Of a DNA stretch of 64,000 nt, positions 1 through 64,000 are shown in pieces (the first letter of the stretch is position 1; every line of letters starts with the position of its first letter). The translations under genes and the position numbers were made by a program. This DNA comes from an uncultured delta proteobacterium (lineage in GTDB: Bacteria; Desulfobacterota; Binatia; Binatales; Binataceae). The notes under the pieces were generated by a model. That model ran no database searches. It was not told where the DNA came from and saw only the letters and a program-made list of their open reading frames with translations. Location: NCBI GenBank assembly GCA_963724395.1, contig CAVRUK010000006.1, forward strand, positions 2,445,731 through 2,509,730, read 5' to 3'.

Positions 1-479
1 CGGCGCGAATCGCGACGCGGCTCGAGGAACTTCATCCCGAGCCCACGATTTTTCCGTCGGGCTGGCGCGGGATGCATCTCGTGCTCGCCGACTATATCGA
101 CAACCATCTCGAGGACTCGCTCTATCGCGTCGCGCTGGCCGACGAACTCGCGTACTACAGCCGCCAAGGTGCGGATCGCGCCGCGCTATGGCGCCTTATC
201 CGCGAGCGCAAGTACGGAGCGGGTTTCGTCGATCGAGTAATCGCGGACGATGCGGCCAACTGGGAGCGCGCCCGCGCCGCGCTCGCGCCGTTCGAGGAGC
301 AACTCGCGAGCATGCCGTTCCTCACCGGCAGGATCGGGCTGGCGGATTTCGCGCTCTACGGCCAGTTGTTCTACCTGGCGTTCACGGGCGAGCTGAAAAT
401 TCCCGCCGACATGAAAAATCTGCGCGCGTTCTTCGGGCGCGTTGAGCGAATCAGCTCGGTGGTCGAAGAAGCCACTTAA
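1..479 (+). CDS. Glutathione S-transferase family protein (5' truncated by window edge)
   Basis: Frame open from position 3 (RIATRLEELHPEPTIFP); GST C-terminal motif PFLTGRIGLADFALYGQL. Confidence 0.75.
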   Translation, partial: ARIATRLEELHPEPTIFPSGWRGMHLVLADYIDNHLEDSLYRVALADELAYYSRQGADRAALWRLIRERKYGAGFVDRVIADDAANWERARAALAPFEEQLASMPFLTGRIGLADFALYGQLFYLAFTGELKIPADMKNLRAFFGRVERISSVVEEAT

Positions 480-578
480 TTTAATGTGATACCCGCGGTG
501 GGTTTCACACTTCCTTCGGCAGGGGTGACCCCTGCACCCACTGCCAAGACTAAGATGCGGGACTTCGTCCCTGTTAGG
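474..578 (-). repeat. Dispersed double-hairpin repeat, copy A
   Basis: Reverse complement nearly identical to 3185-3288: GGGTGCAGGGGTCACCCCTGCC...GTGTGAAACCC-ACCGC-GGGTATCACAT...AATTAAGT. Confidence 0.9.
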
Positions 579-610
579 AAGTTGTTGGCGGAGGAGACAG
601 AAAGAAGTTG

Positions 611-1054
611 CTAGACGATTTCCGCGATAGCGGTGGTCAGGAAGTGGCTGAAGAGCGCGCCGGTCGAGTCCAGCGCTACATCATATAGCGACGCGGTGCG
701 GCCCGGCACGAACGCCTGATGGCCCTCGTCGGTCAGCGCGTACACGACGCACAGCATCAACGCAAGGTACGGCCGCTGCGCCATCGGACCGCGAATCAGC
801 AGCCAGAAAAGTATTCCGTACTCGGTAAAATGCGCGCACTTGCGGATCAGCATGTGCCAGACGTCGACCGACGCGGCGCTGATTCCGGGAATCAACCATC
901 GCAGGGCCGGATCGATGATCTTGCCGGTGTTGGCCGCGGAGAACGCCGAGGTCGAAAGTGTGAAGATCAGCGCGCCCCACAGAATTACCGGGATCCATTC
1001 ACGGAGCGGGGCCGGCGTCGAGCCTCCGGCTGACAGAGTTTCCGCCGCTGCCAT
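611..1054 (-). CDS. VanZ family membrane protein
   Basis: IRKCAHFTEYGIL, YALTDEGHQAFVPGR and DVALDSTG are VanZ-like motifs; start uncertain (1054 or 1093). Confidence 0.85.
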   Translation of the reverse strand: MAAAETLSAGGSTPAPLREWIPVILWGALIFTLSTSAFSAANTGKIIDPALRWLIPGISAASVDVWHMLIRKCAHFTEYGILFWLLIRGPMAQRPYLALMLCVVYALTDEGHQAFVPGRTASLYDVALDSTGALFSHFLTTAIAEIV

Positions 1055-1228
1055 CAGGTGGCCGTCGTTTTCGCGACCGCTGCCCGAGGGCAACAGTCGG
1101 AAGGCATCCAGGGATTCCGGTCGAGCCGATTTTTCATATAGGCCCTAAACGTGCCACACTTCTTGCTTGTCGCTGCGAACTGCCATTGAGCGCGCGCCCC
1201 GTCACTATCCTACAAGGAAGGCCGCAAC

Positions 1229-2752
1229 ATGGACAATCAGATAACTATCCAACGAGCCCAGCCAGCGCCGCCCTGCACGGTGGTGATTTTCGGCGCGTCG
1301 GGCGATCTCGCCAAGCGCAAGCTGATTCCGTCGCTGTACAATCTGGTCGCGTGCGGCGAGGGCATGATGCCGGCGAAGAGCGCGGTGCTCGGATTCGCGC
1401 GGCGCGAAATGTCGCTCGACGATTTCCGCAAAAGTGCGCACGATTGGACCGTCCGCTTCTCGCGCCTGAAAGTTGACGAGGCCTGCTGGACCAAGTTCGC
1501 CGGCGGGCTGGACTATCTGTCCGGCCTCGACCATCCCGACGGCTTCGCAAAACTTAAAGTGAAACTTGAAGCCTTGGAAAAGGCGCGCGGCCTCCCGCCC
1601 AACCGAGTCTATTACCTGGCGATTCCGCCCGAAGCGATTGGCGAGTCGGTCGAGCGGCTGTCGAAGGCCGGCCTGATCGCCGCTCCAACCGCGCCTAACT
1701 TCAGCCGGGTCGTCGTCGAAAAACCGATCGGCCACGACCTGTCGAGCGCGCTCGAAGTCAACCGCGTGATGCTGAAGTACCTCGACGAGTCGCAGATTTA
1801 TCGAATCGATCATTACCTCGGCAAGGAGACCGTGCAGAACCTGTTGGCGCTGCGCTTCTCGAATAATATTTTCGAGCGCCTGTGGGGCAGCCGCAACGTC
1901 GATCACGTCCAGATCACGGTGTCGGAGGCCGAAGGGGTCGGCAGCCGCGCCATGTACTACGATCACTCGGGCGCGCTGCGCGACATGGTACAGAACCACA
2001 TCCTGCAGACGCTCTCGATGCTCACGATGGAAGCGCCGGTGTCGCTCGACTCCGCGGCGATTCGCGACGCCAAGCTGAACGTGTTGCGCACACTTCGCCC
2101 TATCACGAGGGAGCATGCGCGCGAAAATACCGTGCGGGCGCGCTACGCCGCGGGCGTCGACGAGAACGGCAAGCCTGCTCCCGCCTACATGGACGAACAA
2201 GGCATCGCGGACAACTCGCGCACCGAGACGTTCGTCGCGTTGAAGACCTACATCGACAATTGGCGATGGTCTGGGGTGCCCTTTTTCATTCGCACCGGCA
2301 AGCGGATGAAGGCGCGCGCGAGTTCCATTTACGTCCAGTTCAAGGACGTGCCGCAAATTCTGTTCAATCGCGATTCGAAGATTCCCGCCAACGCTCTGAC
2401 GATTCGCATTCAGCCCGACGAAGGCTTTTCGTTCGACGTGATGACCAAGCGGCCGGGTCTGGACCTGGTGCTGCAACCGGTGCGGATGAATCTCAGCTAC
2501 AACGCGGCGTTCGGGGCCGGCGCTTCGCCCGAAGGATACGAACGGCTGCTGCTCGACGTGATGGACGGCGACCATACGCTGTTCATCAGCGCGCAGTTCG
2601 TCGAGAAGTCGTGGCAGTTCGTGCAGGGAATCCTAGATTCGTGGAGCGACGGCGCGCGCGTGCCGATGGTCGAGTATCCAGCCGGAAGCTGGGGCCCGAA
2701 AGAGGCCGACGACCTGATTCGCACGGTCGGACGAGTATGGCATGAGCCGTAG
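1229..2752 (+). CDS. zwf: Glucose-6-phosphate 1-dehydrogenase
   Basis: GASGDLAKRKL, RIDHYLGKETVQN, RDMVQNH, RWSGVPF motifs. Confidence 0.97.
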   Translation: MDNQITIQRAQPAPPCTVVIFGASGDLAKRKLIPSLYNLVACGEGMMPAKSAVLGFARREMSLDDFRKSAHDWTVRFSRLKVDEACWTKFAGGLDYLSGLDHPDGFAKLKVKLEALEKARGLPPNRVYYLAIPPEAIGESVERLSKAGLIAAPTAPNFSRVVVEKPIGHDLSSALEVNRVMLKYLDESQIYRIDHYLGKETVQNLLALRFSNNIFERLWGSRNVDHVQITVSEAEGVGSRAMYYDHSGALRDMVQNHILQTLSMLTMEAPVSLDSAAIRDAKLNVLRTLRPITREHARENTVRARYAAGVDENGKPAPAYMDEQGIADNSRTETFVALKTYIDNWRWSGVPFFIRTGKRMKARASSIYVQFKDVPQILFNRDSKIPANALTIRIQPDEGFSFDVMTKRPGLDLVLQPVRMNLSYNAAFGAGASPEGYERLLLDVMDGDHTLFISAQFVEKSWQFVQGILDSWSDGARVPMVEYPAGSWGPKEADDLIRTVGRVWHEP

Positions 2753-2755
2753 AGG

Positions 2756-3112
2756 ATGAATTTAATGGCAACCGACGCTTGCTGTACTGCTGAAAATTCC
2801 GCGGCCGAATTGCCGCTGGCGTGCGACCTGAGCGCGATCTCCGCGAGCGATCGCCCGCGCTACAACGAACTGCGCCGGATGCTCGCGGCCGCAGTCACCG
2901 GCAAGCGCGAACTGGCCGACGGTATCGCGGTTCAAATCTCGACCGAGCGCATGGCGCTGCCACAGCTCGCGGAATGGATCTCCTTAGAGCGCAAATGCTG
3001 CCCGTTTTTCGAATTTCGAATCGACGTCGCGCCCGCGTCCGGCCCCGTGTGGCTGAGCCTGACGGGCCGCCCCGGCGTCAAGGAATTCCTGTCGCAAGCT
3101 TTTGCGCGGTAA
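2756..3112 (+). CDS. Small Cys-containing hypothetical protein (possible metal binding)
   Basis: ACC...ACDL...ERKCCPFF; starts 3 nt after the zwf stop. Confidence 0.7.
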   Translation: MNLMATDACCTAENSAAELPLACDLSAISASDRPRYNELRRMLAAAVTGKRELADGIAVQISTERMALPQLAEWISLERKCCPFFEFRIDVAPASGPVWLSLTGRPGVKEFLSQAFAR

Positions 3113-3150
3113 CGGCGAGAACTCTGCTCGCATCGGGCGCGGCACCGGGT

Positions 3151-3174
3151 TTCTTCGCTGCGCTCAGAATGACA
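3151..3174. repeat. Half of a REP-like palindrome
   Basis: TTCTTCGCTGCGCTCAGAATGACA resembles one arm of a widespread intergenic REP-type palindrome; no partner arm visible. Confidence 0.5.
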
Positions 3175-3184
3175 CAAAAAATAG

Positions 3185-3288
3185 TTCTAACAGGACGAAG
3201 TCCCGCATCTTCTCTTGTCATTGGGTGCAGGGGTCACCCCTGCCGAAGGAAGTGTGAAACCCACCGCGGGCTTCACACAAAATTAAGT
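3185..3288 (+). repeat. Dispersed double-hairpin repeat, copy B
   Basis: GCAGGGG-TCA-CCCCTGC hairpin, GTGTGAAACCC-ACCGC-GGGCTTCACAC hairpin, AATTAAGT end. Confidence 0.9.
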
Positions 3289-3403
3289 TCCCTTCGTCCG
3301 CTCCCGCACTGCTTTCCACCTGTGGCATAGCTGACCGTCCTCGGCTAACATCTCTCGCCGCACACTCGGCGAAATCGCAATTTCACCAGGATCGGAGAGC
3401 TAA

Positions 3404-4690
3404 TTGGCCGACAACAACAAGGTCGTAATTATCGGCGCCAACGGCACGATGGGCGCGGGCGCGGGATGCGTATTTGCCGGCGCCGGGTACAAGGTCACGA
3501 TGCTGGCGCGGTCGCCGGGCAAGGCGGCCGAAGGCTTGACCGATGCGCAGAACGACGCGCGCGCGGAAGCAATCGCGGAGCGAATCTCGCTCGGCGCCTA
3601 CGACACCGACCTCGACCGCGCGGTTGGCGAGGCCGCGATAGTCTTCGAGTCGCTCGCCGAAGATCTGCCGCTAAAGAAACAATTCTTCGAGCTGATCGAC
3701 AAGAGCCGGCGTCCCGAGGCGATTATTGCGACCGGCTCTTCGGGACTATCGATCGCACAGATGGCGCGCGGGCGCAGCGATTCGTTTCGCCGCAATTTCC
3801 TCGGCATCCACCTCTTCAATCCGCCGCACGTGATAGTCGGCACCGAAGTCATCCCGGGACCCGATACCGATCCCGCTGTCGTCAAGAACGTCGTGGCAAT
3901 GCTGACGAAACGGCTCGGCCGCAAGGTGATCGTCACGAAGGACATGCCCGCATTCGTCGGCAACCGGGTCGGCTTCAAGGTCCTGAACGAAACCGCGCAA
4001 CTGGCGGCCGAGCACGGCGTCGCGTATGTCGATTATCTGATCGGACCGCATACCGGGCGCGCGATGGCGCCGCTGGCGACCGTCGATCTCGTCGGATGGG
4101 ACGTGCACAAGGCGATCGTCGACAACGTGCATGCGAATTGTGAAGACGAGGCGCACGAATCCTTCGCGATGCCGGCGTACATGAATGCCGCGCTCGCCAA
4201 CGGATGCCTCGGTGACAAGACTCCCGAGCGCGGCGGCTTCTACCGTCGCGCGGGGAAGGAAGTGTTCGTGCTCGATCCGAAAACCGGCGGCCACGAGAAG
4301 CTCCAGAAGCCCGCGCCGATCGAATTCGTCGAGAAGATGAAACAGCTGCATCATGTGGGCCGTTACGCGGAGGCGTTGAAGGTCCTCGCCGACGCGAAGG
4401 GCGCGGACGCCGACCTTTGCCGCCGCGTCGTGCTCGGTTACGTCAGCTACGCGCTCAACCGCGTCGGCGAAGTGGCGGCTAGTGCGGCCGACGTGGACAC
4501 CATAATGTCGTACGGCTTCAACTGGGCGCCGCCGACGGCGATTGTCGATTTGCTCGGCGCGAAAAACACTGTCGCTATGCTGCAAAAGTTGAAGCTGACG
4601 GTGCCCGCGACCGTCGAGCAAGCTGCGTCGCGCGAGGCTAAAATGTTTGCGGGCGGCGTACTCGAATATGGCCGCACCTTTGTTGGATGA
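3404..4690 (+). CDS. 3-hydroxyacyl-CoA dehydrogenase family protein
   Basis: Rossmann IIGANGTMG, ESLAEDLPLK, HLFNPP, KDMPAFVGNR; TTG start after GGAG. Confidence 0.9.
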   Translation: MADNNKVVIIGANGTMGAGAGCVFAGAGYKVTMLARSPGKAAEGLTDAQNDARAEAIAERISLGAYDTDLDRAVGEAAIVFESLAEDLPLKKQFFELIDKSRRPEAIIATGSSGLSIAQMARGRSDSFRRNFLGIHLFNPPHVIVGTEVIPGPDTDPAVVKNVVAMLTKRLGRKVIVTKDMPAFVGNRVGFKVLNETAQLAAEHGVAYVDYLIGPHTGRAMAPLATVDLVGWDVHKAIVDNVHANCEDEAHESFAMPAYMNAALANGCLGDKTPERGGFYRRAGKEVFVLDPKTGGHEKLQKPAPIEFVEKMKQLHHVGRYAEALKVLADAKGADADLCRRVVLGYVSYALNRVGEVAASAADVDTIMSYGFNWAPPTAIVDLLGAKNTVAMLQKLKLTVPATVEQAASREAKMFAGGVLEYGRTFVG

Positions 4691-4734
4691 TTACATTCTG
4701 ATATGATTACGCTAGTAATCAATAGGAGCGCGCG

Positions 4735-5968
4735 ATAGAAACCAGCGCCGGTGTACGTATTGGGCGGAGCGCAAACCGACTTTGCCCGCAATTGGTCGAA
4801 AGAGGGAAAGCATTTCGTCGCGATGATGCGCGAGGCGACTTTGGGCGCGCTCGAGGCTACGAAAATCGAGCCGCGCGAAGTTGAGACAGCTCACGTCGGC
4901 AACTTCGCCGCCGAGCTGTACGCCAAGCAGGGACACATCGGCGCATTTTTCGTCGAGATCGATCCGGCTTTTTCAGGGCTGCCGACCAGCCGTCATGAGG
5001 CGGCATGTGCGTCGGGCTCGATCGCGCTGATCGCGGCGTCGGCTGAGATCGAAGCCGCGCGCTACGACCTGGCGTGCGTGGTCGGCGTCGAGCAAATGAA
5101 GACCGTCGATTCCACCACCGGCGGCGATTACCTGGGCACCGCGGCCTGGTACGAGCGCGAGGCCAAGGGAATCGAGTTCCCGTTTCCGAAACTGTTCGGC
5201 CGCCTCGGCGACGAGTACGACAAGCGCTACGGCCTGAAGGACGAACATCTCGCGCACATTTCGGCGGTGAACTATTCCAACGCCAAGCGCAATCCCAACG
5301 CGCAGACTCGCAACTGGTTCATGAGCGAGAGTCACGCACAGCACGAAAGCAAATTCAACCAGGTCATCGGCGGCCGCATCAAAGTGAGCGATTGCTCGCA
5401 AGTGACTGACGGCTCGGTCGCAATTTTCCTCGCGTCGGAAAAATTCGCGACCGCGTGGGCCAAGCGCAACGGCAAGACGCTCGCCGACATCCCGCGCATC
5501 CTCGGATGGGGCCATCACACGGCGCCGCTCGAATTCGACACCAAGGTTCTCGAGAGCCGCGACAACACCTACGTGCTGCCGCATACGCGACAGGCAATCG
5601 TCGACGCGTTCAAGCGCGCGGGCATCGCGGGCGTCGGCGAGTTGTCGGGAATCGAGACGCACGACTGCTTCACCACCTCCGAGTACATGGCGATCGACCA
5701 CTTCGGAATCACCAAGCCCGGCGAATCGTGGAAGGCGGTCGAGGAAGGCGTGATCGAGCTCGGCGGCAAGCTGCCGATCAATCCGAGCGGCGGGCTAATC
5801 GGCGCGGGCCATCCGGTCGGCGCGACGGGAGTGCGCCAGATGCTCGATTGCCATCGGCAGATAACGCATAGCGCGGGCGACTACCAGGTCGAGAATGCGA
5901 AAAAATTCGCGATGCTGAATATCGGCGGCAGCGGCACCACCAGCTGCGTGTTCATCGTCGGCAAATAA
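4735..5968 (+). CDS. Thiolase (acetyl-CoA acyltransferase, SCP-x-like)
   Basis: EAACASG, IETHDCFT, GHPVGATG; probable start reads AT(a)G-AAA-CCA 6 nt after AGGAG, with an extra base at 4737; next in-frame start is GTG 4751. Confidence 0.92.
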
Positions 5969-5989
5969 GCACGCGATTTGGAATATCTG

Positions 5990-6022
5990 AAGCGGCGGTC
6001 CCGAAACGGATCGCCGCTTTTT
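5990..6022 (+). terminator. Intrinsic terminator after thiolase
   Basis: AAGCGGCGGTCC-CGAAAC-GGATCGCCGCTT followed by a T tract. Confidence 0.8.
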
Positions 6023-6068
6023 CATTTTCCCGATTGGCTCGCGCGCGCCGGCGCGGCACAATCGCCAA

Positions 6069-6983
6069 ATGCCCTGGAAAACACCGTTTACTCTCGTCGA
6101 TGTCTTCACGTCGCGGCCCTTCGGCGGCAACCAGCTTGCGGTCTTTACCGACGCGGCCGCGCTCAGCGCGAGCGAGATGCAGGAGCTGGCGCATGAGATG
6201 AACTTCAGCGAATCGACGTTCGTGATGCCGCCCGAATCTTCGGGCGCGCGCCGCGTCAGGATCTTCACGCCGACGGTGGAAGTTCCGATGGCCGGACATC
6301 CCACCGTCGGCACGACCTGGGTGCTCGCGAGTCGAGGCGAAATCGCGCTCGCATCGGCAAGCGTCGATGCCACGTTGCAACTTGGAATCGGGCCGGTGAC
6401 GGTGACGGTCGAGAGCACTGGCGGCAAGCCGGACTTTGTCTGGATGGCGCATCGCGAGGCGGAATTCGGCGCGAAGCGTACCGATGGCGAGCGGTTCGCG
6501 GAAGCGATCGGAATCGTTGCGGCGGACATCCGCGGCGATCTGCCGATCCAAGTCGTCTCGACCGGCTTTCCGTTCGTTTTTGTCCCGCTCCGCAGTGTCG
6601 AAGCGCTCGGAAGATGCTATCCCAACAAGGTCGCGATCGCCTCGCTGTTCAAGGCGAGTCCGCGCGAGCAGCCGCCTCTCATATATATGTTTGTCGCGCA
6701 ACAGTCGGGCGAATTCTCCGTTCGGTCGCGGATGTTCGCGCCGTTTAACGGAATTGCGGAGGACCCGGCGACCGGAAGCGCTGCGGCTCCGTTCGGCGCA
6801 TACGCCGCGACCTACGGATTAATCAAACCCGCGCCCAAGACTGAATTCCTGATTCGGCAAGGCGTCGAGATGGGACGGCCTAGCGAGATTCGAGTCGAGG
6901 TCGTGCGCAAGGACAGTGGCGCGTTCGCGATCCGAATCGGCGGGCGATGCGCGATCGTCGGCGAAGGCGCGATGTTCCTCTAG
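6069..6983 (+). CDS. PhzF family isomerase/epimerase
   Basis: VDVFT..PFGGNQLAV, EMNFSESTFV, AGHPTVG, EDPATGSA, QGVEMGRPS. Confidence 0.93.
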   Translation: MPWKTPFTLVDVFTSRPFGGNQLAVFTDAAALSASEMQELAHEMNFSESTFVMPPESSGARRVRIFTPTVEVPMAGHPTVGTTWVLASRGEIALASASVDATLQLGIGPVTVTVESTGGKPDFVWMAHREAEFGAKRTDGERFAEAIGIVAADIRGDLPIQVVSTGFPFVFVPLRSVEALGRCYPNKVAIASLFKASPREQPPLIYMFVAQQSGEFSVRSRMFAPFNGIAEDPATGSAAAPFGAYAATYGLIKPAPKTEFLIRQGVEMGRPSEIRVEVVRKDSGAFAIRIGGRCAIVGEGAMFL

Positions 6984-7010
6984 AGCGCGGGCGCGACTAT
7001 TGTTGTGCGC

Positions 7011-7595
7011 ATGGACGAGAGCAAAATGCCGTCAGTAGGCGATCGCGCTCCTGAGTTCGCACTCGCCGACTCTACCGGCATCGTTCGCCGGCTCGACGAC
7101 CTGATCTCCCGGGGAATGTGCGTCGTCGTGTTCTACCGCGGACATTGGTGACCGTTTTGCCTCCGCCAGTTGGCGGACTACTCGGAGCATCTTGAGGATT
7201 TTCGCGCAGCCGGCGCCGAGCTGGTTGCGATTTCCGTGGACGACGCCGCTCGCACCGAGCCGGTGCGTCAGGAACTTGGCATCAAATTTCCGCTGCTATG
7301 CGACACGCGGCGCGAGGTCGTCAAGGCATACGGCTTGCTCAACAGCGGAGAGAAAGGCGGGATAGCATTTCCGGCTTCATTCGTGATCGATAGCAATCGC
7401 GTCGTGCAATTCCGCGCGCTGGAAGAAGTCGCATCGCGGGTCAGCGTGGACCAATTGCTGGGACTGGTGCGCGCACTCGAGCGTGGCACCGCACCGCAAA
7501 CCAAACCGCGTAAGCGCGGCGTCTTCCCCGGACTGATGTTCCTCCGCGCGACGATGAACGCACTTCGGCACGGCGTTACTTCCCCGAATAAGTAG
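7011..7595 (+). CDS. Putative selenoprotein, AhpC/TSA (peroxiredoxin-like) family, UxxC motif
   Basis: ATG 7011 reads MDESKMPSVGDRAPEFALAD...VVVFYRGHW-TGA(7149-7151)-PFCLRQLADY, in frame with track ORF 7170..7595; TGA replaces the first Cys of FYRGxWCPxC. Confidence 0.85.
7152..7178 (+). promoter_or_regulatory. Candidate bacterial SECIS hairpin
   Basis: TCCGCC-AGTT-GGCGGA stem-loop; loop begins 17 nt after the UGA, with G as 2nd loop nt. Confidence 0.55.
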
Positions 7596-7643
7596 CTTTC
7601 CATCGCGGTTTACCGAGCTTATGATTCAGCGCGCGAGGTCTGG

Positions 7644-8894
7644 ATGATTCGTCGGTATCTTGTCGCTCTCTTGTTTTTGCTTGCGGCCGTAATTACCGCG
7701 TGCGCCGGCGGCGGCGTGACCGAGGCGCCGCCGGCGTTCGTCACCAATCGGCAAGGCAACCGGGTCGAAGCGCTCGCGATGACCTCGCCGCGCGCCAACG
7801 CGGCCGCGATTCGGCTGCGCGACGGACGCATTCTGATCTGCGGCGGCACCGCGGCCGGCGAAATCGGTGGCGTGCTGTCGAGCGCCGAGCTGTACGATCC
7901 GGTCGCGCGCACCTTCACGCCGACCGGCGCGATGACCGTCCGGCGGGCCGGGCAAACGATCACGATGCTCCGCGACGGGCGTGTGCTGCTCACAGGCGGC
8001 GTCCAAAATGCCGGCTTTCGCTCGCAGCTCGCCAGCGCGGAGATTTACGATCCGAGCACCGGTGCCTTCAGCGCGACTGGCTCGATGTCGACGCCGCGCG
8101 AAGGTCATACTGCGACGATGCTTCGCGACGGGCGGGTGCTGGTCGTGGGCGGCAGCCCCAACGGCATCCAGACAACGGGCAGCGCCGAGATTTATGATCC
8201 AGCGAGCGGTACGTTCAGCCCCACGGGCCATCTGCACCAGCCGCGCGTCGCGCATGTCGCCGCTCTTCTCGGAACGGGCAAAGTACTGATCGCCGGCGGC
8301 GGCCGCGGCGGCATGCCGGGCGGCTATATCTCGTACGATACCGCCGAAATGTACGATACCTCCACGCGCAGCTTCACTACGATGCGCGCGCATATGAAGA
8401 GCGATCGCGTCGGCGCCGCCGCGGTCAAGCTGAACGACGGACGGGTGCTGATCGTCGGCGGCAAGAGCGGCAGAGTCATCGTCGGCATGCGCACTCTCGC
8501 TTCGATGGCGCCGCTGAACACCGCGGAAATTTACGATCCCGAGTCCGGCGCCTTCACCAAGACCGGCGACATGAGCGCGCCGCATTACCTCGCGACCGCG
8601 ACGATGCTCGACAGTGGAAATGTCCTCGTCGTCGGCGGTTGGACGATCAGGGGGCCGGTCGTCGTCGGGATGCGCGAAGCGGAAGTCTATCAGCCCGAAA
8701 CCAATCGGTTTTCGCACGTCGGCAGCACCAACGTCGCGCGCCTGACGAACACAGCGACCTTGATGAATGATGGCGAGGTGCTGATCGCCGGCGGCATCGC
8801 CGACAAAGCGCTGGTAACCGCCGCAGTCGAATTCTATTCTCCAAAGCAACATCGCTTTCTGATGCTTCCGGAAACTTCCCCGGCCACGGAATGA
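7644..8894 (+). CDS. Kelch-repeat beta-propeller lipoprotein
   Basis: Signal and lipobox (LAAVITAC); about 7 repeats of LxDGRVLxxGG...SAEIYDP..G.F. Confidence 0.88.
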   Translation: MIRRYLVALLFLLAAVITACAGGGVTEAPPAFVTNRQGNRVEALAMTSPRANAAAIRLRDGRILICGGTAAGEIGGVLSSAELYDPVARTFTPTGAMTVRRAGQTITMLRDGRVLLTGGVQNAGFRSQLASAEIYDPSTGAFSATGSMSTPREGHTATMLRDGRVLVVGGSPNGIQTTGSAEIYDPASGTFSPTGHLHQPRVAHVAALLGTGKVLIAGGGRGGMPGGYISYDTAEMYDTSTRSFTTMRAHMKSDRVGAAAVKLNDGRVLIVGGKSGRVIVGMRTLASMAPLNTAEIYDPESGAFTKTGDMSAPHYLATATMLDSGNVLVVGGWTIRGPVVVGMREAEVYQPETNRFSHVGSTNVARLTNTATLMNDGEVLIAGGIADKALVTAAVEFYSPKQHRFLMLPETSPATE

Positions 8895-10489
8895 ACGATT
8901 CGACGAAAAATTTGTTGCCCGCGTTCGAGTTGCGCGACGCGCGCGGGACCGCGCGCTCATTTCCATCCGGCCGAGCCGCGCTGCTCTGCTTCGTCAAGGA
9001 AGATTGCCCCACCTGCGGAATTACGATGCCGCTGATCGAGGCGGCGCATCGCGCCTTCGGTGCGTCCGTCGACATGTGGGCGATCGGCCAGGACCGCGAC
9101 GGCAATGCGAAACTCGTCGAGCGATACGCGCTGACCGTTCGGATGCTTGACGACTCCGCGCTGGGCGTCTCTTTTGCGTACGACCTCGACACGGTTCCGA
9201 CGATCATCCTTGCGGACGCGAATGGCCGCGAGCGGCGCCGCTTCGTCGGCTTCGGCCGCGACGACTGGCGCGAGATGTTCGCCGAGCTGTCGCAACTGTC
9301 GGGCCGGCCGTCGCCGGCCGTCGATTGGAATTCATATCCGGAGTCCCGGCCCGGATGCGGCTCCAGGTCCGTCGAGCCGGGAATCGCGGAACGCCTCGAG
9401 GCGAGCGCTCGCGGCGACAAGCTGACCGCGCGCCGAATCGAGCTCGGCGACGCCGAGGACGTATTCGAATTCATGTTCGAGCGCGGGCTGACTGACGGCT
9501 TGCCCGCGGTCCCGCCGACGCCCGAGCGCGTGATGTGGATGCTAACAGGGACACGGCGCGATCCGCGCGACGTGATCGCGACCGTGCCGCCGAATCTCGC
9601 TCCCGTGACGGTCGAGAAAGTCGCGGTCAACGCCGTGATGGCGGGATGCAAGCCCGAGTACCTGCCCGTGGTGATCGGCGCGCTCGAAGCGGTCTGCACC
9701 GACGAGTTCAACATCCACGGCATCATGTCCACGACCTGGGGGGCGACGCCCGTGATCGTCGTCAACGGTCCGATTCGCCACCGTCTCGATATGAACATGG
9801 GCATGATGGCGCTCGGCTACGGCACGCGCTCCAACGCAACCATCGGGCGCGCGCTGAAGCTCGTGTTGCGCAACGTCGGCGGCGCGCGGCCGGGCGAGAT
9901 CGAGCGCGCGACTCTCGGCGCACCCGGCAAATTCACGACCTGCTTCGCCGAGTGGGAGGAACGCAGTCCGTGGGAGCCGCTGCACGTCGAGCGCGGCTTC
10001 AACCGGGACGAAAACGTCGTGACAGTGTTCGGGCTTGAGGCGGGCTCGCGCCAGATTGCCGATCAGACTTCGCGAACGGCGCGCGCGCTGGCCGGCAGTC
10101 TCGGCATGGGGCTCGAAGCATGCTGGCATCCCAAGCAGCACAGCGCCGGCGAGATTCTGTTGATCATTTCGCCCGAGCATGCGGACACTCTCGCGCGCGA
10201 GAAATGGACCAAGGCGCAGGTTCGTGCGCGAATCCAGGAAGTCACGTCGCGGCCTATCCGCGATTTGATTCGCGACGACGACAGCGGCGAGGGAATTCCG
10301 CTGAGCGCACTCGGCGATGCGACTGAAGAACGGCTTGCGGAAAAGATTGCGAAGTTTCGCAGGCCGGAGGATATCAATATCATCGTGGCTGGCGGCAACG
10401 CGGGAAAATTCTCGGCGGTGTTCGCCGGATGGGTCTCGGGTCCGATGGGATCGTCCAGCGTCAGCCGGCGAATCGAGGAGGCAGCATGA
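8891..10489 (+). CDS. Thioredoxin-fold (TlpA/AhpC-like, CPTC) domain fused to a UGSC-associated uncharacterised domain
   Basis: N-terminal FVKEDCPTC...VPT, linker RPGCGS, C-terminal GLTDGLPAVPPTPERV...AVNAVMAGCKPEY; ATGA overlaps at both ends. Confidence 0.8.
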   Translation: MNDSTKNLLPAFELRDARGTARSFPSGRAALLCFVKEDCPTCGITMPLIEAAHRAFGASVDMWAIGQDRDGNAKLVERYALTVRMLDDSALGVSFAYDLDTVPTIILADANGRERRRFVGFGRDDWREMFAELSQLSGRPSPAVDWNSYPESRPGCGSRSVEPGIAERLEASARGDKLTARRIELGDAEDVFEFMFERGLTDGLPAVPPTPERVMWMLTGTRRDPRDVIATVPPNLAPVTVEKVAVNAVMAGCKPEYLPVVIGALEAVCTDEFNIHGIMSTTWGATPVIVVNGPIRHRLDMNMGMMALGYGTRSNATIGRALKLVLRNVGGARPGEIERATLGAPGKFTTCFAEWEERSPWEPLHVERGFNRDENVVTVFGLEAGSRQIADQTSRTARALAGSLGMGLEACWHPKQHSAGEILLIISPEHADTLAREKWTKAQVRARIQEVTSRPIRDLIRDDDSGEGIPLSALGDATEERLAEKIAKFRRPEDINIIVAGGNAGKFSAVFAGWVSGPMGSSSVSRRIEEAA

Positions 10490-11007
10490 AACAGGTAATA
10501 GTCGATCCGACCGACGAGCGCGTGCCGATTCGCCGCACGTTGGCGGCCCGCTCGGACACAATCGTTGGACGCGTGGCGCTGCTCGACATCGCCAAGCCGC
10601 GCGGCAACGTGCTGATCGACAGGCTCGCCGAGCATTTACATGACCGCATCCCCGGCGTCGAGATCAAGCGTTTTCGCAAACCAACCTTCACCAAGCCGGC
10701 GCCCGACGAGTTGCGCCGCCGGATCGCACAGGAGAGCGACTTCGTTATCGAAGCGCTAGCCGATTGAGGGTCATGCACAACGTGCAGTGTGCACGACTCC
10801 GTATGGTTCGAGACGAATAAGAAGCCCGCGGTTGTAATAGCATCCAGCGAGTTCGCTGACGCTGCGCAGAAACAGGCCGATGCGCTGGGATTGCCGGAAC
10901 TTCGCCGGGTATTCGTGCCGCATCCGATTCAGGACGCGACCGACGAGCAGATGCGCGCGAAGGCCGACGCGATCGTCAACGACGTGATCGCGGCGCTGAA
11001 GAATTGA
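10486..11007 (+). CDS. Putative UGSC-family selenoprotein
   Basis: MKQVIVDPT...VIEALAD-TGA(10765-10767)-GSCTTCSVHD...; joins track ORFs 10429..10767 and 10789..11007 in one frame. Confidence 0.87.
10768..10799 (+). promoter_or_regulatory. Candidate SECIS-like hairpin
   Basis: GGGTCATGCACA-ACGTGCAG-TGTGCACGACTC stem-loop directly after the UGA (one mismatch, one G-U). Confidence 0.45.
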
Positions 11008-12657
11008 TTATCGGATTAACGTCGAAGTCGATTCGGCGACCTCGGTGACCATCTTGCCGGTCTCTGAGAAAGTCGCGGCGGCGGGATCGTAGAGATCCGC
11101 AAAGCCCGACCTGCCGCCGGCGATGAGCGCGCTACCGCTCTCGAGCACGGTCGCAGTCGCGCCGGCGTGCACGTTGTGCATCGAGCCGGTGGCGGCAAAA
11201 GCAGCGTGGGCGGGATCGAACAGCTCGGCGCTCACCATGGTCTCCGGGTCACTGCCCTCACCGCCGGCGATCAGAACTTTGCCGTTCGCCAAAAATACCG
11301 CGGCTTGAAGCGTGCGCGCGGTCGTCATCGCGCCGACCGGTGAAAACGTTTCCGTCTGAGGATTGAAAACCTCCGCGCTGTCGCTCGGCGCGCTCGCGTC
11401 GCCGCCGCCCGCAACCAGCACGTCACCCGCGAGCGTACCCGTGACGACGCTCGGCGACAACCAGGTGGCGCTGTGATTCTCGCGCGGCGTACTCATCCTG
11501 CCCGCCGGCGTGAACTGCCCGGTGACCGGATCGTAAAGTTCGGCCGTGGCGACGTCGCCGTTGCTTTCATCGCTGGCGCCGCCCGTGACCAGCACGTTTC
11601 CCGCCAGTGGCCCGCTGGCAATCAGCGTCGCCGAGTGGTGCGCGCGTGTCGCCTTCATCGCGCCGATCGAGTTAAATTTGCCGGTGACGGGGTTGTACAG
11701 CTCCGCGCTCCTTAGAGTGTATCCGAGCGACCCGGTTGCCGTGGTGCCTCCCGCGAGCAACACCTGGCCATCAGCCGGGCAGTTGCACCCGGAAATGAGT
11801 GTCGCCGTATGGCCGGCACGGACTGTGTTCATCTGCGACGCGATCACGGAAAATTTTCCGCTGGCCGGGTCGTACAATTCAGCCGACGACAGCGAGCGGC
11901 CCGACGGTCCTTCGCCACCCGCCACCAGAACCTTGCCGCCCGGCAACACGGTAGCCGTAAGATCGGTGCGCGCGTCCTTCATCGACGGTGCGACTGCGAA
12001 TGCATTTTTGACCGGGTCGAAAAGCTCCGCGCTCGAGAGCGCAGATTGCCCGTCGCCCTGCCCGCCCGCCAGCAGCACGAAACCGGAATGCGGCGACAAA
12101 TCGGGTTGTCCGACCGGCGGATTGACGGTTGCAGCGACCGGAGGATTGATCCCGCCGCCCGATACGACTGGCGAACTCGGCGCAGATCCTCGCGTCGGTG
12201 AAGTCAGCGGCGCCGAGACGCCACCGGTTGCGCTCGTCGAAATCAGTCCGGGAGCCTGAACGTTGCCGCCAACGACTGGAGCCGCACTGCCCTGAACATT
12301 CCATACTCCTGCCGGCGGGGCGCCAGGAATGGCGCGCGGCAAATCCGGAACCATCTCGACCATCGCCGTGTTGCCTGACTGTTTTTTGGGCTTGGATGGC
12401 GCAAATCCAATCTGTAGAGGAAGCGCGCTTGCGGCGGGAGACGCGTGGCGCGCGACAGCCGCCGTGCTTGATGTTGCTAGTCGAGATGTTGAATCGTGGT
12501 TGTCGGGGTGGAGCGGCGCAGACGTTATCTGAGCAAAATGACGACCATCAACCTGGCCGCGGTCGAGCGCGAATAGTACAGCAATGGCGCTCACGGCAAT
12601 CACTGCGCCGGCAAGCAGCGCATCACGCATCAGCGGTCTATCTCTCAACTCTGCCAT
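11008..12657 (-). CDS. Membrane-anchored/exported Kelch-repeat protein with Pro/Ser-rich linker
   Basis: N-terminal hydrophobic segment, low-complexity linker, repeated VLxAGG...SAELYDP..G.F. Confidence 0.85.
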   Translation of the reverse strand: MAELRDRPLMRDALLAGAVIAVSAIAVLFALDRGQVDGRHFAQITSAPLHPDNHDSTSRLATSSTAAVARHASPAASALPLQIGFAPSKPKKQSGNTAMVEMVPDLPRAIPGAPPAGVWNVQGSAAPVVGGNVQAPGLISTSATGGVSAPLTSPTRGSAPSSPVVSGGGINPPVAATVNPPVGQPDLSPHSGFVLLAGGQGDGQSALSSAELFDPVKNAFAVAPSMKDARTDLTATVLPGGKVLVAGGEGPSGRSLSSAELYDPASGKFSVIASQMNTVRAGHTATLISGCNCPADGQVLLAGGTTATGSLGYTLRSAELYNPVTGKFNSIGAMKATRAHHSATLIASGPLAGNVLVTGGASDESNGDVATAELYDPVTGQFTPAGRMSTPRENHSATWLSPSVVTGTLAGDVLVAGGGDASAPSDSAEVFNPQTETFSPVGAMTTARTLQAAVFLANGKVLIAGGEGSDPETMVSAELFDPAHAAFAATGSMHNVHAGATATVLESGSALIAGGRSGFADLYDPAAATFSETGKMVTEVAESTSTLIR

Positions 12658-12944
12658 CGCAGCTAACCCTCGCGTGCGATTTCCCCCGACGGGAATGACT
12701 GTATGCTAGTACGAATACTGGTTTTGCGGAAGCAAGTGCGCGCCGCAGCTCTTCGTGCACCCGCAGAAGACGAACACGCGAAGAGCAAGTACTAGATTTC
12801 TACGGGAGTTTTCGTGGCATTCGAAGCGCGACTACGGGAGATACTCACGACACACGATTGAAGACGTCCTCATCCATGCCGGGTTTATTTGGGGGCCTCT
12901 GCGTGATGATATCTTGTCTGGATCGGCTGTGAGGAATCATTAGC

Positions 12945-14051
12945 GTGGAATCGGAGACTATTCGGCCGCATGAGAATCGCGGGCCGTCACTCGCGACGCC
13001 TACGGTCGCCCTCGAGCCGCCGCCGGCGCGCATCCTGGTCAAGGAAGTTAACTGGCTCGGCGATGTCGTCATGAGTATGCCTGCGCTGCGCGCGATTCGT
13101 CGCGCCTGGCCGCGCGCGTATCTGGCGGTGCTTATCAAAAAGGAACTCGCCAGCTTCTTTGACGGCGCCAAATGGATCGACGAGGTGATTCCGTACTCGG
13201 TTGGGCGCGGTCTCTCGGGGTTTTTCGATCGCCGCAGGATTGTCCATGAAATTCGCTCGCGGCGTTTCGATCTCGGAGTTCTGTTTCCGAACAGTTTCGA
13301 GTCGGCGTTGTGGATCGCGATGGCGGGAGTCCGCCGGCGCGCCGGGTTCGTCGCCGACACTCGTGGCGCGATGCTGACGCTGAAGGCGGCGCCGCCGCCC
13401 GACGCGGTCACGGGTCATCAGGTGAACTATTGGCTGGCGATGGTGCGCGCGACCGGCGTGGCCGACGGCTGCGCCGATGACTTCGCGATCGACGTGTACG
13501 GACCGCATCGCGGGCGGATGCGCGAATGGCTCGCGGCGAATCGCAAGCGTCCCGGCCGTCCCATTTTTGCGATCGCCCCCGCGGCCGCCTACGGACCGGC
13601 CAAGGAATGGCCTGCCGACAGCTACGGCGCGCTGATCGATCTGCTCGCGCGTCGCAAAGACGCGGAGGTCGTGCTGGTCGGCGCGCCGGCGGAGCGCGCG
13701 AAGTGCGAGGAAGTTGCGGCGGCGAGCAAACGCGGCGCGGTGATCGCGGCGGGACGCACCAATATCGGCGAGCTGATCGCCCTGCTCTCGCTGTGCGACG
13801 GCTTTATCGGCAACGATTCCGGATGCATGCATATTGCTGGAGCGCTCGGAATTCCGACCGTCGCGATTTTCGGATCGACCAATCCGAGTCGCACCGGGCC
13901 GCTGGGGCCGAAGACGCACGTGATTTATCGCAAGCTCGAATGCAGTCCCTGCCTCGCGCGCACCTGCCGTTTCGGTCATTACAATTGCCTGACGCAAATC
14001 GAACCGGCGGAGCTCGCCGACGCGATCGCCGCAATCCGCGCGCCGCAATGA
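12945..14051 (+). CDS. waaF: LPS heptosyltransferase II
   Basis: NWLGDVVMS.PAL, PNSFESA, AYGPAKEWP, GNDSGCMH (GT9). Confidence 0.92.
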   Translation: MESETIRPHENRGPSLATPTVALEPPPARILVKEVNWLGDVVMSMPALRAIRRAWPRAYLAVLIKKELASFFDGAKWIDEVIPYSVGRGLSGFFDRRRIVHEIRSRRFDLGVLFPNSFESALWIAMAGVRRRAGFVADTRGAMLTLKAAPPPDAVTGHQVNYWLAMVRATGVADGCADDFAIDVYGPHRGRMREWLAANRKRPGRPIFAIAPAAAYGPAKEWPADSYGALIDLLARRKDAEVVLVGAPAERAKCEEVAAASKRGAVIAAGRTNIGELIALLSLCDGFIGNDSGCMHIAGALGIPTVAIFGSTNPSRTGPLGPKTHVIYRKLECSPCLARTCRFGHYNCLTQIEPAELADAIAAIRAPQ

Positions 14052-14099
14052 AGCGAGAAGACTGAAAACTTTCACCACGGGGAACTTCAAGGCATCAAG

Positions 14100-15119
14100 A
14101 TGAAACTGAAGGAACTGGCATCCAGGCTGGGACTCGAAATCCGCGGTGACGGCGGCGTGGAGATTTTCGCGCCGGCGCCGATAGAGGCGGCCGCTCCCGG
14201 CATGATCGTCTTCGTCGCGAGCGCGAAGTATGCGCCAGCGTTGCAATCTAGCGTCTCCGCTGCCATCACGACCGCCGAGCTGGCGGCCGGCGCGAAGTGC
14301 GCGACGCTTGTCAGCGCGAATCCTTACGCCGACTTCGCGCGCGTGCTCGAGATTTTTTTTCCGCCGTACCGCCCCGCGCCCGGAATCGATCCGTGTGCTT
14401 CAATCGCGCCCGACGCTGCCATCGGTGCGAACGCATCGGTTGGCGCGTCGGCGGTAATCGGCGCGGGCGTTACGATTGGGCGCGACGCGGTGATTCATCC
14501 GAACGTGACGATTTACCCCAACGTGCGCATCGGCGATCGCTTCATCGCGCACAGCGGCGTGTCGATCCGCGAGGGCACGGTGATCGGAAATCGCGTGACG
14601 CTGTTGAACGGCGCGGTGATCGGCGCCGACGGCTTCGGCTTCGTCGAGGAAAAGGCCGACTTGATCAAAATTCCACAAGTCGGCAGCGTAATAATAGAGG
14701 ACGATGTGGAGATCGGCGCGAATTCTACCGTCGATCGCGCGATGATGGGCGCGACGGTACTGCATCGCGGCGTGAAACTCGACGATCAAGTGCATATCGG
14801 ACACAACTGCGAAATCGGCGAATACTCGCGATTCTCGGGGCACACCGGCATCTCGGGCTCGACGCGAATCGGCAAATGGTGCCTGTTCGGCGGCCAGGTA
14901 GGATGCGCCGACCACGTTACGATTGGCGATCGCGTCATGGTGGTGGCAAAGGCCGGTATCCACAACGACCTGAAGGACGACGCGATCGTCTCGGGCATCC
15001 CTGCCGTGGACGTGCGCAAGTTCCGCCGCTACGCCGTCGTGCTGACGCGGCTGCCCGAAATAATCCGGCGAGTGCGCGCGCTGGAGAATCGCGTCGGTAT
15101 CGGCGGCAACGAGGCGTAA
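14100..15119 (+). CDS. lpxD: UDP-3-O-acyl-glucosamine N-acyltransferase
   Basis: Hexapeptide repeats, GADGFGF, KIPQVGSVIIEDDVEIGAN, HIGHNCEIG. Confidence 0.95.
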   Translation: MKLKELASRLGLEIRGDGGVEIFAPAPIEAAAPGMIVFVASAKYAPALQSSVSAAITTAELAAGAKCATLVSANPYADFARVLEIFFPPYRPAPGIDPCASIAPDAAIGANASVGASAVIGAGVTIGRDAVIHPNVTIYPNVRIGDRFIAHSGVSIREGTVIGNRVTLLNGAVIGADGFGFVEEKADLIKIPQVGSVIIEDDVEIGANSTVDRAMMGATVLHRGVKLDDQVHIGHNCEIGEYSRFSGHTGISGSTRIGKWCLFGGQVGCADHVTIGDRVMVVAKAGIHNDLKDDAIVSGIPAVDVRKFRRYAVVLTRLPEIIRRVRALENRVGIGGNEA

Positions 15120-15143
15120 CTATCTGGGGGCGGCGGTGAGGGC

Positions 15144-15368
15144 ATGCGAAAGACGCGACAAGTAGTTGTGACGATCGCATTGGCGGTGGCGGCCGCGACC
15201 TTATGTGCGGGATGTCCCGCGATGATGGTTCCGGGTCTCGCTTACTCAGGCTACAAGTACGTGCATGACAAGAATCAGACTGCGGCCAACACCTCGAGCA
15301 CGCAGAGCCACAAGTCCACGTCCACGACCGCCTCGCAGCAAAAAATTCCTGACAGCGAAATCGAGTAG
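15144..15368 (+). CDS. Small lipoprotein
   Basis: Basic N-terminus, hydrophobic stretch, LCAGC lipobox, Ser/Thr-rich tail. Confidence 0.6.
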   Translation: MRKTRQVVVTIALAVAAATLCAGCPAMMVPGLAYSGYKYVHDKNQTAANTSSTQSHKSTSTTASQQKIPDSEIE

Positions 15369-15383
15369 CGGATTCTGCCGCCC

Positions 15384-16334
15384 TTGCCAGTGCCCGAGCT
15401 GACGTTCACACTTCGGCCGCGGCCGCCGTTTCGGCTCGACCTGACGGTGTGGGCGCTTCGCCGGCGGGCGCATAACGTCGTCGATCGATTCGACGACGGT
15501 GTCTGGCGGCGCATCCTCGTAATCGGCAGGTCGCCGGTAGCGGTCGCCGTCACGCAGACGCGGCGCGGCTCGCGTCCGGAAATCGAAGTGCGAATTTCGG
15601 CGACACGACCGTCCGCCGTCAAGGCGGAGGTCGTCGAGATCGTGACGAGGATGCTCGGCCTGGAGATCGATCTGTCGGACTTCTACCGGCTCGCGCGCGG
15701 CGATGCGCGACTGCGGGGGCTGTCGGAGCGGCTGCGCGGAATGAAACCTGTGCGCTACGCGACAATATTCGAAGCGTTCGCGAACGCGATCGCGTGCCAG
15801 CTCGTTTCGCTCAGCGCGGGAATGCACGTGCTGAATCGGCTCGCGGAAACATACGGAGTGCGCAGCGAGGCCGGCCGCACGGCGACTCCTATGCGATCAT
15901 TCCCCGCGGCGGCCGCGGTTGCGCGCTCGAATCCCGACGCGCTACGCGCCCTCGGCCTCAGCCGGCAGAAGGGCGAATATCTGATCGGGCTCGCGCGCAT
16001 GGCGATCGATCCGAAGGATCGCGACTTCGCGTCAATCGAGCGGCTCGCGGACGCCGACGCAATCGCGCGACTCTCAAAAATTCGCGGCGTGGGACGCTGG
16101 ACCGCGGAGTATGTGATGCTGCGCGGCTTCGGCCGCACCAACATTTTCCCGGGCGACGACGTCGGCGGCCGCAACAAACTCTTCGAATGGCTCGGCTTGC
16201 GTGGCGAGCCGACGTACGACGGCGTCGGGAAGATGCTCGAGCGATGGCATCCGTACGGCGGACTCATCTATCTTCATCTGATTGTGAACTCAGTCGCCGA
16301 CGCCGGCCATTTCGCGCGCTCGGTGGCGGAGTAA
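15384..16334 (+). CDS. alkA: DNA-3-methyladenine glycosylase II (AlkA family)
   Basis: HhH motif LSKIRGVGRWTAEYV and FPGDDVG. Confidence 0.88.
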   Translation: MPVPELTFTLRPRPPFRLDLTVWALRRRAHNVVDRFDDGVWRRILVIGRSPVAVAVTQTRRGSRPEIEVRISATRPSAVKAEVVEIVTRMLGLEIDLSDFYRLARGDARLRGLSERLRGMKPVRYATIFEAFANAIACQLVSLSAGMHVLNRLAETYGVRSEAGRTATPMRSFPAAAAVARSNPDALRALGLSRQKGEYLIGLARMAIDPKDRDFASIERLADADAIARLSKIRGVGRWTAEYVMLRGFGRTNIFPGDDVGGRNKLFEWLGLRGEPTYDGVGKMLERWHPYGGLIYLHLIVNSVADAGHFARSVAE

Positions 16335-16348
16335 GCGGAGGTTCGCGG

Positions 16349-16741
16349 GTGCTCGCGTACATCTTGATTGCGATTGGCAGCGCGCTCGGCGGGATGGGAC
16401 GATATTATGTTTCCGGCGCGATCACGACGCTCACCGGCGGCACGTTTCCATATGGTACGATGCTCGTGAACATCACGGGGTGCCTGGCGATCGGTTTTTT
16501 CGCGACGCTGACCGGACCCGACGGGCGCATCCTGGTCGGCACGCCTGCGCGGCAGTTCGTGATGGTCGGAATCTGCGGGGGCTACACTACCTTCTCGAGT
16601 TTCTCGCTCGAAACGCTCTACCTGATGCGCGCAGGCGAATGGACCCCCGCCGCATTGAACGCCGCCGGTTCGGTTATCCTGTGCCTGCTGTCAGTGTGGA
16701 TCGGATACGTCGCCGCGACGGCGCTCAACCGGGGAGTGTAG
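16349..16741 (+). CDS. crcB: Fluoride efflux channel CrcB/FluC
   Basis: GSALGGMGRY, FPYGTMLVN, GICGGYTTFSSFS; GTG start after GGAGG. Confidence 0.95.
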   Translation: MLAYILIAIGSALGGMGRYYVSGAITTLTGGTFPYGTMLVNITGCLAIGFFATLTGPDGRILVGTPARQFVMVGICGGYTTFSSFSLETLYLMRAGEWTPAALNAAGSVILCLLSVWIGYVAATALNRGV

Positions 16742-16743
16742 CG

Positions 16744-17085
16744 ATGCAAATCCCACGCGATGCGGTGTTGCTGAGAATTTTTATCGGCGAGAGCGAACGC
16801 TCGGACCATAAGCCGCTCTATGAAGCGATCGTGCTAAAGGCGCGCGAACTTCAGCTCGGCGGCGCGACCGTGCTGCGCGGGCCGCTGGGCTTCGGCCGCT
16901 CGAGCCATCTGCATTCGGCGAAAATTCTGCGCCTGTCGGAAGACCTGCCCATGGTCATCGAGATCGTCGACAGCCAGGCAAAGATCGACGCCTTCCTGCC
17001 GGTGCTCGACAAGATGATGGGCTCGGGACTAATCACGGTCGAGAAGGTACAAGTGCTGCAATACGGCGGGAAGCCGAAAACTTGA
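16744..17085 (+). CDS. DUF190 (PII-like) protein
   Basis: LLRIFIGESE..KPLYEAIV, GATVLRG..GFG, LRLSEDLP; typical crcB neighbour. Confidence 0.92.
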   Translation: MQIPRDAVLLRIFIGESERSDHKPLYEAIVLKARELQLGGATVLRGPLGFGRSSHLHSAKILRLSEDLPMVIEIVDSQAKIDAFLPVLDKMMGSGLITVEKVQVLQYGGKPKT

Positions 17086-17102
17086 GTCTGAGGAGAGAAG
17101 AC

Positions 17103-17504
17103 GTGGAAAAAAAATATATCAATCCGGATACGCTGCTCGCCCCGCGCGGCTACACGCATATCGTGACGATCGCAGGGCCGGCGAAGCTGGTATTCATCTC
17201 GGGCCAGGTGGCGGTCGACAAGGAAGGCAAGTTGGTCGGGCCGGGCGACCTGAAGGTCCAGATTCGGCAGGCGGCAAATAATCTCAAAGCCGCGCTGACC
17301 GCTGCAGGAGCCACCGCCGCCGACATCGTAAAGACCAATACGTACATCGTCAACTACAAGCAGTCCGACTATTCCGCGATGCGCGAGGCGCGCGCCGAAC
17401 TGTTTCCGGACGGCGAGCCGCCCGCCTCGACGCTGGTGGGCGTGACGTCGCTGGCGGTGGAAGGACTGATGGTCGAGATGGAGGCGATCGCAGCGGTGAA
17501 GTGA
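17103..17504 (+). CDS. RidA/YjgF family protein
   Basis: GYTH, VFISGQVA, PPASTLVGV, MVEMEAIA. Confidence 0.9.
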   Translation: MEKKYINPDTLLAPRGYTHIVTIAGPAKLVFISGQVAVDKEGKLVGPGDLKVQIRQAANNLKAALTAAGATAADIVKTNTYIVNYKQSDYSAMREARAELFPDGEPPASTLVGVTSLAVEGLMVEMEAIAAVK

Positions 17505-17531
17505 GCGGTCGCCGTCCGGCGGATGTGAGAA

Positions 17532-17560
17532 TTAACCGTCAACTGCCTCTAGGTTATAAT
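17532..17560 (+). promoter_or_regulatory. Putative sigma70 promoter
   Basis: TTAACC-17 nt-TATAAT upstream of the aminotransferase. Confidence 0.5.
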
Positions 17561-17676
17561 TTCTTACAATTTGATTCGTTCGCGCGGTCAGAGTAGACAG
17601 TAGTGTTCACAGGCAAGCGCCGGTGGGTGGGCTTGACTCTGAACGGCGGGATACCCGCAAATGATGGAGGATTGTC

Positions 17677-18987
17677 ATGGAAGCAGAAGCGCAGCCGCTC
17701 GTTGTACCTCGGCGGGGGACGGTGACGATGACCAGTATCGAAGAACGCTATCGCGCAGCGACTGAAAAATCCGCGCAACTCGCCAAGCGCGCTGAACGAG
17801 TGATGCCCGGCGGGGACACCCGTACCACCACGTACTATCGGCCCTACCCGCTCACGCTCGAACGCGGCGAAGGACCGTTCGTGTGGGACGTCGACGGCAA
17901 CCGCTACATCGATCTGCTTGGCAACTACACCAGCCTGGTTCACGGCAACGCGTATCCGCCGATCGTCGAGGCGGTGACCAAGGCTGTGCAGGACGGCAGC
18001 GCGTGGCCGGCGCGCTCGGAGGCGCAGATCGAGCTGGCGACGATTCTGTGCGAGCGCGTCGAGTCGGTGGATCGCGTGCGCTTCTGCAATTCAGGGACGG
18101 AAGCCGGGATGCTCGCAGCACACGTGGCGCGCCGCCTCACCGGCCGCAAGCTCATCCTGATGGCGCGCTATGGCTATCATGGATCGTACGAAGATTTGGA
18201 AGTCGGGCTGGCCGGCCAGGACGGCGAGCGCACGATGCTCGCGGATTTCGGCGAAGCCACGGCTTTCGAGGCGCTGTTGTCTGAGCGCGGCACCGAAATT
18301 GCGGCAGTGTTCCTCGAACCGATACTCGGCTCAGCAGGTATCGTCGAACCGCCGGCCGGATTCCTGGGGCGCGTGGCGGAGGCGGCGCATCGCGCAGGCG
18401 CGATGTTCGTCGTCGACGAGGTGATCACGCTGCGGCTGGCCGAAGGCGGCGGGCAGCAGATTTTCGACGTCAAGCCGGACCTGACGATGTTCGGAAAGAT
18501 CATTGGCGGCGGCTTTCCTGTGGGAGCGATCGGCGGCAGCGAGGAAGTGATGTCGGCATTCGATCCTCGCAATCGCGGCTCGATGTATCATGCGGGCACT
18601 TTCAACGGTAATCCTGTCACCTGCGCAGCCGGCGCCGTTTCAGTCCGCGAACTGACGCAGGCGCGAATCGACAAAATGAACAAGCAGGGCGAGCGGCTGG
18701 CCGCCGAACTGGCGCGTGCGGCGCGCCAGGTGGAATTGCCGTTTTCCGTACGACACTGTGGGTCGCTGCTGAACGTGTTTTTTCTCAAGGATCCGCCGCC
18801 CGCGACGATCGCCCGCGATGACGCGCGCGCGGTGGCCAACTTCCATCTGGCTGCCCTCAACCAGGGATTGTTTCTCGCGCCGCGCGGCATGATCGCGCTC
18901 TCGACCGCGATCACCGACGAAGTTCTGAGCGAGATTTGCGAGCGTGCGGCGAAGGCGATGGCCGACGTCGCGCAAGCCTTCGACTAA
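17677..18987 (+). CDS. Class III PLP aminotransferase (GSA-aminomutase-like)
   Basis: WDVDGNRYID, NSGTEA, VDEVIT, PDLTMFGKIIGGGFPVGA, HAGTFNGNP. Confidence 0.9.
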   Translation: MEAEAQPLVVPRRGTVTMTSIEERYRAATEKSAQLAKRAERVMPGGDTRTTTYYRPYPLTLERGEGPFVWDVDGNRYIDLLGNYTSLVHGNAYPPIVEAVTKAVQDGSAWPARSEAQIELATILCERVESVDRVRFCNSGTEAGMLAAHVARRLTGRKLILMARYGYHGSYEDLEVGLAGQDGERTMLADFGEATAFEALLSERGTEIAAVFLEPILGSAGIVEPPAGFLGRVAEAAHRAGAMFVVDEVITLRLAEGGGQQIFDVKPDLTMFGKIIGGGFPVGAIGGSEEVMSAFDPRNRGSMYHAGTFNGNPVTCAAGAVSVRELTQARIDKMNKQGERLAAELARAARQVELPFSVRHCGSLLNVFFLKDPPPATIARDDARAVANFHLAALNQGLFLAPRGMIALSTAITDEVLSEICERAAKAMADVAQAFD

Positions 18988-19008
18988 CGGCAGGCATATT
19001 TGCGGAGG

Positions 19009-19031
19009 CGCATGCGGCGAGCCCGCATGCG
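19009..19031. terminator. Hairpin between convergent genes
   Basis: CGCATGCGG-CGAGC-CCGCATGCG followed by T-rich sequence. Confidence 0.55.
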
Positions 19032-19076
19032 ACTTCCCTTTTCCAGTTTTTAGTTTTCACTGACTGAAGATTCAGT

Positions 19077-19520
19077 TCACGCCGCCTTCAGCTCCGACGT
19101 GCAATGCGGGCATCGCGTCGCGGCGAGCGGGATCGCGGTGGCGCAGTACTGGCAGTCCTTGGTCGAAGGCGGCGCGGGCTTGTCCGCGCCAGTCAGGTGA
19201 TTGATCCATTTCACGAGAATAAAGACCGCGAACGCGATTATCACGAAGTCGACGATCGTGTTGAGGAACAATCCGATGTTCAGCGTCGGCGCGCCCGCCT
19301 TCTTCGCGTCCGCGATCGTCTCGTAATGCTTCGACGATAGATTGATGAACAGGTTTGAGAAATCGACCGCACCGAGCGCAAGGCCGATCGGCGGCATCAG
19401 GATGTCGGTGGTGAACGAGGTGACGATTTTCCCGAACGCCGCGCCGACCACGAAGCCGACCGCGAGATCGATCACGTTGCCCTTGATTGCGAATTGCTTG
19501 AACTCTGAGAGCATCGACAT
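19077..19520 (-). CDS. mscL: Large-conductance mechanosensitive channel with C-terminal CxxC..CxxC
   Basis: [30 protein letters not shown]; tail CQYC...CPHC. Confidence 0.95.
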
Positions 19521-19715
19521 GAATGCATCCTCCGTTGGACCGTCGGATTGGCAAAGAACCTCGCCTACAAAAGCATCGCGCCGCGCCGATGTAAACGGTT
19601 CAGCATAGGATTGCCGCGACTCTCGATTGACTTTTCAGAAACGCATCTGGTAGCCGATAGCACAGGACTTTGCTGCGGCTATGTTTGTATCCGTGCATCG
19701 TCGGGAGGCCATCCG

Positions 19716-20837
19716 ATGGGATCAGTGCACATCAAGGACGAAGAGCGGGTCGGTTCGCAAGCTAAATTCAAGCTTGAGCCCTCGGTCTATCTGCAGAAAC
19801 TTTACGAATCCGGCACGCCTGACCTCGGCTGGATGAACCAGATGGGCGAATGGGGCGTGCGTGCCAAGCCCGGCAACCTCGGCCTGCGTCTGAAGGACAT
19901 CGAGATCGGCAGCTACGGAATTATCCCCGAGCACGGCGGAGCCCATCGCTCGATGGCGCCGCGCGGCGCGGTGATTTCCGACGACCTGCCCTCGCTCGGC
20001 TTCACGATCAACGAAAAGGCCGAATGCTGGGCCGACAACGTCACCGAGCTCTATGAAGAGGCGGTCGCGCGCCAGTGGAGCTCCGCGCGCGACATCCCGT
20101 GGACGGAACTCAAGCCGCTGCCCGACGATCTCGAACGCGCGATGTGCCAGTTGTGCACCTTCCTGACCGAGGTGGAATTCATCGCGGCCGACGCGCCGAC
20201 GCGATGGATGGGGCAGATGAATCACGACTTCTTCGAAGTGAAAATGTTCCTCGCCACGCAGGCGATGGACGAGGCGCGTCACATGGATGTGTTTCGAAAG
20301 CGCGCGCTCGCCAACGGCGGCGGACTCGGCAAGGCCAGCCCTATCAGCGAGCTGTCCCTCAAGCGAATCTTCGACTGTCCGAGTTTCTCCGCACAGACCG
20401 GCCGCCTGCAGTTGCTCGGCGAAGGATTCGTGCTGACGATGTTCCGCCAGGGCGAGTTCCTGGCGCCGAGCCGCGTCGATCAGGAAATTTTCCGGCGTTG
20501 CATGCAGGATGAATCGCGGCACGTCGGATTTGGCACGATGCATCTGCGCGCGCAGCTCAAGGCGAATCCCGCGGTGGCCGAAGAGCTTCACGAACAGCTC
20601 GACGACGCCGAGCGGATTCTGCTCGAGACTTTTAGCGTGCCGGAGGCGGTCGAGCCGATGGCGATCCTGATGGGCGGCGGAATCGACAACTTCGACAAGG
20701 GGATGGAACTTCAGGGACAGTTGTGGCGCCGAATCGTGCACGAGTACCTGCAGCGGTGCGACTCGGCCGGACTCGACCGGCGTCCGCGATGCATCCTGCC
20801 GACGGATTTCAACAAGCTGTTCGAAGCCAGCGCCTGA
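19716..20837 (+). CDS. Ferritin-like diiron-carboxylate protein, unknown function
   Basis: Ligand pattern E(FLTEVE)...DEARH...E(LGEG)...DESRH; GGGAGG RBS. Confidence 0.85.
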   Translation: MGSVHIKDEERVGSQAKFKLEPSVYLQKLYESGTPDLGWMNQMGEWGVRAKPGNLGLRLKDIEIGSYGIIPEHGGAHRSMAPRGAVISDDLPSLGFTINEKAECWADNVTELYEEAVARQWSSARDIPWTELKPLPDDLERAMCQLCTFLTEVEFIAADAPTRWMGQMNHDFFEVKMFLATQAMDEARHMDVFRKRALANGGGLGKASPISELSLKRIFDCPSFSAQTGRLQLLGEGFVLTMFRQGEFLAPSRVDQEIFRRCMQDESRHVGFGTMHLRAQLKANPAVAEELHEQLDDAERILLETFSVPEAVEPMAILMGGGIDNFDKGMELQGQLWRRIVHEYLQRCDSAGLDRRPRCILPTDFNKLFEASA

Positions 20838-21277
20838 TGTCGTCGTTTCCCGATTCAGAGTGGTTCCGCACCCTGGGCAGGTTGATGCATGCCGAGGGTG
20901 AACTTTTCAGGCGGCTCGGCTACGCGGAGACGCGCTTCGCGGTGCGGATCGTGCCGAACAACACCGGCAACGGCGGCGATCGGATTGTGGGCCTCGTGAT
21001 CGACGGCTATCAGCTGACAGAAGCGAAGCCGGTCGTCGATCTCAACGAGTACGATCCTGACTTTGTGATCTGCGGCAAGCGCGAGATTTGGGATCGCATG
21101 CTCGGCGAGATTGCCGAGCACGGCCGCCCGCAGCTCCGGCATACACTGAGTTCACTCGCACTGGTGGGCGAGGAGCTCTGGCTTGAATCCACGGATCAGT
21201 TGCGCGAGGACAAGTTCTACCGCTTCAATCAAACGCTGCAGGAACTTCTGAATCTCGCCGCAAAAGTGCGCGACTAA
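20837..21277 (+). CDS. SCP2-like hypothetical protein coupled to the diiron gene
   Basis: TGATG overlap; FPxxEWF start and PDFVI.G..E.W resemble SCP2-fold proteins. Confidence 0.6.
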   Translation: MSSFPDSEWFRTLGRLMHAEGELFRRLGYAETRFAVRIVPNNTGNGGDRIVGLVIDGYQLTEAKPVVDLNEYDPDFVICGKREIWDRMLGEIAEHGRPQLRHTLSSLALVGEELWLESTDQLREDKFYRFNQTLQELLNLAAKVRD

Positions 21278-21295
21278 TTGCGGCGACTCGACGAA

Positions 21296-21421
21296 CTATC
21301 GCCTCGTCACGGCGGATGAACTTGCGATTCGGGTCATGCCGGAATTCGTCGCGGCCATCACCGTGCCAAACATGATTACTGCGGACAGGATCGCGGCGAA
21401 GATAAAGCCCCCGGTTTTCAT
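21296..21421 (-). CDS. Unannotated 41-aa small membrane/secreted peptide
   Basis: AGAGGA RBS then MKTGGFIFAAILSAVIMFGTVMAATNSGMTRIASSSAVTRR*. Confidence 0.5.
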   Translation of the reverse strand: MKTGGFIFAAILSAVIMFGTVMAATNSGMTRIASSSAVTRR

Positions 21422-21496
21422 CTGCATTCCTCTGTTGAGGAATACGCACGGTGTGACCGCCGGTTACGCAAAATAAAGCGCTTTGCCCATTGGCGT

Positions 21497-22426
21497 TTAT
21501 GCCGCCTTGACGACGAAATCGTCCGCATCGGCCCTGCCGTCCCCGCCCCTGCCGCGCGGCGTGCCGTGGCGAACGTCGGTCGCAAGGCCAAGCTTCTCCA
21601 GTGCCAGTATCAGCATGTAGCCGGCGTCGGGTTGGCGCCAGCTCCATCCCAGCCGCGCGGAACCGGGGCGCGCATGATGGTTACGATGCCAGTTCTCGCC
21701 CTGAAACAGATGCATCAGCGCGAGCCACCTTACGTTGCGGCTCGAATCCTCGCCCACCTCGATGCCCGGTTCGGTGTGGCAGACGCTGTTGACGAAACAT
21801 TGCGCGTGTAGTCCGAAGCACAAGCGGATCGCGCCCAGCCAGAAGAATGCCGCGGGGCTGAAATACAAACCGCCGAGATATGAGAGCGTGAGAATCGGCA
21901 CTTGGAACCATCGCCACGCTCGATACGAAACGCCGTTGAGATCGGGGCAGTAACGATCGATAGGTGGCTCGCCGGCTTGCCAAAGCCATCGCATATGCGC
22001 CCACCAGAAACCGCCCCAAACCGGGCTCGAGATGTCTTCCGGGGTGTCAGCCTTCGCGTGATGCAACCGATGGCCGGCGGCCCACGTGGTCGGCGCGCCC
22101 GAGCCGTTGAACATCGCAAAGAATATCAGCACTCCGCGCGCCCACGGATTAAGCGTGAGCGAGCGATGCGCGATCGCGCGATGGTATCCGACCGTGGTGC
22201 CGAGTCCGCCGATGAACACCAGCGCCACCGCGCCGAGAAATACGTGCCAGCCGGGAATCGGGTACAGCACGAGTCCAATCGCGGCGGTAAGATGAATGAG
22301 AAGAACCCAGAACAGTATCGAAATGTCGCGACCCGCGGCATGCCACCACGGCTTCTTCCACGGCTCGGTCTTTAGGTTTTCGGTCGTGCTCAACGTCGTG
22401 AAAGCTGATGCCATTCGTTTCTCCAC
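21497..22426 (-). CDS. Membrane fatty-acid (delta-9-like) desaturase
   Basis: His boxes GYHRAIAH, HRLHH, WHRNHH; GGFWWAHM. Confidence 0.92.
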   Translation of the reverse strand: MEKRMASAFTTLSTTENLKTEPWKKPWWHAAGRDISILFWVLLIHLTAAIGLVLYPIPGWHVFLGAVALVFIGGLGTTVGYHRAIAHRSLTLNPWARGVLIFFAMFNGSGAPTTWAAGHRLHHAKADTPEDISSPVWGGFWWAHMRWLWQAGEPPIDRYCPDLNGVSYRAWRWFQVPILTLSYLGGLYFSPAAFFWLGAIRLCFGLHAQCFVNSVCHTEPGIEVGEDSSRNVRWLALMHLFQGENWHRNHHARPGSARLGWSWRQPDAGYMLILALEKLGLATDVRHGTPRGRGGDGRADADDFVVKAA

Positions 22427-22713
22427 CTTCTGAATTTTACCTGCACCGACACCCGTGCCCCCTGTAGTTCTGCACGGATGTTGATGCCTCGGGCTGCCAG
22501 GCGCGCGTGCGCGCGTCCCTGATTGCCATCAGCATCAGCACATTTTCACTTTTAACCGGGATGCCTTCGATTCTAAGGCGGGGAGCGGAATGTGCTTGCC
22601 GTCGCGGACTAAAACACTACAGCATACAAACGCCGCGCGCCACACGTGGTTGCATAAACACCACATGTCGCGCCGGTTAAACTTTGTCATATGTCCCTGT
22701 ATAACACGGCGAA

Positions 22714-23919
22714 TTAGCGCCACCCGCTCATCGCAAGACCGACTAGCCCGCCACCGATCACCAGCCAAGCGGAATTCACGCGATAGCGAATCAGGATAAA
22801 CGCGCTCGATGCTGCCAGCAGTATCGTCGTGACGTCGACGATCGCGGCGCGCGCCAGAAACAACGTCACCGCCGCCATCAATGCCCACGCGCCCACGTTG
22901 ACGCCGTCGAGAAACGCGCCCGCGAGCGCGGAGCGGCGCAGATGCGGGATCAAGGGCCCGCTGATCGACACGAAGAAAAACGACGGCAGAAAAATTCCCA
23001 GTGTCGCGACCACCGCGCCGCGAAATCCACCCAGGAGGTAGCCGATAAAAGTCGCGGTCGTGAACACCGGCCCCGGCGTGACCTGGCCTACGGCGACCGC
23101 GTCGAGCAACTGCGCCTCGGTCAGCCATCGCAATCGATCCACCAGGTCGGTGCGCAGGAACGCCAGCAATACATAGCCGCTGCCGAACAGCACCGCGCCC
23201 ACTTTCAGGAAGAACAGAAACAGAGTGACCAGACTGAACGGTACTGCGACCACCGCCGCGGCGAGCGCGGCTCCTTTCGCGCCGGAGCCACGCGTGGCGA
23301 CGGTCGGGATTGCGGCCAGCATCGCGCGCATGCCCGCGCGATCTTCGACGGCGCGAATCGCGAGCATCACGACTCCTCCGCCGAGCAGAACGATCATATC
23401 GTTCACGTCGAAGAGCGACGCGGCCAGCGTAACGATCGCGAGCGCCGCAAGCAGACGCGATTTGATCGCAGTGCGGCCGAGTCCCCACAACGCCTGCAGT
23501 ACCACTGCGATGATCACGGGCTTGATGCCGTAGAGCAGGCCGACCGCCTGCGGCATCGTGCCGAAACGCACATACATCCACGCGATCGCCAACACAATCG
23601 CCGCGGCCGGCAGAATGAAACATGCACCCGCGACGACGAGGCCTGCGAATCCCGCCCGCAGTTGGCCGATATGAATTGCCATCTCGGTCGAGTTAGGCCC
23701 GGGAATCAGGTTGCAGACGCCGAGCATGTCGAGGAAGCGCTCGTGCGTCATCCATCGCCGGCGGCGAACAACTTCGTCCTCCATCATCGCGATATGCGCG
23801 GCCGGACCGCCCATCGCAAGCGTACCGAGTCGAAGAAACAACACGGCCAGCTCCCGCAGTGCATCGCTACGCGCCGGGGGCGCGGGCTCGCCGATGGTCT
23901 GAGAATTCGATTCGTTCAT
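22714..23919 (-). CDS. chrA: Chromate efflux transporter
   Basis: GGPAAHIAM, IPGPNSTE, FGSGYVL, GQVTPGP. Confidence 0.93.
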   Translation of the reverse strand: MNESNSQTIGEPAPPARSDALRELAVLFLRLGTLAMGGPAAHIAMMEDEVVRRRRWMTHERFLDMLGVCNLIPGPNSTEMAIHIGQLRAGFAGLVVAGACFILPAAAIVLAIAWMYVRFGTMPQAVGLLYGIKPVIIAVVLQALWGLGRTAIKSRLLAALAIVTLAASLFDVNDMIVLLGGGVVMLAIRAVEDRAGMRAMLAAIPTVATRGSGAKGAALAAAVVAVPFSLVTLFLFFLKVGAVLFGSGYVLLAFLRTDLVDRLRWLTEAQLLDAVAVGQVTPGPVFTTATFIGYLLGGFRGAVVATLGIFLPSFFFVSISGPLIPHLRRSALAGAFLDGVNVGAWALMAAVTLFLARAAIVDVTTILLAASSAFILIRYRVNSAWLVIGGGLVGLAMSGWR

Positions 23920-24012
23920 GCGACTGCGGATCAGATGATCACGAATCGTCAACACATTTCCACCGTTTGCGCTTTGTCATTCGTGCAGGCGTGCGATATG
24001 GATCGAGCCACT

Positions 24013-24900
24013 ATGCCATCGCAACCAACGCAACGAGTTGTACGCGCATCGAACTTGAACTTCACCGTGCTCGAGATGGGCGAGACAAAAGCTCCGCTGG
24101 TGCTGTGCCTGCACGGCTTCCCTGATACCGCGCACTCGTTTCGCCATCAGATGCCCGCGCTGGCCGCCGCCGGATACCACTGCGTCGCGCCGTTCATGCG
24201 CGGCTACTCGCCGACCGAGCCCGCGCCCGACGGCCGCTACGACTCGGCCGCGTTGTCGGAGGACGCACTCGCGCTGATTACCGCGCTCGGCTACAAGGAC
24301 GCGATCGTGTTCGGCCACGATTGGGGCGCGGTCGCGGCCTACAGCGCCGCATCCGCATCGCCTGATCGCGTCACCAGGCTCGTCACGGCGGCAGTGGGCT
24401 ACGGCTCGAAATTTTTCGAGGCGCTGGTGACCAACTACGCGCAGCAGCGCCGCTCCTGGTACATGTTTTTCTTTCAGACGAAGATTGCCGACGCCGCGGT
24501 CAGCTTCAACGACTTCGCGTTTCTGGAAAAGCTGTGGACCGACTGGTCGCCAGGCTGGAAATGGGCGCCCGAGGACCTCGAAGCACTCAAGCGATCCTTC
24601 CGCGCCAAGGGCACGCTCGAGGCCGCGCTTGGCTACTATCGCGCCACGCTCGGCCCGGTGTTCAACATGCCGGTAGATCCGAAAATGCTGGCGTCCGCGA
24701 TGAACACCCCGATCAACGTGCCCGCGATGATGCTTCACGGGCGCGACGACGGATGCATCGGTGCGGAAACGCTCAACGGCATGGAGAAGCTGTTTCCCAA
24801 GGGCTTGAAAATCGAGCTGATACCGAACGCCGGCCATTTCGTTCACCAGGAGCACCCCGATCACGTCAATCAACTGGTGCTGAAGTTCCTGAAGTCCTGA
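24013..24900 (+). CDS. Alpha/beta hydrolase, epoxide-hydrolase type
   Basis: HGFP, GHDWG nucleophile, lid Tyr in SWYMFFFQ and GYYRA, GHFVHQE. Confidence 0.88.
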   Translation: MPSQPTQRVVRASNLNFTVLEMGETKAPLVLCLHGFPDTAHSFRHQMPALAAAGYHCVAPFMRGYSPTEPAPDGRYDSAALSEDALALITALGYKDAIVFGHDWGAVAAYSAASASPDRVTRLVTAAVGYGSKFFEALVTNYAQQRRSWYMFFFQTKIADAAVSFNDFAFLEKLWTDWSPGWKWAPEDLEALKRSFRAKGTLEAALGYYRATLGPVFNMPVDPKMLASAMNTPINVPAMMLHGRDDGCIGAETLNGMEKLFPKGLKIELIPNAGHFVHQEHPDHVNQLVLKFLKS

Positions 24901-24943
24901 TAGGGTTAGGTGGTTCTCCGTCTTGTCTGCTAAATCCTGACTC

Positions 24944-25555
24944 ATGGCCGACGAACTCCTGACCATCAAGCTCTACTACGACTACAAAAGTCCGTTCACT
25001 TTTCTCGCAATGCATCCCGCGTACGCGCTGATGGAATCGCATCGCGTCCGCCTCCATTACATCCCGCACGAACTCAACATCCGCGGCGCCTTCGGCGGCG
25101 ATCTCGACGAGCGGCCCGAGCGCGAGTGGCGCAAAGTCCGCTACCTCTACCTGGACGCTCGCCGCTACGCGAACGCGCGCGGCATGATCATCCGCGGCCC
25201 GCAAAAAATCTTCGACTCCAAACTTTCTCTGATGTCGGGTTTGTGGGCTGACAAGCACGGCCTCTTCCGCCCCTACTCCGACCGCGTCTTCGAGCGCTTC
25301 TTCAAACGCGAGCTCGACATTGAAAACCCAGCCGCGCTCGCCGCAGTGATGAAAGAAACCGGCCTCGACGCCGACGCCTTCAACCGCTACGCACTTCACG
25401 ACGGGCCCCGCGAACTGTCCGAGGCCGCAGCCGCCGGCGATCGCGACGGTGTGTTCGGCGTGCCGACTTTCATCGTCGATGGCGAGCCATTTTGGGGAAA
25501 CGACCGTGTCGAATGGGTCGTCAGGAAGCTCGACGCAATGGGTCTGCGGAGGTAG
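24944..25555 (+). CDS. 2-hydroxychromene-2-carboxylate isomerase / kappa-GST (DsbA-like)
   Basis: YYDYKSPFTFLA, GVFGVPTF, FWGNDR. Confidence 0.88.
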   Translation: MADELLTIKLYYDYKSPFTFLAMHPAYALMESHRVRLHYIPHELNIRGAFGGDLDERPEREWRKVRYLYLDARRYANARGMIIRGPQKIFDSKLSLMSGLWADKHGLFRPYSDRVFERFFKRELDIENPAALAAVMKETGLDADAFNRYALHDGPRELSEAAAAGDRDGVFGVPTFIVDGEPFWGNDRVEWVVRKLDAMGLRR

Positions 25556-25561
25556 ACGCCG

Positions 25562-25985
25562 ATGAGCGAATACCAGTTCTATGCACTGACAACCGTCATT
25601 CTTGTTTTTCAAGATGCTCTCGATCTCGGTCGTCCAGGGGGTTGCCCGCGCTAGCACAAAAACCTTCGTGACCGCGGAAGACGCCGAGTTCTTCGCGCAC
25701 GCGCCGCCCGCGCAGGAAGAGGCGCCGATCGTCAAGCGCGCCAACAATGCCTGGCGCAACGACCTGGAGAACATCCCGATTTTTCTGTTCCTCGGCTTGA
25801 TCTACGTGACGCTCGGACTCTGGCCGGGGGGAGCGTTCATCTATTTCACCATCTTCGTCGTCGCGCGGATTCTTCACACGATTATGTTCCTGCTCGGCTT
25901 GCAACCATGGCGCACGATTTTTTTCACCTTCGGAATGGCAGTCTGTATCATCCTTTCCATCAACATATTGACGGCGGTGCTGTAG
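25562..25985 (+). CDS. MAPEG family protein (+1 indel near 25599-25609)
   Basis: MSEYQFYALTTVI then +1 frame LFFKM...RANNAWRNDLENIPIF, ARILHT. Confidence 0.8.
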
Positions 25986-25987
25986 CT

Positions 25988-26383
25988 ATGAAACCGATTC
26001 CAATTGGAACCAAGGGTAGTCACGCGAAGACCGTCGCCACCGCCGACCTCGCCAGCCATCTCGACGCCTCGCTCGCCGCCGTTCTGTCCACGCCCACGAT
26101 GGTCGCGATGATGGAGCAGGCCGCCATCGAAGCGATCAAGCCGTTTCTCGACGCCGGGGAAAGCTCGGTCGGCATGTCGATCGAAGTCAGTCACACTGCC
26201 GCGACGCCGCCGGGTCATCGCGCTCGCGCCGAAGCTGAAGTCACGAAGGTCGATGGCCGCCGCCTCGAGTTCGCCGTGCGCGCTTTCGATGATGTCGAGC
26301 AGATTGGCTCGGGGAGCCATCGGCGCGCCGTAATCGACGCCGCCAAGTTCAACGATCGAATCAAAACCAAGCAGAAACACTAG
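25988..26383 (+). CDS. FlK-like hotdog thioesterase
   Basis: VLSTPTMVAMMEQA, SVG..I.VSHTAAT, G.HRRA. Confidence 0.88.
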   Translation: MKPIPIGTKGSHAKTVATADLASHLDASLAAVLSTPTMVAMMEQAAIEAIKPFLDAGESSVGMSIEVSHTAATPPGHRARAEAEVTKVDGRRLEFAVRAFDDVEQIGSGSHRRAVIDAAKFNDRIKTKQKH

Positions 26384-26402
26384 TACGCGCAGGACAATCA
26401 CG

Positions 26403-27284
26403 ATGGCTAACGAACTTTTCGACCGCAAGGAAGTGTACGTCGGACGCGATTTCGGCGGCGTTACCTACGACATCACGCCCGATCTCGTCGCGACCTACGT
26501 CGCCGGCACCGGCGACCACAATCCGTGGTACCGCGGCCCCTCTCCCCTCGCCGGCGCGGTCGCTCCGGCGCTGATTCTCCACAGCGCCGTTTACCAAACG
26601 CTCGGTTGGTATCTGCCGAACATCTACGGCAACCTCCACGCGCGCCAGGAATGGAGCATCTTCGCGCCCGTGATGGTTGGCGAGCGGCTGACGACTCGCG
26701 CCGTCATCGTCGACCGCTACGTCAAGCGCGATCGCGAATACGTCGTGAACGAAGTCCTGGTCGGCAACGCGTCGGGACAGATCGTCTCGCGCAGCCGCAC
26801 CCATCAAAGCTTCCTGCTGCCCGAACAAACCAGGCAGGGTTTCGTCATCGATCGCACGCGCGAGAAGGATTCGTCGCGCTCATTCAAAATCGGCGAGCGC
26901 GGCGGCGATCCCATCGACGCCCCGATGCGCAAGATCACCGAAGACATGTGCATGGCCTTCTCAGGACCGGCGCGCAACTACCACAACGACAAGCAAAAGG
27001 CTGTCGAACTGGGATTTCCGGAAATCGTCGTGCAAGGGATGCTCTCGGTATGCCTGGTCGCCGAAATGATGACGAAACGTTTCGGTCTCGGCTTCCTCTA
27101 CGGCGGCAAGATGGACCTGCGGCTCGTCAACGTCGTATGGGGTAACGACATCACCGGACCAAAGGGCTTGATCGTCGAGCGTCTCCGCGAAGGCAGCCGT
27201 ACACGCGCCGAAGTCGAAGTATGGTGCGACAAGGCCGACGGAACCAAAACGATCGTCGGCAGCGCCAGCGCGCTCGAACTGTAG
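26403..27284 (+). CDS. Double-hotdog MaoC-family dehydratase
   Basis: GDHNPWY, LHARQEW, NYHND..A.ELGF..IVVQGM. Confidence 0.85.
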   Translation: MANELFDRKEVYVGRDFGGVTYDITPDLVATYVAGTGDHNPWYRGPSPLAGAVAPALILHSAVYQTLGWYLPNIYGNLHARQEWSIFAPVMVGERLTTRAVIVDRYVKRDREYVVNEVLVGNASGQIVSRSRTHQSFLLPEQTRQGFVIDRTREKDSSRSFKIGERGGDPIDAPMRKITEDMCMAFSGPARNYHNDKQKAVELGFPEIVVQGMLSVCLVAEMMTKRFGLGFLYGGKMDLRLVNVVWGNDITGPKGLIVERLREGSRTRAEVEVWCDKADGTKTIVGSASALEL

Positions 27285-27313
27285 CGCGGGCCTGCTCGCG
27301 CCGTTACTCAGTT

Positions 27314-27541
27314 GTGCGGGCGCAACTTTTTCTCGCCGCCGTCGCAGCCGCGCTGTTGGTCGCAGGATGCGCCAATCGATGCGACTACGCGGAGACCAAA
27401 TGCCAGTACCAGTGCAAACGCAACTACCAGGTGTGCGAACTACATGGTAATGACGAATTCTATTGTCGGAATGAAATAGGTAATTGCTTCACTGAATGCG
27501 GTATCGACCGCACTAGTTGTCATTCGTGGCTGTGGTACTGA
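27314..27541 (+). CDS. Small Cys-rich lipoprotein
   Basis: LLVAGC lipobox then CX6CX3CX6C-X9-CX6CX3CX6C. Confidence 0.65.
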   Translation: MRAQLFLAAVAAALLVAGCANRCDYAETKCQYQCKRNYQVCELHGNDEFYCRNEIGNCFTECGIDRTSCHSWLWY

Positions 27542-27545
27542 ATGA

Positions 27546-28874
27546 CTATTGCGCAGTAGTCAGTGCTTCTACATCCGCGATCGACTTCGGCGTCGCCGCA
27601 GTCATCACTTCGTGACCGTCATCCGTCACCAGCACGTCGTCTTCGATTCGAATCCCCACTCCGCGAAAACTGTCCGCCACTTCGTCGTCGTCAGGAGCGA
27701 TATACAATCCCGGCTCGACTGTAAGCACCATCCCGGGCTCGAGCACTCGTGACGCGCCGTTCACCCGGTACAGCCCCACGTCGTGCACGTCCATGCCGAG
27801 CCAGTGACTCGTGCGATGCATATAGTAGCGCCGGTACGCGCCCTTCTCGATTATTTCCTCGGCCGATCCGTGCAGGATTCCGAGCTGACGCATGCCGTCA
27901 ACCAGCACGCGCAGAGCAACTTCGTGCGGTTCGTCGAAATGCGCGCCCGGCTTGATCGTCTCGATCGCCTTGAGCTGGGCGTCGAGCACTACCTCGTACA
28001 GGCTGCGCTGCAAGCCCGTGAAGCGCGCGCCAATCGGCGACGTGCGCGTGATGTCCGCCGCGTAAAAGTCATACTCGGCGCCCGCGTCGATCAGGAGCAG
28101 CTCGCCGGTCCGCATCTCGCGATCATTGTTGATGTAGTGCAGGGTCGCCGCGTTCGGTCCCGACGCGATGATCGACGGATAGCTCGGACCCGTCGCGCCC
28201 TGCGAGCGAAACGCGTAGTCAACCTCCGCTTCGATCTGCCACTCGCCCATCCCGCCGCGCGCCTTCGCCATCGCGCGTTTGTGCGCGTCCGCCGAAATCG
28301 CCATCGCGCGCCGCATCGCCTCAAGCTCGACCGGCTCTTTCTTCAGCCGCGCCTCGTGAATGATGTCGCGCGGATCGATTATCGACGACGGCCCCACGCC
28401 GATTCGCGGCCGCATCGTCTGCGCCCATCGAATCAGCTTCATCACCCGCTCATCCATCTTCTCGTTCAGCCCGAGTGGGTAATGCACGCGCTCGCTCTTC
28501 TCCAGGTAGCGCGGCAAGATCTTTTCCAGTTCGTCGATTACGTATGCTTTGTCGGCTCCGTACTCGATGATCGCGCCCTCGATTCCGGCGCGCCTGCCCG
28601 TCCAGGTCTCGCGCTCCTTGTCGCGCGGCCGCACGAACATCACGAACTCGCCATCCGGATGCCCGGGCGAGAGCACCGCCACCGATTCCGGCTCGGCGAA
28701 TCCCGTCAGGTAGTAGAAGTCGCTGTCTTGCCGATAAACGAACTCGACGTCGCCCGACCGCACGGCCACCGGCGCGCTCGGCATGATCGCGGTCGCACCG
28801 GGCGCGACCGCCTCCATCATGCGCTTGCGCCGCGCGCGAAAATTATCGCCGTTGCCGTTAACGCCCATCACCAA
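27546..28874 (-). CDS. pepP: Xaa-Pro aminopeptidase P
   Basis: YRQDSDFYYLTGF, LHY, DAG..Y.ADITRT, HWLGMDVHD, EPGLY, IRIEDD. Confidence 0.95.
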   Translation of the reverse strand: MVMGVNGNGDNFRARRKRMMEAVAPGATAIMPSAPVAVRSGDVEFVYRQDSDFYYLTGFAEPESVAVLSPGHPDGEFVMFVRPRDKERETWTGRRAGIEGAIIEYGADKAYVIDELEKILPRYLEKSERVHYPLGLNEKMDERVMKLIRWAQTMRPRIGVGPSSIIDPRDIIHEARLKKEPVELEAMRRAMAISADAHKRAMAKARGGMGEWQIEAEVDYAFRSQGATGPSYPSIIASGPNAATLHYINNDREMRTGELLLIDAGAEYDFYAADITRTSPIGARFTGLQRSLYEVVLDAQLKAIETIKPGAHFDEPHEVALRVLVDGMRQLGILHGSAEEIIEKGAYRRYYMHRTSHWLGMDVHDVGLYRVNGASRVLEPGMVLTVEPGLYIAPDDDEVADSFRGVGIRIEDDVLVTDDGHEVMTAATPKSIADVEALTTAQ

Positions 28875-28896
28875 TCATTACGCCACGACCCACATC

Positions 28897-29739
28897 TCAC
28901 GGCAATCCGGCGCGCGGTACTTCGACTTGCGTGGTTTCGATTCTCCCGCCTCGCGTCGAGCGGCACTTCTCCGGATCGGAACTCGGTGCGGTCGCGACAA
29001 ACAGTGTCCGCCCGTCTGCCCCGCCGAGCATGCATGCGAACGCGTCCGTCTCCACCTTGATTCGCTCGACCACTTCGCCGCCCTGCTTCACCCGAATTAC
29101 TTCCGACGCCGTCGGGCACGCCACCCAGACTGCATTCTCCGCGTCCAGGCAGATTCCATCAGGGAGGCTGTTGCCGAGTTCCGCCCACGCGCGCCGATTC
29201 GCGAGCGAACCGTCCGCGCCGATATCGAAGGCGGTCAATCGACGCCCGAACGTCTCGCCGACGATCAGCGTCTTCCCGTCCGGCGTGATCACCATCCCAT
29301 TCGGGAACATAATGTCCTCGGCCACCACGCGCGCGACGCCGTCTGGCTCGGCCATCACCAGCGTCGTCCCGCGCGGCGCCTCGCCCTTGTGCAGATCGAA
29401 TCCAAAGTTGCCGACGTACGCGCGCCCGCGCGCATCGACCACCATGTCGTTGCAATCGAATGGCGCGAGCTTCATCAGATCCGACGCGGCCTTCAGCCCA
29501 TCGCGATCCAAACGCATCAGCTTCCGATCCGTCATCGACACGACGAGCATCCGGCCGTCGGGCAACCATCCAAGCCCCGACGGCCGCCCCGGCACTTCGC
29601 ACACGACCTCGCGCTTCCCCGCCATATCAACCGCGACCACCTGATGCGCATGCATGTCGGAGAAATAAAACTCCCCGTCATGCCACCGAGGCCCCTCAGG
29701 AAACGCCAACCCGTCGATCAAAACCTTCAAAGTCCGCAT
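28897..29739 (-). CDS. SMP-30/gluconolactonase/LRE family protein
   Basis: FPEGPRW, CNDMVVD, FPNG, PDGICLD. Confidence 0.92.
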   Translation of the reverse strand: MRTLKVLIDGLAFPEGPRWHDGEFYFSDMHAHQVVAVDMAGKREVVCEVPGRPSGLGWLPDGRMLVVSMTDRKLMRLDRDGLKAASDLMKLAPFDCNDMVVDARGRAYVGNFGFDLHKGEAPRGTTLVMAEPDGVARVVAEDIMFPNGMVITPDGKTLIVGETFGRRLTAFDIGADGSLANRRAWAELGNSLPDGICLDAENAVWVACPTASEVIRVKQGGEVVERIKVETDAFACMLGGADGRTLFVATAPSSDPEKCRSTRGGRIETTQVEVPRAGLP

Positions 29740-29816
29740 CGCTCTTAGCACCGGGTGCAGGGGTCACCCCTGCCCAGGGAAGCGTGAAACCCAGGCGGAT
29801 TTCACTACAATTAAGT
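29730..29816 (+). repeat. Dispersed double-hairpin repeat, copy C
   Basis: GGGTGCAGGGGTCACCCCTGCC..GTGAAACCC-AGGC-GGATTTCAC..AATTAAGT. Confidence 0.85.
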
Positions 29817-29821
29817 TCCTT

Positions 29822-31067
29822 CTAGTCCAGCGCCCCCTTCGATCTCATCGCCTCGACCTCCTCCGCGCTGTATCCGAGCAACCCCTTCAGCACCTCATCA
29901 GTATGCTGCCCGAGCACCGGCGCCGCCGTCTTCACTTCGCAAGGAGTCCCGCTCGTCCGCCACGGAATGCCGCAATGCTGCCGCTTGCCGACTTCCGGAT
30001 GCTCGCGATAGACGAAGTATTCGCGCTTCGTGAGATGCGGATCCTCCGATAGGTACTTGCTATCGGCGCAAGCTCCCGTCGCGACTCCAGCCGCCTGCAG
30101 AGTCTCGACGACATACGACACCTTTCGCGTTGCCGTCCACTGACTGACTATTGCTTCGAGCGCGTCTTCGTTCTCCTTACGCCCCGCAAGCGTTGCGAAT
30201 CGCGGATCCTTAACCAGTTCCGGCTTTCCTATTGCAATAGCCAGTCGCGCCCATTCCGCATCGTCCGCACATACTATCGCGACGAATTGATCGATCGTGA
30301 CGTCGAGAATTTTCTCCGGCAGATCGACGCATTTGAAAATTCCGTGCGGCGCCATCAGCGGATCGCGATTCCCGTTTCGCTCCGGCTCGCGCCCGTTCAT
30401 CGTGTATTCTAAAATCCCCTCTGCCAGAAGGTCCATCGCGCATTCCCACTGGCTCATGTCGATATATTGTCCCTCGCCAGTTTTCGCGCGATGGAACAGC
30501 GCGCTGATTATCGCGAACGCGCCATGCACTCCCGCGTTGGGGTCGGCGTAGCTGAACCCGGCGTGCATCGGCGGAAATCCCTTATAGCCAGTCAGCGCCG
30601 ACAGCCCCGACAACGGCACCTGTGCCGGCCCGTACGCCACGTAGTGACTATACGGTCCGGTGTCGCCGTATCCCGACAGAGTAATCATTACTACATTCGG
30701 ATTTACCTTCTTCACTTCTTCGTAGCCGAATCCCATCTTCTTCGAGCACGCCCGCCGCGAAGTTGTTAATCACGACATCGCTCTGCTTGATCAGCCGCCA
30801 CGCCGCCTCCTTCGCTTCCGGATGCTTGAAATTCAGCGACAGCGATTTCTTGCCCTGGTTGTATTGATTGAAGTAACCGGACTGGTTGAGGCTCTTGAAC
30901 ACGCCGCCGGGCCACGGCGGCAGCATCCGCGTCACGCACGGCCGCGTCTTGGTTTCGATCCTGATCACTTCGGCCCCAAGATGCGCCAGTTGCAGGGTGC
31001 AGTATGGTCCCGCCCACACCCACGTGAAATCGCAAACTCGAATTCCCGACAGAGGAGGCTTCGCCAT
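29822..31067 (-). CDS. Class III (CaiB/BaiF) CoA-transferase, frameshifted near 30741
   Basis: MAKPPLSGIRVCDFTWVWAGP...NNFAAGVLE continues after one extra base as KMGFGYEE...YADPNAG. Confidence 0.85.
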
Positions 31068-31069
31068 CG

Positions 31070-32275
31070 CTAGATCACACCCTTGCGCTTGAGTTCGTCG
31101 AGTCGCGCCTGCGAGAGTCCGATCTCGCCGAATACTTCCGCGTTGTGCTGTCCGAGCGTCGGCGCTGGCCGCCGAATCTCCCACGGCGTGCGCGCGAACT
31201 TCAGCGGCGCGCCCGGATACTTATGCGTGCCGGCGACCGGCTGCGCGATCTCGACGAAAAATCCGCGCGCCTTCAGATGCTCCGAGTTGAGCAGGTCGCC
31301 CATCGTCGACACCGGCGCAAACGGCACGCGCTTGGCCTGCGCCTTGCGATACAAATCCAGCACCGTCTGCCGGCTGACCCATTCTTCGAGCATCGGCTTG
31401 AGCGCGTCCCAGTTCAGCGCGCGCACCAGCCGATCTTTGAAAATCTCCATCTCCGCCCATTCGGGATTTCCCATGATTTCGACGAAATTGCGCCACTGAT
31501 GCTCCTCGATGCAGCACAGGTAAATGTACCCGTCCTTGCACTGCATCGTCTCGACCGGCTGGATCGGCTTCTGTCCCAGCCGCGTCGCGATCATCTTCAT
31601 GTACGGCCAGTACTCGAACGTCATTTCTAGGATCGACGCGATCGATTCCTGCACCGACACCTCGATATGCTGCCCCGCGCCGTCGCGAAGTTGCGCGAAT
31701 GCCGCCGCGATCGTCGCGGTCGCGCCATGCACTCCGCCCTGGTAGCCCGCCTGATGGCCCGCGGTCTTGAGCGGCGGCAGCTCCGGATGCTCCGGCCCTC
31801 CTCCGTTCAGCACGCACACTCCGCCCGCGCACCAGATCGTCAAATCCTCCGCGCGGTAGTCACGATACGGCCCGGTTAACCCGAACGGCAGGATCGACGT
31901 CATGATCAATTTCGGATTCGCGCGCCCCATCCGCTCGTAGGTGAGCCCGACGCGATCCATTTCCGGCGGCGTGACGTTGTGAATCAGGATATCCGCGCCC
32001 GCCACCAGCTTCTCCAAAATCTCGAAGCCTTCGGGCTGCGTGATATCGAGCGTAACGCCGCGCTTGTTGGTGTTGAGATATAGAAACAGACCGCTGGTCT
32101 CAGGATTCGGCTTGTCGCCCGGAAACGGCCCGCGCTTCCGCGCCCGATCCCCGGCGCCCGGCCTCTCCACCTTGACGACCTCAGCCCCCATGTCCGCCAG
32201 CAGCTTGCTGCAATAAGGCGCCGACACCATCTCGCCAACTTCGACGATCTTTAAACTGGCTAAAGCTCCCGCCAT
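31070..32275 (-). CDS. Class III (CaiB/BaiF) CoA-transferase
   Basis: SAPYCSKLLADMGAEVVKVERP, YLNTNKRGVTLD, APTLGQHN. Confidence 0.92.
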   Translation of the reverse strand: MAGALASLKIVEVGEMVSAPYCSKLLADMGAEVVKVERPGAGDRARKRGPFPGDKPNPETSGLFLYLNTNKRGVTLDITQPEGFEILEKLVAGADILIHNVTPPEMDRVGLTYERMGRANPKLIMTSILPFGLTGPYRDYRAEDLTIWCAGGVCVLNGGGPEHPELPPLKTAGHQAGYQGGVHGATATIAAAFAQLRDGAGQHIEVSVQESIASILEMTFEYWPYMKMIATRLGQKPIQPVETMQCKDGYIYLCCIEEHQWRNFVEIMGNPEWAEMEIFKDRLVRALNWDALKPMLEEWVSRQTVLDLYRKAQAKRVPFAPVSTMGDLLNSEHLKARGFFVEIAQPVAGTHKYPGAPLKFARTPWEIRRPAPTLGQHNAEVFGEIGLSQARLDELKRKGVI

Positions 32276-32379
32276 TCTTCTTTTCCCTGGCTCTCCTGAT
32301 CCAATAAAATACTTCGCCCGTTACTTTACGGGAGAGGCGGCCGGACGCAACGCGGCCGGTAGTTGAGGGTTCTGCTTTC

Positions 32380-32652
32380 TTACTCCGGAAACACCTGCCG
32401 AAACGGTTTCACCTCGACGCGCGCGAACACTCCGCTCGTCACGTACGGATCGCTATTCGCAAACGCGATCGCTTCCTCCTCACTCTCCATATCTACAATG
32501 ATAAGACTGCCGCTGCCGTCGGTGAATGGGCCCGCGATCTTCACTTTGCCCGCTCGATCCAGCGGCCGCAGATTCTCAAGATGCGCCGGCCTCACCTTCG
32601 GCCGCAGGGCAGCGCCGTCGGGTCCGTCATGGCCGATTATCACGAACAACAT
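32380..32652 (-). CDS. YciI family protein
   Basis: RPAHL, AGP, GSLIIVD, DPY. Confidence 0.9.
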   Translation of the reverse strand: MLFVIIGHDGPDGAALRPKVRPAHLENLRPLDRAGKVKIAGPFTDGSGSLIIVDMESEEEAIAFANSDPYVTSGVFARVEVKPFRQVFPE

Positions 32653-32830
32653 CGCATAGTCCTTCTGAAAAAACGCGCCGAAATGAGCCCGCATTAATTA
32701 GCACGCCCCACCCCCTCCCGCAAAATCGCCCAACCAAGTCCATTCCCCGGTCGAGACATAATCTGACGGCGATGGTAACGTCTGCGAGTCCTTGAAAGTG
32801 GAATGATCGGGCCATGAGGCAAGACCGTCA

Positions 32831-33868
32831 ATGATCTTTCGCGAACTCAATCATGGCAAGTGTAAGACCTACCTTGCGATCTCGGAAGCGACGCGCAAGG
32901 CCGCCGTCATCGATCCTTTGCATGACAAGGTCGAGCGCTACCTCGCGGTCCTCGCCTATCACGGATTGCGTTTGGATTCGATCATCGACACCCATACCCA
33001 TGCCGATCATCGCAGCGGCGCGATGGAGTTGGGCGCGTTGGCCGGCGCGCCAGTCGTGATGCATCGTCTTGCGCCCGCTCCGCACGTCGGCATCCATGTC
33101 GAAGATGGTCAGACACTGAAGGTAGGCGACGAGCAGCTTCGCGTACTCTACACGCCCGGCCATACACCGGATTCGATAAGCTTGCTCTCGACAGATCGAG
33201 TCTTCACCGGCGACGTACTGTTCATCCATGGCACCGGACGCGCCGATTTTGCGGGCGGCGATGCGGGCATTCAGTACGATTCGATAGTGCGCAAGCTGTT
33301 CACGCTGCCCGACAACATCCTGGTTTTTCCCGCGCACGACTATCGAGGGCATACGCAATCGACCATCGGCGAGGAGAAGCGCTCGAATCCACGGCTGGCC
33401 GGCAAGACCCGCGACGACTACATCAACCTGATGAACAACCTCGGCTTGCCGCTGCCCGATGGCATCCAGGAGGCTCTGCAACCGAACCAATCCGATCTCG
33501 ATGCGGGCGCGCTCAAGTTCCCGACGCTCTCGCAACTCAACCAGGTGCGTCAGTTGAGCGCTGCGCAGTTGCGCGATCGTATCGCGAGCCCCACTCCGCC
33601 GATGCTCATCGATGTGCGCGAGGAAGATGAATATCGCGGCGAACTCGGCCACATCGCCGGCGCGCGCCTGATCCCCCTGAAAGAACTACCTGAGCGAACC
33701 GACGAGCTGGCGAATGAAAAAACCCGCGACATAGTCGCGATCTGCCGCGTCGGGGTCAGAAGCGCCACCGCCGCCGCGATCCTCACCGGCCTGGGCTTCG
33801 AGCACGTCTGGAACCTGAAAGGCGGCATGCTCGAATGGAGAGACGCGCAACTCCCAGTCGAGCGATAA
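32831..33868 (+). CDS. MBL-fold persulfide dioxygenase-like/rhodanese fusion
   Basis: DTHTHADH, TPGHT, GRADF, FPAHDY, STIGEEK..NPR; rhodanese DVRE..E, CRVGVRS, GGM. Confidence 0.9.
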   Translation: MIFRELNHGKCKTYLAISEATRKAAVIDPLHDKVERYLAVLAYHGLRLDSIIDTHTHADHRSGAMELGALAGAPVVMHRLAPAPHVGIHVEDGQTLKVGDEQLRVLYTPGHTPDSISLLSTDRVFTGDVLFIHGTGRADFAGGDAGIQYDSIVRKLFTLPDNILVFPAHDYRGHTQSTIGEEKRSNPRLAGKTRDDYINLMNNLGLPLPDGIQEALQPNQSDLDAGALKFPTLSQLNQVRQLSAAQLRDRIASPTPPMLIDVREEDEYRGELGHIAGARLIPLKELPERTDELANEKTRDIVAICRVGVRSATAAAILTGLGFEHVWNLKGGMLEWRDAQLPVER

Positions 33869-33882
33869 GCCGATCTCGCACT

Positions 33883-33960
33883 CATCTTGGTACCGGGTGC
33901 AGGGGTCACCCCTGCCCAAGGAGGTGCGGAACCCACGGTGGGTTCCGCATTAAATTAAGT
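33883..33960 (+). repeat. Dispersed double-hairpin repeat, copy D
   Basis: GGGTGCAGGGGTCACCCCTGCC..TGCGGAACCC-ACGGT-GGGTTCCGCA-TTAAATTAAGT. Confidence 0.88.
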
Positions 33961-33977
33961 GATTTCCCCTTCCCCTC

Positions 33978-35027
33978 CTAAACTTGATCCTTATCCAGCG
34001 CCGAGCTCCACTTCCGCGACGCCCGCCCTTCCCAGCCGCGCTTGTGATACGCGTAGCCGACGATTAGGGGCACCGCGATCGTCGCCTCGCAATACACCAT
34101 CTGCTCGTACGTCGTATCGACTTTGCCCCAGCTGCTCGCCTCTTTGAGCGTGCTGCCCGAAAGCGCGCCGTCGCGCACGTCCGCGACGGTGATTTGAATC
34201 GCGTACTTGTGCATGGGCACGTCATGTCCCAGCACTTCGGCCGCGACCACGATATCCTGCGCGAAATTCTTCGGCACGCCGCCGCCGATCATGAACAACC
34301 CGGTGCTCTCGTTCTTCACCTTGAGCCGCGTCAATTCGTAAAAATCCTTGGCCGAGTCGAGCGAGACCTTGGGCTTGCCATGACGCGCCGCCTGATGCGC
34401 GACGAGTCCGAAGCCGGCTGAGCAATCGCTGAATGCCGGACAGAAAATCGGCACCTCCTCGCGATATGCCTCGAGCACGATACTGGCGCTCGTCTTCGCG
34501 CCCGTCTCGGCCAGGTACTTGCCCATCTCGCCGACGAACTCGCGCGACGAATACGGCCGCGGATCGAGGCTGTCGGTGATCTTGTGAATCGTCTCGTCGC
34601 ACACGCGCAGTTCGTCTTCGTCAATCAGCGTGTCGTAGATTCGATCGATATGCAGTTCTCGCAGCTTGTCGTCGTCGAGCCCGTACTTGAAGCGGTCCTC
34701 GGCCATCCAATGCTTGAAACCCAGCGCTTCGAAAAAATCCTGGTCCACGATGTTCGCGCCGGTGCTCACGATCGCATCGACCATGTGATTGCGAATCATG
34801 TCGGCGAAGACGCGTTTCAGCCCCGCGCTGATCAGCGAACCCGCCAGGCACAGGATGATGCCACAGTTGCGATCCCGCAGCATCCGATCGTAAATCGTGG
34901 CCGCGCGATGCAGGTCGCGGGCGCTGTACGCCATCTGCCCCATCGCTTCGACGATCGGCACGACGCTCTCGCGCGTGATATCGACGTGTTCGATCGGTTT
35001 TTTTAGAAACTCTGATTTGATACTCAT
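33978..35027 (-). CDS. Deoxyhypusine-synthase-like protein (probably polyamine synthesis)
   Basis: STGAN, DRIYD, PAFSD, GGGVPKNF, DGALSGSTLKEASSWGK. Confidence 0.9.
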   Translation of the reverse strand: MSIKSEFLKKPIEHVDITRESVVPIVEAMGQMAYSARDLHRAATIYDRMLRDRNCGIILCLAGSLISAGLKRVFADMIRNHMVDAIVSTGANIVDQDFFEALGFKHWMAEDRFKYGLDDDKLRELHIDRIYDTLIDEDELRVCDETIHKITDSLDPRPYSSREFVGEMGKYLAETGAKTSASIVLEAYREEVPIFCPAFSDCSAGFGLVAHQAARHGKPKVSLDSAKDFYELTRLKVKNESTGLFMIGGGVPKNFAQDIVVAAEVLGHDVPMHKYAIQITVADVRDGALSGSTLKEASSWGKVDTTYEQMVYCEATIAVPLIVGYAYHKRGWEGRASRKWSSALDKDQV

Positions 35028-35088
35028 TGCCGTTCCTTACGTTATGTTCGATTGGTTGGCCGATAGTACGCATCGGCGCAGTTGTACG

Positions 35089-35877
35089 CTACTTCACTGG
35101 CCCGATTCCGCCCAGCCCCGTGAAGTAGAGCATAAAATTAAGCGTGCCGAGCCCAACCAGAAACGCAAACGCAATGATATCGGCGAGCGTCACCGGGTAC
35201 TCGATAAAGGTCGTCGGCTCGTGGCTGAAGCCGAAGCCGCGCGCTTCCAGAGCCATCGCCATGTTGTTCGCCTTGCGCAGCGCGCCCATGAAAACCGGGA
35301 TCACGACCGGCACGTAACGCCGCACGCGCTCGAGCGGCCCGCCCTGGTTGAAATCGTAACCGCGCAAACGCTGCGCATCGACGATCGTCACTGCGGAGTC
35401 GATGAACAGTGGCACCAGCCGAAAAGACAGCGAGATCGCGAAGCTGACCCGATACGGCACCCGCATCCGCTGCAGCCCGTAGGTGAACTCCTCGATCTTG
35501 GTGGTCGAAAGAAACAGCACCGACGCCGCCAGCAGCTCCGCCAGCTTGATCCCGCGCCCGAGTCCAAACACCAGCGACAACCGGCTGACGTGAAAAACCG
35601 GCACGTTCACCAACACCGCGCCCCGCCGATAGAAAACCATCCACGCAATCGTCGTGGTGAAAACGAGGATCGCAAACAACCATCGCAAGCGGTAGAAGTT
35701 CGGCCACGAATCGGTAAGCTGCGCGATCCACAGCATGACCAGCCCAACCGGCAACAGCGCGATCGGATTGTCCACCCAGTACACCGACCAGAACATCACG
35801 AACAGCGCGAACACCTTGACCGTGGGATGCAACCGATGAACGAACGTGCCGCGATCGATGTACAGATAAATCGGCAT
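35089..35877 (-). CDS. ECF transporter T component
   Basis: HRLHP..K, AQRLRG, ALEARGF. Confidence 0.92.
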   Translation of the reverse strand: MPIYLYIDRGTFVHRLHPTVKVFALFVMFWSVYWVDNPIALLPVGLVMLWIAQLTDSWPNFYRLRWLFAILVFTTTIAWMVFYRRGAVLVNVPVFHVSRLSLVFGLGRGIKLAELLAASVLFLSTTKIEEFTYGLQRMRVPYRVSFAISLSFRLVPLFIDSAVTIVDAQRLRGYDFNQGGPLERVRRYVPVVIPVFMGALRKANNMAMALEARGFGFSHEPTTFIEYPVTLADIIAFAFLVGLGTLNFMLYFTGLGGIGPVK

Positions 35878-37622
35878 CAGTCGCTTTCTTTCACTCCCTT
35901 CACCCACGCGACGAATTCATCCGTCGTCAGCGCCAGCGTCCCGAAGCGACGGCTCAGTTCGGTGATTTCCGGCGCGCGAAACGACGACGACCGCAGCAGA
36001 TCGTCCTGCATGAAAAACTCGCGCACGCCCCCGTCGAAAATTTTCGCGCCCTTGCGCAGCAGCACGACCCGCCGCGCGTACTCGGCGACCAGCCACGGCG
36101 TATGCGTGATGATCACGATTGCGATTCCGGCCCGGTTGAGGTCGCGCACCAGCGCCATCATGCGCAGTTGCTCGCGATGGTCCAGCCCGGTCGTCGGTTC
36201 GTCGAGAATCAGCATCCGCGGCCTCAGCACTAGCACGCTCGCGACCGCCAAGCGCTGGCGCTCGCCCTTGCTGAGCAGGAACGGGTCGCTCTGGCGCTCA
36301 TTCTGAAGGCCGACCGCCTCGATCGCTTCGTCGCATCGACGACGGATTTCGTCATCCGGCAGCCCGAAGTTGCGCGGTCCGAACGCAACTTCCTCTTCAA
36401 CCGTCGCCGCGAAGATCTGATGATCCGGATTCTGGAAAACGTAGGCCACTGCGCGCGCTGTCTCCGCCGGGCGCATCTGCGCGCGATCCTTGCCGTCGAT
36501 CGTGACGCGTCCCGACGCCGGATTGAGCAGACCAACAATATGCTTGGCCAGCGTGGTTTTGCCGGAACCATTTTGGCCGACGATCGCGAGAAACTCTCCG
36601 GCTTCGACTTTCAGATCGATCGAATCGAGCGCGCGCGCCCCGCCCGCGTAGCTGAAGCTCACGTTCTCGATACCGATAAATGCGGGCCCGGCCGCAGCCG
36701 CGGTATTCGGCCGCGACGCGACCCTGTTCTCGACCAAAGTTTTGGCGAGACGCGGATAGGCTCGCAGGATTTCTTCGAAAGCCTGATCGACATTCTTCGC
36801 TTGCGCCTTGATTCCGAGCATCTCGAGTGCGTGCCCCAGCCCCGGCGGACGCACGCCGCAATCCCTGAGCAGTTCAGTACGCGCGAACACTTCGTGAGGC
36901 GGACCGTCCGCGGCGATTTCGCCCTCGCGCAGAACGATTATCCGGTCGGCGGCGCGCAGCTCCTCGGACTCGTGCTCGATTACGATCAGGCTCAAGCCCT
37001 GCGCGCGCAGTTTGGCGATCAGCTCGAATACTTCCGCTCGCCCCTCGGGATCGAGATCGGTGGTCGGCTCGTCGAGCACGATAACCGACGGGCGCAACGC
37101 CAGCACCGACGCGATCGCCAGCCGCTGCTTCTCGCCGCCCGACAGCGACATTGGATCGCGATGCTCGAAGCCGCGCAGGCCGACCGCCTCCAGCGCCGGC
37201 ATGATTCGCCGATCCATCTCGGCGCGCTCCATGCCGACCTGCTCCATCGCGAACGCGACCTCGTGCGCGACGTTGGTTGAAAACAACTGCGCCTCGAAAT
37301 CCTGGAAGACCATGCCGACCTTGGGCGCGACGTCGCAGACGCGCAGATGCTCGAGCGGCTCGTCCGCGATGCTGATCGCGCCGTGAAAGTCGCCGTCCTC
37401 GAATTCCGGCACGATGCGATTGAGGCATTTCGCGAGCGTGGATTTGCCCGCCCCCGACGCGCCCATCACGCCTATTGTCTCGCCCGCCGCTTGCACGAAG
37501 CTCACCGCTCGAAGCGCGGGTTTGTCGGCGCCGTGATAGGTGAACGTAACTCCCTGAACCGACACTGCGTGCTGGTTGGGATTCACTGACAAAACTGAAA
37601 CAATTTGCGCGTCGGTTTTCAC
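35877..37622 (-). CDS. ECF transporter fused ATPase (A-A')
   Basis: Two ABC domains: GASGAGKST/LSGGEKQR/LDEPT and GQNGSGKTT/LSKGERQR/LDEPT; start approximate. Confidence 0.93.
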   Translation of the reverse strand: MKTDAQIVSVLSVNPNQHAVSVQGVTFTYHGADKPALRAVSFVQAAGETIGVMGASGAGKSTLAKCLNRIVPEFEDGDFHGAISIADEPLEHLRVCDVAPKVGMVFQDFEAQLFSTNVAHEVAFAMEQVGMERAEMDRRIMPALEAVGLRGFEHRDPMSLSGGEKQRLAIASVLALRPSVIVLDEPTTDLDPEGRAEVFELIAKLRAQGLSLIVIEHESEELRAADRIIVLREGEIAADGPPHEVFARTELLRDCGVRPPGLGHALEMLGIKAQAKNVDQAFEEILRAYPRLAKTLVENRVASRPNTAAAAGPAFIGIENVSFSYAGGARALDSIDLKVEAGEFLAIVGQNGSGKTTLAKHIVGLLNPASGRVTIDGKDRAQMRPAETARAVAYVFQNPDHQIFAATVEEEVAFGPRNFGLPDDEIRRRCDEAIEAVGLQNERQSDPFLLSKGERQRLAVASVLVLRPRMLILDEPTTGLDHREQLRMMALVRDLNRAGIAIVIITHTPWLVAEYARRVVLLRKGAKIFDGGVREFFMQDDLLRSSSFRAPEITELSRRFGTLALTTDEFVAWVKGVKESD

Positions 37623-38404
37623 ATCATGAACAGGCCCGCGAACGCCAACAGCAGGAACGGGCCGACGATTATTGCGACCGGCTTGTCGTAGGGTGCGACG
37701 ACCATCCATGCGGGCAGAAATTTTGGCGCCCAATACCCGGTTGAAAGCATATTTCCACAAATCCACGCGCCGCCTTCGCCCGTTATCAGCACCGCGAAAC
37801 CCAACGCGCGAATTCCCACTGGCTTCAGTTTCACTTCCGGCATCACGTCGGTATAAAGCATCCGGCCTTTTTTGACGCGCGGATAAACGGCCGCGAGGAT
37901 GAACGGCGAGAGCGCCAGCGCCGAGACCATATTGTTGAAGATGATCACGTTGCCGAGCATCGCGAACGGCCTGATGACGAGCACGTTGTCCGCCCATCCC
38001 ACCAGGTCGGCGCACAGCACGCTCGCGGCCAGGCATGCGATCACGTACTTGAAGATTGTGAGCGGTGAGCGGAAAACGGGACTCTCGCCGCGCGCGATCA
38101 ATTCCCAGACTTTGTACGGAATCCATCCGTAGGCGAGGTTCGCGAAAAACCCGGCGATGTCGCCCGGCGACACTCCACCGAAAAAATCGCCGATCATATT
38201 TCCGATCGCGGAACCCCACGCGGCCGCCGGACCGAACAGGAACGAGCACACCACTGGAATCGCGTTGGCGGGGCGCAGTTCGGTAACGCCGGGAATCAGC
38301 GGGACGACTTTGAACGGCACCAGCACCGCGGCATAGAGCGCGGCCGAGATCGCGCACAGCACGACCATCCGCGTGTTGCGCCACATCAGGCGAAGTTCGC
38401 TCAT
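37619..38404 (-). CDS. ECF S component (QueT-like)
   Basis: AISAALYAA, ELRPANAIP, LFGP.AAWG.AIGN.IGD. Confidence 0.8.
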   Translation of the reverse strand: MSELRLMWRNTRMVVLCAISAALYAAVLVPFKVVPLIPGVTELRPANAIPVVCSFLFGPAAAWGSAIGNMIGDFFGGVSPGDIAGFFANLAYGWIPYKVWELIARGESPVFRSPLTIFKYVIACLAASVLCADLVGWADNVLVIRPFAMLGNVIIFNNMVSALALSPFILAAVYPRVKKGRMLYTDVMPEVKLKPVGIRALGFAVLITGEGGAWICGNMLSTGYWAPKFLPAWMVVAPYDKPVAIIVGPFLLLAFAGLFMM

Positions 38405-38566
38405 CGCGGCACGCGCGACACGACGCGCACGCGGCACACGCCTGCTATACTGACCAAATGATCGATCGCCACGTTCATCTCGACGCTGACCAGTATCCCG
38501 CCCCTTCCAGCGGATTCAAGCGCGCATCTGTGAAATCTGGGCTGGCTGCGGATACAATACGATGAC

Positions 38567-38923
38567 ATGCCGATCTACGAATATCGCTGCGCGAAGTGCC
38601 GGCGCACGACCAGCGTACTGACCACGCGCGTGAGTGAAAAGGTCGAGGCCGTCTGCACCCATTGCGGCGGAAAGAAAATGAGCCGCCTGATGTCGCGGTT
38701 CGCGATGCCGCGCAGCGAGGAATCGCGGATGGAGTCGCTCGCCGATCCCTCGAAGCTCGGCAACATCGACGAGAACGATCCCAAAAGCGTCGCGCGCATG
38801 ATGAAGCGGATGGGCCAGGAGATGGGCGACGAGTTCAACGGCCCGGAGTTCGACGAAGCAGTCGAAGAATTGGAAAGCACCGGCGACTTGGGCGATGACG
38901 GCTCGGCCGACGACGATATCTAG
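38567..38923 (+). CDS. FmdB-family zinc-ribbon protein
   Basis: MPIYEYRCAKC...CTHCG...RLMS, acidic tail. Confidence 0.88.
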   Translation: MPIYEYRCAKCRRTTSVLTTRVSEKVEAVCTHCGGKKMSRLMSRFAMPRSEESRMESLADPSKLGNIDENDPKSVARMMKRMGQEMGDEFNGPEFDEAVEELESTGDLGDDGSADDDI

Positions 38924-38966
38924 CGCCTTCGTTCCCCTCCCCTCTGATGATACTCGCGCGTTTGTT

Positions 38967-39001
38967 CCCCTTCCCACTATGGGAAGGGGTTAGGGGTTAG
39001 G
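38967..39001. repeat. REP-like hairpin between convergent genes
   Basis: CCCCTTCCCA-CTA-TGGGAAGGGG-TTAGGGGTTAGG. Confidence 0.6.
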
Positions 39002-39623
39002 TTGGCCGAGAATCAATCCACGCAGTACGTGTCATGACGAAGCCGTCGCGCTCCGATGCGGCGGCGCTCCCCGCGACCTCGAAACCCAGCCCGGATAGAT
39101 ATCCCGCCACATCGATCGGAGATTCGCGTTTCGATCTGCTGCCGTAATTGCTCACGATCAGTCGTCCCCCGCGCGCGACCGCCGAGTCGAGGACCCGGCC
39201 AAGGTATTCGCGATGCCGCAACGGCGCCGACTCCAGCAGCAGATGTACATAGTCGTAGCGGCGCGGCGGCCTCCACCTGAACCCGTTTGCGGAAGTGAAG
39301 TTCGACGCGTACGCGGGCATTCGATTGCGTGCAAGATCGATGAGCTCGGGCACCAGGTCGATTCCGTGCGGCTCGATCACGACTCCGCGCTCAATCGCCC
39401 ACGCGATTAGGCATTCGAGCAGCAGACCATTGGCGCATCCGATGTCGAGGAACGCCCCGCTGCGCTCGACGGCGCTCAGAATCACTTCGCGCGCAAGACG
39501 CCATCTCTCTGGAGTGCTGCCCCATCCCGACTGACGCCACGGATTGTCCGACGCGAGATACCATCGCTTGAAATCGCGACGCATCGAGTCGAACCATTCG
39601 TCGATTTGATCGTCCTCGTTCAT
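38997..39623 (-). CDS. Class I SAM-dependent methyltransferase
   Basis: FLDIGCANG, GIDL, GGRLIV. Confidence 0.85.
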   Translation of the reverse strand: MNEDDQIDEWFDSMRRDFKRWYLASDNPWRQSGWGSTPERWRLAREVILSAVERSGAFLDIGCANGLLLECLIAWAIERGVVIEPHGIDLVPELIDLARNRMPAYASNFTSANGFRWRPPRRYDYVHLLLESAPLRHREYLGRVLDSAVARGGRLIVSNYGSRSKRESPIDVAGYLSGLGFEVAGSAAASERDGFVMTRTAWIDSRPT

Positions 39624-39634
39624 GCCCGCGGCCG

Positions 39635-40126
39635 TTAATCAGCTTCGAGCATGACAATCGCCGCCGCCGCCATGCCTTCGCCGCGGCCGAGCGCGCCGAG
39701 GCCCTCGGGGCTCGACGCTTTCACGTTGACGCGCGACTGATCGGCGCTGACGCCGAGTGCCGCGGCGAGCCTCTCACGCATCGCGTCGAGATGCGGCTTC
39801 AGCTTCGGCGCCTCGGCGAAAATCGTCAGGTCGGCGTTGCCGAGCCGCCATCCTTTATCGCTCGCGAGCTTCCATACGGCGGCCAGCAGCGCGATCGAGT
39901 CGGCGTTCTTGTACTTAGGGTCGTTGTCGGGAAAATGCCGGCCGAGATCGCCCGCGCCGATCGCGCCGAGGATCGCGTTGGCCAGCGCATGCGCCGCGAC
40001 ATCGGCATCGGAATGGCCGCGAAGTCCCTTGTCGTGCTTGATCTCGACGCCGCCCAGCACGAGCCGGCGCCCCGTTTCGAGCGGATGAAAATCGAATCCG
40101 TTGCCTACGCGAAAACGCGTCGCCAT
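39635..40126 (-). CDS. ispF: 2-C-methyl-D-erythritol 2,4-cyclodiphosphate synthase
   Basis: RVGNGFDFH, GHSDADV..HA, GDLG.HFPD, VNVKA. Confidence 0.95.
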   Translation of the reverse strand: MATRFRVGNGFDFHPLETGRRLVLGGVEIKHDKGLRGHSDADVAAHALANAILGAIGAGDLGRHFPDNDPKYKNADSIALLAAVWKLASDKGWRLGNADLTIFAEAPKLKPHLDAMRERLAAALGVSADQSRVNVKASSPEGLGALGRGEGMAAAAIVMLEAD

Positions 40127-40247
40127 TGCTGTAACCCTCGCGCGCGGAGCCCGGCGAGCGCATGATTTGCGCTGCGCCCGACTGCGTTGACATCCGCTAC
40201 TTCAGCCGCCAAGCTTTTGCTCATCGCACTCAGGAGGATCGCCCGCG

Positions 40248-40538
40248 ATGCCCGCATTCGTTAAGAGCCCGAAATTCATCATAGGCACAATCGTGGTCCT
40301 GTGGGTGGCGTACATCATTTACGCAAACTTTCAGATCGACATGGTCACGTTCTACCTGCTGCCGTTCAACATGTTGAAGCTGCAACTCAGGCTCTCGGCA
40401 GTACTAATTGGCGCCGCGATTTTCGGCTCAGTAGCGACGATCATCATTCACTGGTTATGGGTCCGGCCCTCGAACAGTTCATCGGCCGCGACCGCGCCCA
40501 CGTCGCCATCGAGTCCCAGGAGCAGCACGGTCGCCTGA
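40248..40538 (+). CDS. Small two-TM membrane protein (LapA-like)
   Basis: AGGAGG RBS; two hydrophobic helices separated by YAN..V.FY. Confidence 0.6.
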   Translation: MPAFVKSPKFIIGTIVVLWVAYIIYANFQIDMVTFYLLPFNMLKLQLRLSAVLIGAAIFGSVATIIIHWLWVRPSNSSSAATAPTSPSSPRSSTVA

Positions 40539-41719
40539 GCGCCCGCCTTCAAGAGCTTTTCAGTTGACGGACCGATCAGCAGGCCGTCGGCGCGCGACAG
40601 CGAACTTAAAATTCCCGAACCCTGCCCGCCGGTCGGAGTCGCGAGCCAGCCGTCTTCGGCATCGCGCTCGAGTTTCACTCGGACGAACTCGGTGAGGTCT
40701 TTTGAAATTTTTACATCGACCGCGCATCGCGCCAGCACACGCGGCAGACCCACGCGCCGCATCCCCCTCATCTTGAGGATCGCCGGGCGCGCGTACAGGT
40801 AGAAGCAGACGAGCGTCGAGACGGGATTCCCCGGCAGGCCGAAGATCGGCCGGTAGCCGACGGTGCCGAATTTCAGCGGACGCCCCGGCTTTTGCGCGAC
40901 GCCATGAAAAAGCTGGCGCATCCCAAGTTCGTCGAGCGCGCCCGTCACGTGATCGAACTGGCCCACCGACACGCCACCGGTCGACAGCACCGCGTCGAAG
41001 GTCATCGCCTCGGCAAGACGCTCGCGAATCTCGCGCGCGTCGTCGCGCGCCACTTTGAGGATGACGGCCTCGGCGCCGGCTTCGCGAACCGCGCCGGCCA
41101 GCGCGTAGGCGCTCGAATTGACGATCTGCGCGCCAGTCGGCACCTGGTCGACATCCACGAGTTCGTCGCCGGTGGCGACAATCGCGACGCGTGGGCGCCG
41201 GATGACCTCGACCATCGAGCGATTCACCGACGCCAGCATCCCGAGGTCGGCCGGCCTGAGCGTCTTGCCTGCGGACATCACAAGCTCGCCGAGGCGCAAA
41301 TCCTCGCCGCGCGGCCGGATGAACGCGCCTTTCTCGGCGGCGACCAGAAATTCGACTACGTCGCCGGTGCCGCGCGTCCGTTCGACCGGAACGATCGCGT
41401 CCGCACCCTCTGCCATCGGCGCGCCGGTCATTGTGCGCACCGCCTCGCCCGCGCTCACGCGGCGGGTCGGCATCTTGCCGGCGCCGACCGTCTCGACGAC
41501 GGCCAGCTTGACCGGGCTCGCCTCGGAAGCCTTGCCAAGATCGGCGGCGCGCACGGCGTAACCGTCCATCGCGGAGTTATCGAAGCCCGGGATGTCGCGT
41601 GAAGATCTGATATCCTCCGCGAGCACGCGGCCAAGCGCCTCGACGATTGGAACGCGCTCGATTCCGAGCGGCGCCACGTTTCCGAGAACGATTCGCAGTG
41701 CATCGTCGGCGCTAATCAT
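40448..41719 (-). CDS. moeA: Molybdopterin molybdotransferase
   Basis: PGFDNSAMDGYA, TGDELV, TGGVSVG, KPG.P, GLPGNP. Confidence 0.95.
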   Translation of the reverse strand: MISADDALRIVLGNVAPLGIERVPIVEALGRVLAEDIRSSRDIPGFDNSAMDGYAVRAADLGKASEASPVKLAVVETVGAGKMPTRRVSAGEAVRTMTGAPMAEGADAIVPVERTRGTGDVVEFLVAAEKGAFIRPRGEDLRLGELVMSAGKTLRPADLGMLASVNRSMVEVIRRPRVAIVATGDELVDVDQVPTGAQIVNSSAYALAGAVREAGAEAVILKVARDDAREIRERLAEAMTFDAVLSTGGVSVGQFDHVTGALDELGMRQLFHGVAQKPGRPLKFGTVGYRPIFGLPGNPVSTLVCFYLYARPAILKMRGMRRVGLPRVLARCAVDVKISKDLTEFVRVKLERDAEDGWLATPTGGQGSGILSSLSRADGLLIGPSTEKLLKAGAQATVLLLGLDGDVGAVAADELFEGRTHNQ

Positions 41720-41820
41720 GAGGAAAAAAGGATACGCGGCTTTCGGTTGCGATTGAACCGGCGGCACCGGCGATGAGCGGCTCTCAGTGCGAAGCGGAAA
41801 AAGCGGAATCGAGCCGAAAC

Positions 41821-42801
41821 TTAGAATTCGACGTGTTCGGCGCTCGCGTGTGAATCCACCGGCAGGCGGACGCTGTACGAACTCTCATACGGAGGAACGA
41901 CGTCGCGCAGCAGGGCCGGGTTGAGTTCGCGCAGACGGTCGAGCGTCGTTCCATGATCGAGGGCGACCCGGGTGAGCGGAGTGCCGCCTCGAACCGTCAG
42001 CATCTGGTAAGCCGGCGGCTGGTCGAGCTTGATGGTGGTGATTCCGTAGCTGTTCGCATGACGCGCGATATACGCGACCGCCATGAACCGTCCCAGCAGC
42101 CCGCGGGTTCGCCGCGGCAGCCGATTACCGAACCTCTCCATCCGGGGACCGCGGAGCGACCAGTAACGGTTGATCGCCCTGTCCCCGTTGTTCCACGCCA
42201 CGAGCGTCATCGGCCAGTCGTCGCCCGCTTCGTCATGCAGTGTGGCCAGGTACTCTGCCGCCGCCTTGGTCGACATCACGGGGTCGCGGCGCTCATCTAC
42301 GTAATCGTCTATATGGAGACCGAAGCGCCTGGCAGTATCTGAATTGAACTGCCACGGACCCCTGCCTTGCTTGGAAAACTCGCTTTCGGCGAAAGCCAGG
42401 TAGACAAGGTCGTCGGGCAGGCCATAGCTCCGCAGCACGCGGACCATGTCAGGCAGGTAGGGATGACTGCGGTCGAAGGTATCCTGTAGCTGGTCGGGCG
42501 AACTCATGAAATCGGAGACATAGCGACGTACAGCTTGATTAAGGAGAATCGGGAAAGGTGGAACCGGCCGCGGCAGCGGTAGCACATACGACGACGACGG
42601 AATCGGCTTAGCGCCGGCTTCCGCCGGAGTCTCGAGCTCGAAGCCTGTGCTTTGCCCGTCCAAGCTTGGCAGCGCTGCCGCTGACCGAGCATCGGAGCCG
42701 TCAAAATCTTCAGCAAGTGCACGAGTGGATGCCCATCCGGCGACAATCAGGGCCGCCATCAGCGCTACAAGCACTCGATAGATATACTTCGGTTTCCGCA
42801 T
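41821..42801 (-). CDS. MltD-like lytic transglycosylase with LysM-like C-terminus
   Basis: Signal peptide; LPDDLVYLAFAES, GPWQF, VDERRDP..ST.AA, LRELNPAL. Confidence 0.88.
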   Translation of the reverse strand: MRKPKYIYRVLVALMAALIVAGWASTRALAEDFDGSDARSAAALPSLDGQSTGFELETPAEAGAKPIPSSSYVLPLPRPVPPFPILLNQAVRRYVSDFMSSPDQLQDTFDRSHPYLPDMVRVLRSYGLPDDLVYLAFAESEFSKQGRGPWQFNSDTARRFGLHIDDYVDERRDPVMSTKAAAEYLATLHDEAGDDWPMTLVAWNNGDRAINRYWSLRGPRMERFGNRLPRRTRGLLGRFMAVAYIARHANSYGITTIKLDQPPAYQMLTVRGGTPLTRVALDHGTTLDRLRELNPALLRDVVPPYESSYSVRLPVDSHASAEHVEF

Positions 42802-43048
42802 TCTCCCCCGAGAAGGTGACCCCAACCGTACCGACCGACTCGACCGGGATCAACCCATCGGGTGGTGGATAAGCTATTAAAAAGTCTAATGTACATCCTT
42901 CTCTTTCTGAATAAATGCTTGCAAATGCTGACGAATCTTGGCGCTGGATGGCGGAAAAATTCGTTACGTGAACTTTAGCCTAGCAGGTTCTTTGTGTTAC
43001 CGTTGGCTACCGTAATCAGTCCCGACGGCGACTGACCGGGGATAAATC

Positions 43049-44149
43049 TTGAATCTCTGGCACGACATTATCGACAGCCTGACCGACGCGATCCTCGTGC
43101 TTTCGCCCGCGATGGAACCCCAGGTCGTCAACCCGGCCGCCGAAACGATGCTCGGGGTTTCCCAGGTGAACGCCGCCACGGTCGCTGACCTCGTGCGCCA
43201 GAACGATTGGTTGGGCCGGATGGTCGGAGCATGCCTCGAAAGCGGTCAGGATCTCGGCGACATGGAGACGGTGCTGACGACCGGGCCTCGCGAGCTGGCC
43301 GTTCGAGTCGAGGTATCCCCACTGCTGAACGCCGAGGGACGCCCCGGCGGCGTCATTATCCTGCTGCATGACCTGTCCCACGAGAAAGGCGCCGCGGAAG
43401 CCGCCGACACCGGCGACCTCAGCCTGCGGTTGTCGCCCGCCGGACTCGCGCACGAGGTCAAGAATCCGCTGACGGGCATCAAGGGAGCGGCCGAGCTGAT
43501 GGCCGGGATGTTCCCCGACGACGCGCGCGCGCAACAGTACTGCAGCGTGATTCTCGACGGCGTCAACCGGATTGCGGCGCTCGTCGAGCAGGTGCTGATG
43601 GTCAGCGGGCCGCAACGCCTGTCGCAGGAGCCGGTCAACATCCATATGGTGCTGCACCAGGCGATGAGGATGGCGGGGCTGTTCCCGCAACCACCCGAGG
43701 GCGTCGTGGTGCTGCAGGATTTCGACCCCAGCCTGCCCGACGTGGTCGGCGATGCGGGCGCGTTGGAACGCACGTTTCTCAACCTGATCAAGAACGCCGC
43801 GGAAGCGATCGGCGAGTCGGGCACCATTCGCCTGCACACAAGAATCGAGCGCGAATTCCGGATGACTGCGGAGGGCCGTCGCCGCCAATTCCTGCGCGTC
43901 GAGATCAGCGACAGCGGCGTCGGCATCCCGGAGGACCAGCTGTCGCAACTCTTCACCCCCTTCTTTACAACGAAACCCGCCGGCACCGGCCTAGGCCTCG
44001 TGCTATGCCAACGAATAATCGCCCTCCACGGCGGCCGCCTATGGGCCCAGCGCGGCGGCGTCGACCGCGCCAAGGGCACAGCATCCTCCCACGGCATGAC
44101 CTTCAAAGTAACGCTCCCAATGATGCCCCCAGAAAAACACCCGCAATAA
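43049..44149 (+). CDS. NtrB-like PAS histidine kinase
   Basis: PAS (VNPAAE), AHEVKNPL, DPSLPD, NLIKNA, DSGVGI, GTGLGL. Confidence 0.9.
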   Translation: MNLWHDIIDSLTDAILVLSPAMEPQVVNPAAETMLGVSQVNAATVADLVRQNDWLGRMVGACLESGQDLGDMETVLTTGPRELAVRVEVSPLLNAEGRPGGVIILLHDLSHEKGAAEAADTGDLSLRLSPAGLAHEVKNPLTGIKGAAELMAGMFPDDARAQQYCSVILDGVNRIAALVEQVLMVSGPQRLSQEPVNIHMVLHQAMRMAGLFPQPPEGVVVLQDFDPSLPDVVGDAGALERTFLNLIKNAAEAIGESGTIRLHTRIEREFRMTAEGRRRQFLRVEISDSGVGIPEDQLSQLFTPFFTTKPAGTGLGLVLCQRIIALHGGRLWAQRGGVDRAKGTASSHGMTFKVTLPMMPPEKHPQ

Positions 44150-44225
44150 GAAATCCGGGTCGCTTCGCTGATGCTTGCGTTATCGCAGGCACCGCCCTAA
44201 ACAGGCATAGCAGGAGGTAAACCCC

Positions 44226-44732
44226 ATGCACACGTCGACTAGCAGACGTCTGGTACTCCTGGCTGAGAAGCTCCTGGTTCTCGTGTTGATGCTGCTCACG
44301 CCCGCGGTGGCTTACGCTGCCGGTCCTGCTGGACCTCATGGGCCGCCCCCGCCTCCCACGCCGCCGCAACCATGCATCTCCACCGGATTAATCACTTTCG
44401 CTCCGCTCGTATTTTGCACAGTCCGAAACGTTGGAGTCGTCACCCATAACGTGACCATGGATGTGCGTGATGAGGACAACCTCAGCGCGGGCTTTTCAGG
44501 CAATGCGACCCCAAGCCTGCAGCCGGGGACCAGCAATTTCATTGCGGCGTCGAGTATCTCGTCTGAACAGGCATGCGTCGTCACTACTGACGAAGGAACG
44601 CCCGCCGCGCTCGCGGATCTGTCGGTGGTGCTGTATTACAGCAGTGACGATCAAGGCAATCCGGGGTCCGAGACCGCCGGCCAGATCTTCCAGAAGTGTG
44701 CACCGTCGAATGGCGAGGAAATATTTCCGTAG
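44226..44732 (+). CDS. Exported hypothetical protein with poly-Pro N-terminus
   Basis: AGGAGG RBS, signal peptide ending AYA, PPPPPTPP, 4 Cys. Confidence 0.65.
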   Translation: MHTSTSRRLVLLAEKLLVLVLMLLTPAVAYAAGPAGPHGPPPPPTPPQPCISTGLITFAPLVFCTVRNVGVVTHNVTMDVRDEDNLSAGFSGNATPSLQPGTSNFIAASSISSEQACVVTTDEGTPAALADLSVVLYYSSDDQGNPGSETAGQIFQKCAPSNGEEIFP

Positions 44733-45325
44733 TGCGCGAATCGAAGAGTGCCCGCCGCCACATATTGTCTTCCTGACCGAATCAAGCAGCGCGTGCGGCC
44801 CATCTTGTCAGCCTGACCGAAGCGAGCAACGCGAGCGCAGTTGGCTTCTGGCCTCCGGACAGCTTCGCGCAGCGAAGCCGGTACCGGCTTTGAATCGCCT
44901 CGTCAGAGCGTCCACCGGATCCTTCCCGTCTCTCTTTCCCCTCTACCTGCGGGGGAGACGATGAAGGGGAGGATCCTCGCGCAACGCGTGGGGGGGTGAA
45001 CTTTTCAGCCTTACGCCGGACCGCCAACCGTGCTTTGATCACGTAATGGTCAACACCCACGATGCCGCAAGGTCGCGCACTCGCCCGAAAAGCCGCGCCG
45101 ACTCGCCGTCGGCGGTCGCGATGCCATCGCTCGCGCGAAATACTAATTTTGACGGAACGAAACTACCCTTGGTAGTGCAGGGGTCCCCAAACCACTACGG
45201 AATGTATAGTTGCCGCGCGACCACTCGTAACATCGCCGTAATGCTTATATTTTGGGCGGCCTTCGGGACCGTTGGCGACAAGATCGAACTTACTGTTACG
45301 ATTGTTGCCCGTGAGCACCACCACC

Positions 45326-46837
45326 ATGGGCGTTAGTAGCGCATCGAGCCAAAACTTCGCTGAACGTCTCAAGGAACCGGGCATCGGCGCCGCGATTCTG
45401 ATTGCCGACGACGATCCCGCGATTCGCCTCGTCTTGAGGCATCGCCTCGAGGCCGACGGCTATCGCGTCGACGAGGCGGTCGACAGCGCCGCCGCGCTCG
45501 CTGCGCTGCGCACCAATCGCTTCGACGTCGCCCTGCTCGATATCATCATGCCCGGCAACGGCGGACTCGACGTGCTCTCAGCCGCGCACAGCGAGACCGT
45601 CCGCACGCTCATCATCGTGATCACCGCCGCGAGCACGATGAACAACGCCGTCGAGGCGATGAAGCGCGGCGCTCACGACTACCTGACCAAGCCGTTCGCC
45701 AATCTCGATTTGGTCGCGGCCGCCGTCAAGCGCGCGGTGGAAGTCGGCGCGCAGGCGGCGGATCTCAACCGCCTCAAGGACGAGGTCAATCGCCAGTTGG
45801 TCGGCGGCGAGATAATCGGCCGCAGTGCCGCGATGCAGGAAGTTTACAAGCTCATCGGACGCGTCGTCACCAACGACGCGACCGTTTTGCTCAGCGGCGA
45901 GAGCGGCACCGGCAAGGAACTGGTCGCGCGCGCGATTCATTTCAAATCGGCGCGCTGGCGCTCGCCGTTCGTCGCCGTCAACTGCTCCGCTATCCCGCAC
46001 GGCCTGCTCGAGAGCGAGCTGTTCGGGCACGAACGCGGCTCCTTCACCGGTGCGTCCGAGCGGCGCGCCGGCAAGTTCGAGATGGCCGACACCGGCACAA
46101 TCTTCCTCGACGAAATCGGCGACCTGCCAATCGAGTTGCAGCCCAAGCTGCTGCGCGTTCTGCAGGAGCGCGAGTTCAACCGCGTCGGCAGCGTCGAGAC
46201 GCTCAAGCTCAAGGCGCGCGTGATAGCTGCCACCAACCAGAACCTCGAGACCCTGGTTGCCGCACGCAAATTCCGCGAGGACCTGTATTTTCGCCTCCGC
46301 GTGATTCCGATCCAGATGCCGGCGCTGCGCGAGCGGCGCGAGGATATCGGCGAGCTGACCGACTATTTCGTCTCCAAGGCCGTGCAGGAGATGGGCGCGC
46401 GCGCCGCCACTATCAGCCCCGAAGCTCGCAACAAGCTGGAGTCCGCCGAATGGCCGGGCAACGTGCGCGAGCTCGAAAATGCCGTGATGCGCGCGGCGCT
46501 GCTCGCGCCGGGCAATACGATTCGCGCCGGAGACGTCGAGCTCACGCGTCCTGGCCCCGCTGGCGGCGTGGCAACCGCGTCGGCCGACGGCGCTTCGCTC
46601 GGCGATATCATCTCGGGGCGCATCGCGGGATGGTTCGACTCGCCGGGCGGCGAGGAACCGCGCGACCTCTACCATCGGCTGGTCGCGGAAATCGAGCGGC
46701 CGCTGGTCGAGCTCGCGCTCAAGCGCGCCGGCGGCAACCAGGTGCGGGCGGCGCGGATGCTGGGGCTCAATCGCAACACGCTGCGCAAAAAGATCACCGA
46801 CCACAAGATCGTATTGACCAAGTTTCCCGCCGGATGA
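45326..46837 (+). CDS. NtrC-like sigma54-dependent response regulator
   Basis: REC (ADDD, LDIIMP), GESGTGKE, ELFGHERGSFTGA, WPGNVRELEN, Fis-type HTH GNQVRAA..LGLNRNTLRKK. Confidence 0.93.
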   Translation: MGVSSASSQNFAERLKEPGIGAAILIADDDPAIRLVLRHRLEADGYRVDEAVDSAAALAALRTNRFDVALLDIIMPGNGGLDVLSAAHSETVRTLIIVITAASTMNNAVEAMKRGAHDYLTKPFANLDLVAAAVKRAVEVGAQAADLNRLKDEVNRQLVGGEIIGRSAAMQEVYKLIGRVVTNDATVLLSGESGTGKELVARAIHFKSARWRSPFVAVNCSAIPHGLLESELFGHERGSFTGASERRAGKFEMADTGTIFLDEIGDLPIELQPKLLRVLQEREFNRVGSVETLKLKARVIAATNQNLETLVAARKFREDLYFRLRVIPIQMPALRERREDIGELTDYFVSKAVQEMGARAATISPEARNKLESAEWPGNVRELENAVMRAALLAPGNTIRAGDVELTRPGPAGGVATASADGASLGDIISGRIAGWFDSPGGEEPRDLYHRLVAEIERPLVELALKRAGGNQVRAARMLGLNRNTLRKKITDHKIVLTKFPAG

Positions 46838-47451
46838 CGCGGCTGCCATCGCATTTTTACGCGATGATCGATCAGGCGGGCGGGCACGAGCCCGTCTCGC
46901 TCGCCGAGACCCTGCTCGACGCCGGCGCGCGCATCATGCAGCTGCGCCTCAAGGACGCGCCCGGACGCGATTTTCTGGCCGCAGCGCGCGCTATCGCCGA
47001 GCGGTGCCGCAAGCGCGGCGCGATTCTCATCGTCAACGATCGAGTCGATATCGCGATTCTCGCCGGCGCGCACGGAGTGCATCTCGGGCAGGCCGATCTC
47101 CCGCTCGATGCGGCGCGGCGAATCGCCGGTCCCGCCGTAATGATCGGAATCTCGACCCACAACCTCGAGCAAGCGCGCGCGGCTGAGAACGGCGGCGCGG
47201 ACTACATCGGCTTCGGACCGATGTATCCCGGCGGCCTCAAGAACAACCCCTCCGGGATGGGCCTCGACAGCCTCCGCGCGATCCGCGCCGCCGTGAAGAT
47301 TCCAATCGTAGCAATCGGCGGAATCACAGAAGCTCGCGTGCCAGAGATTCTCGCCGCCGGCGCAGACGCCGCAGCAATCATCACCGACGTAGTGAACGCA
47401 CCAGACATCACCGCCAAAGTCCGCTCGATTCTCGCGCTCGCGCGCAACTGA
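46834..47451 (+). CDS. thiE: Thiamine-phosphate synthase
   Basis: QLRLK, IVNDR.D, GVHLGQ.D, GISTH, ADYIGFGP, AIGGI. Confidence 0.93.
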   Translation: MTRLPSHFYAMIDQAGGHEPVSLAETLLDAGARIMQLRLKDAPGRDFLAAARAIAERCRKRGAILIVNDRVDIAILAGAHGVHLGQADLPLDAARRIAGPAVMIGISTHNLEQARAAENGGADYIGFGPMYPGGLKNNPSGMGLDSLRAIRAAVKIPIVAIGGITEARVPEILAAGADAAAIITDVVNAPDITAKVRSILALARN

Positions 47452-47484
47452 ATGTCTACGCCGTGGCTGGTAGGGGCGCCGGGA

Positions 47485-48513
47485 TCATCCCGAGAGGCGC
47501 TGTTCGGAAGCGGCGCCACGCTGCCGGGCGGCCGTCGCGCGCCATTCCGACGCGCTGCATCCGAATTCGTCCCGGAACCATCGGGAGAACGCACTCAGGG
47601 CCGAGAAGCCCATCAGCTCGGCTATGACGTAGAGCGGACGGTCGGCCGATCCGACGTACTGTCTCACCATTTCGGCGCGCACCTGATTGAGCACGGCCGA
47701 GAAGGATGTGCCGTCTTGTTTGAGGTGCCTTTCGATCGTCCTGGGGCTGACTCCGAGTTGTTTGGCCATCGCTTCCAGCGAGTAAGTGCCCGATGGCACG
47801 CGAATCCAGAGCAGCTCTCGTACTCGATCACTCATGCTGAGCTCGCGATTTATCAGGAGCGCATCGAGATACTGGCGGACGTATCGCGCCATGAGCTGAT
47901 CCGAATGCTGAACCGGCTGTTCCAGATCTTCAGCGTTGCACACGATGCCGTTGAAGTCGCGTCCGAACGCGACGCGCGCACCGAAGATTCTCTTGTGAAC
48001 AGAGAGAGCGCGGGGCGCATGGTGAGTGAAACAGACCGTACGGGGTCTCCATGAATCGCCGAGGAAGGTGCGGAGCGCCCGGCCAAGGACGCCTACAGAC
48101 AACTCGACCGCCTGGCGCAGCGGCACCGGTCTCTCGGGCCTGAGCTCCGGTCTCACCGTGACGACGCCGTCCTCCTCGTCGATCCGAGGATTGAGCGCTT
48201 CGTTGTGCAATCGAATGTATTTGAAGAGCGCTTCGACCGCTTTCCTGGCGGTGGGCCCTTCTCGCACGATGAGAGCCAGCGGGCCCAGATTCGACAGCAG
48301 GCGGTGCTCCGCGAGCCGTAGTCCGAAACTCTCCTCGTTTGCCTGCTCCGCCGAGTCCTCCAGGAGTTGGCGGACCGCATCAGCCGGAATCTTCATGTCC
48401 GGATCGTTAAGGCAGGCACGAGGCAACCCTACCGCTTGCAGCAATGAATAGGGGTTGAGCTGCAGGGTGCGAGCCAGCTCGACGTAACCTGTTAGCGATG
48501 CTGCTCGAACCAA
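47485..48513 (-). CDS. AraC-family transcriptional regulator
   Basis: A..LGVSPRTIERHL, IAELMGFS..SAFSRWF. Confidence 0.92.
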   Translation of the reverse strand: MVRAASLTGYVELARTLQLNPYSLLQAVGLPRACLNDPDMKIPADAVRQLLEDSAEQANEESFGLRLAEHRLLSNLGPLALIVREGPTARKAVEALFKYIRLHNEALNPRIDEEDGVVTVRPELRPERPVPLRQAVELSVGVLGRALRTFLGDSWRPRTVCFTHHAPRALSVHKRIFGARVAFGRDFNGIVCNAEDLEQPVQHSDQLMARYVRQYLDALLINRELSMSDRVRELLWIRVPSGTYSLEAMAKQLGVSPRTIERHLKQDGTSFSAVLNQVRAEMVRQYVGSADRPLYVIAELMGFSALSAFSRWFRDEFGCSASEWRATAARQRGAASEQRLSG

Positions 48514-48532
48514 AAGCGGGGAAAAGCCGCGT

Positions 48533-48570
48533 TGTCTTGAGATGTTAAATCAATGTCGGTTTATGTCAAA
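48533..48570 (+). promoter_or_regulatory. Tandem direct repeat, candidate AraC operator
   Basis: TGTC-N6-TGTTAAA and TGTC-N6-TGTCAAA, 21 bp apart, in the divergent promoter region. Confidence 0.55.
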
Positions 48571-48655
48571 CGGGGCATTGGCGATTTCTGTATCGTTGGC
48601 CTCGTGATTCGACATGCTCCCAAATCCGTCGTCTCGATCGAATAGGAGAAACTCT

Positions 48656-49786
48656 ATGTATTTCATAAGCGACTCAATGCTTCCCGAAAATCAGCAGCCG
48701 TTGATCATCACAGTGGCGCCGTACGGGCCGCAATGGCTGCCGAGCGACTACCCGGAGGACATCCCGGTAACTTGGGAGCAACAGACTCAAAAGGCGGTCG
48801 ATTGCTACAACGCGGGCGCGACGGTGCTGCACTTCCATGTCCGGGATCCGAAGACCGGCCACGGCTCGAAAAATTTCAACGAGTTCAACGAGCAGATTGC
48901 GCGCCTGCGAAAGGCCGTACCGAAGATGATCATCCAGGTCGGAGGGTCCATCTCGTTCGCTCCGGCCGACGACGACTCAAAGGCGAAATGGCTGGGCTAC
49001 GACACGCGGCACATGCTGACGGAGCTTAATCCCAAACCGGATCAGGTCACGATCGTCGTAGGTACCGTGCAGATGAACATCCTCGACCTCACGACGCCGG
49101 ACGACGTCCAGGGGACGCAGCTCGCAAATCCGGCGATGCAGGCGGCGTATCAGAACATGGTCGCCGACGCCAACCCGGAATTCTATATCGAGCATCTGAA
49201 GCGCCTGCGCAAAAACGGGATCCAGCCGATGTTCGCGATGGCACATGTCCACACCCTCGAAGCTATCGAGCTTCTCATCCGCACTGGCGTGTACATGGGG
49301 CCGCTGAATCACACCATGACGGCCATCGGCGGGGCAGGTGGCTGCGGCCGCAATCCATACGACTTCATGGAGTGGGTCCGTCGCTCACCCCACGGCTCCG
49401 TCGCGACGTACGAGTCGCTGTGGCGGACGGTGCCACCGTACGCTGCCATGGCGGTCGCGCTCGGCATCCACATCCGGGTCGGTATCGAGGACAATATGTG
49501 GCGCCGCAAGGGTGAACGTATGACTTCGGTCCAACAGGTCGAACAGGCAGTACGAATCGCGAAGGAGCTGGGACGCAAGGTCGCAACCGCGGACGAAGCG
49601 CGCCAGATCCTGAAGATTGGCACCTGGTACAACAGCCCGGACGAAACGCTGGCCAATCTGGGCCTGCCGCCCAACCGCAAGGATGGCCAACTGGGCTTCA
49701 TCGTGAAGGAGACCGACGGACGACTGCATCCGCCGGTCAGTGGATCCGATGGACACCCGATCGCGGGGCAGTTCGCTGCCAAGTAG
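48656..49786 (+). CDS. BKACE (3-keto-5-aminohexanoate cleavage-like, DUF849) enzyme
   Basis: LIITVAP, AGATVLHFHVRD, IRVGIEDN; AGGAG RBS. Confidence 0.92.
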   Translation: MYFISDSMLPENQQPLIITVAPYGPQWLPSDYPEDIPVTWEQQTQKAVDCYNAGATVLHFHVRDPKTGHGSKNFNEFNEQIARLRKAVPKMIIQVGGSISFAPADDDSKAKWLGYDTRHMLTELNPKPDQVTIVVGTVQMNILDLTTPDDVQGTQLANPAMQAAYQNMVADANPEFYIEHLKRLRKNGIQPMFAMAHVHTLEAIELLIRTGVYMGPLNHTMTAIGGAGGCGRNPYDFMEWVRRSPHGSVATYESLWRTVPPYAAMAVALGIHIRVGIEDNMWRRKGERMTSVQQVEQAVRIAKELGRKVATADEARQILKIGTWYNSPDETLANLGLPPNRKDGQLGFIVKETDGRLHPPVSGSDGHPIAGQFAAK

Positions 49787-49858
49787 CACAGGTCCGCGAG
49801 CAACCAAGCCAGAGTCGCTGGATCGATGAAGACAACAACCCCCGAGAGGGAATGAGTA

Positions 49859-50164
49859 ATGGCGAATTTTGTTGATGCGGCGCGGGTTGATCAGATTCCA
49901 CCTGGAACGAGCAGAGTCGTCAGGATTGCGGACAAGGACGTGGCCTTCTTCAACGTGGACGGGAATATCTATGCCATCGCCGATTCATGCGCTCACGCTG
50001 GAGCATCACTGGGAGCAGGAAAACTGAACGGCACGATCGTGACGTGTCGTGCGCACGGCCTCCGATATGATGTGACGACCGGCCAGGTTACCACTGGCGG
50101 ATTTGGAGTTGCGTCCTACCCGGTGAAGATTGTGGACGAGAAAATTCTAATCGCAGTCGACTAG
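49859..50164 (+). CDS. Rieske [2Fe-2S] ferredoxin
   Basis: CAH...CRAH. Confidence 0.92.
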   Translation: MANFVDAARVDQIPPGTSRVVRIADKDVAFFNVDGNIYAIADSCAHAGASLGAGKLNGTIVTCRAHGLRYDVTTGQVTTGGFGVASYPVKIVDEKILIAVD

Positions 50165-50218
50165 AGACCGCGCTGGCGGACGGCGGAAGGCAGATTTTCG
50201 TGTCACGGAGGGCAAATC

Positions 50219-50989
50219 ATGACGACCACAAGCGACGACAAGAAAATGGATGCGACGGCCAATAGCTCCTGCGAAACCGGCCCATGGGATGAGGCGTTGG
50301 CAGCGCTGCGAGAATGGGATCCCGCGTGGGCGGACGCTTGCGCGAAGATGACCACCAATCCGTGGAACTCGGCCGTCTTGCCGCGCAAGACGGCCGAGTT
50401 GATTAGTCTCGCGATAAATGCGGCGTGCACCAATCTCAATCCTGACGGGACTCGCCGGCACATCCGCGCCGCGCTCGAGGCTGGCGCTACGCGCGACGAA
50501 ATTTTGTTCGTACTTAAGGCGGGCTCCGGTATGGCGATCCATTCGTGCAGCCTGGGTGCGCCCATACTTCTTGAGGAAGCCAAAACAGCGGGTGTTACGC
50601 CAACGAGAAAACCTCCCGGAGCTACGCCAGCGTGCGACGCAATGCGGGCTATTGGACAATGGAACACGGCATGGGATCCATTCTTCGAGCTTGATCCGGT
50701 GTGGACCGATCAGTTCTTTGCAACCGCAATCCCCATGTATAAGAGCGGCGCGCTCCCACCTAAGGAGATCGAGCTCCTCAGCATCGCCTGCGACGCATCT
50801 TTCACCCACATGTACGCGCCGGGGACGCGCCGCCACATCAAGGCTGCGCTCAAGCTCGGTGCTACGATGGAAGAGATCATGGAGGTGCTGAAGTTGTGCG
50901 TCGTGCAGGGCGTGCAGGCGTGCAATATGGGGGTACCGATCCTCGCGGAGGAGATCGCAAAGCTTTCAGCAACGCCTAAGGAGCGATAG
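50219..50989 (+). CDS. Tandem carboxymuconolactone-decarboxylase (CMD/AhpD-like) protein
   Basis: Internal duplication LP.K..EL..IA..A..T....GTRRHI.AAL..GAT.EEI. Confidence 0.88.
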   Translation: MTTTSDDKKMDATANSSCETGPWDEALAALREWDPAWADACAKMTTNPWNSAVLPRKTAELISLAINAACTNLNPDGTRRHIRAALEAGATRDEILFVLKAGSGMAIHSCSLGAPILLEEAKTAGVTPTRKPPGATPACDAMRAIGQWNTAWDPFFELDPVWTDQFFATAIPMYKSGALPPKEIELLSIACDASFTHMYAPGTRRHIKAALKLGATMEEIMEVLKLCVVQGVQACNMGVPILAEEIAKLSATPKER

Positions 50990-50998
50990 TTTCCGACG

Positions 50999-51560
50999 AT
51001 GAATCAAACGTTTCGGGGACGGCTTTCAAGCGTGTCCGCGTCCATCGAGGGCGGAGTGCTCGGTCTGATACGCGAGCTGGCGCCTGTGGTCCTCTTCTTC
51101 TTCATCGCGTTCCTGCTGATCTTCGTAATGTTTCAAGCTCTTCGTCTCGCAATACGAGATCGAGTTCTCCGCCTTCACCAAAGCGGCAATCGCGGCATTG
51201 ATTCTGGGCAAAGTGATTCCCTTGTTGGACTGGGCGGAATCAGGATACAGGTTCGATAGTCATCGCCGCATCGTAGTGGTCGCAGGCAAGACTTTTGTCT
51301 ATGCGCTGGTCGTGATCGTGCTGGGGATCGGCGAGAAGATCTTCGATGCCTATCGCAAGGCCGGAAGTCTTGAAGGGGCGGTCTCGCGACTGATTGCTAA
51401 CGCCAACGTGGACCGTTTCATGGGACTGGTGTTGCTCATCAGCCTTGTCGTTTTCGTGTACCTCGTGATGCAGGAGATCGAGCAAGCGATGGGCGAAGGC
51501 GCTTTGTTCCGGCTCTTCTTCAAACGTCCCACTCCGCAACGACTTCCCGAATCGCCCTAA
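50999..51560 (+). CDS. Hypothetical membrane protein (+1 indel near 51131-51133)
   Basis: ...LIFVMF continues as KLFVSQYEIEFSAFTKAAIAALILGKVI after removing one T. Confidence 0.65.
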
Positions 51561-51574
51561 ACCACCAGGCCTCG

Positions 51575-52819
51575 TTACGCCGTGGCTGGTAGCGGTGCCG
51601 CCGGCTGGCGGGCCTGCTCGGATTCGAAGGAGCGGCACGAATAGGTTACCGCCGCGCCGAGGATGCACATCACGACGAAGATTTCGAATGCGGGCACATA
51701 GCTGCCGCTGAGATCGTAAATCTTGCCCGCGCCGACCGGGCCGACGAACGCGCCGAGAGTGTTGAAGACGCCCGCGATTCCGCCGATCGAGCCGAAGCGC
51801 TTGAGCCCGAGCGACTCCGCCACCAGCATCGGAACCAGCACCAATGGTGCGCCGAGAGACAATCCGAAAATCAGCACGAACGGAATCAGCACGGCCGTGC
51901 GCGCCGCGCCGAAGATCAGGATCATGCCGACGCACGCGGCCAGAAAGTTGAACGTCAGCGCGATTCTGGCGCTCACGCGATCGGCAAACAGTCCCATCCC
52001 GAGCTTGCCGCAGGCGGCGAACACGTAGATCAGGCTCATCATGCCGGCCGCGAATGACGGCGTGTAGCCGAGTTCGGTGAGATAAGTGATCAGATGCAGC
52101 CCCGCGCCGGCCGCGATGGCGGCGAAGAAGAACTGCGCCGCCGCTATCATCCAGAACGAGCGGCAGCGGAACGCTTCGCGCAGCTCGAATCCGGGTAATG
52201 CGTCGCTGGCTTGCGCGACGCTCACGCCCTCGGCCTGCGGCGGGCGGGTCCTGACCACGAGGATTATCAGAGGGACGACGATCACGAACATCGGAATCGC
52301 GAGCGCGACGTAGCCCGCGCGCCATCCGCCGCGCGCGATCGCGAAGTTCCCGACCATCGTCATCGCGGCGCCGCCGAGGGAGGTGCCCGCGAACGCCAGG
52401 CCCATTGCCAGGCCGCGCCGCGCACCGAACCAGTTGGCGATCACGAGCGAGCACGGCAGAAGCGTCGATGCGCCGATGCCGACGCCCAGCAGTATGTACG
52501 CGCCGAACAGCGGACCGAACGAATCGACGCGGCTGGCGATGAGGAAAGAGACGCCGGTCATGATTGCGCCGGCAACCATCACGACCCGCGCCTCGACGCG
52601 ATCCAGCAGCCATCCGATCAGCGGCGCGCTAAGCCCGGCGGACAGCGGCAGCGCGGCGCCCTGGAGCGTCGAGAGCTGCGCGCGCTTCCATCCAAAGTGT
52701 TTCAGGAGATGCGGAAAGAACAGGCCGCCGGTGTTGTAGCCTGAGCCGAAGACGAACACCAGCGTAACGAAAAGACTCGCGACGATGATCCATCCCTGTC
52801 GTTCCCGCTGCGTCATCAA
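51575..52819 (-). CDS. MFS transporter
   Basis: About 12 TM; GWLLDRV, NWF..RRGLAMG, GLFADR. Confidence 0.92.
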   Translation of the reverse strand: MMTQRERQGWIIVASLFVTLVFVFGSGYNTGGLFFPHLLKHFGWKRAQLSTLQGAALPLSAGLSAPLIGWLLDRVEARVVMVAGAIMTGVSFLIASRVDSFGPLFGAYILLGVGIGASTLLPCSLVIANWFGARRGLAMGLAFAGTSLGGAAMTMVGNFAIARGGWRAGYVALAIPMFVIVVPLIILVVRTRPPQAEGVSVAQASDALPGFELREAFRCRSFWMIAAAQFFFAAIAAGAGLHLITYLTELGYTPSFAAGMMSLIYVFAACGKLGMGLFADRVSARIALTFNFLAACVGMILIFGAARTAVLIPFVLIFGLSLGAPLVLVPMLVAESLGLKRFGSIGGIAGVFNTLGAFVGPVGAGKIYDLSGSYVPAFEIFVVMCILGAAVTYSCRSFESEQARQPAAPLPATA

Positions 52820-52900
52820 GTGCTCCCTCGCAGAGAGACTTATAGCGACACGACGCCTGATCGTCGAGTGCGAAAACGCGGACGTTGCGCGCGGGGCGGA

Positions 52901-53575
52901 CTACTCGAGCGCGGTGATCGGGATGAAGCCTTCGAGGCCGCTCTTCATTCGGATTCTCATGTAGTTGAGCGCAATGCCGACGACATGAACATTGTGGCCC
53001 TGGTGAACCTCGGCGAGCTTCTTCGCCCATCGATTCGGTTTGTCGAGCACGCCAGCGTCGTGACTTAGCACGAAGACCTTGTCGGTGGGCTTCACGAGTT
53101 CGACCGCCGACGGATCGATGTAACCGGTCTGCCCGGACTTGAGCCTCACCTGCAGATAGTAGTGAGTGGAGCCGGTCACCTCGACGAATTTGTCGCGCGT
53201 CAGCTGCTCGATATGCTTGCTGCTCTTCGTGGGCGCGGAATAGACGGGCGCGTCTTCAAGCACCTTCAGCCGCGCCTGCGCTGGCTCAATTTCCGGCGCA
53301 TGGGCGCTGTTCCTGGTCGACACGCGATGCGCATGGGTCGTCGCAGGAGGGGCCGTCATCACGCCGGATTCGGCCGGCGCCGTTGGGCTCGTCGCCGAAG
53401 ATGGAGAATTGACGGGAGCAGCGCCGCTGGGCCCTTCCGCGGGGACGATCGAAGTCGAAGGAACGTCTTCATCGCCGATTCCCGCCGCGAAAGCCGGCGC
53501 CGACAATGCGAGCGTCGCCACGACTGCGGCCAGCAGCGCCGTCATGCGAGCTGAACGAAAATTGAGATGAACCAT
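52901..53575 (-). CDS. Exported protein with two bacterial SH3-like domains
   Basis: Signal peptide APAFA, P/S/T linker, VRLKSGQTGYI and IRMKSGLEGFI repeats. Confidence 0.75.
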   Translation of the reverse strand: MVHLNFRSARMTALLAAVVATLALSAPAFAAGIGDEDVPSTSIVPAEGPSGAAPVNSPSSATSPTAPAESGVMTAPPATTHAHRVSTRNSAHAPEIEPAQARLKVLEDAPVYSAPTKSSKHIEQLTRDKFVEVTGSTHYYLQVRLKSGQTGYIDPSAVELVKPTDKVFVLSHDAGVLDKPNRWAKKLAEVHQGHNVHVVGIALNYMRIRMKSGLEGFIPITALE

Positions 53576-53616
53576 CTTCCTCTTCCTCCGCTCCTCAACT
53601 GCGGACAAATTCCATT

Positions 53617-55374
53617 CTAGCAGGCTCCGCACACGGTGCATCGCTCGACGTCGCACGGCGGGCTCTGATGCTCGTGATGCGCCTTCTTTCGTTCGGCGAG
53701 CAGGAACCATTTGTGAATATGATGATCGATAAAGTCCCACGGCAGCAATTCGTCGTGGACGTAGTGGCGCGTGACGAAGAAATCAGGATCCGGCAACGAT
53801 GAAATTTCGCCGGCCTCGACTTCGCGATGAATCTTCGACAACTCGTGCCAGATAGGCCCGGCGCTTTCGCATCCCGCGGCCTCGAGCCGTTCGAGGATGC
53901 CGCTGACGCGGCGATCGCCTCGCGAGACCATGGTCTGAAAATACGCTTCGCGCGGAGACTCCGCGTCGAGCTCGACTTGTCCCAGCCGCGCGAGCCGTTG
54001 ACGCAGCATCGCGACCTTGCGCTTGATCGAGCGCGCGTCCTGCATCGGATCCCATTGAAACGGCGTCCACGGTTTGGGCACAAACGGGTTGAGCGACACG
54101 GTCACGGAGCCGATCCGGGTGCGGCGCGCGCGGGCGCTCTCGAGCACCTTGGCGACCAGGTCGGCAATCGCGAGCACGTCCTCGTCGCGCTCCTCGGGCA
54201 GGCCGATCATGAAATAAAACTTCAGGTTACCGACGCCCTCGCCCAGCATCATCTCGGCCGCGTGCAGAATTTCGGCCTCGGTAAGATTTTTGTTGATGAC
54301 CTTGCGCATCCGCTCGCTGCCCGCCTCCGGCGCAACGGTCACGCTCTGATTTCCGCCGCGCGCCAACGCCGACGCGAGCGCGGGTGAAATGCAATCGGCC
54401 TTCAGCGACGACGGCGACAGCCGCCCGCCACGATCGACAACTGCGGACGCGATGTCGGCGACGCCGGGCACACTCGCCATCTCGGCGCCGACCAGGCCGA
54501 TCACCTGGCGTTCGCGAAGACCGCGCTCGGCCTCGGCGATCAGCATTTCGGGCGCGCGGTAACGTATCGGGCGATACATGAAACCCGCCGCGCAGAAGCG
54601 GCATCCCCACTGGCATCCGCGGCTCGCCTCGACCAGGAACATGTCGCCGAACACGGATTCCTCAGTGAGTATCAGCGATGACGTGGCGAAGCGGTTGAGG
54701 TCGCGAAGCAGGCGTCGATTTACCTGCCCGCTGCCCGGTCCGCTGTATTTCACCGTCGCGAGGCGGCCGGCGTCGTCGTAAACGGGCGTGTAGAAGTCGG
54801 GTAGATAGGAGCCCTGCACCGATGCGAGCTCGCGCAGTTGATTCGGCGAGCCGCGCGTCTCGTCCCAGCGCTCGATGAACTCGGGGACCATCTCCTCGCC
54901 CTCGCCAATCAGAAACAGATCGATGAAATCGGCGATCGGTTCGGGATTGAGAAAAACGGCGGAGCCGCCGGCGATGACCAGCGGAAAATTGCGACCCGCG
55001 CGATCGGCTCGGCGAGCGGGAATCCCGGCCATCCGCAGCACGCTCAAGACGTTGAGATAGTCCGTCTCGAAGGAAATCGAAAACGCGAGAATGTCGAAGT
55101 CGGAGAGCGGACGGCCGCGCTCGAACGACACGAGGCGCTCGGCGCCGGTGCGGAACGCGTCGCGCTCGTCGTCATCGGGCAGGAACGCGCGATCTGCGGC
55201 GACCGACGGATCGGATTCGAAGATGTGGAACACGGCCTGGAAGCCGAGATTGGCCATCCCGAGCCGGTACGTATTGGGATAGATGACGCAGATCGAGATG
55301 TCGCCGCCGGGCTGGCGCGCGTAGAGCACTTTTTCGCGCGCGATACGCTCGAGCGCGCGCTTACGCGGGTACAT
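53617..55374 (-). CDS. B12-binding-domain radical SAM protein
   Basis: YPNTY.LGM.NLG, SRGCQWGCRFC, APEAGSERMR, FVPKP.TPFQW, C-terminal CxxxxCxxCxxC. Confidence 0.9.
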   Translation of the reverse strand: MYPRKRALERIAREKVLYARQPGGDISICVIYPNTYRLGMANLGFQAVFHIFESDPSVAADRAFLPDDDERDAFRTGAERLVSFERGRPLSDFDILAFSISFETDYLNVLSVLRMAGIPARRADRAGRNFPLVIAGGSAVFLNPEPIADFIDLFLIGEGEEMVPEFIERWDETRGSPNQLRELASVQGSYLPDFYTPVYDDAGRLATVKYSGPGSGQVNRRLLRDLNRFATSSLILTEESVFGDMFLVEASRGCQWGCRFCAAGFMYRPIRYRAPEMLIAEAERGLRERQVIGLVGAEMASVPGVADIASAVVDRGGRLSPSSLKADCISPALASALARGGNQSVTVAPEAGSERMRKVINKNLTEAEILHAAEMMLGEGVGNLKFYFMIGLPEERDEDVLAIADLVAKVLESARARRTRIGSVTVSLNPFVPKPWTPFQWDPMQDARSIKRKVAMLRQRLARLGQVELDAESPREAYFQTMVSRGDRRVSGILERLEAAGCESAGPIWHELSKIHREVEAGEISSLPDPDFFVTRHYVHDELLPWDFIDHHIHKWFLLAERKKAHHEHQSPPCDVERCTVCGAC

Positions 55375-55452
55375 TCGCCGTCTCCGACATAATCATACAG
55401 AGTATCGCCGGGTGGATGGCACGCTCAAGAGGAGCGTCGAAGCCCTTGGGAC

Positions 55453-56262
55453 TCAGCGCTTCCACGCCATGTAAGCGAAAAACTCGGGCGGCTCTCCCCG
55501 GAGAATGCCTGACGGCTCGACGGCCAGAATCGCGGCGCGCAGGTCGCGCTCGAAAGCGTCAACGCGATCGCCAAGGACACGCCGGCTGCAGAACGACATT
55601 GAGTAGAGGTTTCCGACTATCGAGTCGAGTGTCCATTCGACGTCGAAGGATTCCACATAGCTCGCGAGATCTCTGAAGCGCGAACGCGCGATGTACGCCT
55701 CGTGACGCTCTTCAGGCGGCGGACCGGGATACTCCCAGGACAGATGACGGTCGGGCAAATAGCGCTTCAGCACCGAGTTAATCGCTGCGCGCCATCGCGT
55801 CGGAGGCGGACGAGGAATCGGATCACCCTCGCCGACGACCGCTATACCGCCGCCGTCCGTCACAAGATCGTAGAGCGCGTCGAGTGTGCGCGCTCGGTCC
55901 ATCCAGTGGAAGGAGTTTCCCATCGTGACGAGACGGAACTGTCCGAGCTCGGGCGACAAATCCTTCGAGCCGCCGAATCGCCACTGTATGTTGCTGATAC
56001 CACGTTCGCGTGCGATGCGCTTGCCCTCGGCGCGCATAGCATCATCGGGATCCATCGCGACGACTTCGTCGAACAGATGTGCGAGCGCAATCGCGACGGG
56101 ACCGGGGCCGCAACCGAGATCGAGCAGCCTCCCGGTGCCGTCGAGTCTGAATTGCTCGAGCAGAATCCTGACGAGCGACGGCGGATACTTGGGACGATAC
56201 CGCGAGTAGTACCATGCGGTCCCCTCGTAAATCGTCAAATCGTACTTGTCGCTTTCACTCAC
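55453..56262 (-). CDS. Class I SAM-dependent methyltransferase
   Basis: YSRYRPKYP, LLDLGCGPG, SFHWMD. Confidence 0.88.
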   Translation of the reverse strand: MSESDKYDLTIYEGTAWYYSRYRPKYPPSLVRILLEQFRLDGTGRLLDLGCGPGPVAIALAHLFDEVVAMDPDDAMRAEGKRIARERGISNIQWRFGGSKDLSPELGQFRLVTMGNSFHWMDRARTLDALYDLVTDGGGIAVVGEGDPIPRPPPTRWRAAINSVLKRYLPDRHLSWEYPGPPPEERHEAYIARSRFRDLASYVESFDVEWTLDSIVGNLYSMSFCSRRVLGDRVDAFERDLRAAILAVEPSGILRGEPPEFFAYMAWKR

Positions 56263-56275
56263 GCGTGGGCATGCG

Positions 56276-57139
56276 TCATTGCGCGATTCTGTCGGGGCGC
56301 GTGTAGATGTTGAAACTGCCGTCGCGCAGGAAGCCGACCAGCGTCGTGCCGGTCTCCTCGGCCAGCTCGACCGCCAGCGACGACGGCGCCGAGACCGCAG
56401 CAAGAATCGGCACGCCGGCGGCCGCCGCTTTCTGCACAATCTCGAAGCTGAGGCGGCCGCTCACCATCATTATGTGTCGCGCCAACGGGACCATCGCATT
56501 CGTCAGCGCGTACCCAATCACTTTGTCCACCGCGTTATGACGCCCGACATCCTCGCGTATCGCGAGCATCGTACCGTCGAGTCCGAAGATCGCGGCGCCG
56601 TGGAGTCCGCCCGTCGCGGCGAACACGCGCTGGCCCGCGCGGAGCTTCTCCGACAGCGCGAGCAGTATCGCGGGCGTGACGCGTGCGGAATCCCAGGCGG
56701 GCGCGACGCGGCGTCGAATCGAGTCGATGCTGGTTTTGCCGCATACGCCGCAGCTCGAGCTCATCACGAAGTTGCGTTTGAGGCGGGTGCGCAGTCCGTC
56801 GGCGGGCACGTTCAGGATGATGTCGATGGTGTTGGGCTCGGGCGCGCCCTTGCTTCCGCGCACGCGCCGAATCTCGCCGAGTTCGGTTGCGTCATTTATG
56901 AAGCCCTCGGCGAAGAGAAAGCCGGCTGCGAGCTCCTCGTCATGGCCAGGCGTGCGCATCGTGAGCGTGAAGCGGCGGCCGGCGAGTCGAATTTCCAGCG
57001 GCTCTTCGACCGCGAGCTTTTCGGTGCGCGCGGAAGTCTGCCCAATGTGCCATCTGATCGCGCGATGCTCGCGAATCTCGCCGCGAGCGGCATCGCTTGC
57101 GTCGTCATTTCCGGAATTCCTCGCGTCCATCTCGGTCAC
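56276..57139 (-). CDS. fdhD: Formate dehydrogenase accessory sulfurtransferase
   Basis: EEPLEIR, MRTPG.D..L..GFL..EG, SSCGVCG, TGGLH, EDVGRHNAVDK. Confidence 0.95.
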   Translation of the reverse strand: MTEMDARNSGNDDASDAARGEIREHRAIRWHIGQTSARTEKLAVEEPLEIRLAGRRFTLTMRTPGHDEELAAGFLFAEGFINDATELGEIRRVRGSKGAPEPNTIDIILNVPADGLRTRLKRNFVMSSSCGVCGKTSIDSIRRRVAPAWDSARVTPAILLALSEKLRAGQRVFAATGGLHGAAIFGLDGTMLAIREDVGRHNAVDKVIGYALTNAMVPLARHIMMVSGRLSFEIVQKAAAAGVPILAAVSAPSSLAVELAEETGTTLVGFLRDGSFNIYTRPDRIAQ

Positions 57140-57233
57140 ATTGAAACGCTATACCACGGTTGATGCTGGCGATCTTGATCCCCGCGGTTGCATATTGCAA
57201 CCTGACAGTTGCGTCGCGAGTCGGAGGTCCAGC

Positions 57234-57719
57234 ATGATCCGCAAATTCAAATTTGAAGACGAAATGCACGAAAGTCTGCAATGCGTCCCGATGGCGGTGC
57301 GGCGCAAGATGGATCGCGTCGGCCTGAAAATCGGACTCGAGCAATGGAAGTCGCTCGACCGCGGCGAGCGCCTCGCTATCTGCCATTTCCCCGTCGATTC
57401 CGCCGAGGAATGCGACGGGCTCGGCGTGTTTATCCGCGAGGCGATGAGGCGCCGATTCGGCGTCGAGCCGAAGAGTCTGACCGACGCGCAAAGAGCCTCG
57501 GCGGAGCCGCCCGCGTCGCCGCCGGCTCGAGTTGTGGGGCATGCGCGCGCGGCCGGCTTCGATCTGAGTGCGGCAGTCTGGTCGCGCCTGGACGGCGACG
57601 AACGATTCGCGCTGCTCAAGATGGGCGACGTCGAGACGCCGAGCCACAATCTCCTCGCCGCGCTGAAAGAGTTCGCAGTGCCTACAATTGCGCCGGCCGG
57701 TCAGCCGCGCGCGAAGTGA
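57234..57719 (+). CDS. Nitrate-reductase-associated (NarM-like) protein
   Basis: F.FE....SL.C.PM.VR.K.D..G.K..L..W and W..L...ERFAL.K...SHN. Confidence 0.7.
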   Translation: MIRKFKFEDEMHESLQCVPMAVRRKMDRVGLKIGLEQWKSLDRGERLAICHFPVDSAEECDGLGVFIREAMRRRFGVEPKSLTDAQRASAEPPASPPARVVGHARAAGFDLSAAVWSRLDGDERFALLKMGDVETPSHNLLAALKEFAVPTIAPAGQPRAK

Positions 57720-58531
57720 TCGAGGAGTGCTCGCCCCTTCCCCAATTTGAAGCTGTGCCTGAGAGCCGCTGTCACGTAGCGTTTCGCGCCGCGGACCGCT
57801 TCCTCTAGGCTCGTTCCGCGCGCGAGATACGCCGCGATTGCCGCCGAGAACGCGCATCCTGTTCCATGCGCGCCGCCACCCGCGACGCGCGGGCTCTTGA
57901 GTTCGATGAAACGGCGGCCGTCGTGAAACAAATCCCTAGCGAACGCGTGGTCCTTGCGATGCCCGCCCTTGATGACGACCGCGCGCGCGCCGAGCTTGAT
58001 GATCTTGATTGCGGCCTCGCGAATCGCCGCGTCCGAGTCGATTCGAATCCGCGCCAGCACTTCGGCCTCGGCGATATTGGGCGTGACGATGCGCGCGATG
58101 GGGATCAGCCGCTTTCGAATCGCGCGTTCCCCTTTCGGGCCCATCAACAGCGCGCCGCTGCTCGAAACGATCACGGGATCGACCACTGGCGCCGGCAATT
58201 TGAGCCGTTCGACCGAGCGCGCCACCGCCTTGACGATCGCCGCGTTGGCCAGCGCGCCCGTCTTGACCGCGCGCGGAACGCATTCCAGCGCAAGCGTATC
58301 GAGCTGCGCCTCGACCATCTCGGGCGATACGTTTTCGACCCCCGCAACGCGCCGGCTGTTCTGCGCGATGACCTCGGTGATGACCGAGTATCCATACACG
58401 CTGAGCGCGGCGAAGGTTTTGAGGTCGGCCTGGAGGCCCGCTCCGCCGCCGGGGTCACTGCCCGCAATTGTCAGCGCGATAGGATGTTTCGAGTTGGGAG
58501 AGGCCAAGAATTGGGCTCTGATGCGTTGCAA
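57701..58531 (-). CDS. thiD: Hydroxymethylpyrimidine/phosphomethylpyrimidine kinase
   Basis: [39 protein letters not shown]. Confidence 0.95.
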
Positions 58532-58637
58532 AGATCTTATCTAACGGCGCGGCTAAGCGAAAGATCCGCGGTTAGTTGATCCGTCGCGGAAACGCGCGAT
58601 ACTTTGCACCTGACATGCAATCATTGCTGCGAGTCGT

Positions 58638-60347
58638 ATGGCGGTAAGAGGCGAATCGGAATTTCTCAACCTTCCCTTCCAGGAGAAGCTGGAGTTCCTG
58701 TACGGCCTGCCCGCGCGCCAGAAGCGCGACCTGATCCTTTCCGCGCCCGAGGCCGAGCGCCTGGTGCAATCGTTTTCGCCCGAAACGCTGTTCTACACGC
58801 TCAAGGAAATCGGCAGCGCCGACGCCGGCGACCTGCTCAGCCTCGCGATGCCCGAGCAGGTCAAGTCGCTGTTCGATCTCGACTGCTGGAACCGCGATCG
58901 CCCCAACGTGCATCGCATGCGCGAGTGGATCGAGGCGATGGCCGACGGCGGTCGGCGCAAACTTGCCGACGCGCTGATGGGCCTCGACCTCGAGATGATG
59001 TCGATTCTCCTGCGCGGCTACATAAAGGTGCATCGAATCGAAGACGCGGCGTCCTCGCCCGACGCGACCGCGAATCGCTTCGCGCAGTACGACGAAAACT
59101 ACCTGATCGAGTTCATCCGCCACGACGCAATCTCGCAGCACATCTCGGATTTCATCGAAGAAGCGTTCGAGCGCGACTACAACTACTTCGCCGGCCTGAT
59201 GGAGGAAATCTACTGGGGCGTCGAAGCCGAGCTCGAGGAAGAGGCCTACCAGTTCCGGCGCGCGCGCCTGAACGATCGCGGCTTTCCCGACTTCTTCGAG
59301 GCGCAGAGCGTGTTCGCGTACCTCAAGCCCGAGCAGTTTCTGACGATTCGCGCCGGATACGAGCCGCCGAGCCGCGCCGATCTGCCCGACGATAACGAAG
59401 TGATCGCGCCCGAGATGGCGCCCGCGATGGCCGACGGCGACGTCTCGTTGTTCAACACCGCGCTGACAGCGGGATTCGCCGCGCAAGGCAAACGCCAGCT
59501 TCGCAGCGAGATGGCGATGGTCAGCAACCAGGTGCTGGTCGCGCGCGCCGTGGACTTCGGCGACCTGGAAGCGGTGCGCGTCGCGGTCGAGATGACCCAC
59601 CATTACCTGAACCTGGCGCTCGAGCATCTGGCGGGCGGCGACCTGCAAACCGCGATTGAACATCTGCGCGATACACCGCTGAAACTGCTGTTTCGCCTCG
59701 GCGTGAGCTTGACGATCGATCTGCGCACCAGCACCGAGCTGACGCTCAAGAAGCTCGGCCTCTCGAACGTCAAGGTGCGCGAAATACCGTACCTCGACTC
59801 GCCCTATCGCGAGGCGCTGGCCGGCTTCATGGCGCGCCAGCCGCGATTCTACAGCGGGCTGGACGGCAGCGGCGCGGTCGAGATGCGCGATTTCAGCGGC
59901 ATGCGCGATTTGCATCTCAGCTACGCGATTCTCGATCAGATCGATTCGGCCGCCGAGCTGTTCCGCGCGATGTTCGCGATCGATATCGCGTCGCCAAACT
60001 TCCGCGCTCAGATGGCGGCGCGCGATATTCGCCTCAGTCAACTGGTGCTGACCGGGCTCGCCCGCCTGGCGCTGGACAATCGCCTCACCATCGATCCGAT
60101 CGAGGGCAGCCGGCTGACCGCGATGCGCGCGGCGATCATGACCGGGCAGCCGGGCACTCTCAGCGAAGAGTTCCGAACCAAAGTGCATCACGCTCTCGCC
60201 GAGCGCCTCGACGACGCGGGGCGGCGGCGCACCGCCGACTTTCTGAATTCATGCCTGAACCTGCTCGAAGAGGAGTTTGCCAACCTGGGCGGCGAGCGCG
60301 AAATCGATCCGCGCTTTATCGAAAGCGTGCTCGTGCGAATCGGATAA
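58638..60347 (+). CDS. Conserved hypothetical protein (DUF6178-like)
   Basis: Long acidic ORF with LV.S..PE.LF..LKEIG..DA..LL.LA.PEQ....DLD.W and R.ARL.D.GFPD; family recalled from memory. Confidence 0.7.
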   Translation: MAVRGESEFLNLPFQEKLEFLYGLPARQKRDLILSAPEAERLVQSFSPETLFYTLKEIGSADAGDLLSLAMPEQVKSLFDLDCWNRDRPNVHRMREWIEAMADGGRRKLADALMGLDLEMMSILLRGYIKVHRIEDAASSPDATANRFAQYDENYLIEFIRHDAISQHISDFIEEAFERDYNYFAGLMEEIYWGVEAELEEEAYQFRRARLNDRGFPDFFEAQSVFAYLKPEQFLTIRAGYEPPSRADLPDDNEVIAPEMAPAMADGDVSLFNTALTAGFAAQGKRQLRSEMAMVSNQVLVARAVDFGDLEAVRVAVEMTHHYLNLALEHLAGGDLQTAIEHLRDTPLKLLFRLGVSLTIDLRTSTELTLKKLGLSNVKVREIPYLDSPYREALAGFMARQPRFYSGLDGSGAVEMRDFSGMRDLHLSYAILDQIDSAAELFRAMFAIDIASPNFRAQMAARDIRLSQLVLTGLARLALDNRLTIDPIEGSRLTAMRAAIMTGQPGTLSEEFRTKVHHALAERLDDAGRRRTADFLNSCLNLLEEEFANLGGEREIDPRFIESVLVRIG

Positions 60348-60356
60348 GCTCTTCAA

Positions 60357-60665
60357 GTGGCAATCGATTCATCGAAAGTTCAATGCAAGCAGGACGCTGG
60401 CGTTTTTGCGCCGGTGATCGATCGCAATCGTTGCGAAGCCAAAGAGGATTGCGTCGAGGCTTGCCCTTACGACGTTTTCGAGGTGCGCAAGCTGGGCGAC
60501 GACGACAAGCGCGCGTTGCCGCTGGTGTCGCGGGTGAAGGCATGGGTCCACGGCAATCGCCAGGCGTTCGCGGTGCGCGCCGACGAATGCCACGCGTGCG
60601 GGCTGTGCGTAATCGCTTGCCCTGAGCACGCGATCAAGCTGGTGCGAGTCAGCGCTCCCGCCTAG
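60357..60665 (+). CDS. 4Fe-4S dicluster ferredoxin
   Basis: CEAKEDCVEACP and CHACGLCVIACP. Confidence 0.9.
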   Translation: MAIDSSKVQCKQDAGVFAPVIDRNRCEAKEDCVEACPYDVFEVRKLGDDDKRALPLVSRVKAWVHGNRQAFAVRADECHACGLCVIACPEHAIKLVRVSAPA

Positions 60666-61495
60666 CGCGCGCCGCCGCCGTCTGCTGCGAGCGTTACGGT
60701 GCGGCTCGAGCCGTCGCGGTTCAGCGTCAACGTCACGGCGCCGGCCTTGACGCCCGCGGCATCCCGGCTGAAGTCGTCGAGCGCATTGACCTCGCGATTT
60801 CCCAACTTGACTACGATGTCGCCGCGCGCGACGCCCGCCTTCTCCGCCGACGACGAGACCTCCGACACCAGCACGCCGTGCCCGTCAGGCAGACCGAACG
60901 CGCTCGCGAGGTCGGGGGTCAGTTGCTCGACTGTCAATCCCAGCGCCTTCGCGGTGTCGGGAATTTTTCCGGCCGCGCCGAGCCCGGTCGTCGGCGCCGA
61001 CTCGAAAAGTTTGTTGTTCACGTAAATGGGCACGTTCATGCCCATCGCGAGCGCGATCGCGTCGCTGGGACGGCTGTCGATCGAGTAGCGGCCGCCGTCC
61101 ATGTAAATCGTCGCGTAATAAATCTCGTCGCGCATGTCGCCGATCACGATTCGGTCGACGCTGTTCCCGGTTTGTCCGATTATCGAGCGAATCAAATCAT
61201 GCGTGAACGGCCGCTCCGGCTTGACTCCATGCAGCGCGAGCAGGATTGCGGTCGCCTCGCTCTCGCCGATCATGATCGGCAGCGCGCGCGACTCATGCTC
61301 GTCGAGCAGCAGCACGTAGTTCGCGCCCGACTCATCGTCATAGCCGACGCGGGCGACCCGGACTCTAACCTCGTCGGGTGAAACTTTCGCGGATGCGGAC
61401 GAACTCGAGGGCGAACGACTGCACGAGCAAGCTGCCACCACGGCTGCCAGGAGCAGCAGGCAGAGGTGCCGTCCGCCGACAGGCTTCATGCTCAA
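60662..61495 (-). CDS. Lipoprotein with bifunctional-nuclease (DUF151) and PDZ domains
   Basis: VVAAC lipobox; LPIMIG..EA.AI, RP.THDL, IDSRPSDAIALA; PDZ LGLTV..LTP, GVLVSEV..A..AG...GD. Confidence 0.85.
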   Translation of the reverse strand: MSMKPVGGRHLCLLLLAAVVAACSCSRSPSSSSASAKVSPDEVRVRVARVGYDDESGANYVLLLDEHESRALPIMIGESEATAILLALHGVKPERPFTHDLIRSIIGQTGNSVDRIVIGDMRDEIYYATIYMDGGRYSIDSRPSDAIALAMGMNVPIYVNNKLFESAPTTGLGAAGKIPDTAKALGLTVEQLTPDLASAFGLPDGHGVLVSEVSSSAEKAGVARGDIVVKLGNREVNALDDFSRDAAGVKAGAVTLTLNRDGSSRTVTLAADGGGAR

Positions 61496-61532
61496 ACCTT
61501 ACGCGCGTCGTACGCTTGATGCCAAGCACGCA

Positions 61533-62126
61533 TCAGACGCGGAACTCGCGCGCGACGATGTACAGCTCAGAAGATCCCGGGCGGCTCGCTTTGGTCCGCG
61601 TCACCTCGACGCTTGCGAAGTGCCGCTTGAAAGAATCGACGATGTCCTTGAACTGCGCGCCCATGAACAGTTTTGCGACCATCGCGCCGCCCGGTTTCAG
61701 CATCGTGGCCGCAAAGCTGAGCGCGCAATCGATCAGCTCGCGCGAACGCGCCTCGTCGCGCGTGGCAATTCCCGTCAGCTTCGGCGCAAGATCGCTCGTG
61801 ACCAGGTCGGCGCGTCCGCCAAGCTCGCTCTGGACGCGCGCGGCGACCGCAGGATCGAGAATGTCACCGGCGATCGCGATCGCTCCGGCCGGCGGATTCT
61901 TCACCGGCGCAAGGTCGACTCCCACCACGCGTCCGCTCGCACCCGCCGCCGCCACCAGGATCGCCAGCCATCCGCCAGGCGCGCATCCCAGGTCGACGAT
62001 TCGAGCACCACTGCCCACGAGCCGATTGCGCGCGATTATTTCCTCGATTTTGAACGCCGCCCGCGAGGGCAATCCCTGCGCGCGGGCCTTGCGATAAAAT
62101 TTGTCGTGTGGTTCGTAGGTCGCCAC
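61533..62126 (-). CDS. rlmE: 23S rRNA Um2552 methyltransferase
   Basis: SRAAFK, DLGCAPGGW, SDLAP, K.SR..S.E.Y. Confidence 0.92.
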   Translation of the reverse strand: MATYEPHDKFYRKARAQGLPSRAAFKIEEIIARNRLVGSGARIVDLGCAPGGWLAILVAAAGASGRVVGVDLAPVKNPPAGAIAIAGDILDPAVAARVQSELGGRADLVTSDLAPKLTGIATRDEARSRELIDCALSFAATMLKPGGAMVAKLFMGAQFKDIVDSFKRHFASVEVTRTKASRPGSSELYIVAREFRV

Positions 62127-62212
62127 AAATTCATCCGTTCGCTTTGACGCGCGCGTAGGAGCGGCTATCTTGATTTACTCCGCCCCGAAGTTTTGAAGCT
62201 GCGACGGTCACT

Positions 62213-64000
62213 GTGAAGCTCGACGATTTGAATCCTGAACAGCGCGCCGCTGTGCTCGCGCCCGACGGCCCGATTCTCATTCTCGCCGGCGCGGGCTCGG
62301 GCAAGACTCGCGTGCTGACCTACCGTATCGCCCACATCCTGGCCGAGCGCAAGGCGTCGCCGGCCGAGATGCTGGCGGTCACGTTCACCAACAAGGCCGC
62401 CAACGAGATGCGCGAGCGAGTCGCGTCGCTGGTCGGTGACGACACGCGCCTGCCGTGGGTCAGCACGTTTCATTCCGCGTGCGCCCGAATCCTGCGCCAG
62501 GAAGGTCATGTGCTCGGCTACGATCGCAATTTTTCGATCCTCGATGAAGGCGATTCGCAGACCACCGTTCGCCGCGTGCTCGACGACGCCGCGCTGGCCG
62601 ATTCGCCGCCGCTCGAGCTAGCGCGCGCGCGAATCGAACAGGCCAAGAACGAGGCGATTGCACCGGACGAGATGATCGCGAGCGCCCAACCCGGGCGCGA
62701 AACCTCGATCGCGCAGATTTACCGCCTCTACCAGGAGCGGATGCGCGCGATGAACGCGATGGACTTCAGCGATTTGCAATTGCAAACGTGGCTGCTGTTC
62801 CAGCGCTTTCCCGAAGTCCTCGAGCGATGGCAGCGGCGCGCGACGCATCTGCTCGTCGACGAGTACCAGGACACCAATCGCGTCCAGTATTTGATCGTGA
62901 AGGCGCTCGCTGCGCGTTCGGGAAATTTGTGCGTGGTCGGCGACGAGGATCAGTCAATCTACCGATGGCGCGGCGCCGACATTCGCAACATCCTCGATTT
63001 CGAGCGCGACTACCCGGCCGCGCAAATTTTCAAGCTCGAGCAGAATTACCGCTCGACCAAAACCATCCTCGCCGCCGCCGGCGCCGTCATCCGCAACAAC
63101 ACCGAGCGCAAAATCAAAAACTTGTGGACCGAAAACGGCGCCGGCGAGCCGGTCACCTACTACACCGGCGTCACCGAGCGCGACGAGGCTGACTTTATTG
63201 CGCTCGAAATCGCGCGGCTGACCGGCTCGGGCGGCTTCAGAGCTGCCGACGTCGTCGTTTTCTACCGGGTCAACGCACAGTCGCGCGCGATCGAAGAGGC
63301 TCTCGTGCGGCGGCGAATCCCCTACTATGTCGTCGGCGGCGTGCGCTTTTACGAACAGCGCGACGTCAAGGATCTGCTCGCCTACCTGCGCGTGCTCGCC
63401 AATCCTGCCGACGCCGTCAGCCTCGAACGAATGGTCGGCACGCCGCCGCGCGGAATTGGCGCGAAATCCTTCGAAGCGATTGCCGAGCTCGCCGCGCGCG
63501 ATCGCATCTCGGCGTTCGAGGCGATGGGCCGGCTCGAAACCTACTCGAAAGTCGCGCTCAGAATCGCCAAGCAGGCCGGCATGCTCTATTCGTGGATGCA
63601 CGATCTGGCCGCGCGCGCGCCCGAAATGAGTGTGCGCGGGATCGTCGAGGAAGTCGTGGCGCACAGCGGCTTCGAGCCCTACCTCGACACGCTCGACGAT
63701 GCGCCCGCGCGCAAGCAAAACCTCGCAGAGATGCCGTCAGCGGCCAGCGCCTTCGACGCCGAGAAGTCCGGCGGCGGCTTGGCGGAGTTTCTGGAACGCG
63801 TCGCGCTCGTCAGTGACAGCGAGCAGATCGATTCCAGCGGCGGACGCGCCGCGCTGATGACGCTGCACACGTCAAAGGGCCTCGAATATCCAATCGTGTT
63901 CATCGCCGGGATGGAGGAAGGCCTGTTTCCGCATAGCCGCTCCGCCGACCTCGACGAGGAAGTCGAGGAGGAGCGGCGCCTTTGTTATGTCGGCATGACG
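62213..64000 (+). CDS. pcrA: UvrD/PcrA superfamily 1 DNA helicase (3' truncated; absent from the ORF track)
   Basis: GTG start, LNPEQ, LAGAGSGKTRVLT, VTFTNKAA, VDEYQDTN, GDEDQSIY.WRGA, LEQNYRST, MTLH..KGLE, EERRL.YV. Confidence 0.93.
   Translation, partial: MKLDDLNPEQRAAVLAPDGPILILAGAGSGKTRVLTYRIAHILAERKASPAEMLAVTFTNKAANEMRERVASLVGDDTRLPWVSTFHSACARILRQEGHVLGYDRNFSILDEGDSQTTVRRVLDDAALADSPPLELARARIEQAKNEAIAPDEMIASAQPGRETSIAQIYRLYQERMRAMNAMDFSDLQLQTWLLFQRFPEVLERWQRRATHLLVDEYQDTNRVQYLIVKALAARSGNLCVVGDEDQSIYRWRGADIRNILDFERDYPAAQIFKLEQNYRSTKTILAAAGAVIRNNTERKIKNLWTENGAGEPVTYYTGVTERDEADFIALEIARLTGSGGFRAADVVVFYRVNAQSRAIEEALVRRRIPYYVVGGVRFYEQRDVKDLLAYLRVLANPADAVSLERMVGTPPRGIGAKSFEAIAELAARDRISAFEAMGRLETYSKVALRIAKQAGMLYSWMHDLAARAPEMSVRGIVEEVVAHSGFEPYLDTLDDAPARKQNLAEMPSAASAFDAEKSGGGLAEFLERVALVSDSEQIDSSGGRAALMTLHTSKGLEYPIVFIAGMEEGLFPHSRSADLDEEVEEERRLCYVGMT

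Follow-up and report, generated by a model that had tools for sequence, protein, structure and literature searches.

The Grd system, in which GrdB carries a selenocysteine (Sec) domain, is recharged by thioredoxin. The UGSC selenoprotein family was covered in papers by Zhang and Gladyshev (2007, 2008), whose sections on the family suggest a thioredoxin-like fold and assign no function, and the corresponding parts of reviews from 2022 and 2026 still assign it none (PMC9312934, PMC13188914). The 2008 paper (PMC2398784) already lists a 'UGSC/Unknown_1 fusion', and in its Table 2 the Prx-like 1 family (UxxC, pfam00578) is represented in GOS by 225 selenoproteins and 2,740 Cys homologs. The original prediction for the locus stated that UGSC and its partner have no assigned function, which agrees with the relevant sections of this literature, where none is in print for either protein (PMC2398784, PMC1976440, PMC9312934, PMC13188914). 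It also stated that the arrangement was not recognised as described, which has to be qualified in view of the fusion entry printed in 2008, whose 'Unknown_1' may be this partner domain.

The locus consists of five co-oriented, packed genes on the + strand at positions 6069–11007 of the window, the whole stretch of 64,000 nucleotides that was analysed. Two of the genes encode selenoproteins, and it is probable that the C-terminal domain of gene 4 and the UGSC protein form a two-part selenoenzyme fed by thioredoxin, with the other three genes as neighbours. The features are as follows:

5989–6020, + strand: terminator-like hairpin with a T run, in the interval from the upstream thiolase gene to PhzF
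6069–6983, + strand: PhzF-family isomerase gene, 304 aa (TIGR00654, PF02567)
7005–7595, + strand: Prx-like selenoprotein gene with an AhpC/TSA fold, 196 aa, W-U-P-F-C (PF00578)
7149–7151, + strand: in-frame TGA of the Prx-like gene, GHW-U-PFC, Sec codon by ortholog conservation
7162–7177, + strand: SECIS-like hairpin UCCGCC-AGUU-GGCGGA, which begins 10 nt past the UGA, from structure and kept in orthologs
7644–8894, + strand: Kelch-repeat beta-propeller gene, 416 aa (Kelch_1, 99.7 bits), lipoprotein-type N-terminus
8891–9337, + strand: gene 4, N-terminal part, a thioredoxin/TlpA-like domain containing CPTC (Redoxin, AhpC-TSA and ResA matched weakly)
9338–10489, + strand: gene 4, C-terminal partner domain of ~380 aa, no named family in family and fold searches
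10486–11007, + strand: UGSC-family selenoprotein gene, 173 aa, modelled as a flavodoxin-like fold (NF041046, PF24696)
10765–10767, + strand: in-frame TGA of UGSC, AD-U-GSC, Sec codon by ortholog conservation
10781–10795, + strand: UGSC SECIS hairpin core CGUGCA-GUG-UGCACG, from alignment covariation

The gaps between the genes are, in cluster order, 21 nt, 48 nt, −4 and −4, with both overlaps formed by ATGA. The ORF coordinates and family profiles bear out the tight packing that had been predicted, as do the overlaps joining the last three genes, and gene calls break at the TGA in both TGA-bearing genes as anticipated. The hairpin upstream of PhzF has a 13-pair stem with 8 G-C pairs and a T-rich tail (a consensus match only) and is likely to mark the 5' boundary of the transcription unit; within the five-gene cluster the consensus scan gave one weak terminator-like match only. 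The PhzF gene scored 221.7 bits against TIGR00654 (cut-off 76.2) and 211.4 bits against PF02567. A putative lipoprotein signal was seen by eye in the Kelch protein, the N-terminus of which reads AVITA before the cysteine with a lipobox (MIRRYLVALLFLLAAVITA followed by C) that is kept in locus L089, and no signal peptide was seen by eye in the PhzF, Prx-like, gene 4 or UGSC proteins. As the Kelch protein alone appears to carry such a signal, it would occupy a different compartment from the other four.

The only unit of the cluster that is kept beyond the Binataceae is the C-terminal domain of gene 4 together with UGSC, which occurs in either order or fused and in several phyla. In 20/20 loci from 20 genomes the two share a strand and lie side by side, and a partner lies next to 36 of 37 further UGSC copies (36 loci), the one remaining copy having no partner nearby; UGSC is almost never found without this unnamed domain. 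Within the Binataceae, UGSC is downstream of the partner in 59/63 loci, and the four misses comprise three at a contig end and one split gene. The pair is adjacent in 5/5 assessable loci of MAGs from the Dehalococcoidia, Xanthobacteraceae, Alphaproteobacteria and Gammaproteobacteria, with the order reversed in four. Exactly one copy each of UGSC and the partner domain is present in the genome of the window. Up to 12 UGSC copies occur per genome, and these copies are surrounded by genes for MmgE/PrpD, bicupins, TctA/TctC, solute-binding proteins and luciferase-like oxygenases. The proposal that UGSC has its true partner in gene 4 is supported by this adjacency and by fusions across lineages.

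Gene 4 (8891–10489) is a fusion of a thioredoxin-like domain to the unnamed domain. The N-terminal part matched Redoxin and AhpC-TSA at 23.6 and 23.2 bits, slightly below the cut-offs of 26 and 26.6, which relatives exceed, and it matched the 'putative thioredoxin' of PDB entry 2l5o at an E value of 3e-4. The CxxC of this domain is kept in 77/77 homologs, as CPTC in 73 and CATC in 4. Residues ~150 to 532 gave no Pfam or NCBIfam family match. The partner domain contains the conserved motifs GxTDGLPVVPPT, NAVMAGC and GxRANATIGRA and two nearly invariant cysteines, C104 and C202 (domain numbering). Comparison with solved structures gave no clear fold (best Foldseek E value 2.5e-3, TM 0.25), nor was a recognisable fold obtained in a wide VIA search (best Z 5.4). 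The family of 350-residue domains comprises 5387 clusters at E values up to 1e-3. When 61 long representatives were surveyed, 24 had the partner fused to UGSC at the N- or C-terminus, 7 to an AhpC-TSA/Redoxin domain and 1 to FeThRed_B. The partner has repeatedly been joined to domains of the thioredoxin-like and ferredoxin:thioredoxin-reductase types, which would serve for the input of electrons. Natural CGSC (Cys) fusions are found among the partner representatives (P0259 and P0226), and in locus L049 a single ORF runs from the partner into UGSC as far as the TGA.

In the proposed mechanism the partner domain and UGSC would form one enzyme, in which the large partner domain would bind a substrate, probably a small organic one. 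The Sec/Cys pair of UGSC, predicted to lie at a helix start in the flavodoxin-like domain, would perform a two-electron reductive step and end as a selenenyl-sulfide, and the fused CPTC thioredoxin-like domain would re-reduce UGSC, fed by the cell's thioredoxin system. The PhzF, Prx-like and Kelch genes would be inherited with the chromosomal block, perhaps co-transcribed and not needed for the unit. Since the partner domain has no recognisable fold, we infer an enzyme from its size, conservation and paralog expansion. It is unlikely that the partner and UGSC instead constitute a redox relay, a sensor or a selenium/metal-handling pair that does not turn over a substrate, such as a disulfide reductase dedicated to a protein target, or a carrier for a reactive species. 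The UxxC centre of the small, flavodoxin-like UGSC resembles that of many thiol-disulfide carriers, and such a role is also compatible with the fusions to thioredoxin-like and FeThRed_B domains, with the two nearly invariant cysteines, and with the absence of a recognised catalytic motif in the fold and family searches of the partner. However, the number of partner clusters and of UGSC copies per genome resembles substrate diversification, the genes around the copies are catabolic and transport genes, and the resemblance between the Sec loops of UGSC and GrdB/PrdB, described below, points to reductase chemistry. The two-part enzyme is the preferred reading, and UGSC with its unnamed partner domain provides a concrete, testable pair for joint expression.

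A selenium-dependent system comprising all five genes, with the Kelch propeller as a possible link to the cell envelope, had been put forward in the original prediction and is rather improbable. The tight packing with its two ATGA overlaps, and the strong terminator-like site upstream of PhzF with a single weak match inside the cluster, are consistent with such a system. Kelch lies upstream of gene 4 in 42/45 Binataceae loci, down to ~50% Kelch identity, the genome has approximately six Kelch loci of which two flank the pair, and other beta-propeller genes (NHL, SGL) are found beside 3/36 paralogous loci; Kelch may therefore have a functional tie to the pair. Against this, unrelated genes on either side of the cluster (thiolase, hydroxyacyl-CoA dehydrogenase and one downstream gene) are kept equally well in the Binataceae, so the five-gene layout is explained as block synteny, from which the association of Kelch with the pair is not separable. 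PhzF is present in 29/45 Binataceae loci, and at 70–85% partner identity PhzF is found in 8/22 loci, Prx in 16/22 and all three accessory genes in only 3/22. The pair has a different context in one genome of the same genus (L037/L141), and in L089, whose partner domain is 97% identical, an insertion of 1.45 kb lies between Kelch and gene 4. None of Kelch, Prx and PhzF was found beside the pair in any of 7 loci representing other families within the class or of 5 representing different phyla or classes, and the compartments suggested by the signal sequences differ. The PhzF, Prx-like and Kelch genes therefore appear to be lineage-specific neighbours in a layout kept within the Binataceae only. 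The predicted linkage held widely for the partner and UGSC and failed for the accessory genes outside the Binataceae, so that, in the corrected picture of the window, a core of two genes with neighbours specific to the lineage takes the place of the five-gene system.

Both in-frame TGAs had been placed at redox-Cys positions, each followed by a stem-loop, in genes of recognised selenoprotein families; this was correct at both genes, and the UGSC and Prx-like UxxC families are already catalogued. The UGSC product scored 159.5 bits against NF041046 (cut-off 125) and 156.7 against PF24696 (cut-off 25), and the gene contains the U-G-S-C motif with Sec by TGA and the downstream SECIS hairpin. At the UGSC site TGA was found in 56/57 aligned copies and in 63/63 loci of a second, partly overlapping set; the single exception is a TGC (Cys) homolog without the hairpin. 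Pairing of alignment columns 15–22 with 26–33, of which the window itself pairs columns 17–22 with 26–31, involved 87.8% of cells with 7/8 pairs changed on both sides, and 0/500 shuffles reached as high. The TGA of the Prx-like gene was kept in 13/13 and 41/41 orthologs in two sets, down to 46% protein identity, and codons +6 to +8 in its hairpin have a third-base entropy of 0 compared to 0.8–1.6 for invariant residues outside the hairpin. The single-sequence folding energies of the two hairpins are ordinary (z 0.29 and −1.00), and the evidence for the hairpins is comparative. The Sec machinery on which the prediction depended is present in the same genome, with selA, selB and selD all above curated cut-offs and a tRNA-Sec (tRNA-SeC, anticodon tca); the selD gene itself carries one TGA. 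Together the comparative data show both TGAs to be selenocysteine codons and the two genes to encode true selenoproteins. A reading in which the TGAs are genuine stops, errors of sequencing or lesions of pseudogenes, with the split ORFs real, is extremely improbable and already contradicted by these data: gene callers break both genes and the hairpin energies are ordinary, but TGA is kept at exactly the same codons in orthologs with the one UGSC exception, the frames are conserved on either side, the hairpins show covariation and synonymous-site constraint, the Sec machinery is complete, and the UGSC family model passes its curated cut-off only with the TGA read through.

The Prx-like product scored 104.4 bits against AhpC-TSA (PF00578, cut-off 26) and has Sec at the first CxxC-type position, which shows it, at the level of sequence, to be a putative thiol-disulfide oxidoreductase selenoprotein with the motif W-U-P-F-C. 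In PDB alignments the U is placed three residues N-terminal to the Cys corresponding to the peroxidatic Cys in peroxiredoxins. A peroxiredoxin proper was considered and rejected on the equivalog score (55.1/211) and because the Thr of PxxxTxxC is occupied by Sec. As Sec replaces this Thr and not the peroxidatic Cys, peroxidase activity of the protein is uncertain. The AhpC/TSA fold and the W-U-x-x-C at the CxxC position are shared with Prx-like 1 and the ResA/TlpA oxidoreductases. Unlike the ResA and peroxiredoxin equivalogs, the protein falls below every curated NCBIfam cut-off (best ResA at 58.1/170, then the peroxiredoxin score above) and has a conserved C-terminal tail of ~35 residues.

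The UGSC protein differs from the published description of its family in that the model is flavodoxin-like, whereas the papers suggest a thioredoxin-like fold, and in that the partner in the window is a separate gene with its own thioredoxin-like domain. Alignment of UGSC with the Sec domains of PF07355 proteins using hhalign gave a probability of 86% (E 4.9e-6, 68 columns, U on U), which is below the usual 95% line, with controls against the CxxC Prx-like alignment at 0.4% and 0.6%. The similarity is confined to the Sec loop and the following alpha-beta-alpha, and is suggestive of a remote relationship to the Sec domain of GrdB/PrdB. UGSC was rejected as a selenoprotein B of the GrdB/PrdB type proper: PF07355 was matched by 0/40 members using hmmscan at E values up to 10, and the N-terminal half showed no similarity to GRDB positions 1–347 (0.3%). 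Gene 4 was likewise rejected as a pyruvoyl proprotein of the GrdE/PrdA type, as the protein and 46 relatives gave no such Pfam match at E values up to 10 and the partner domain scored <1% against GRDB alignments; a partner without any Pfam match also has no Gly_reductase-type match. A separate PrdB-like selenoprotein is also encoded in the same genome.

A more tentative possibility is that the pair represents a new selenoenzyme class, in which a stand-alone relative of the glycine/proline reductase Sec module is docked on a 350-residue catalytic domain whose fold is absent from solved structures, and is powered by thioredoxin-type domains. The class would have many paralogs, which would act by reduction on small organic acids or similar metabolites in aerobic bacteria from soil and water. 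If true, a selenoprotein family that is among the most abundant in the environment would gain its first function. Compared with GrdB, UGSC is without some 210 N-terminal residues, its partner is unrelated to GRDB, and it does not conserve the third Cys of UxxCxxC, at +6. In common with GrdB/GrdF/GrdH and PrdB, UGSC has Sec after a beta-strand at a helix start in a U-x-x-C/S motif, a conserved Glu and a G-x-P at the same distances from it (+15 and +18 to +20), and a larger partner protein, which is GrdE/PrdA in those systems and is proposed to be the gene 4 domain for UGSC.

The open reading frame lists, made with translation table 11 and with TGA read as selenocysteine (U), contained five co-oriented genes on the plus strand, arranged as follows:

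5989-6020, between the upstream thiolase gene and PhzF: strong terminator-like hairpin, from a consensus scan only
6069-6983, +: PhzF (gene 1; TIGR00654 221.7 bits, PF02567 211.4 bits)
7005-7595, +: gene 2, AhpC/TSA fold (Prx-like; PF00578 AhpC-TSA 104.4 bits), open only with read-through of TGA 7149-7151 in …FYRGHW-U-PFCLRQL…
7644-8894, +: Kelch-repeat gene (gene 3), matching Kelch repeats only
8891-10489, +: gene 4, thioredoxin-like over N-terminal residues 9-122
10486-11007, +: UGSC (gene 5; NF041046 159.5 bits against a cut-off of 125, PF24696 156.7 bits), open only with read-through of TGA 10765-10767 in …EALAD-U-GSCTTC…

PhzF and gene 2 are separated by 21 nt, gene 2 and the Kelch gene by 48 nt, and start and stop codons overlap as ATGA at the two remaining junctions; consensus scans found no terminator-like hairpin within the cluster comparable to that at 5989-6020. 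The original prediction had described five packed, co-oriented genes with ATGA overlaps and two in-frame TGAs followed by hairpins, and the ORF lists and the comparisons given below confirmed this description. The profile scores also bore out its assignment of UGSC and the UxxC-type Prx-like protein to recognised selenoprotein families. Against NCBIfam, gene 2 reached no model at its cut-off, the best being ResA (58.1 of 170) and peroxiredoxin (55.1 of 211). Residues 9-122 of gene 4 scored 23.2 and 23.6 bits, just below the Redoxin and AhpC-TSA cut-offs, and a PDB sequence search matched the N-terminus to a solved 'putative thioredoxin' (E 3e-4). All PDB matches of gene 4 were thioredoxin-like and confined to this region, and profile searches matched no family to residues ~150 to 532, which contain the partner domain. 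Read by eye, the Kelch protein has a lipoprotein-type N-terminus and the other four products have no visible signal peptide. On the minus strand a second, convergent Kelch-repeat gene (11008-12657), whose product has a membrane anchor at the N-terminus and a linker rich in Ser, Pro and Ala, meets UGSC without spacer, the two stop codons abutting at 11007/11008.

Among 57 aligned copies, drawn from the window and loci L033-L088, the UGSC codon was TGA in 56 and TGC in one, which has no hairpin. It was TGA in all 63 loci of a second set that shares some genomes with the first. Whole-genome searches of 61 relatives, one of them an unpublished genome used for this tally alone, gave a UGSC match in 42, including 28 of 43 high-quality genomes, and 70 of the 73 listed matches contained exactly one TGA. 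Taken as single sequences, the hairpins following the two window TGAs have ordinary folding energies (z 0.29 and -1.00), and an Rfam search of 5900-11200 gave one sub-threshold chance miRNA match and no bacterial SECIS model. Scored on the 56 TGA copies, the UGSC hairpin consists of eight pairs closed by a GUN loop and starts 14 nt after the UGA. Its cells were paired in 87.8% of cases compared to 77.5% in shuffles, and seven of the eight pairs varied on both sides of the stem. In 500 shuffles not one of five measures was attained, and every slid register was worse. In the typical compensation a UGC to UGG change (Cys to Trp) is coupled with a synonymous GUG to GUC change in the opposite Val codon.

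The TGA of the Prx-like gene was kept in 13/13 and 41/41 orthologs of two sets, down to 46% protein identity; homologs both with and without the TGA occur in the class. The hairpin, UCCGCC-AGUU-GGCGGA, is nearly invariant among orthologs, and because it hardly varies covariation could not be demonstrated there; in one ortholog (L142) a pair is changed on both sides and preserved as G-U. Among 42 distinct sequences the third-base entropy was 0 at codons +6 to +8 (CAG UUG GCG), compared to 0.8-1.6 for residues that are just as invariant but lie outside the hairpin (F, Y, R, G, H, Y), a difference that points to constraint at the RNA level. When aligned to solved peroxiredoxins, the C of U-P-F-C takes the place of the peroxidatic Cys and the U that of the conserved Thr three residues upstream, which makes the protein one of the 'Prx-like, UxxC' type (ResA-like CxxC) rather than a TxxU peroxiredoxin. 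Past the AhpC/TSA domain, orthologs at ~50% identity retain a C-terminal tail of about 35 residues (window 7480-7592; …VWPGxMFLRATMNxLRRG…).

The genome of the window (4.97 Mb, 6 contigs, 93% complete) was found to contain the complete set of Sec genes sought: selA (564 bits), selB (374 bits), selD (379 bits) and a tRNA-SeC with anticodon tca. The selD gene has one in-frame TGA, and its product is likely a Sec-containing SelD. On contig C2 of this genome selB and selD are adjacent (496862-498757 and 498858-499784), with tRNA-Sec ~95 kb away at 401406-401500; selA lies elsewhere, on contig C5. The prediction that both TGAs are Sec codons is supported by the retention of TGA across orthologs, the covariation of the UGSC hairpin, the synonymous constraint in Prx and the Sec machinery, and the comparative evidence for the two Sec codons is strong.

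The suggestion that the five genes form one system was not upheld by the neighbourhoods. From each of 20 genomes a stretch of about 20 kb surrounding the best UGSC match was searched with the proteins of the window. The partner domain and UGSC were adjacent on one strand in all 20 loci, confirming this part of the proposed linkage. Of 13 same-genus loci, 12 also had Kelch, Prx and PhzF, and the other one (genome G011) has the pair amid unrelated TetR, luciferase-like and hydrolase genes. The three genes were found in none of seven loci from other families of the class, where the partner and UGSC are 47-53% identical to those of the window. Gene 4 was also used to scan GTDB species genomes, yielding 69 loci with record titles mostly Candidatus Binatus or Binataceae; some of the genomes are shared with the set of 20. 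Of these loci, 45 combined 4.5 kb or more of upstream sequence with a partner identity of 70% or above and were tabulated.

Genes accompanying the pair, by partner identity
All 45 loci: Kelch 42, Prx 37, PhzF 29, all three 24
Identity at least 86%, 23 loci: Kelch 21, Prx 21, PhzF 21, all three 21
Identity 70-85%, 22 loci: Kelch 21, Prx 16, PhzF 8, all three 3

Prx and PhzF come and go, and Kelch lies within 60 nt of gene 4 in just 20 of the 45 loci. In the locus closest to the window (L089, 97% partner-domain identity) the two are separated by a 1.45-kb insertion (L089:5551-7000) with two small ORFs, one of 204 aa on the minus strand and one on the plus strand that encodes 114 aa and is hydrophobic. 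Conservation extends to the hydroxyacyl-CoA dehydrogenase and thiolase genes upstream and to the downstream gene, indicating that the five-gene layout is inherited block synteny. For the Kelch gene a role in the system should not be fully dismissed, as two of the mere six or so Kelch loci in the genome flank the pair. Overall, gene content indicates that the putative five-gene 'operon' is a lineage-specific arrangement. Two individual MAGs showed unusual arrangements. One has gene 4 split, with residues 1-453 in one place and residues 451-531 with UGSC ~48-62 kb away on the same public contig (L103, L155), either a rearrangement or an assembly artefact. The other has a second, more diverged and fragmented Kelch-gene 4-UGSC copy directly after the first (L129:9988-12625), in a record where frameshift-like breaks divide many matches.

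What truly belongs together is a unit of two genes, one for the catalogued selenoprotein UGSC and one for an unnamed partner domain, to which a thioredoxin-like domain is fused in the window. UGSC reaches up to 12 copies in some genomes of the class, and across 36 further loci a partner-domain gene adjoins it on the same strand, in either order, in 36 of 37 copies (three of these 36 pairs were placed using coordinates from the whole-genome searches). A 350-aa ORF beside the sole unpaired copy was tested as a hidden partner and rejected. The genome of the window has exactly one gene of each kind. Outside the class the pair was adjacent in all five assessable loci, which according to record titles belong to Dehalococcoidia, Xanthobacteraceae (2), Alphaproteobacteria and Gammaproteobacteria MAGs, with UGSC preceding the partner in four. 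No conserved context was found for the pair outside Binataceae, the flanks varying from locus to locus.

At 50% identity the partner family forms 5387 clusters for E up to 1e-3, or 1372 for E up to 1e-30, and most members are stand-alone proteins of 340-370 residues. Among 61 longer representatives 24 carry UGSC: six as a whole N-terminal domain, eleven as the post-TGA half at the N-terminus and seven as the pre-TGA half at the C-terminus, the halves arising because gene callers cut Sec-containing fusions at the TGA. One ORF of locus L049 spans the partner into UGSC and ends at the TGA; full-length fusions exist in the Cys form (…DCGSC…; representatives P0259 and P0226). AhpC-TSA/Redoxin domains occur in seven of the 61, and in one (P0150) the catalytic beta chain of ferredoxin:thioredoxin reductase is N-terminal to the partner (PF02943, 76 bits) and is a further disulfide-reducing input module. 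The remaining 29 had no Pfam match and include tandem duplicates of ~710 residues. As the CxxC of their fused thioredoxin-like domain, 73 homologs have CPTC and four have CATC. The genomic pairing of partner and UGSC is obligate and their fusion frequent, and the partner is recurrently fused to thioredoxin-type domains.

The partner domain was modelled from 47 aligned sequences with a pLDDT of 92.2 and a pTM of 0.90. Foldseek gave no PDB match at E up to 1e-3 (best E 2.5e-3, TM 0.25), the sub-threshold rows including class-I fumarate hydratase and cyanuric-acid-hydrolase, and in a wide VIA search across 48,161 representative chains Z did not exceed 5.4 (HypA, chorismate mutase); these matches were too weak for a fold assignment. 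The (nearly) invariant residues include D53-G-L-P, P59-P-T, N98-x-V-M-A-G-C104, G160-x-G-x-R-x-N166, G170-R, C202-x-x-E205 and P211-W. Pfam searches of 47 partner and 40 UGSC sequences at E up to 10 revealed no further family, and the ESM Atlas look-up gave unnamed clusters only, in one of which 16% of the members have UGSC. The UGSC model (pLDDT 95.9) is a five-stranded flavodoxin-like alpha/beta domain with generic matches to azoreductases and flavodoxins (TM ~0.5), the Sec being at the start of the helix following strand 3; a PDB sequence search gave nothing meaningful. U, G+1, C+3, D+10, F and an HP motif are conserved, while Cys +6 is not.

These properties suggest a model in which the partner and UGSC would form one enzyme, with the partner supplying the substrate site. 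The Sec/Cys pair of UGSC would carry out a two-electron reductive step and end as a selenenyl-sulfide, which may be recycled by the CPTC domain or, where this is absent, by free thioredoxin. This would parallel Grd/Prd chemistry, in which Sec attacks a bound substrate and thiol-driven release follows. Among the genes beside paralogous pairs are those for MmgE/PrpD, bicupins, TctA/TctC and other solute-binding proteins, luciferase-like oxygenases, two flavoproteins of thioredoxin-reductase size, DsbA-like proteins and GSTs, which hint at small organic-acid substrates. This is a lead only, as a single genome (G038) supplies most of the recurrent MmgE/PrpD, bicupin, TctA/TctC and solute-binding genes. 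On three contigs of that genome (C35, C44 and C88; L073-L077) several UGSC-partner pairs cluster within 20-30 kb, interleaved with these genes, an ETF subunit and a thioredoxin-reductase-sized flavoprotein.

In earlier work UGSC is 'a selenoprotein of unknown function' (PMC1976440) and is listed among families whose functions are 'largely uncharacterized' (PMC9312934, PMC13188914). The 2007 paper names Hyphomonas neptunium as a cultured carrier of UGSC. The GOS survey describes it as a major UxxC family that is most frequent in non-marine samples, with 255 selenoproteins and 21 Cys homologs, and mentions a 'UGSC/Unknown_1 fusion' in Figure S1A, in which Unknown_1 may be the partner domain (PMC2398784). 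Full-text searches found no paper on the obligate UGSC-partner pairing, the thioredoxin-type fusions or the GrdB/PrdB similarity; they also returned none on Binatia and selenocysteine, nor the phrase 'UGSC family'. The flavodoxin-like fold modelled here differs from the 'likely Trx-like fold' proposed for UGSC in 2008 (PMC2398784).

A search of the class with PF07355 (GRDB) revealed two kinds of protein. In the full-length GrdB-like proteins (L158-L169) the match stops exactly before an in-frame TGA (…VILTST-U-GTSTRSG…), and one of them (L164) reads …LTSA-U-GSC…, a tetrapeptide identical to that of the UGSC family. The PrdB-like selenoproteins have ~280-300 residues and read …LVPA-U-PVC…; the genome of the window has one, at ~423.5 kb of contig C2 (L170:491-1354, +; …FFLVPA-U-PVCHQS…), which matches the C-terminal part of GRDB. 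Similar genes with the U-P-V-C motif were read in nine further genomes of the class, making 10 of 15 fetched loci from many short GRDB matches. Profile-profile comparison of 40 UGSC sequences with 19 GRDB Sec domains gave a probability of 86% (E 4.9e-6, 68 columns) with U aligned on U, compared to 0.4% and 0.6% for the UGSC and GRDB sets against a control CxxC Prx-like alignment. UGSC against the GRDB region upstream of the Sec gave only 0.3% and hmmscan matched PF07355 to none of the 40 UGSC sequences, so the relationship would be restricted to the Sec module; the partner domain was unrelated to GRDB by profile comparison. A common UxxCxxC signature was rejected, as the +6 Cys of UGSC varies (C, W, S, G, A). 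UGSC is thus probably a remote relative of the GrdB/PrdB Sec module only, outside the GrdB/PrdB family, sharing with these proteins a strand-U-x-x-C/S arrangement, a Glu at +15 and G-x-P at +18 to +20.
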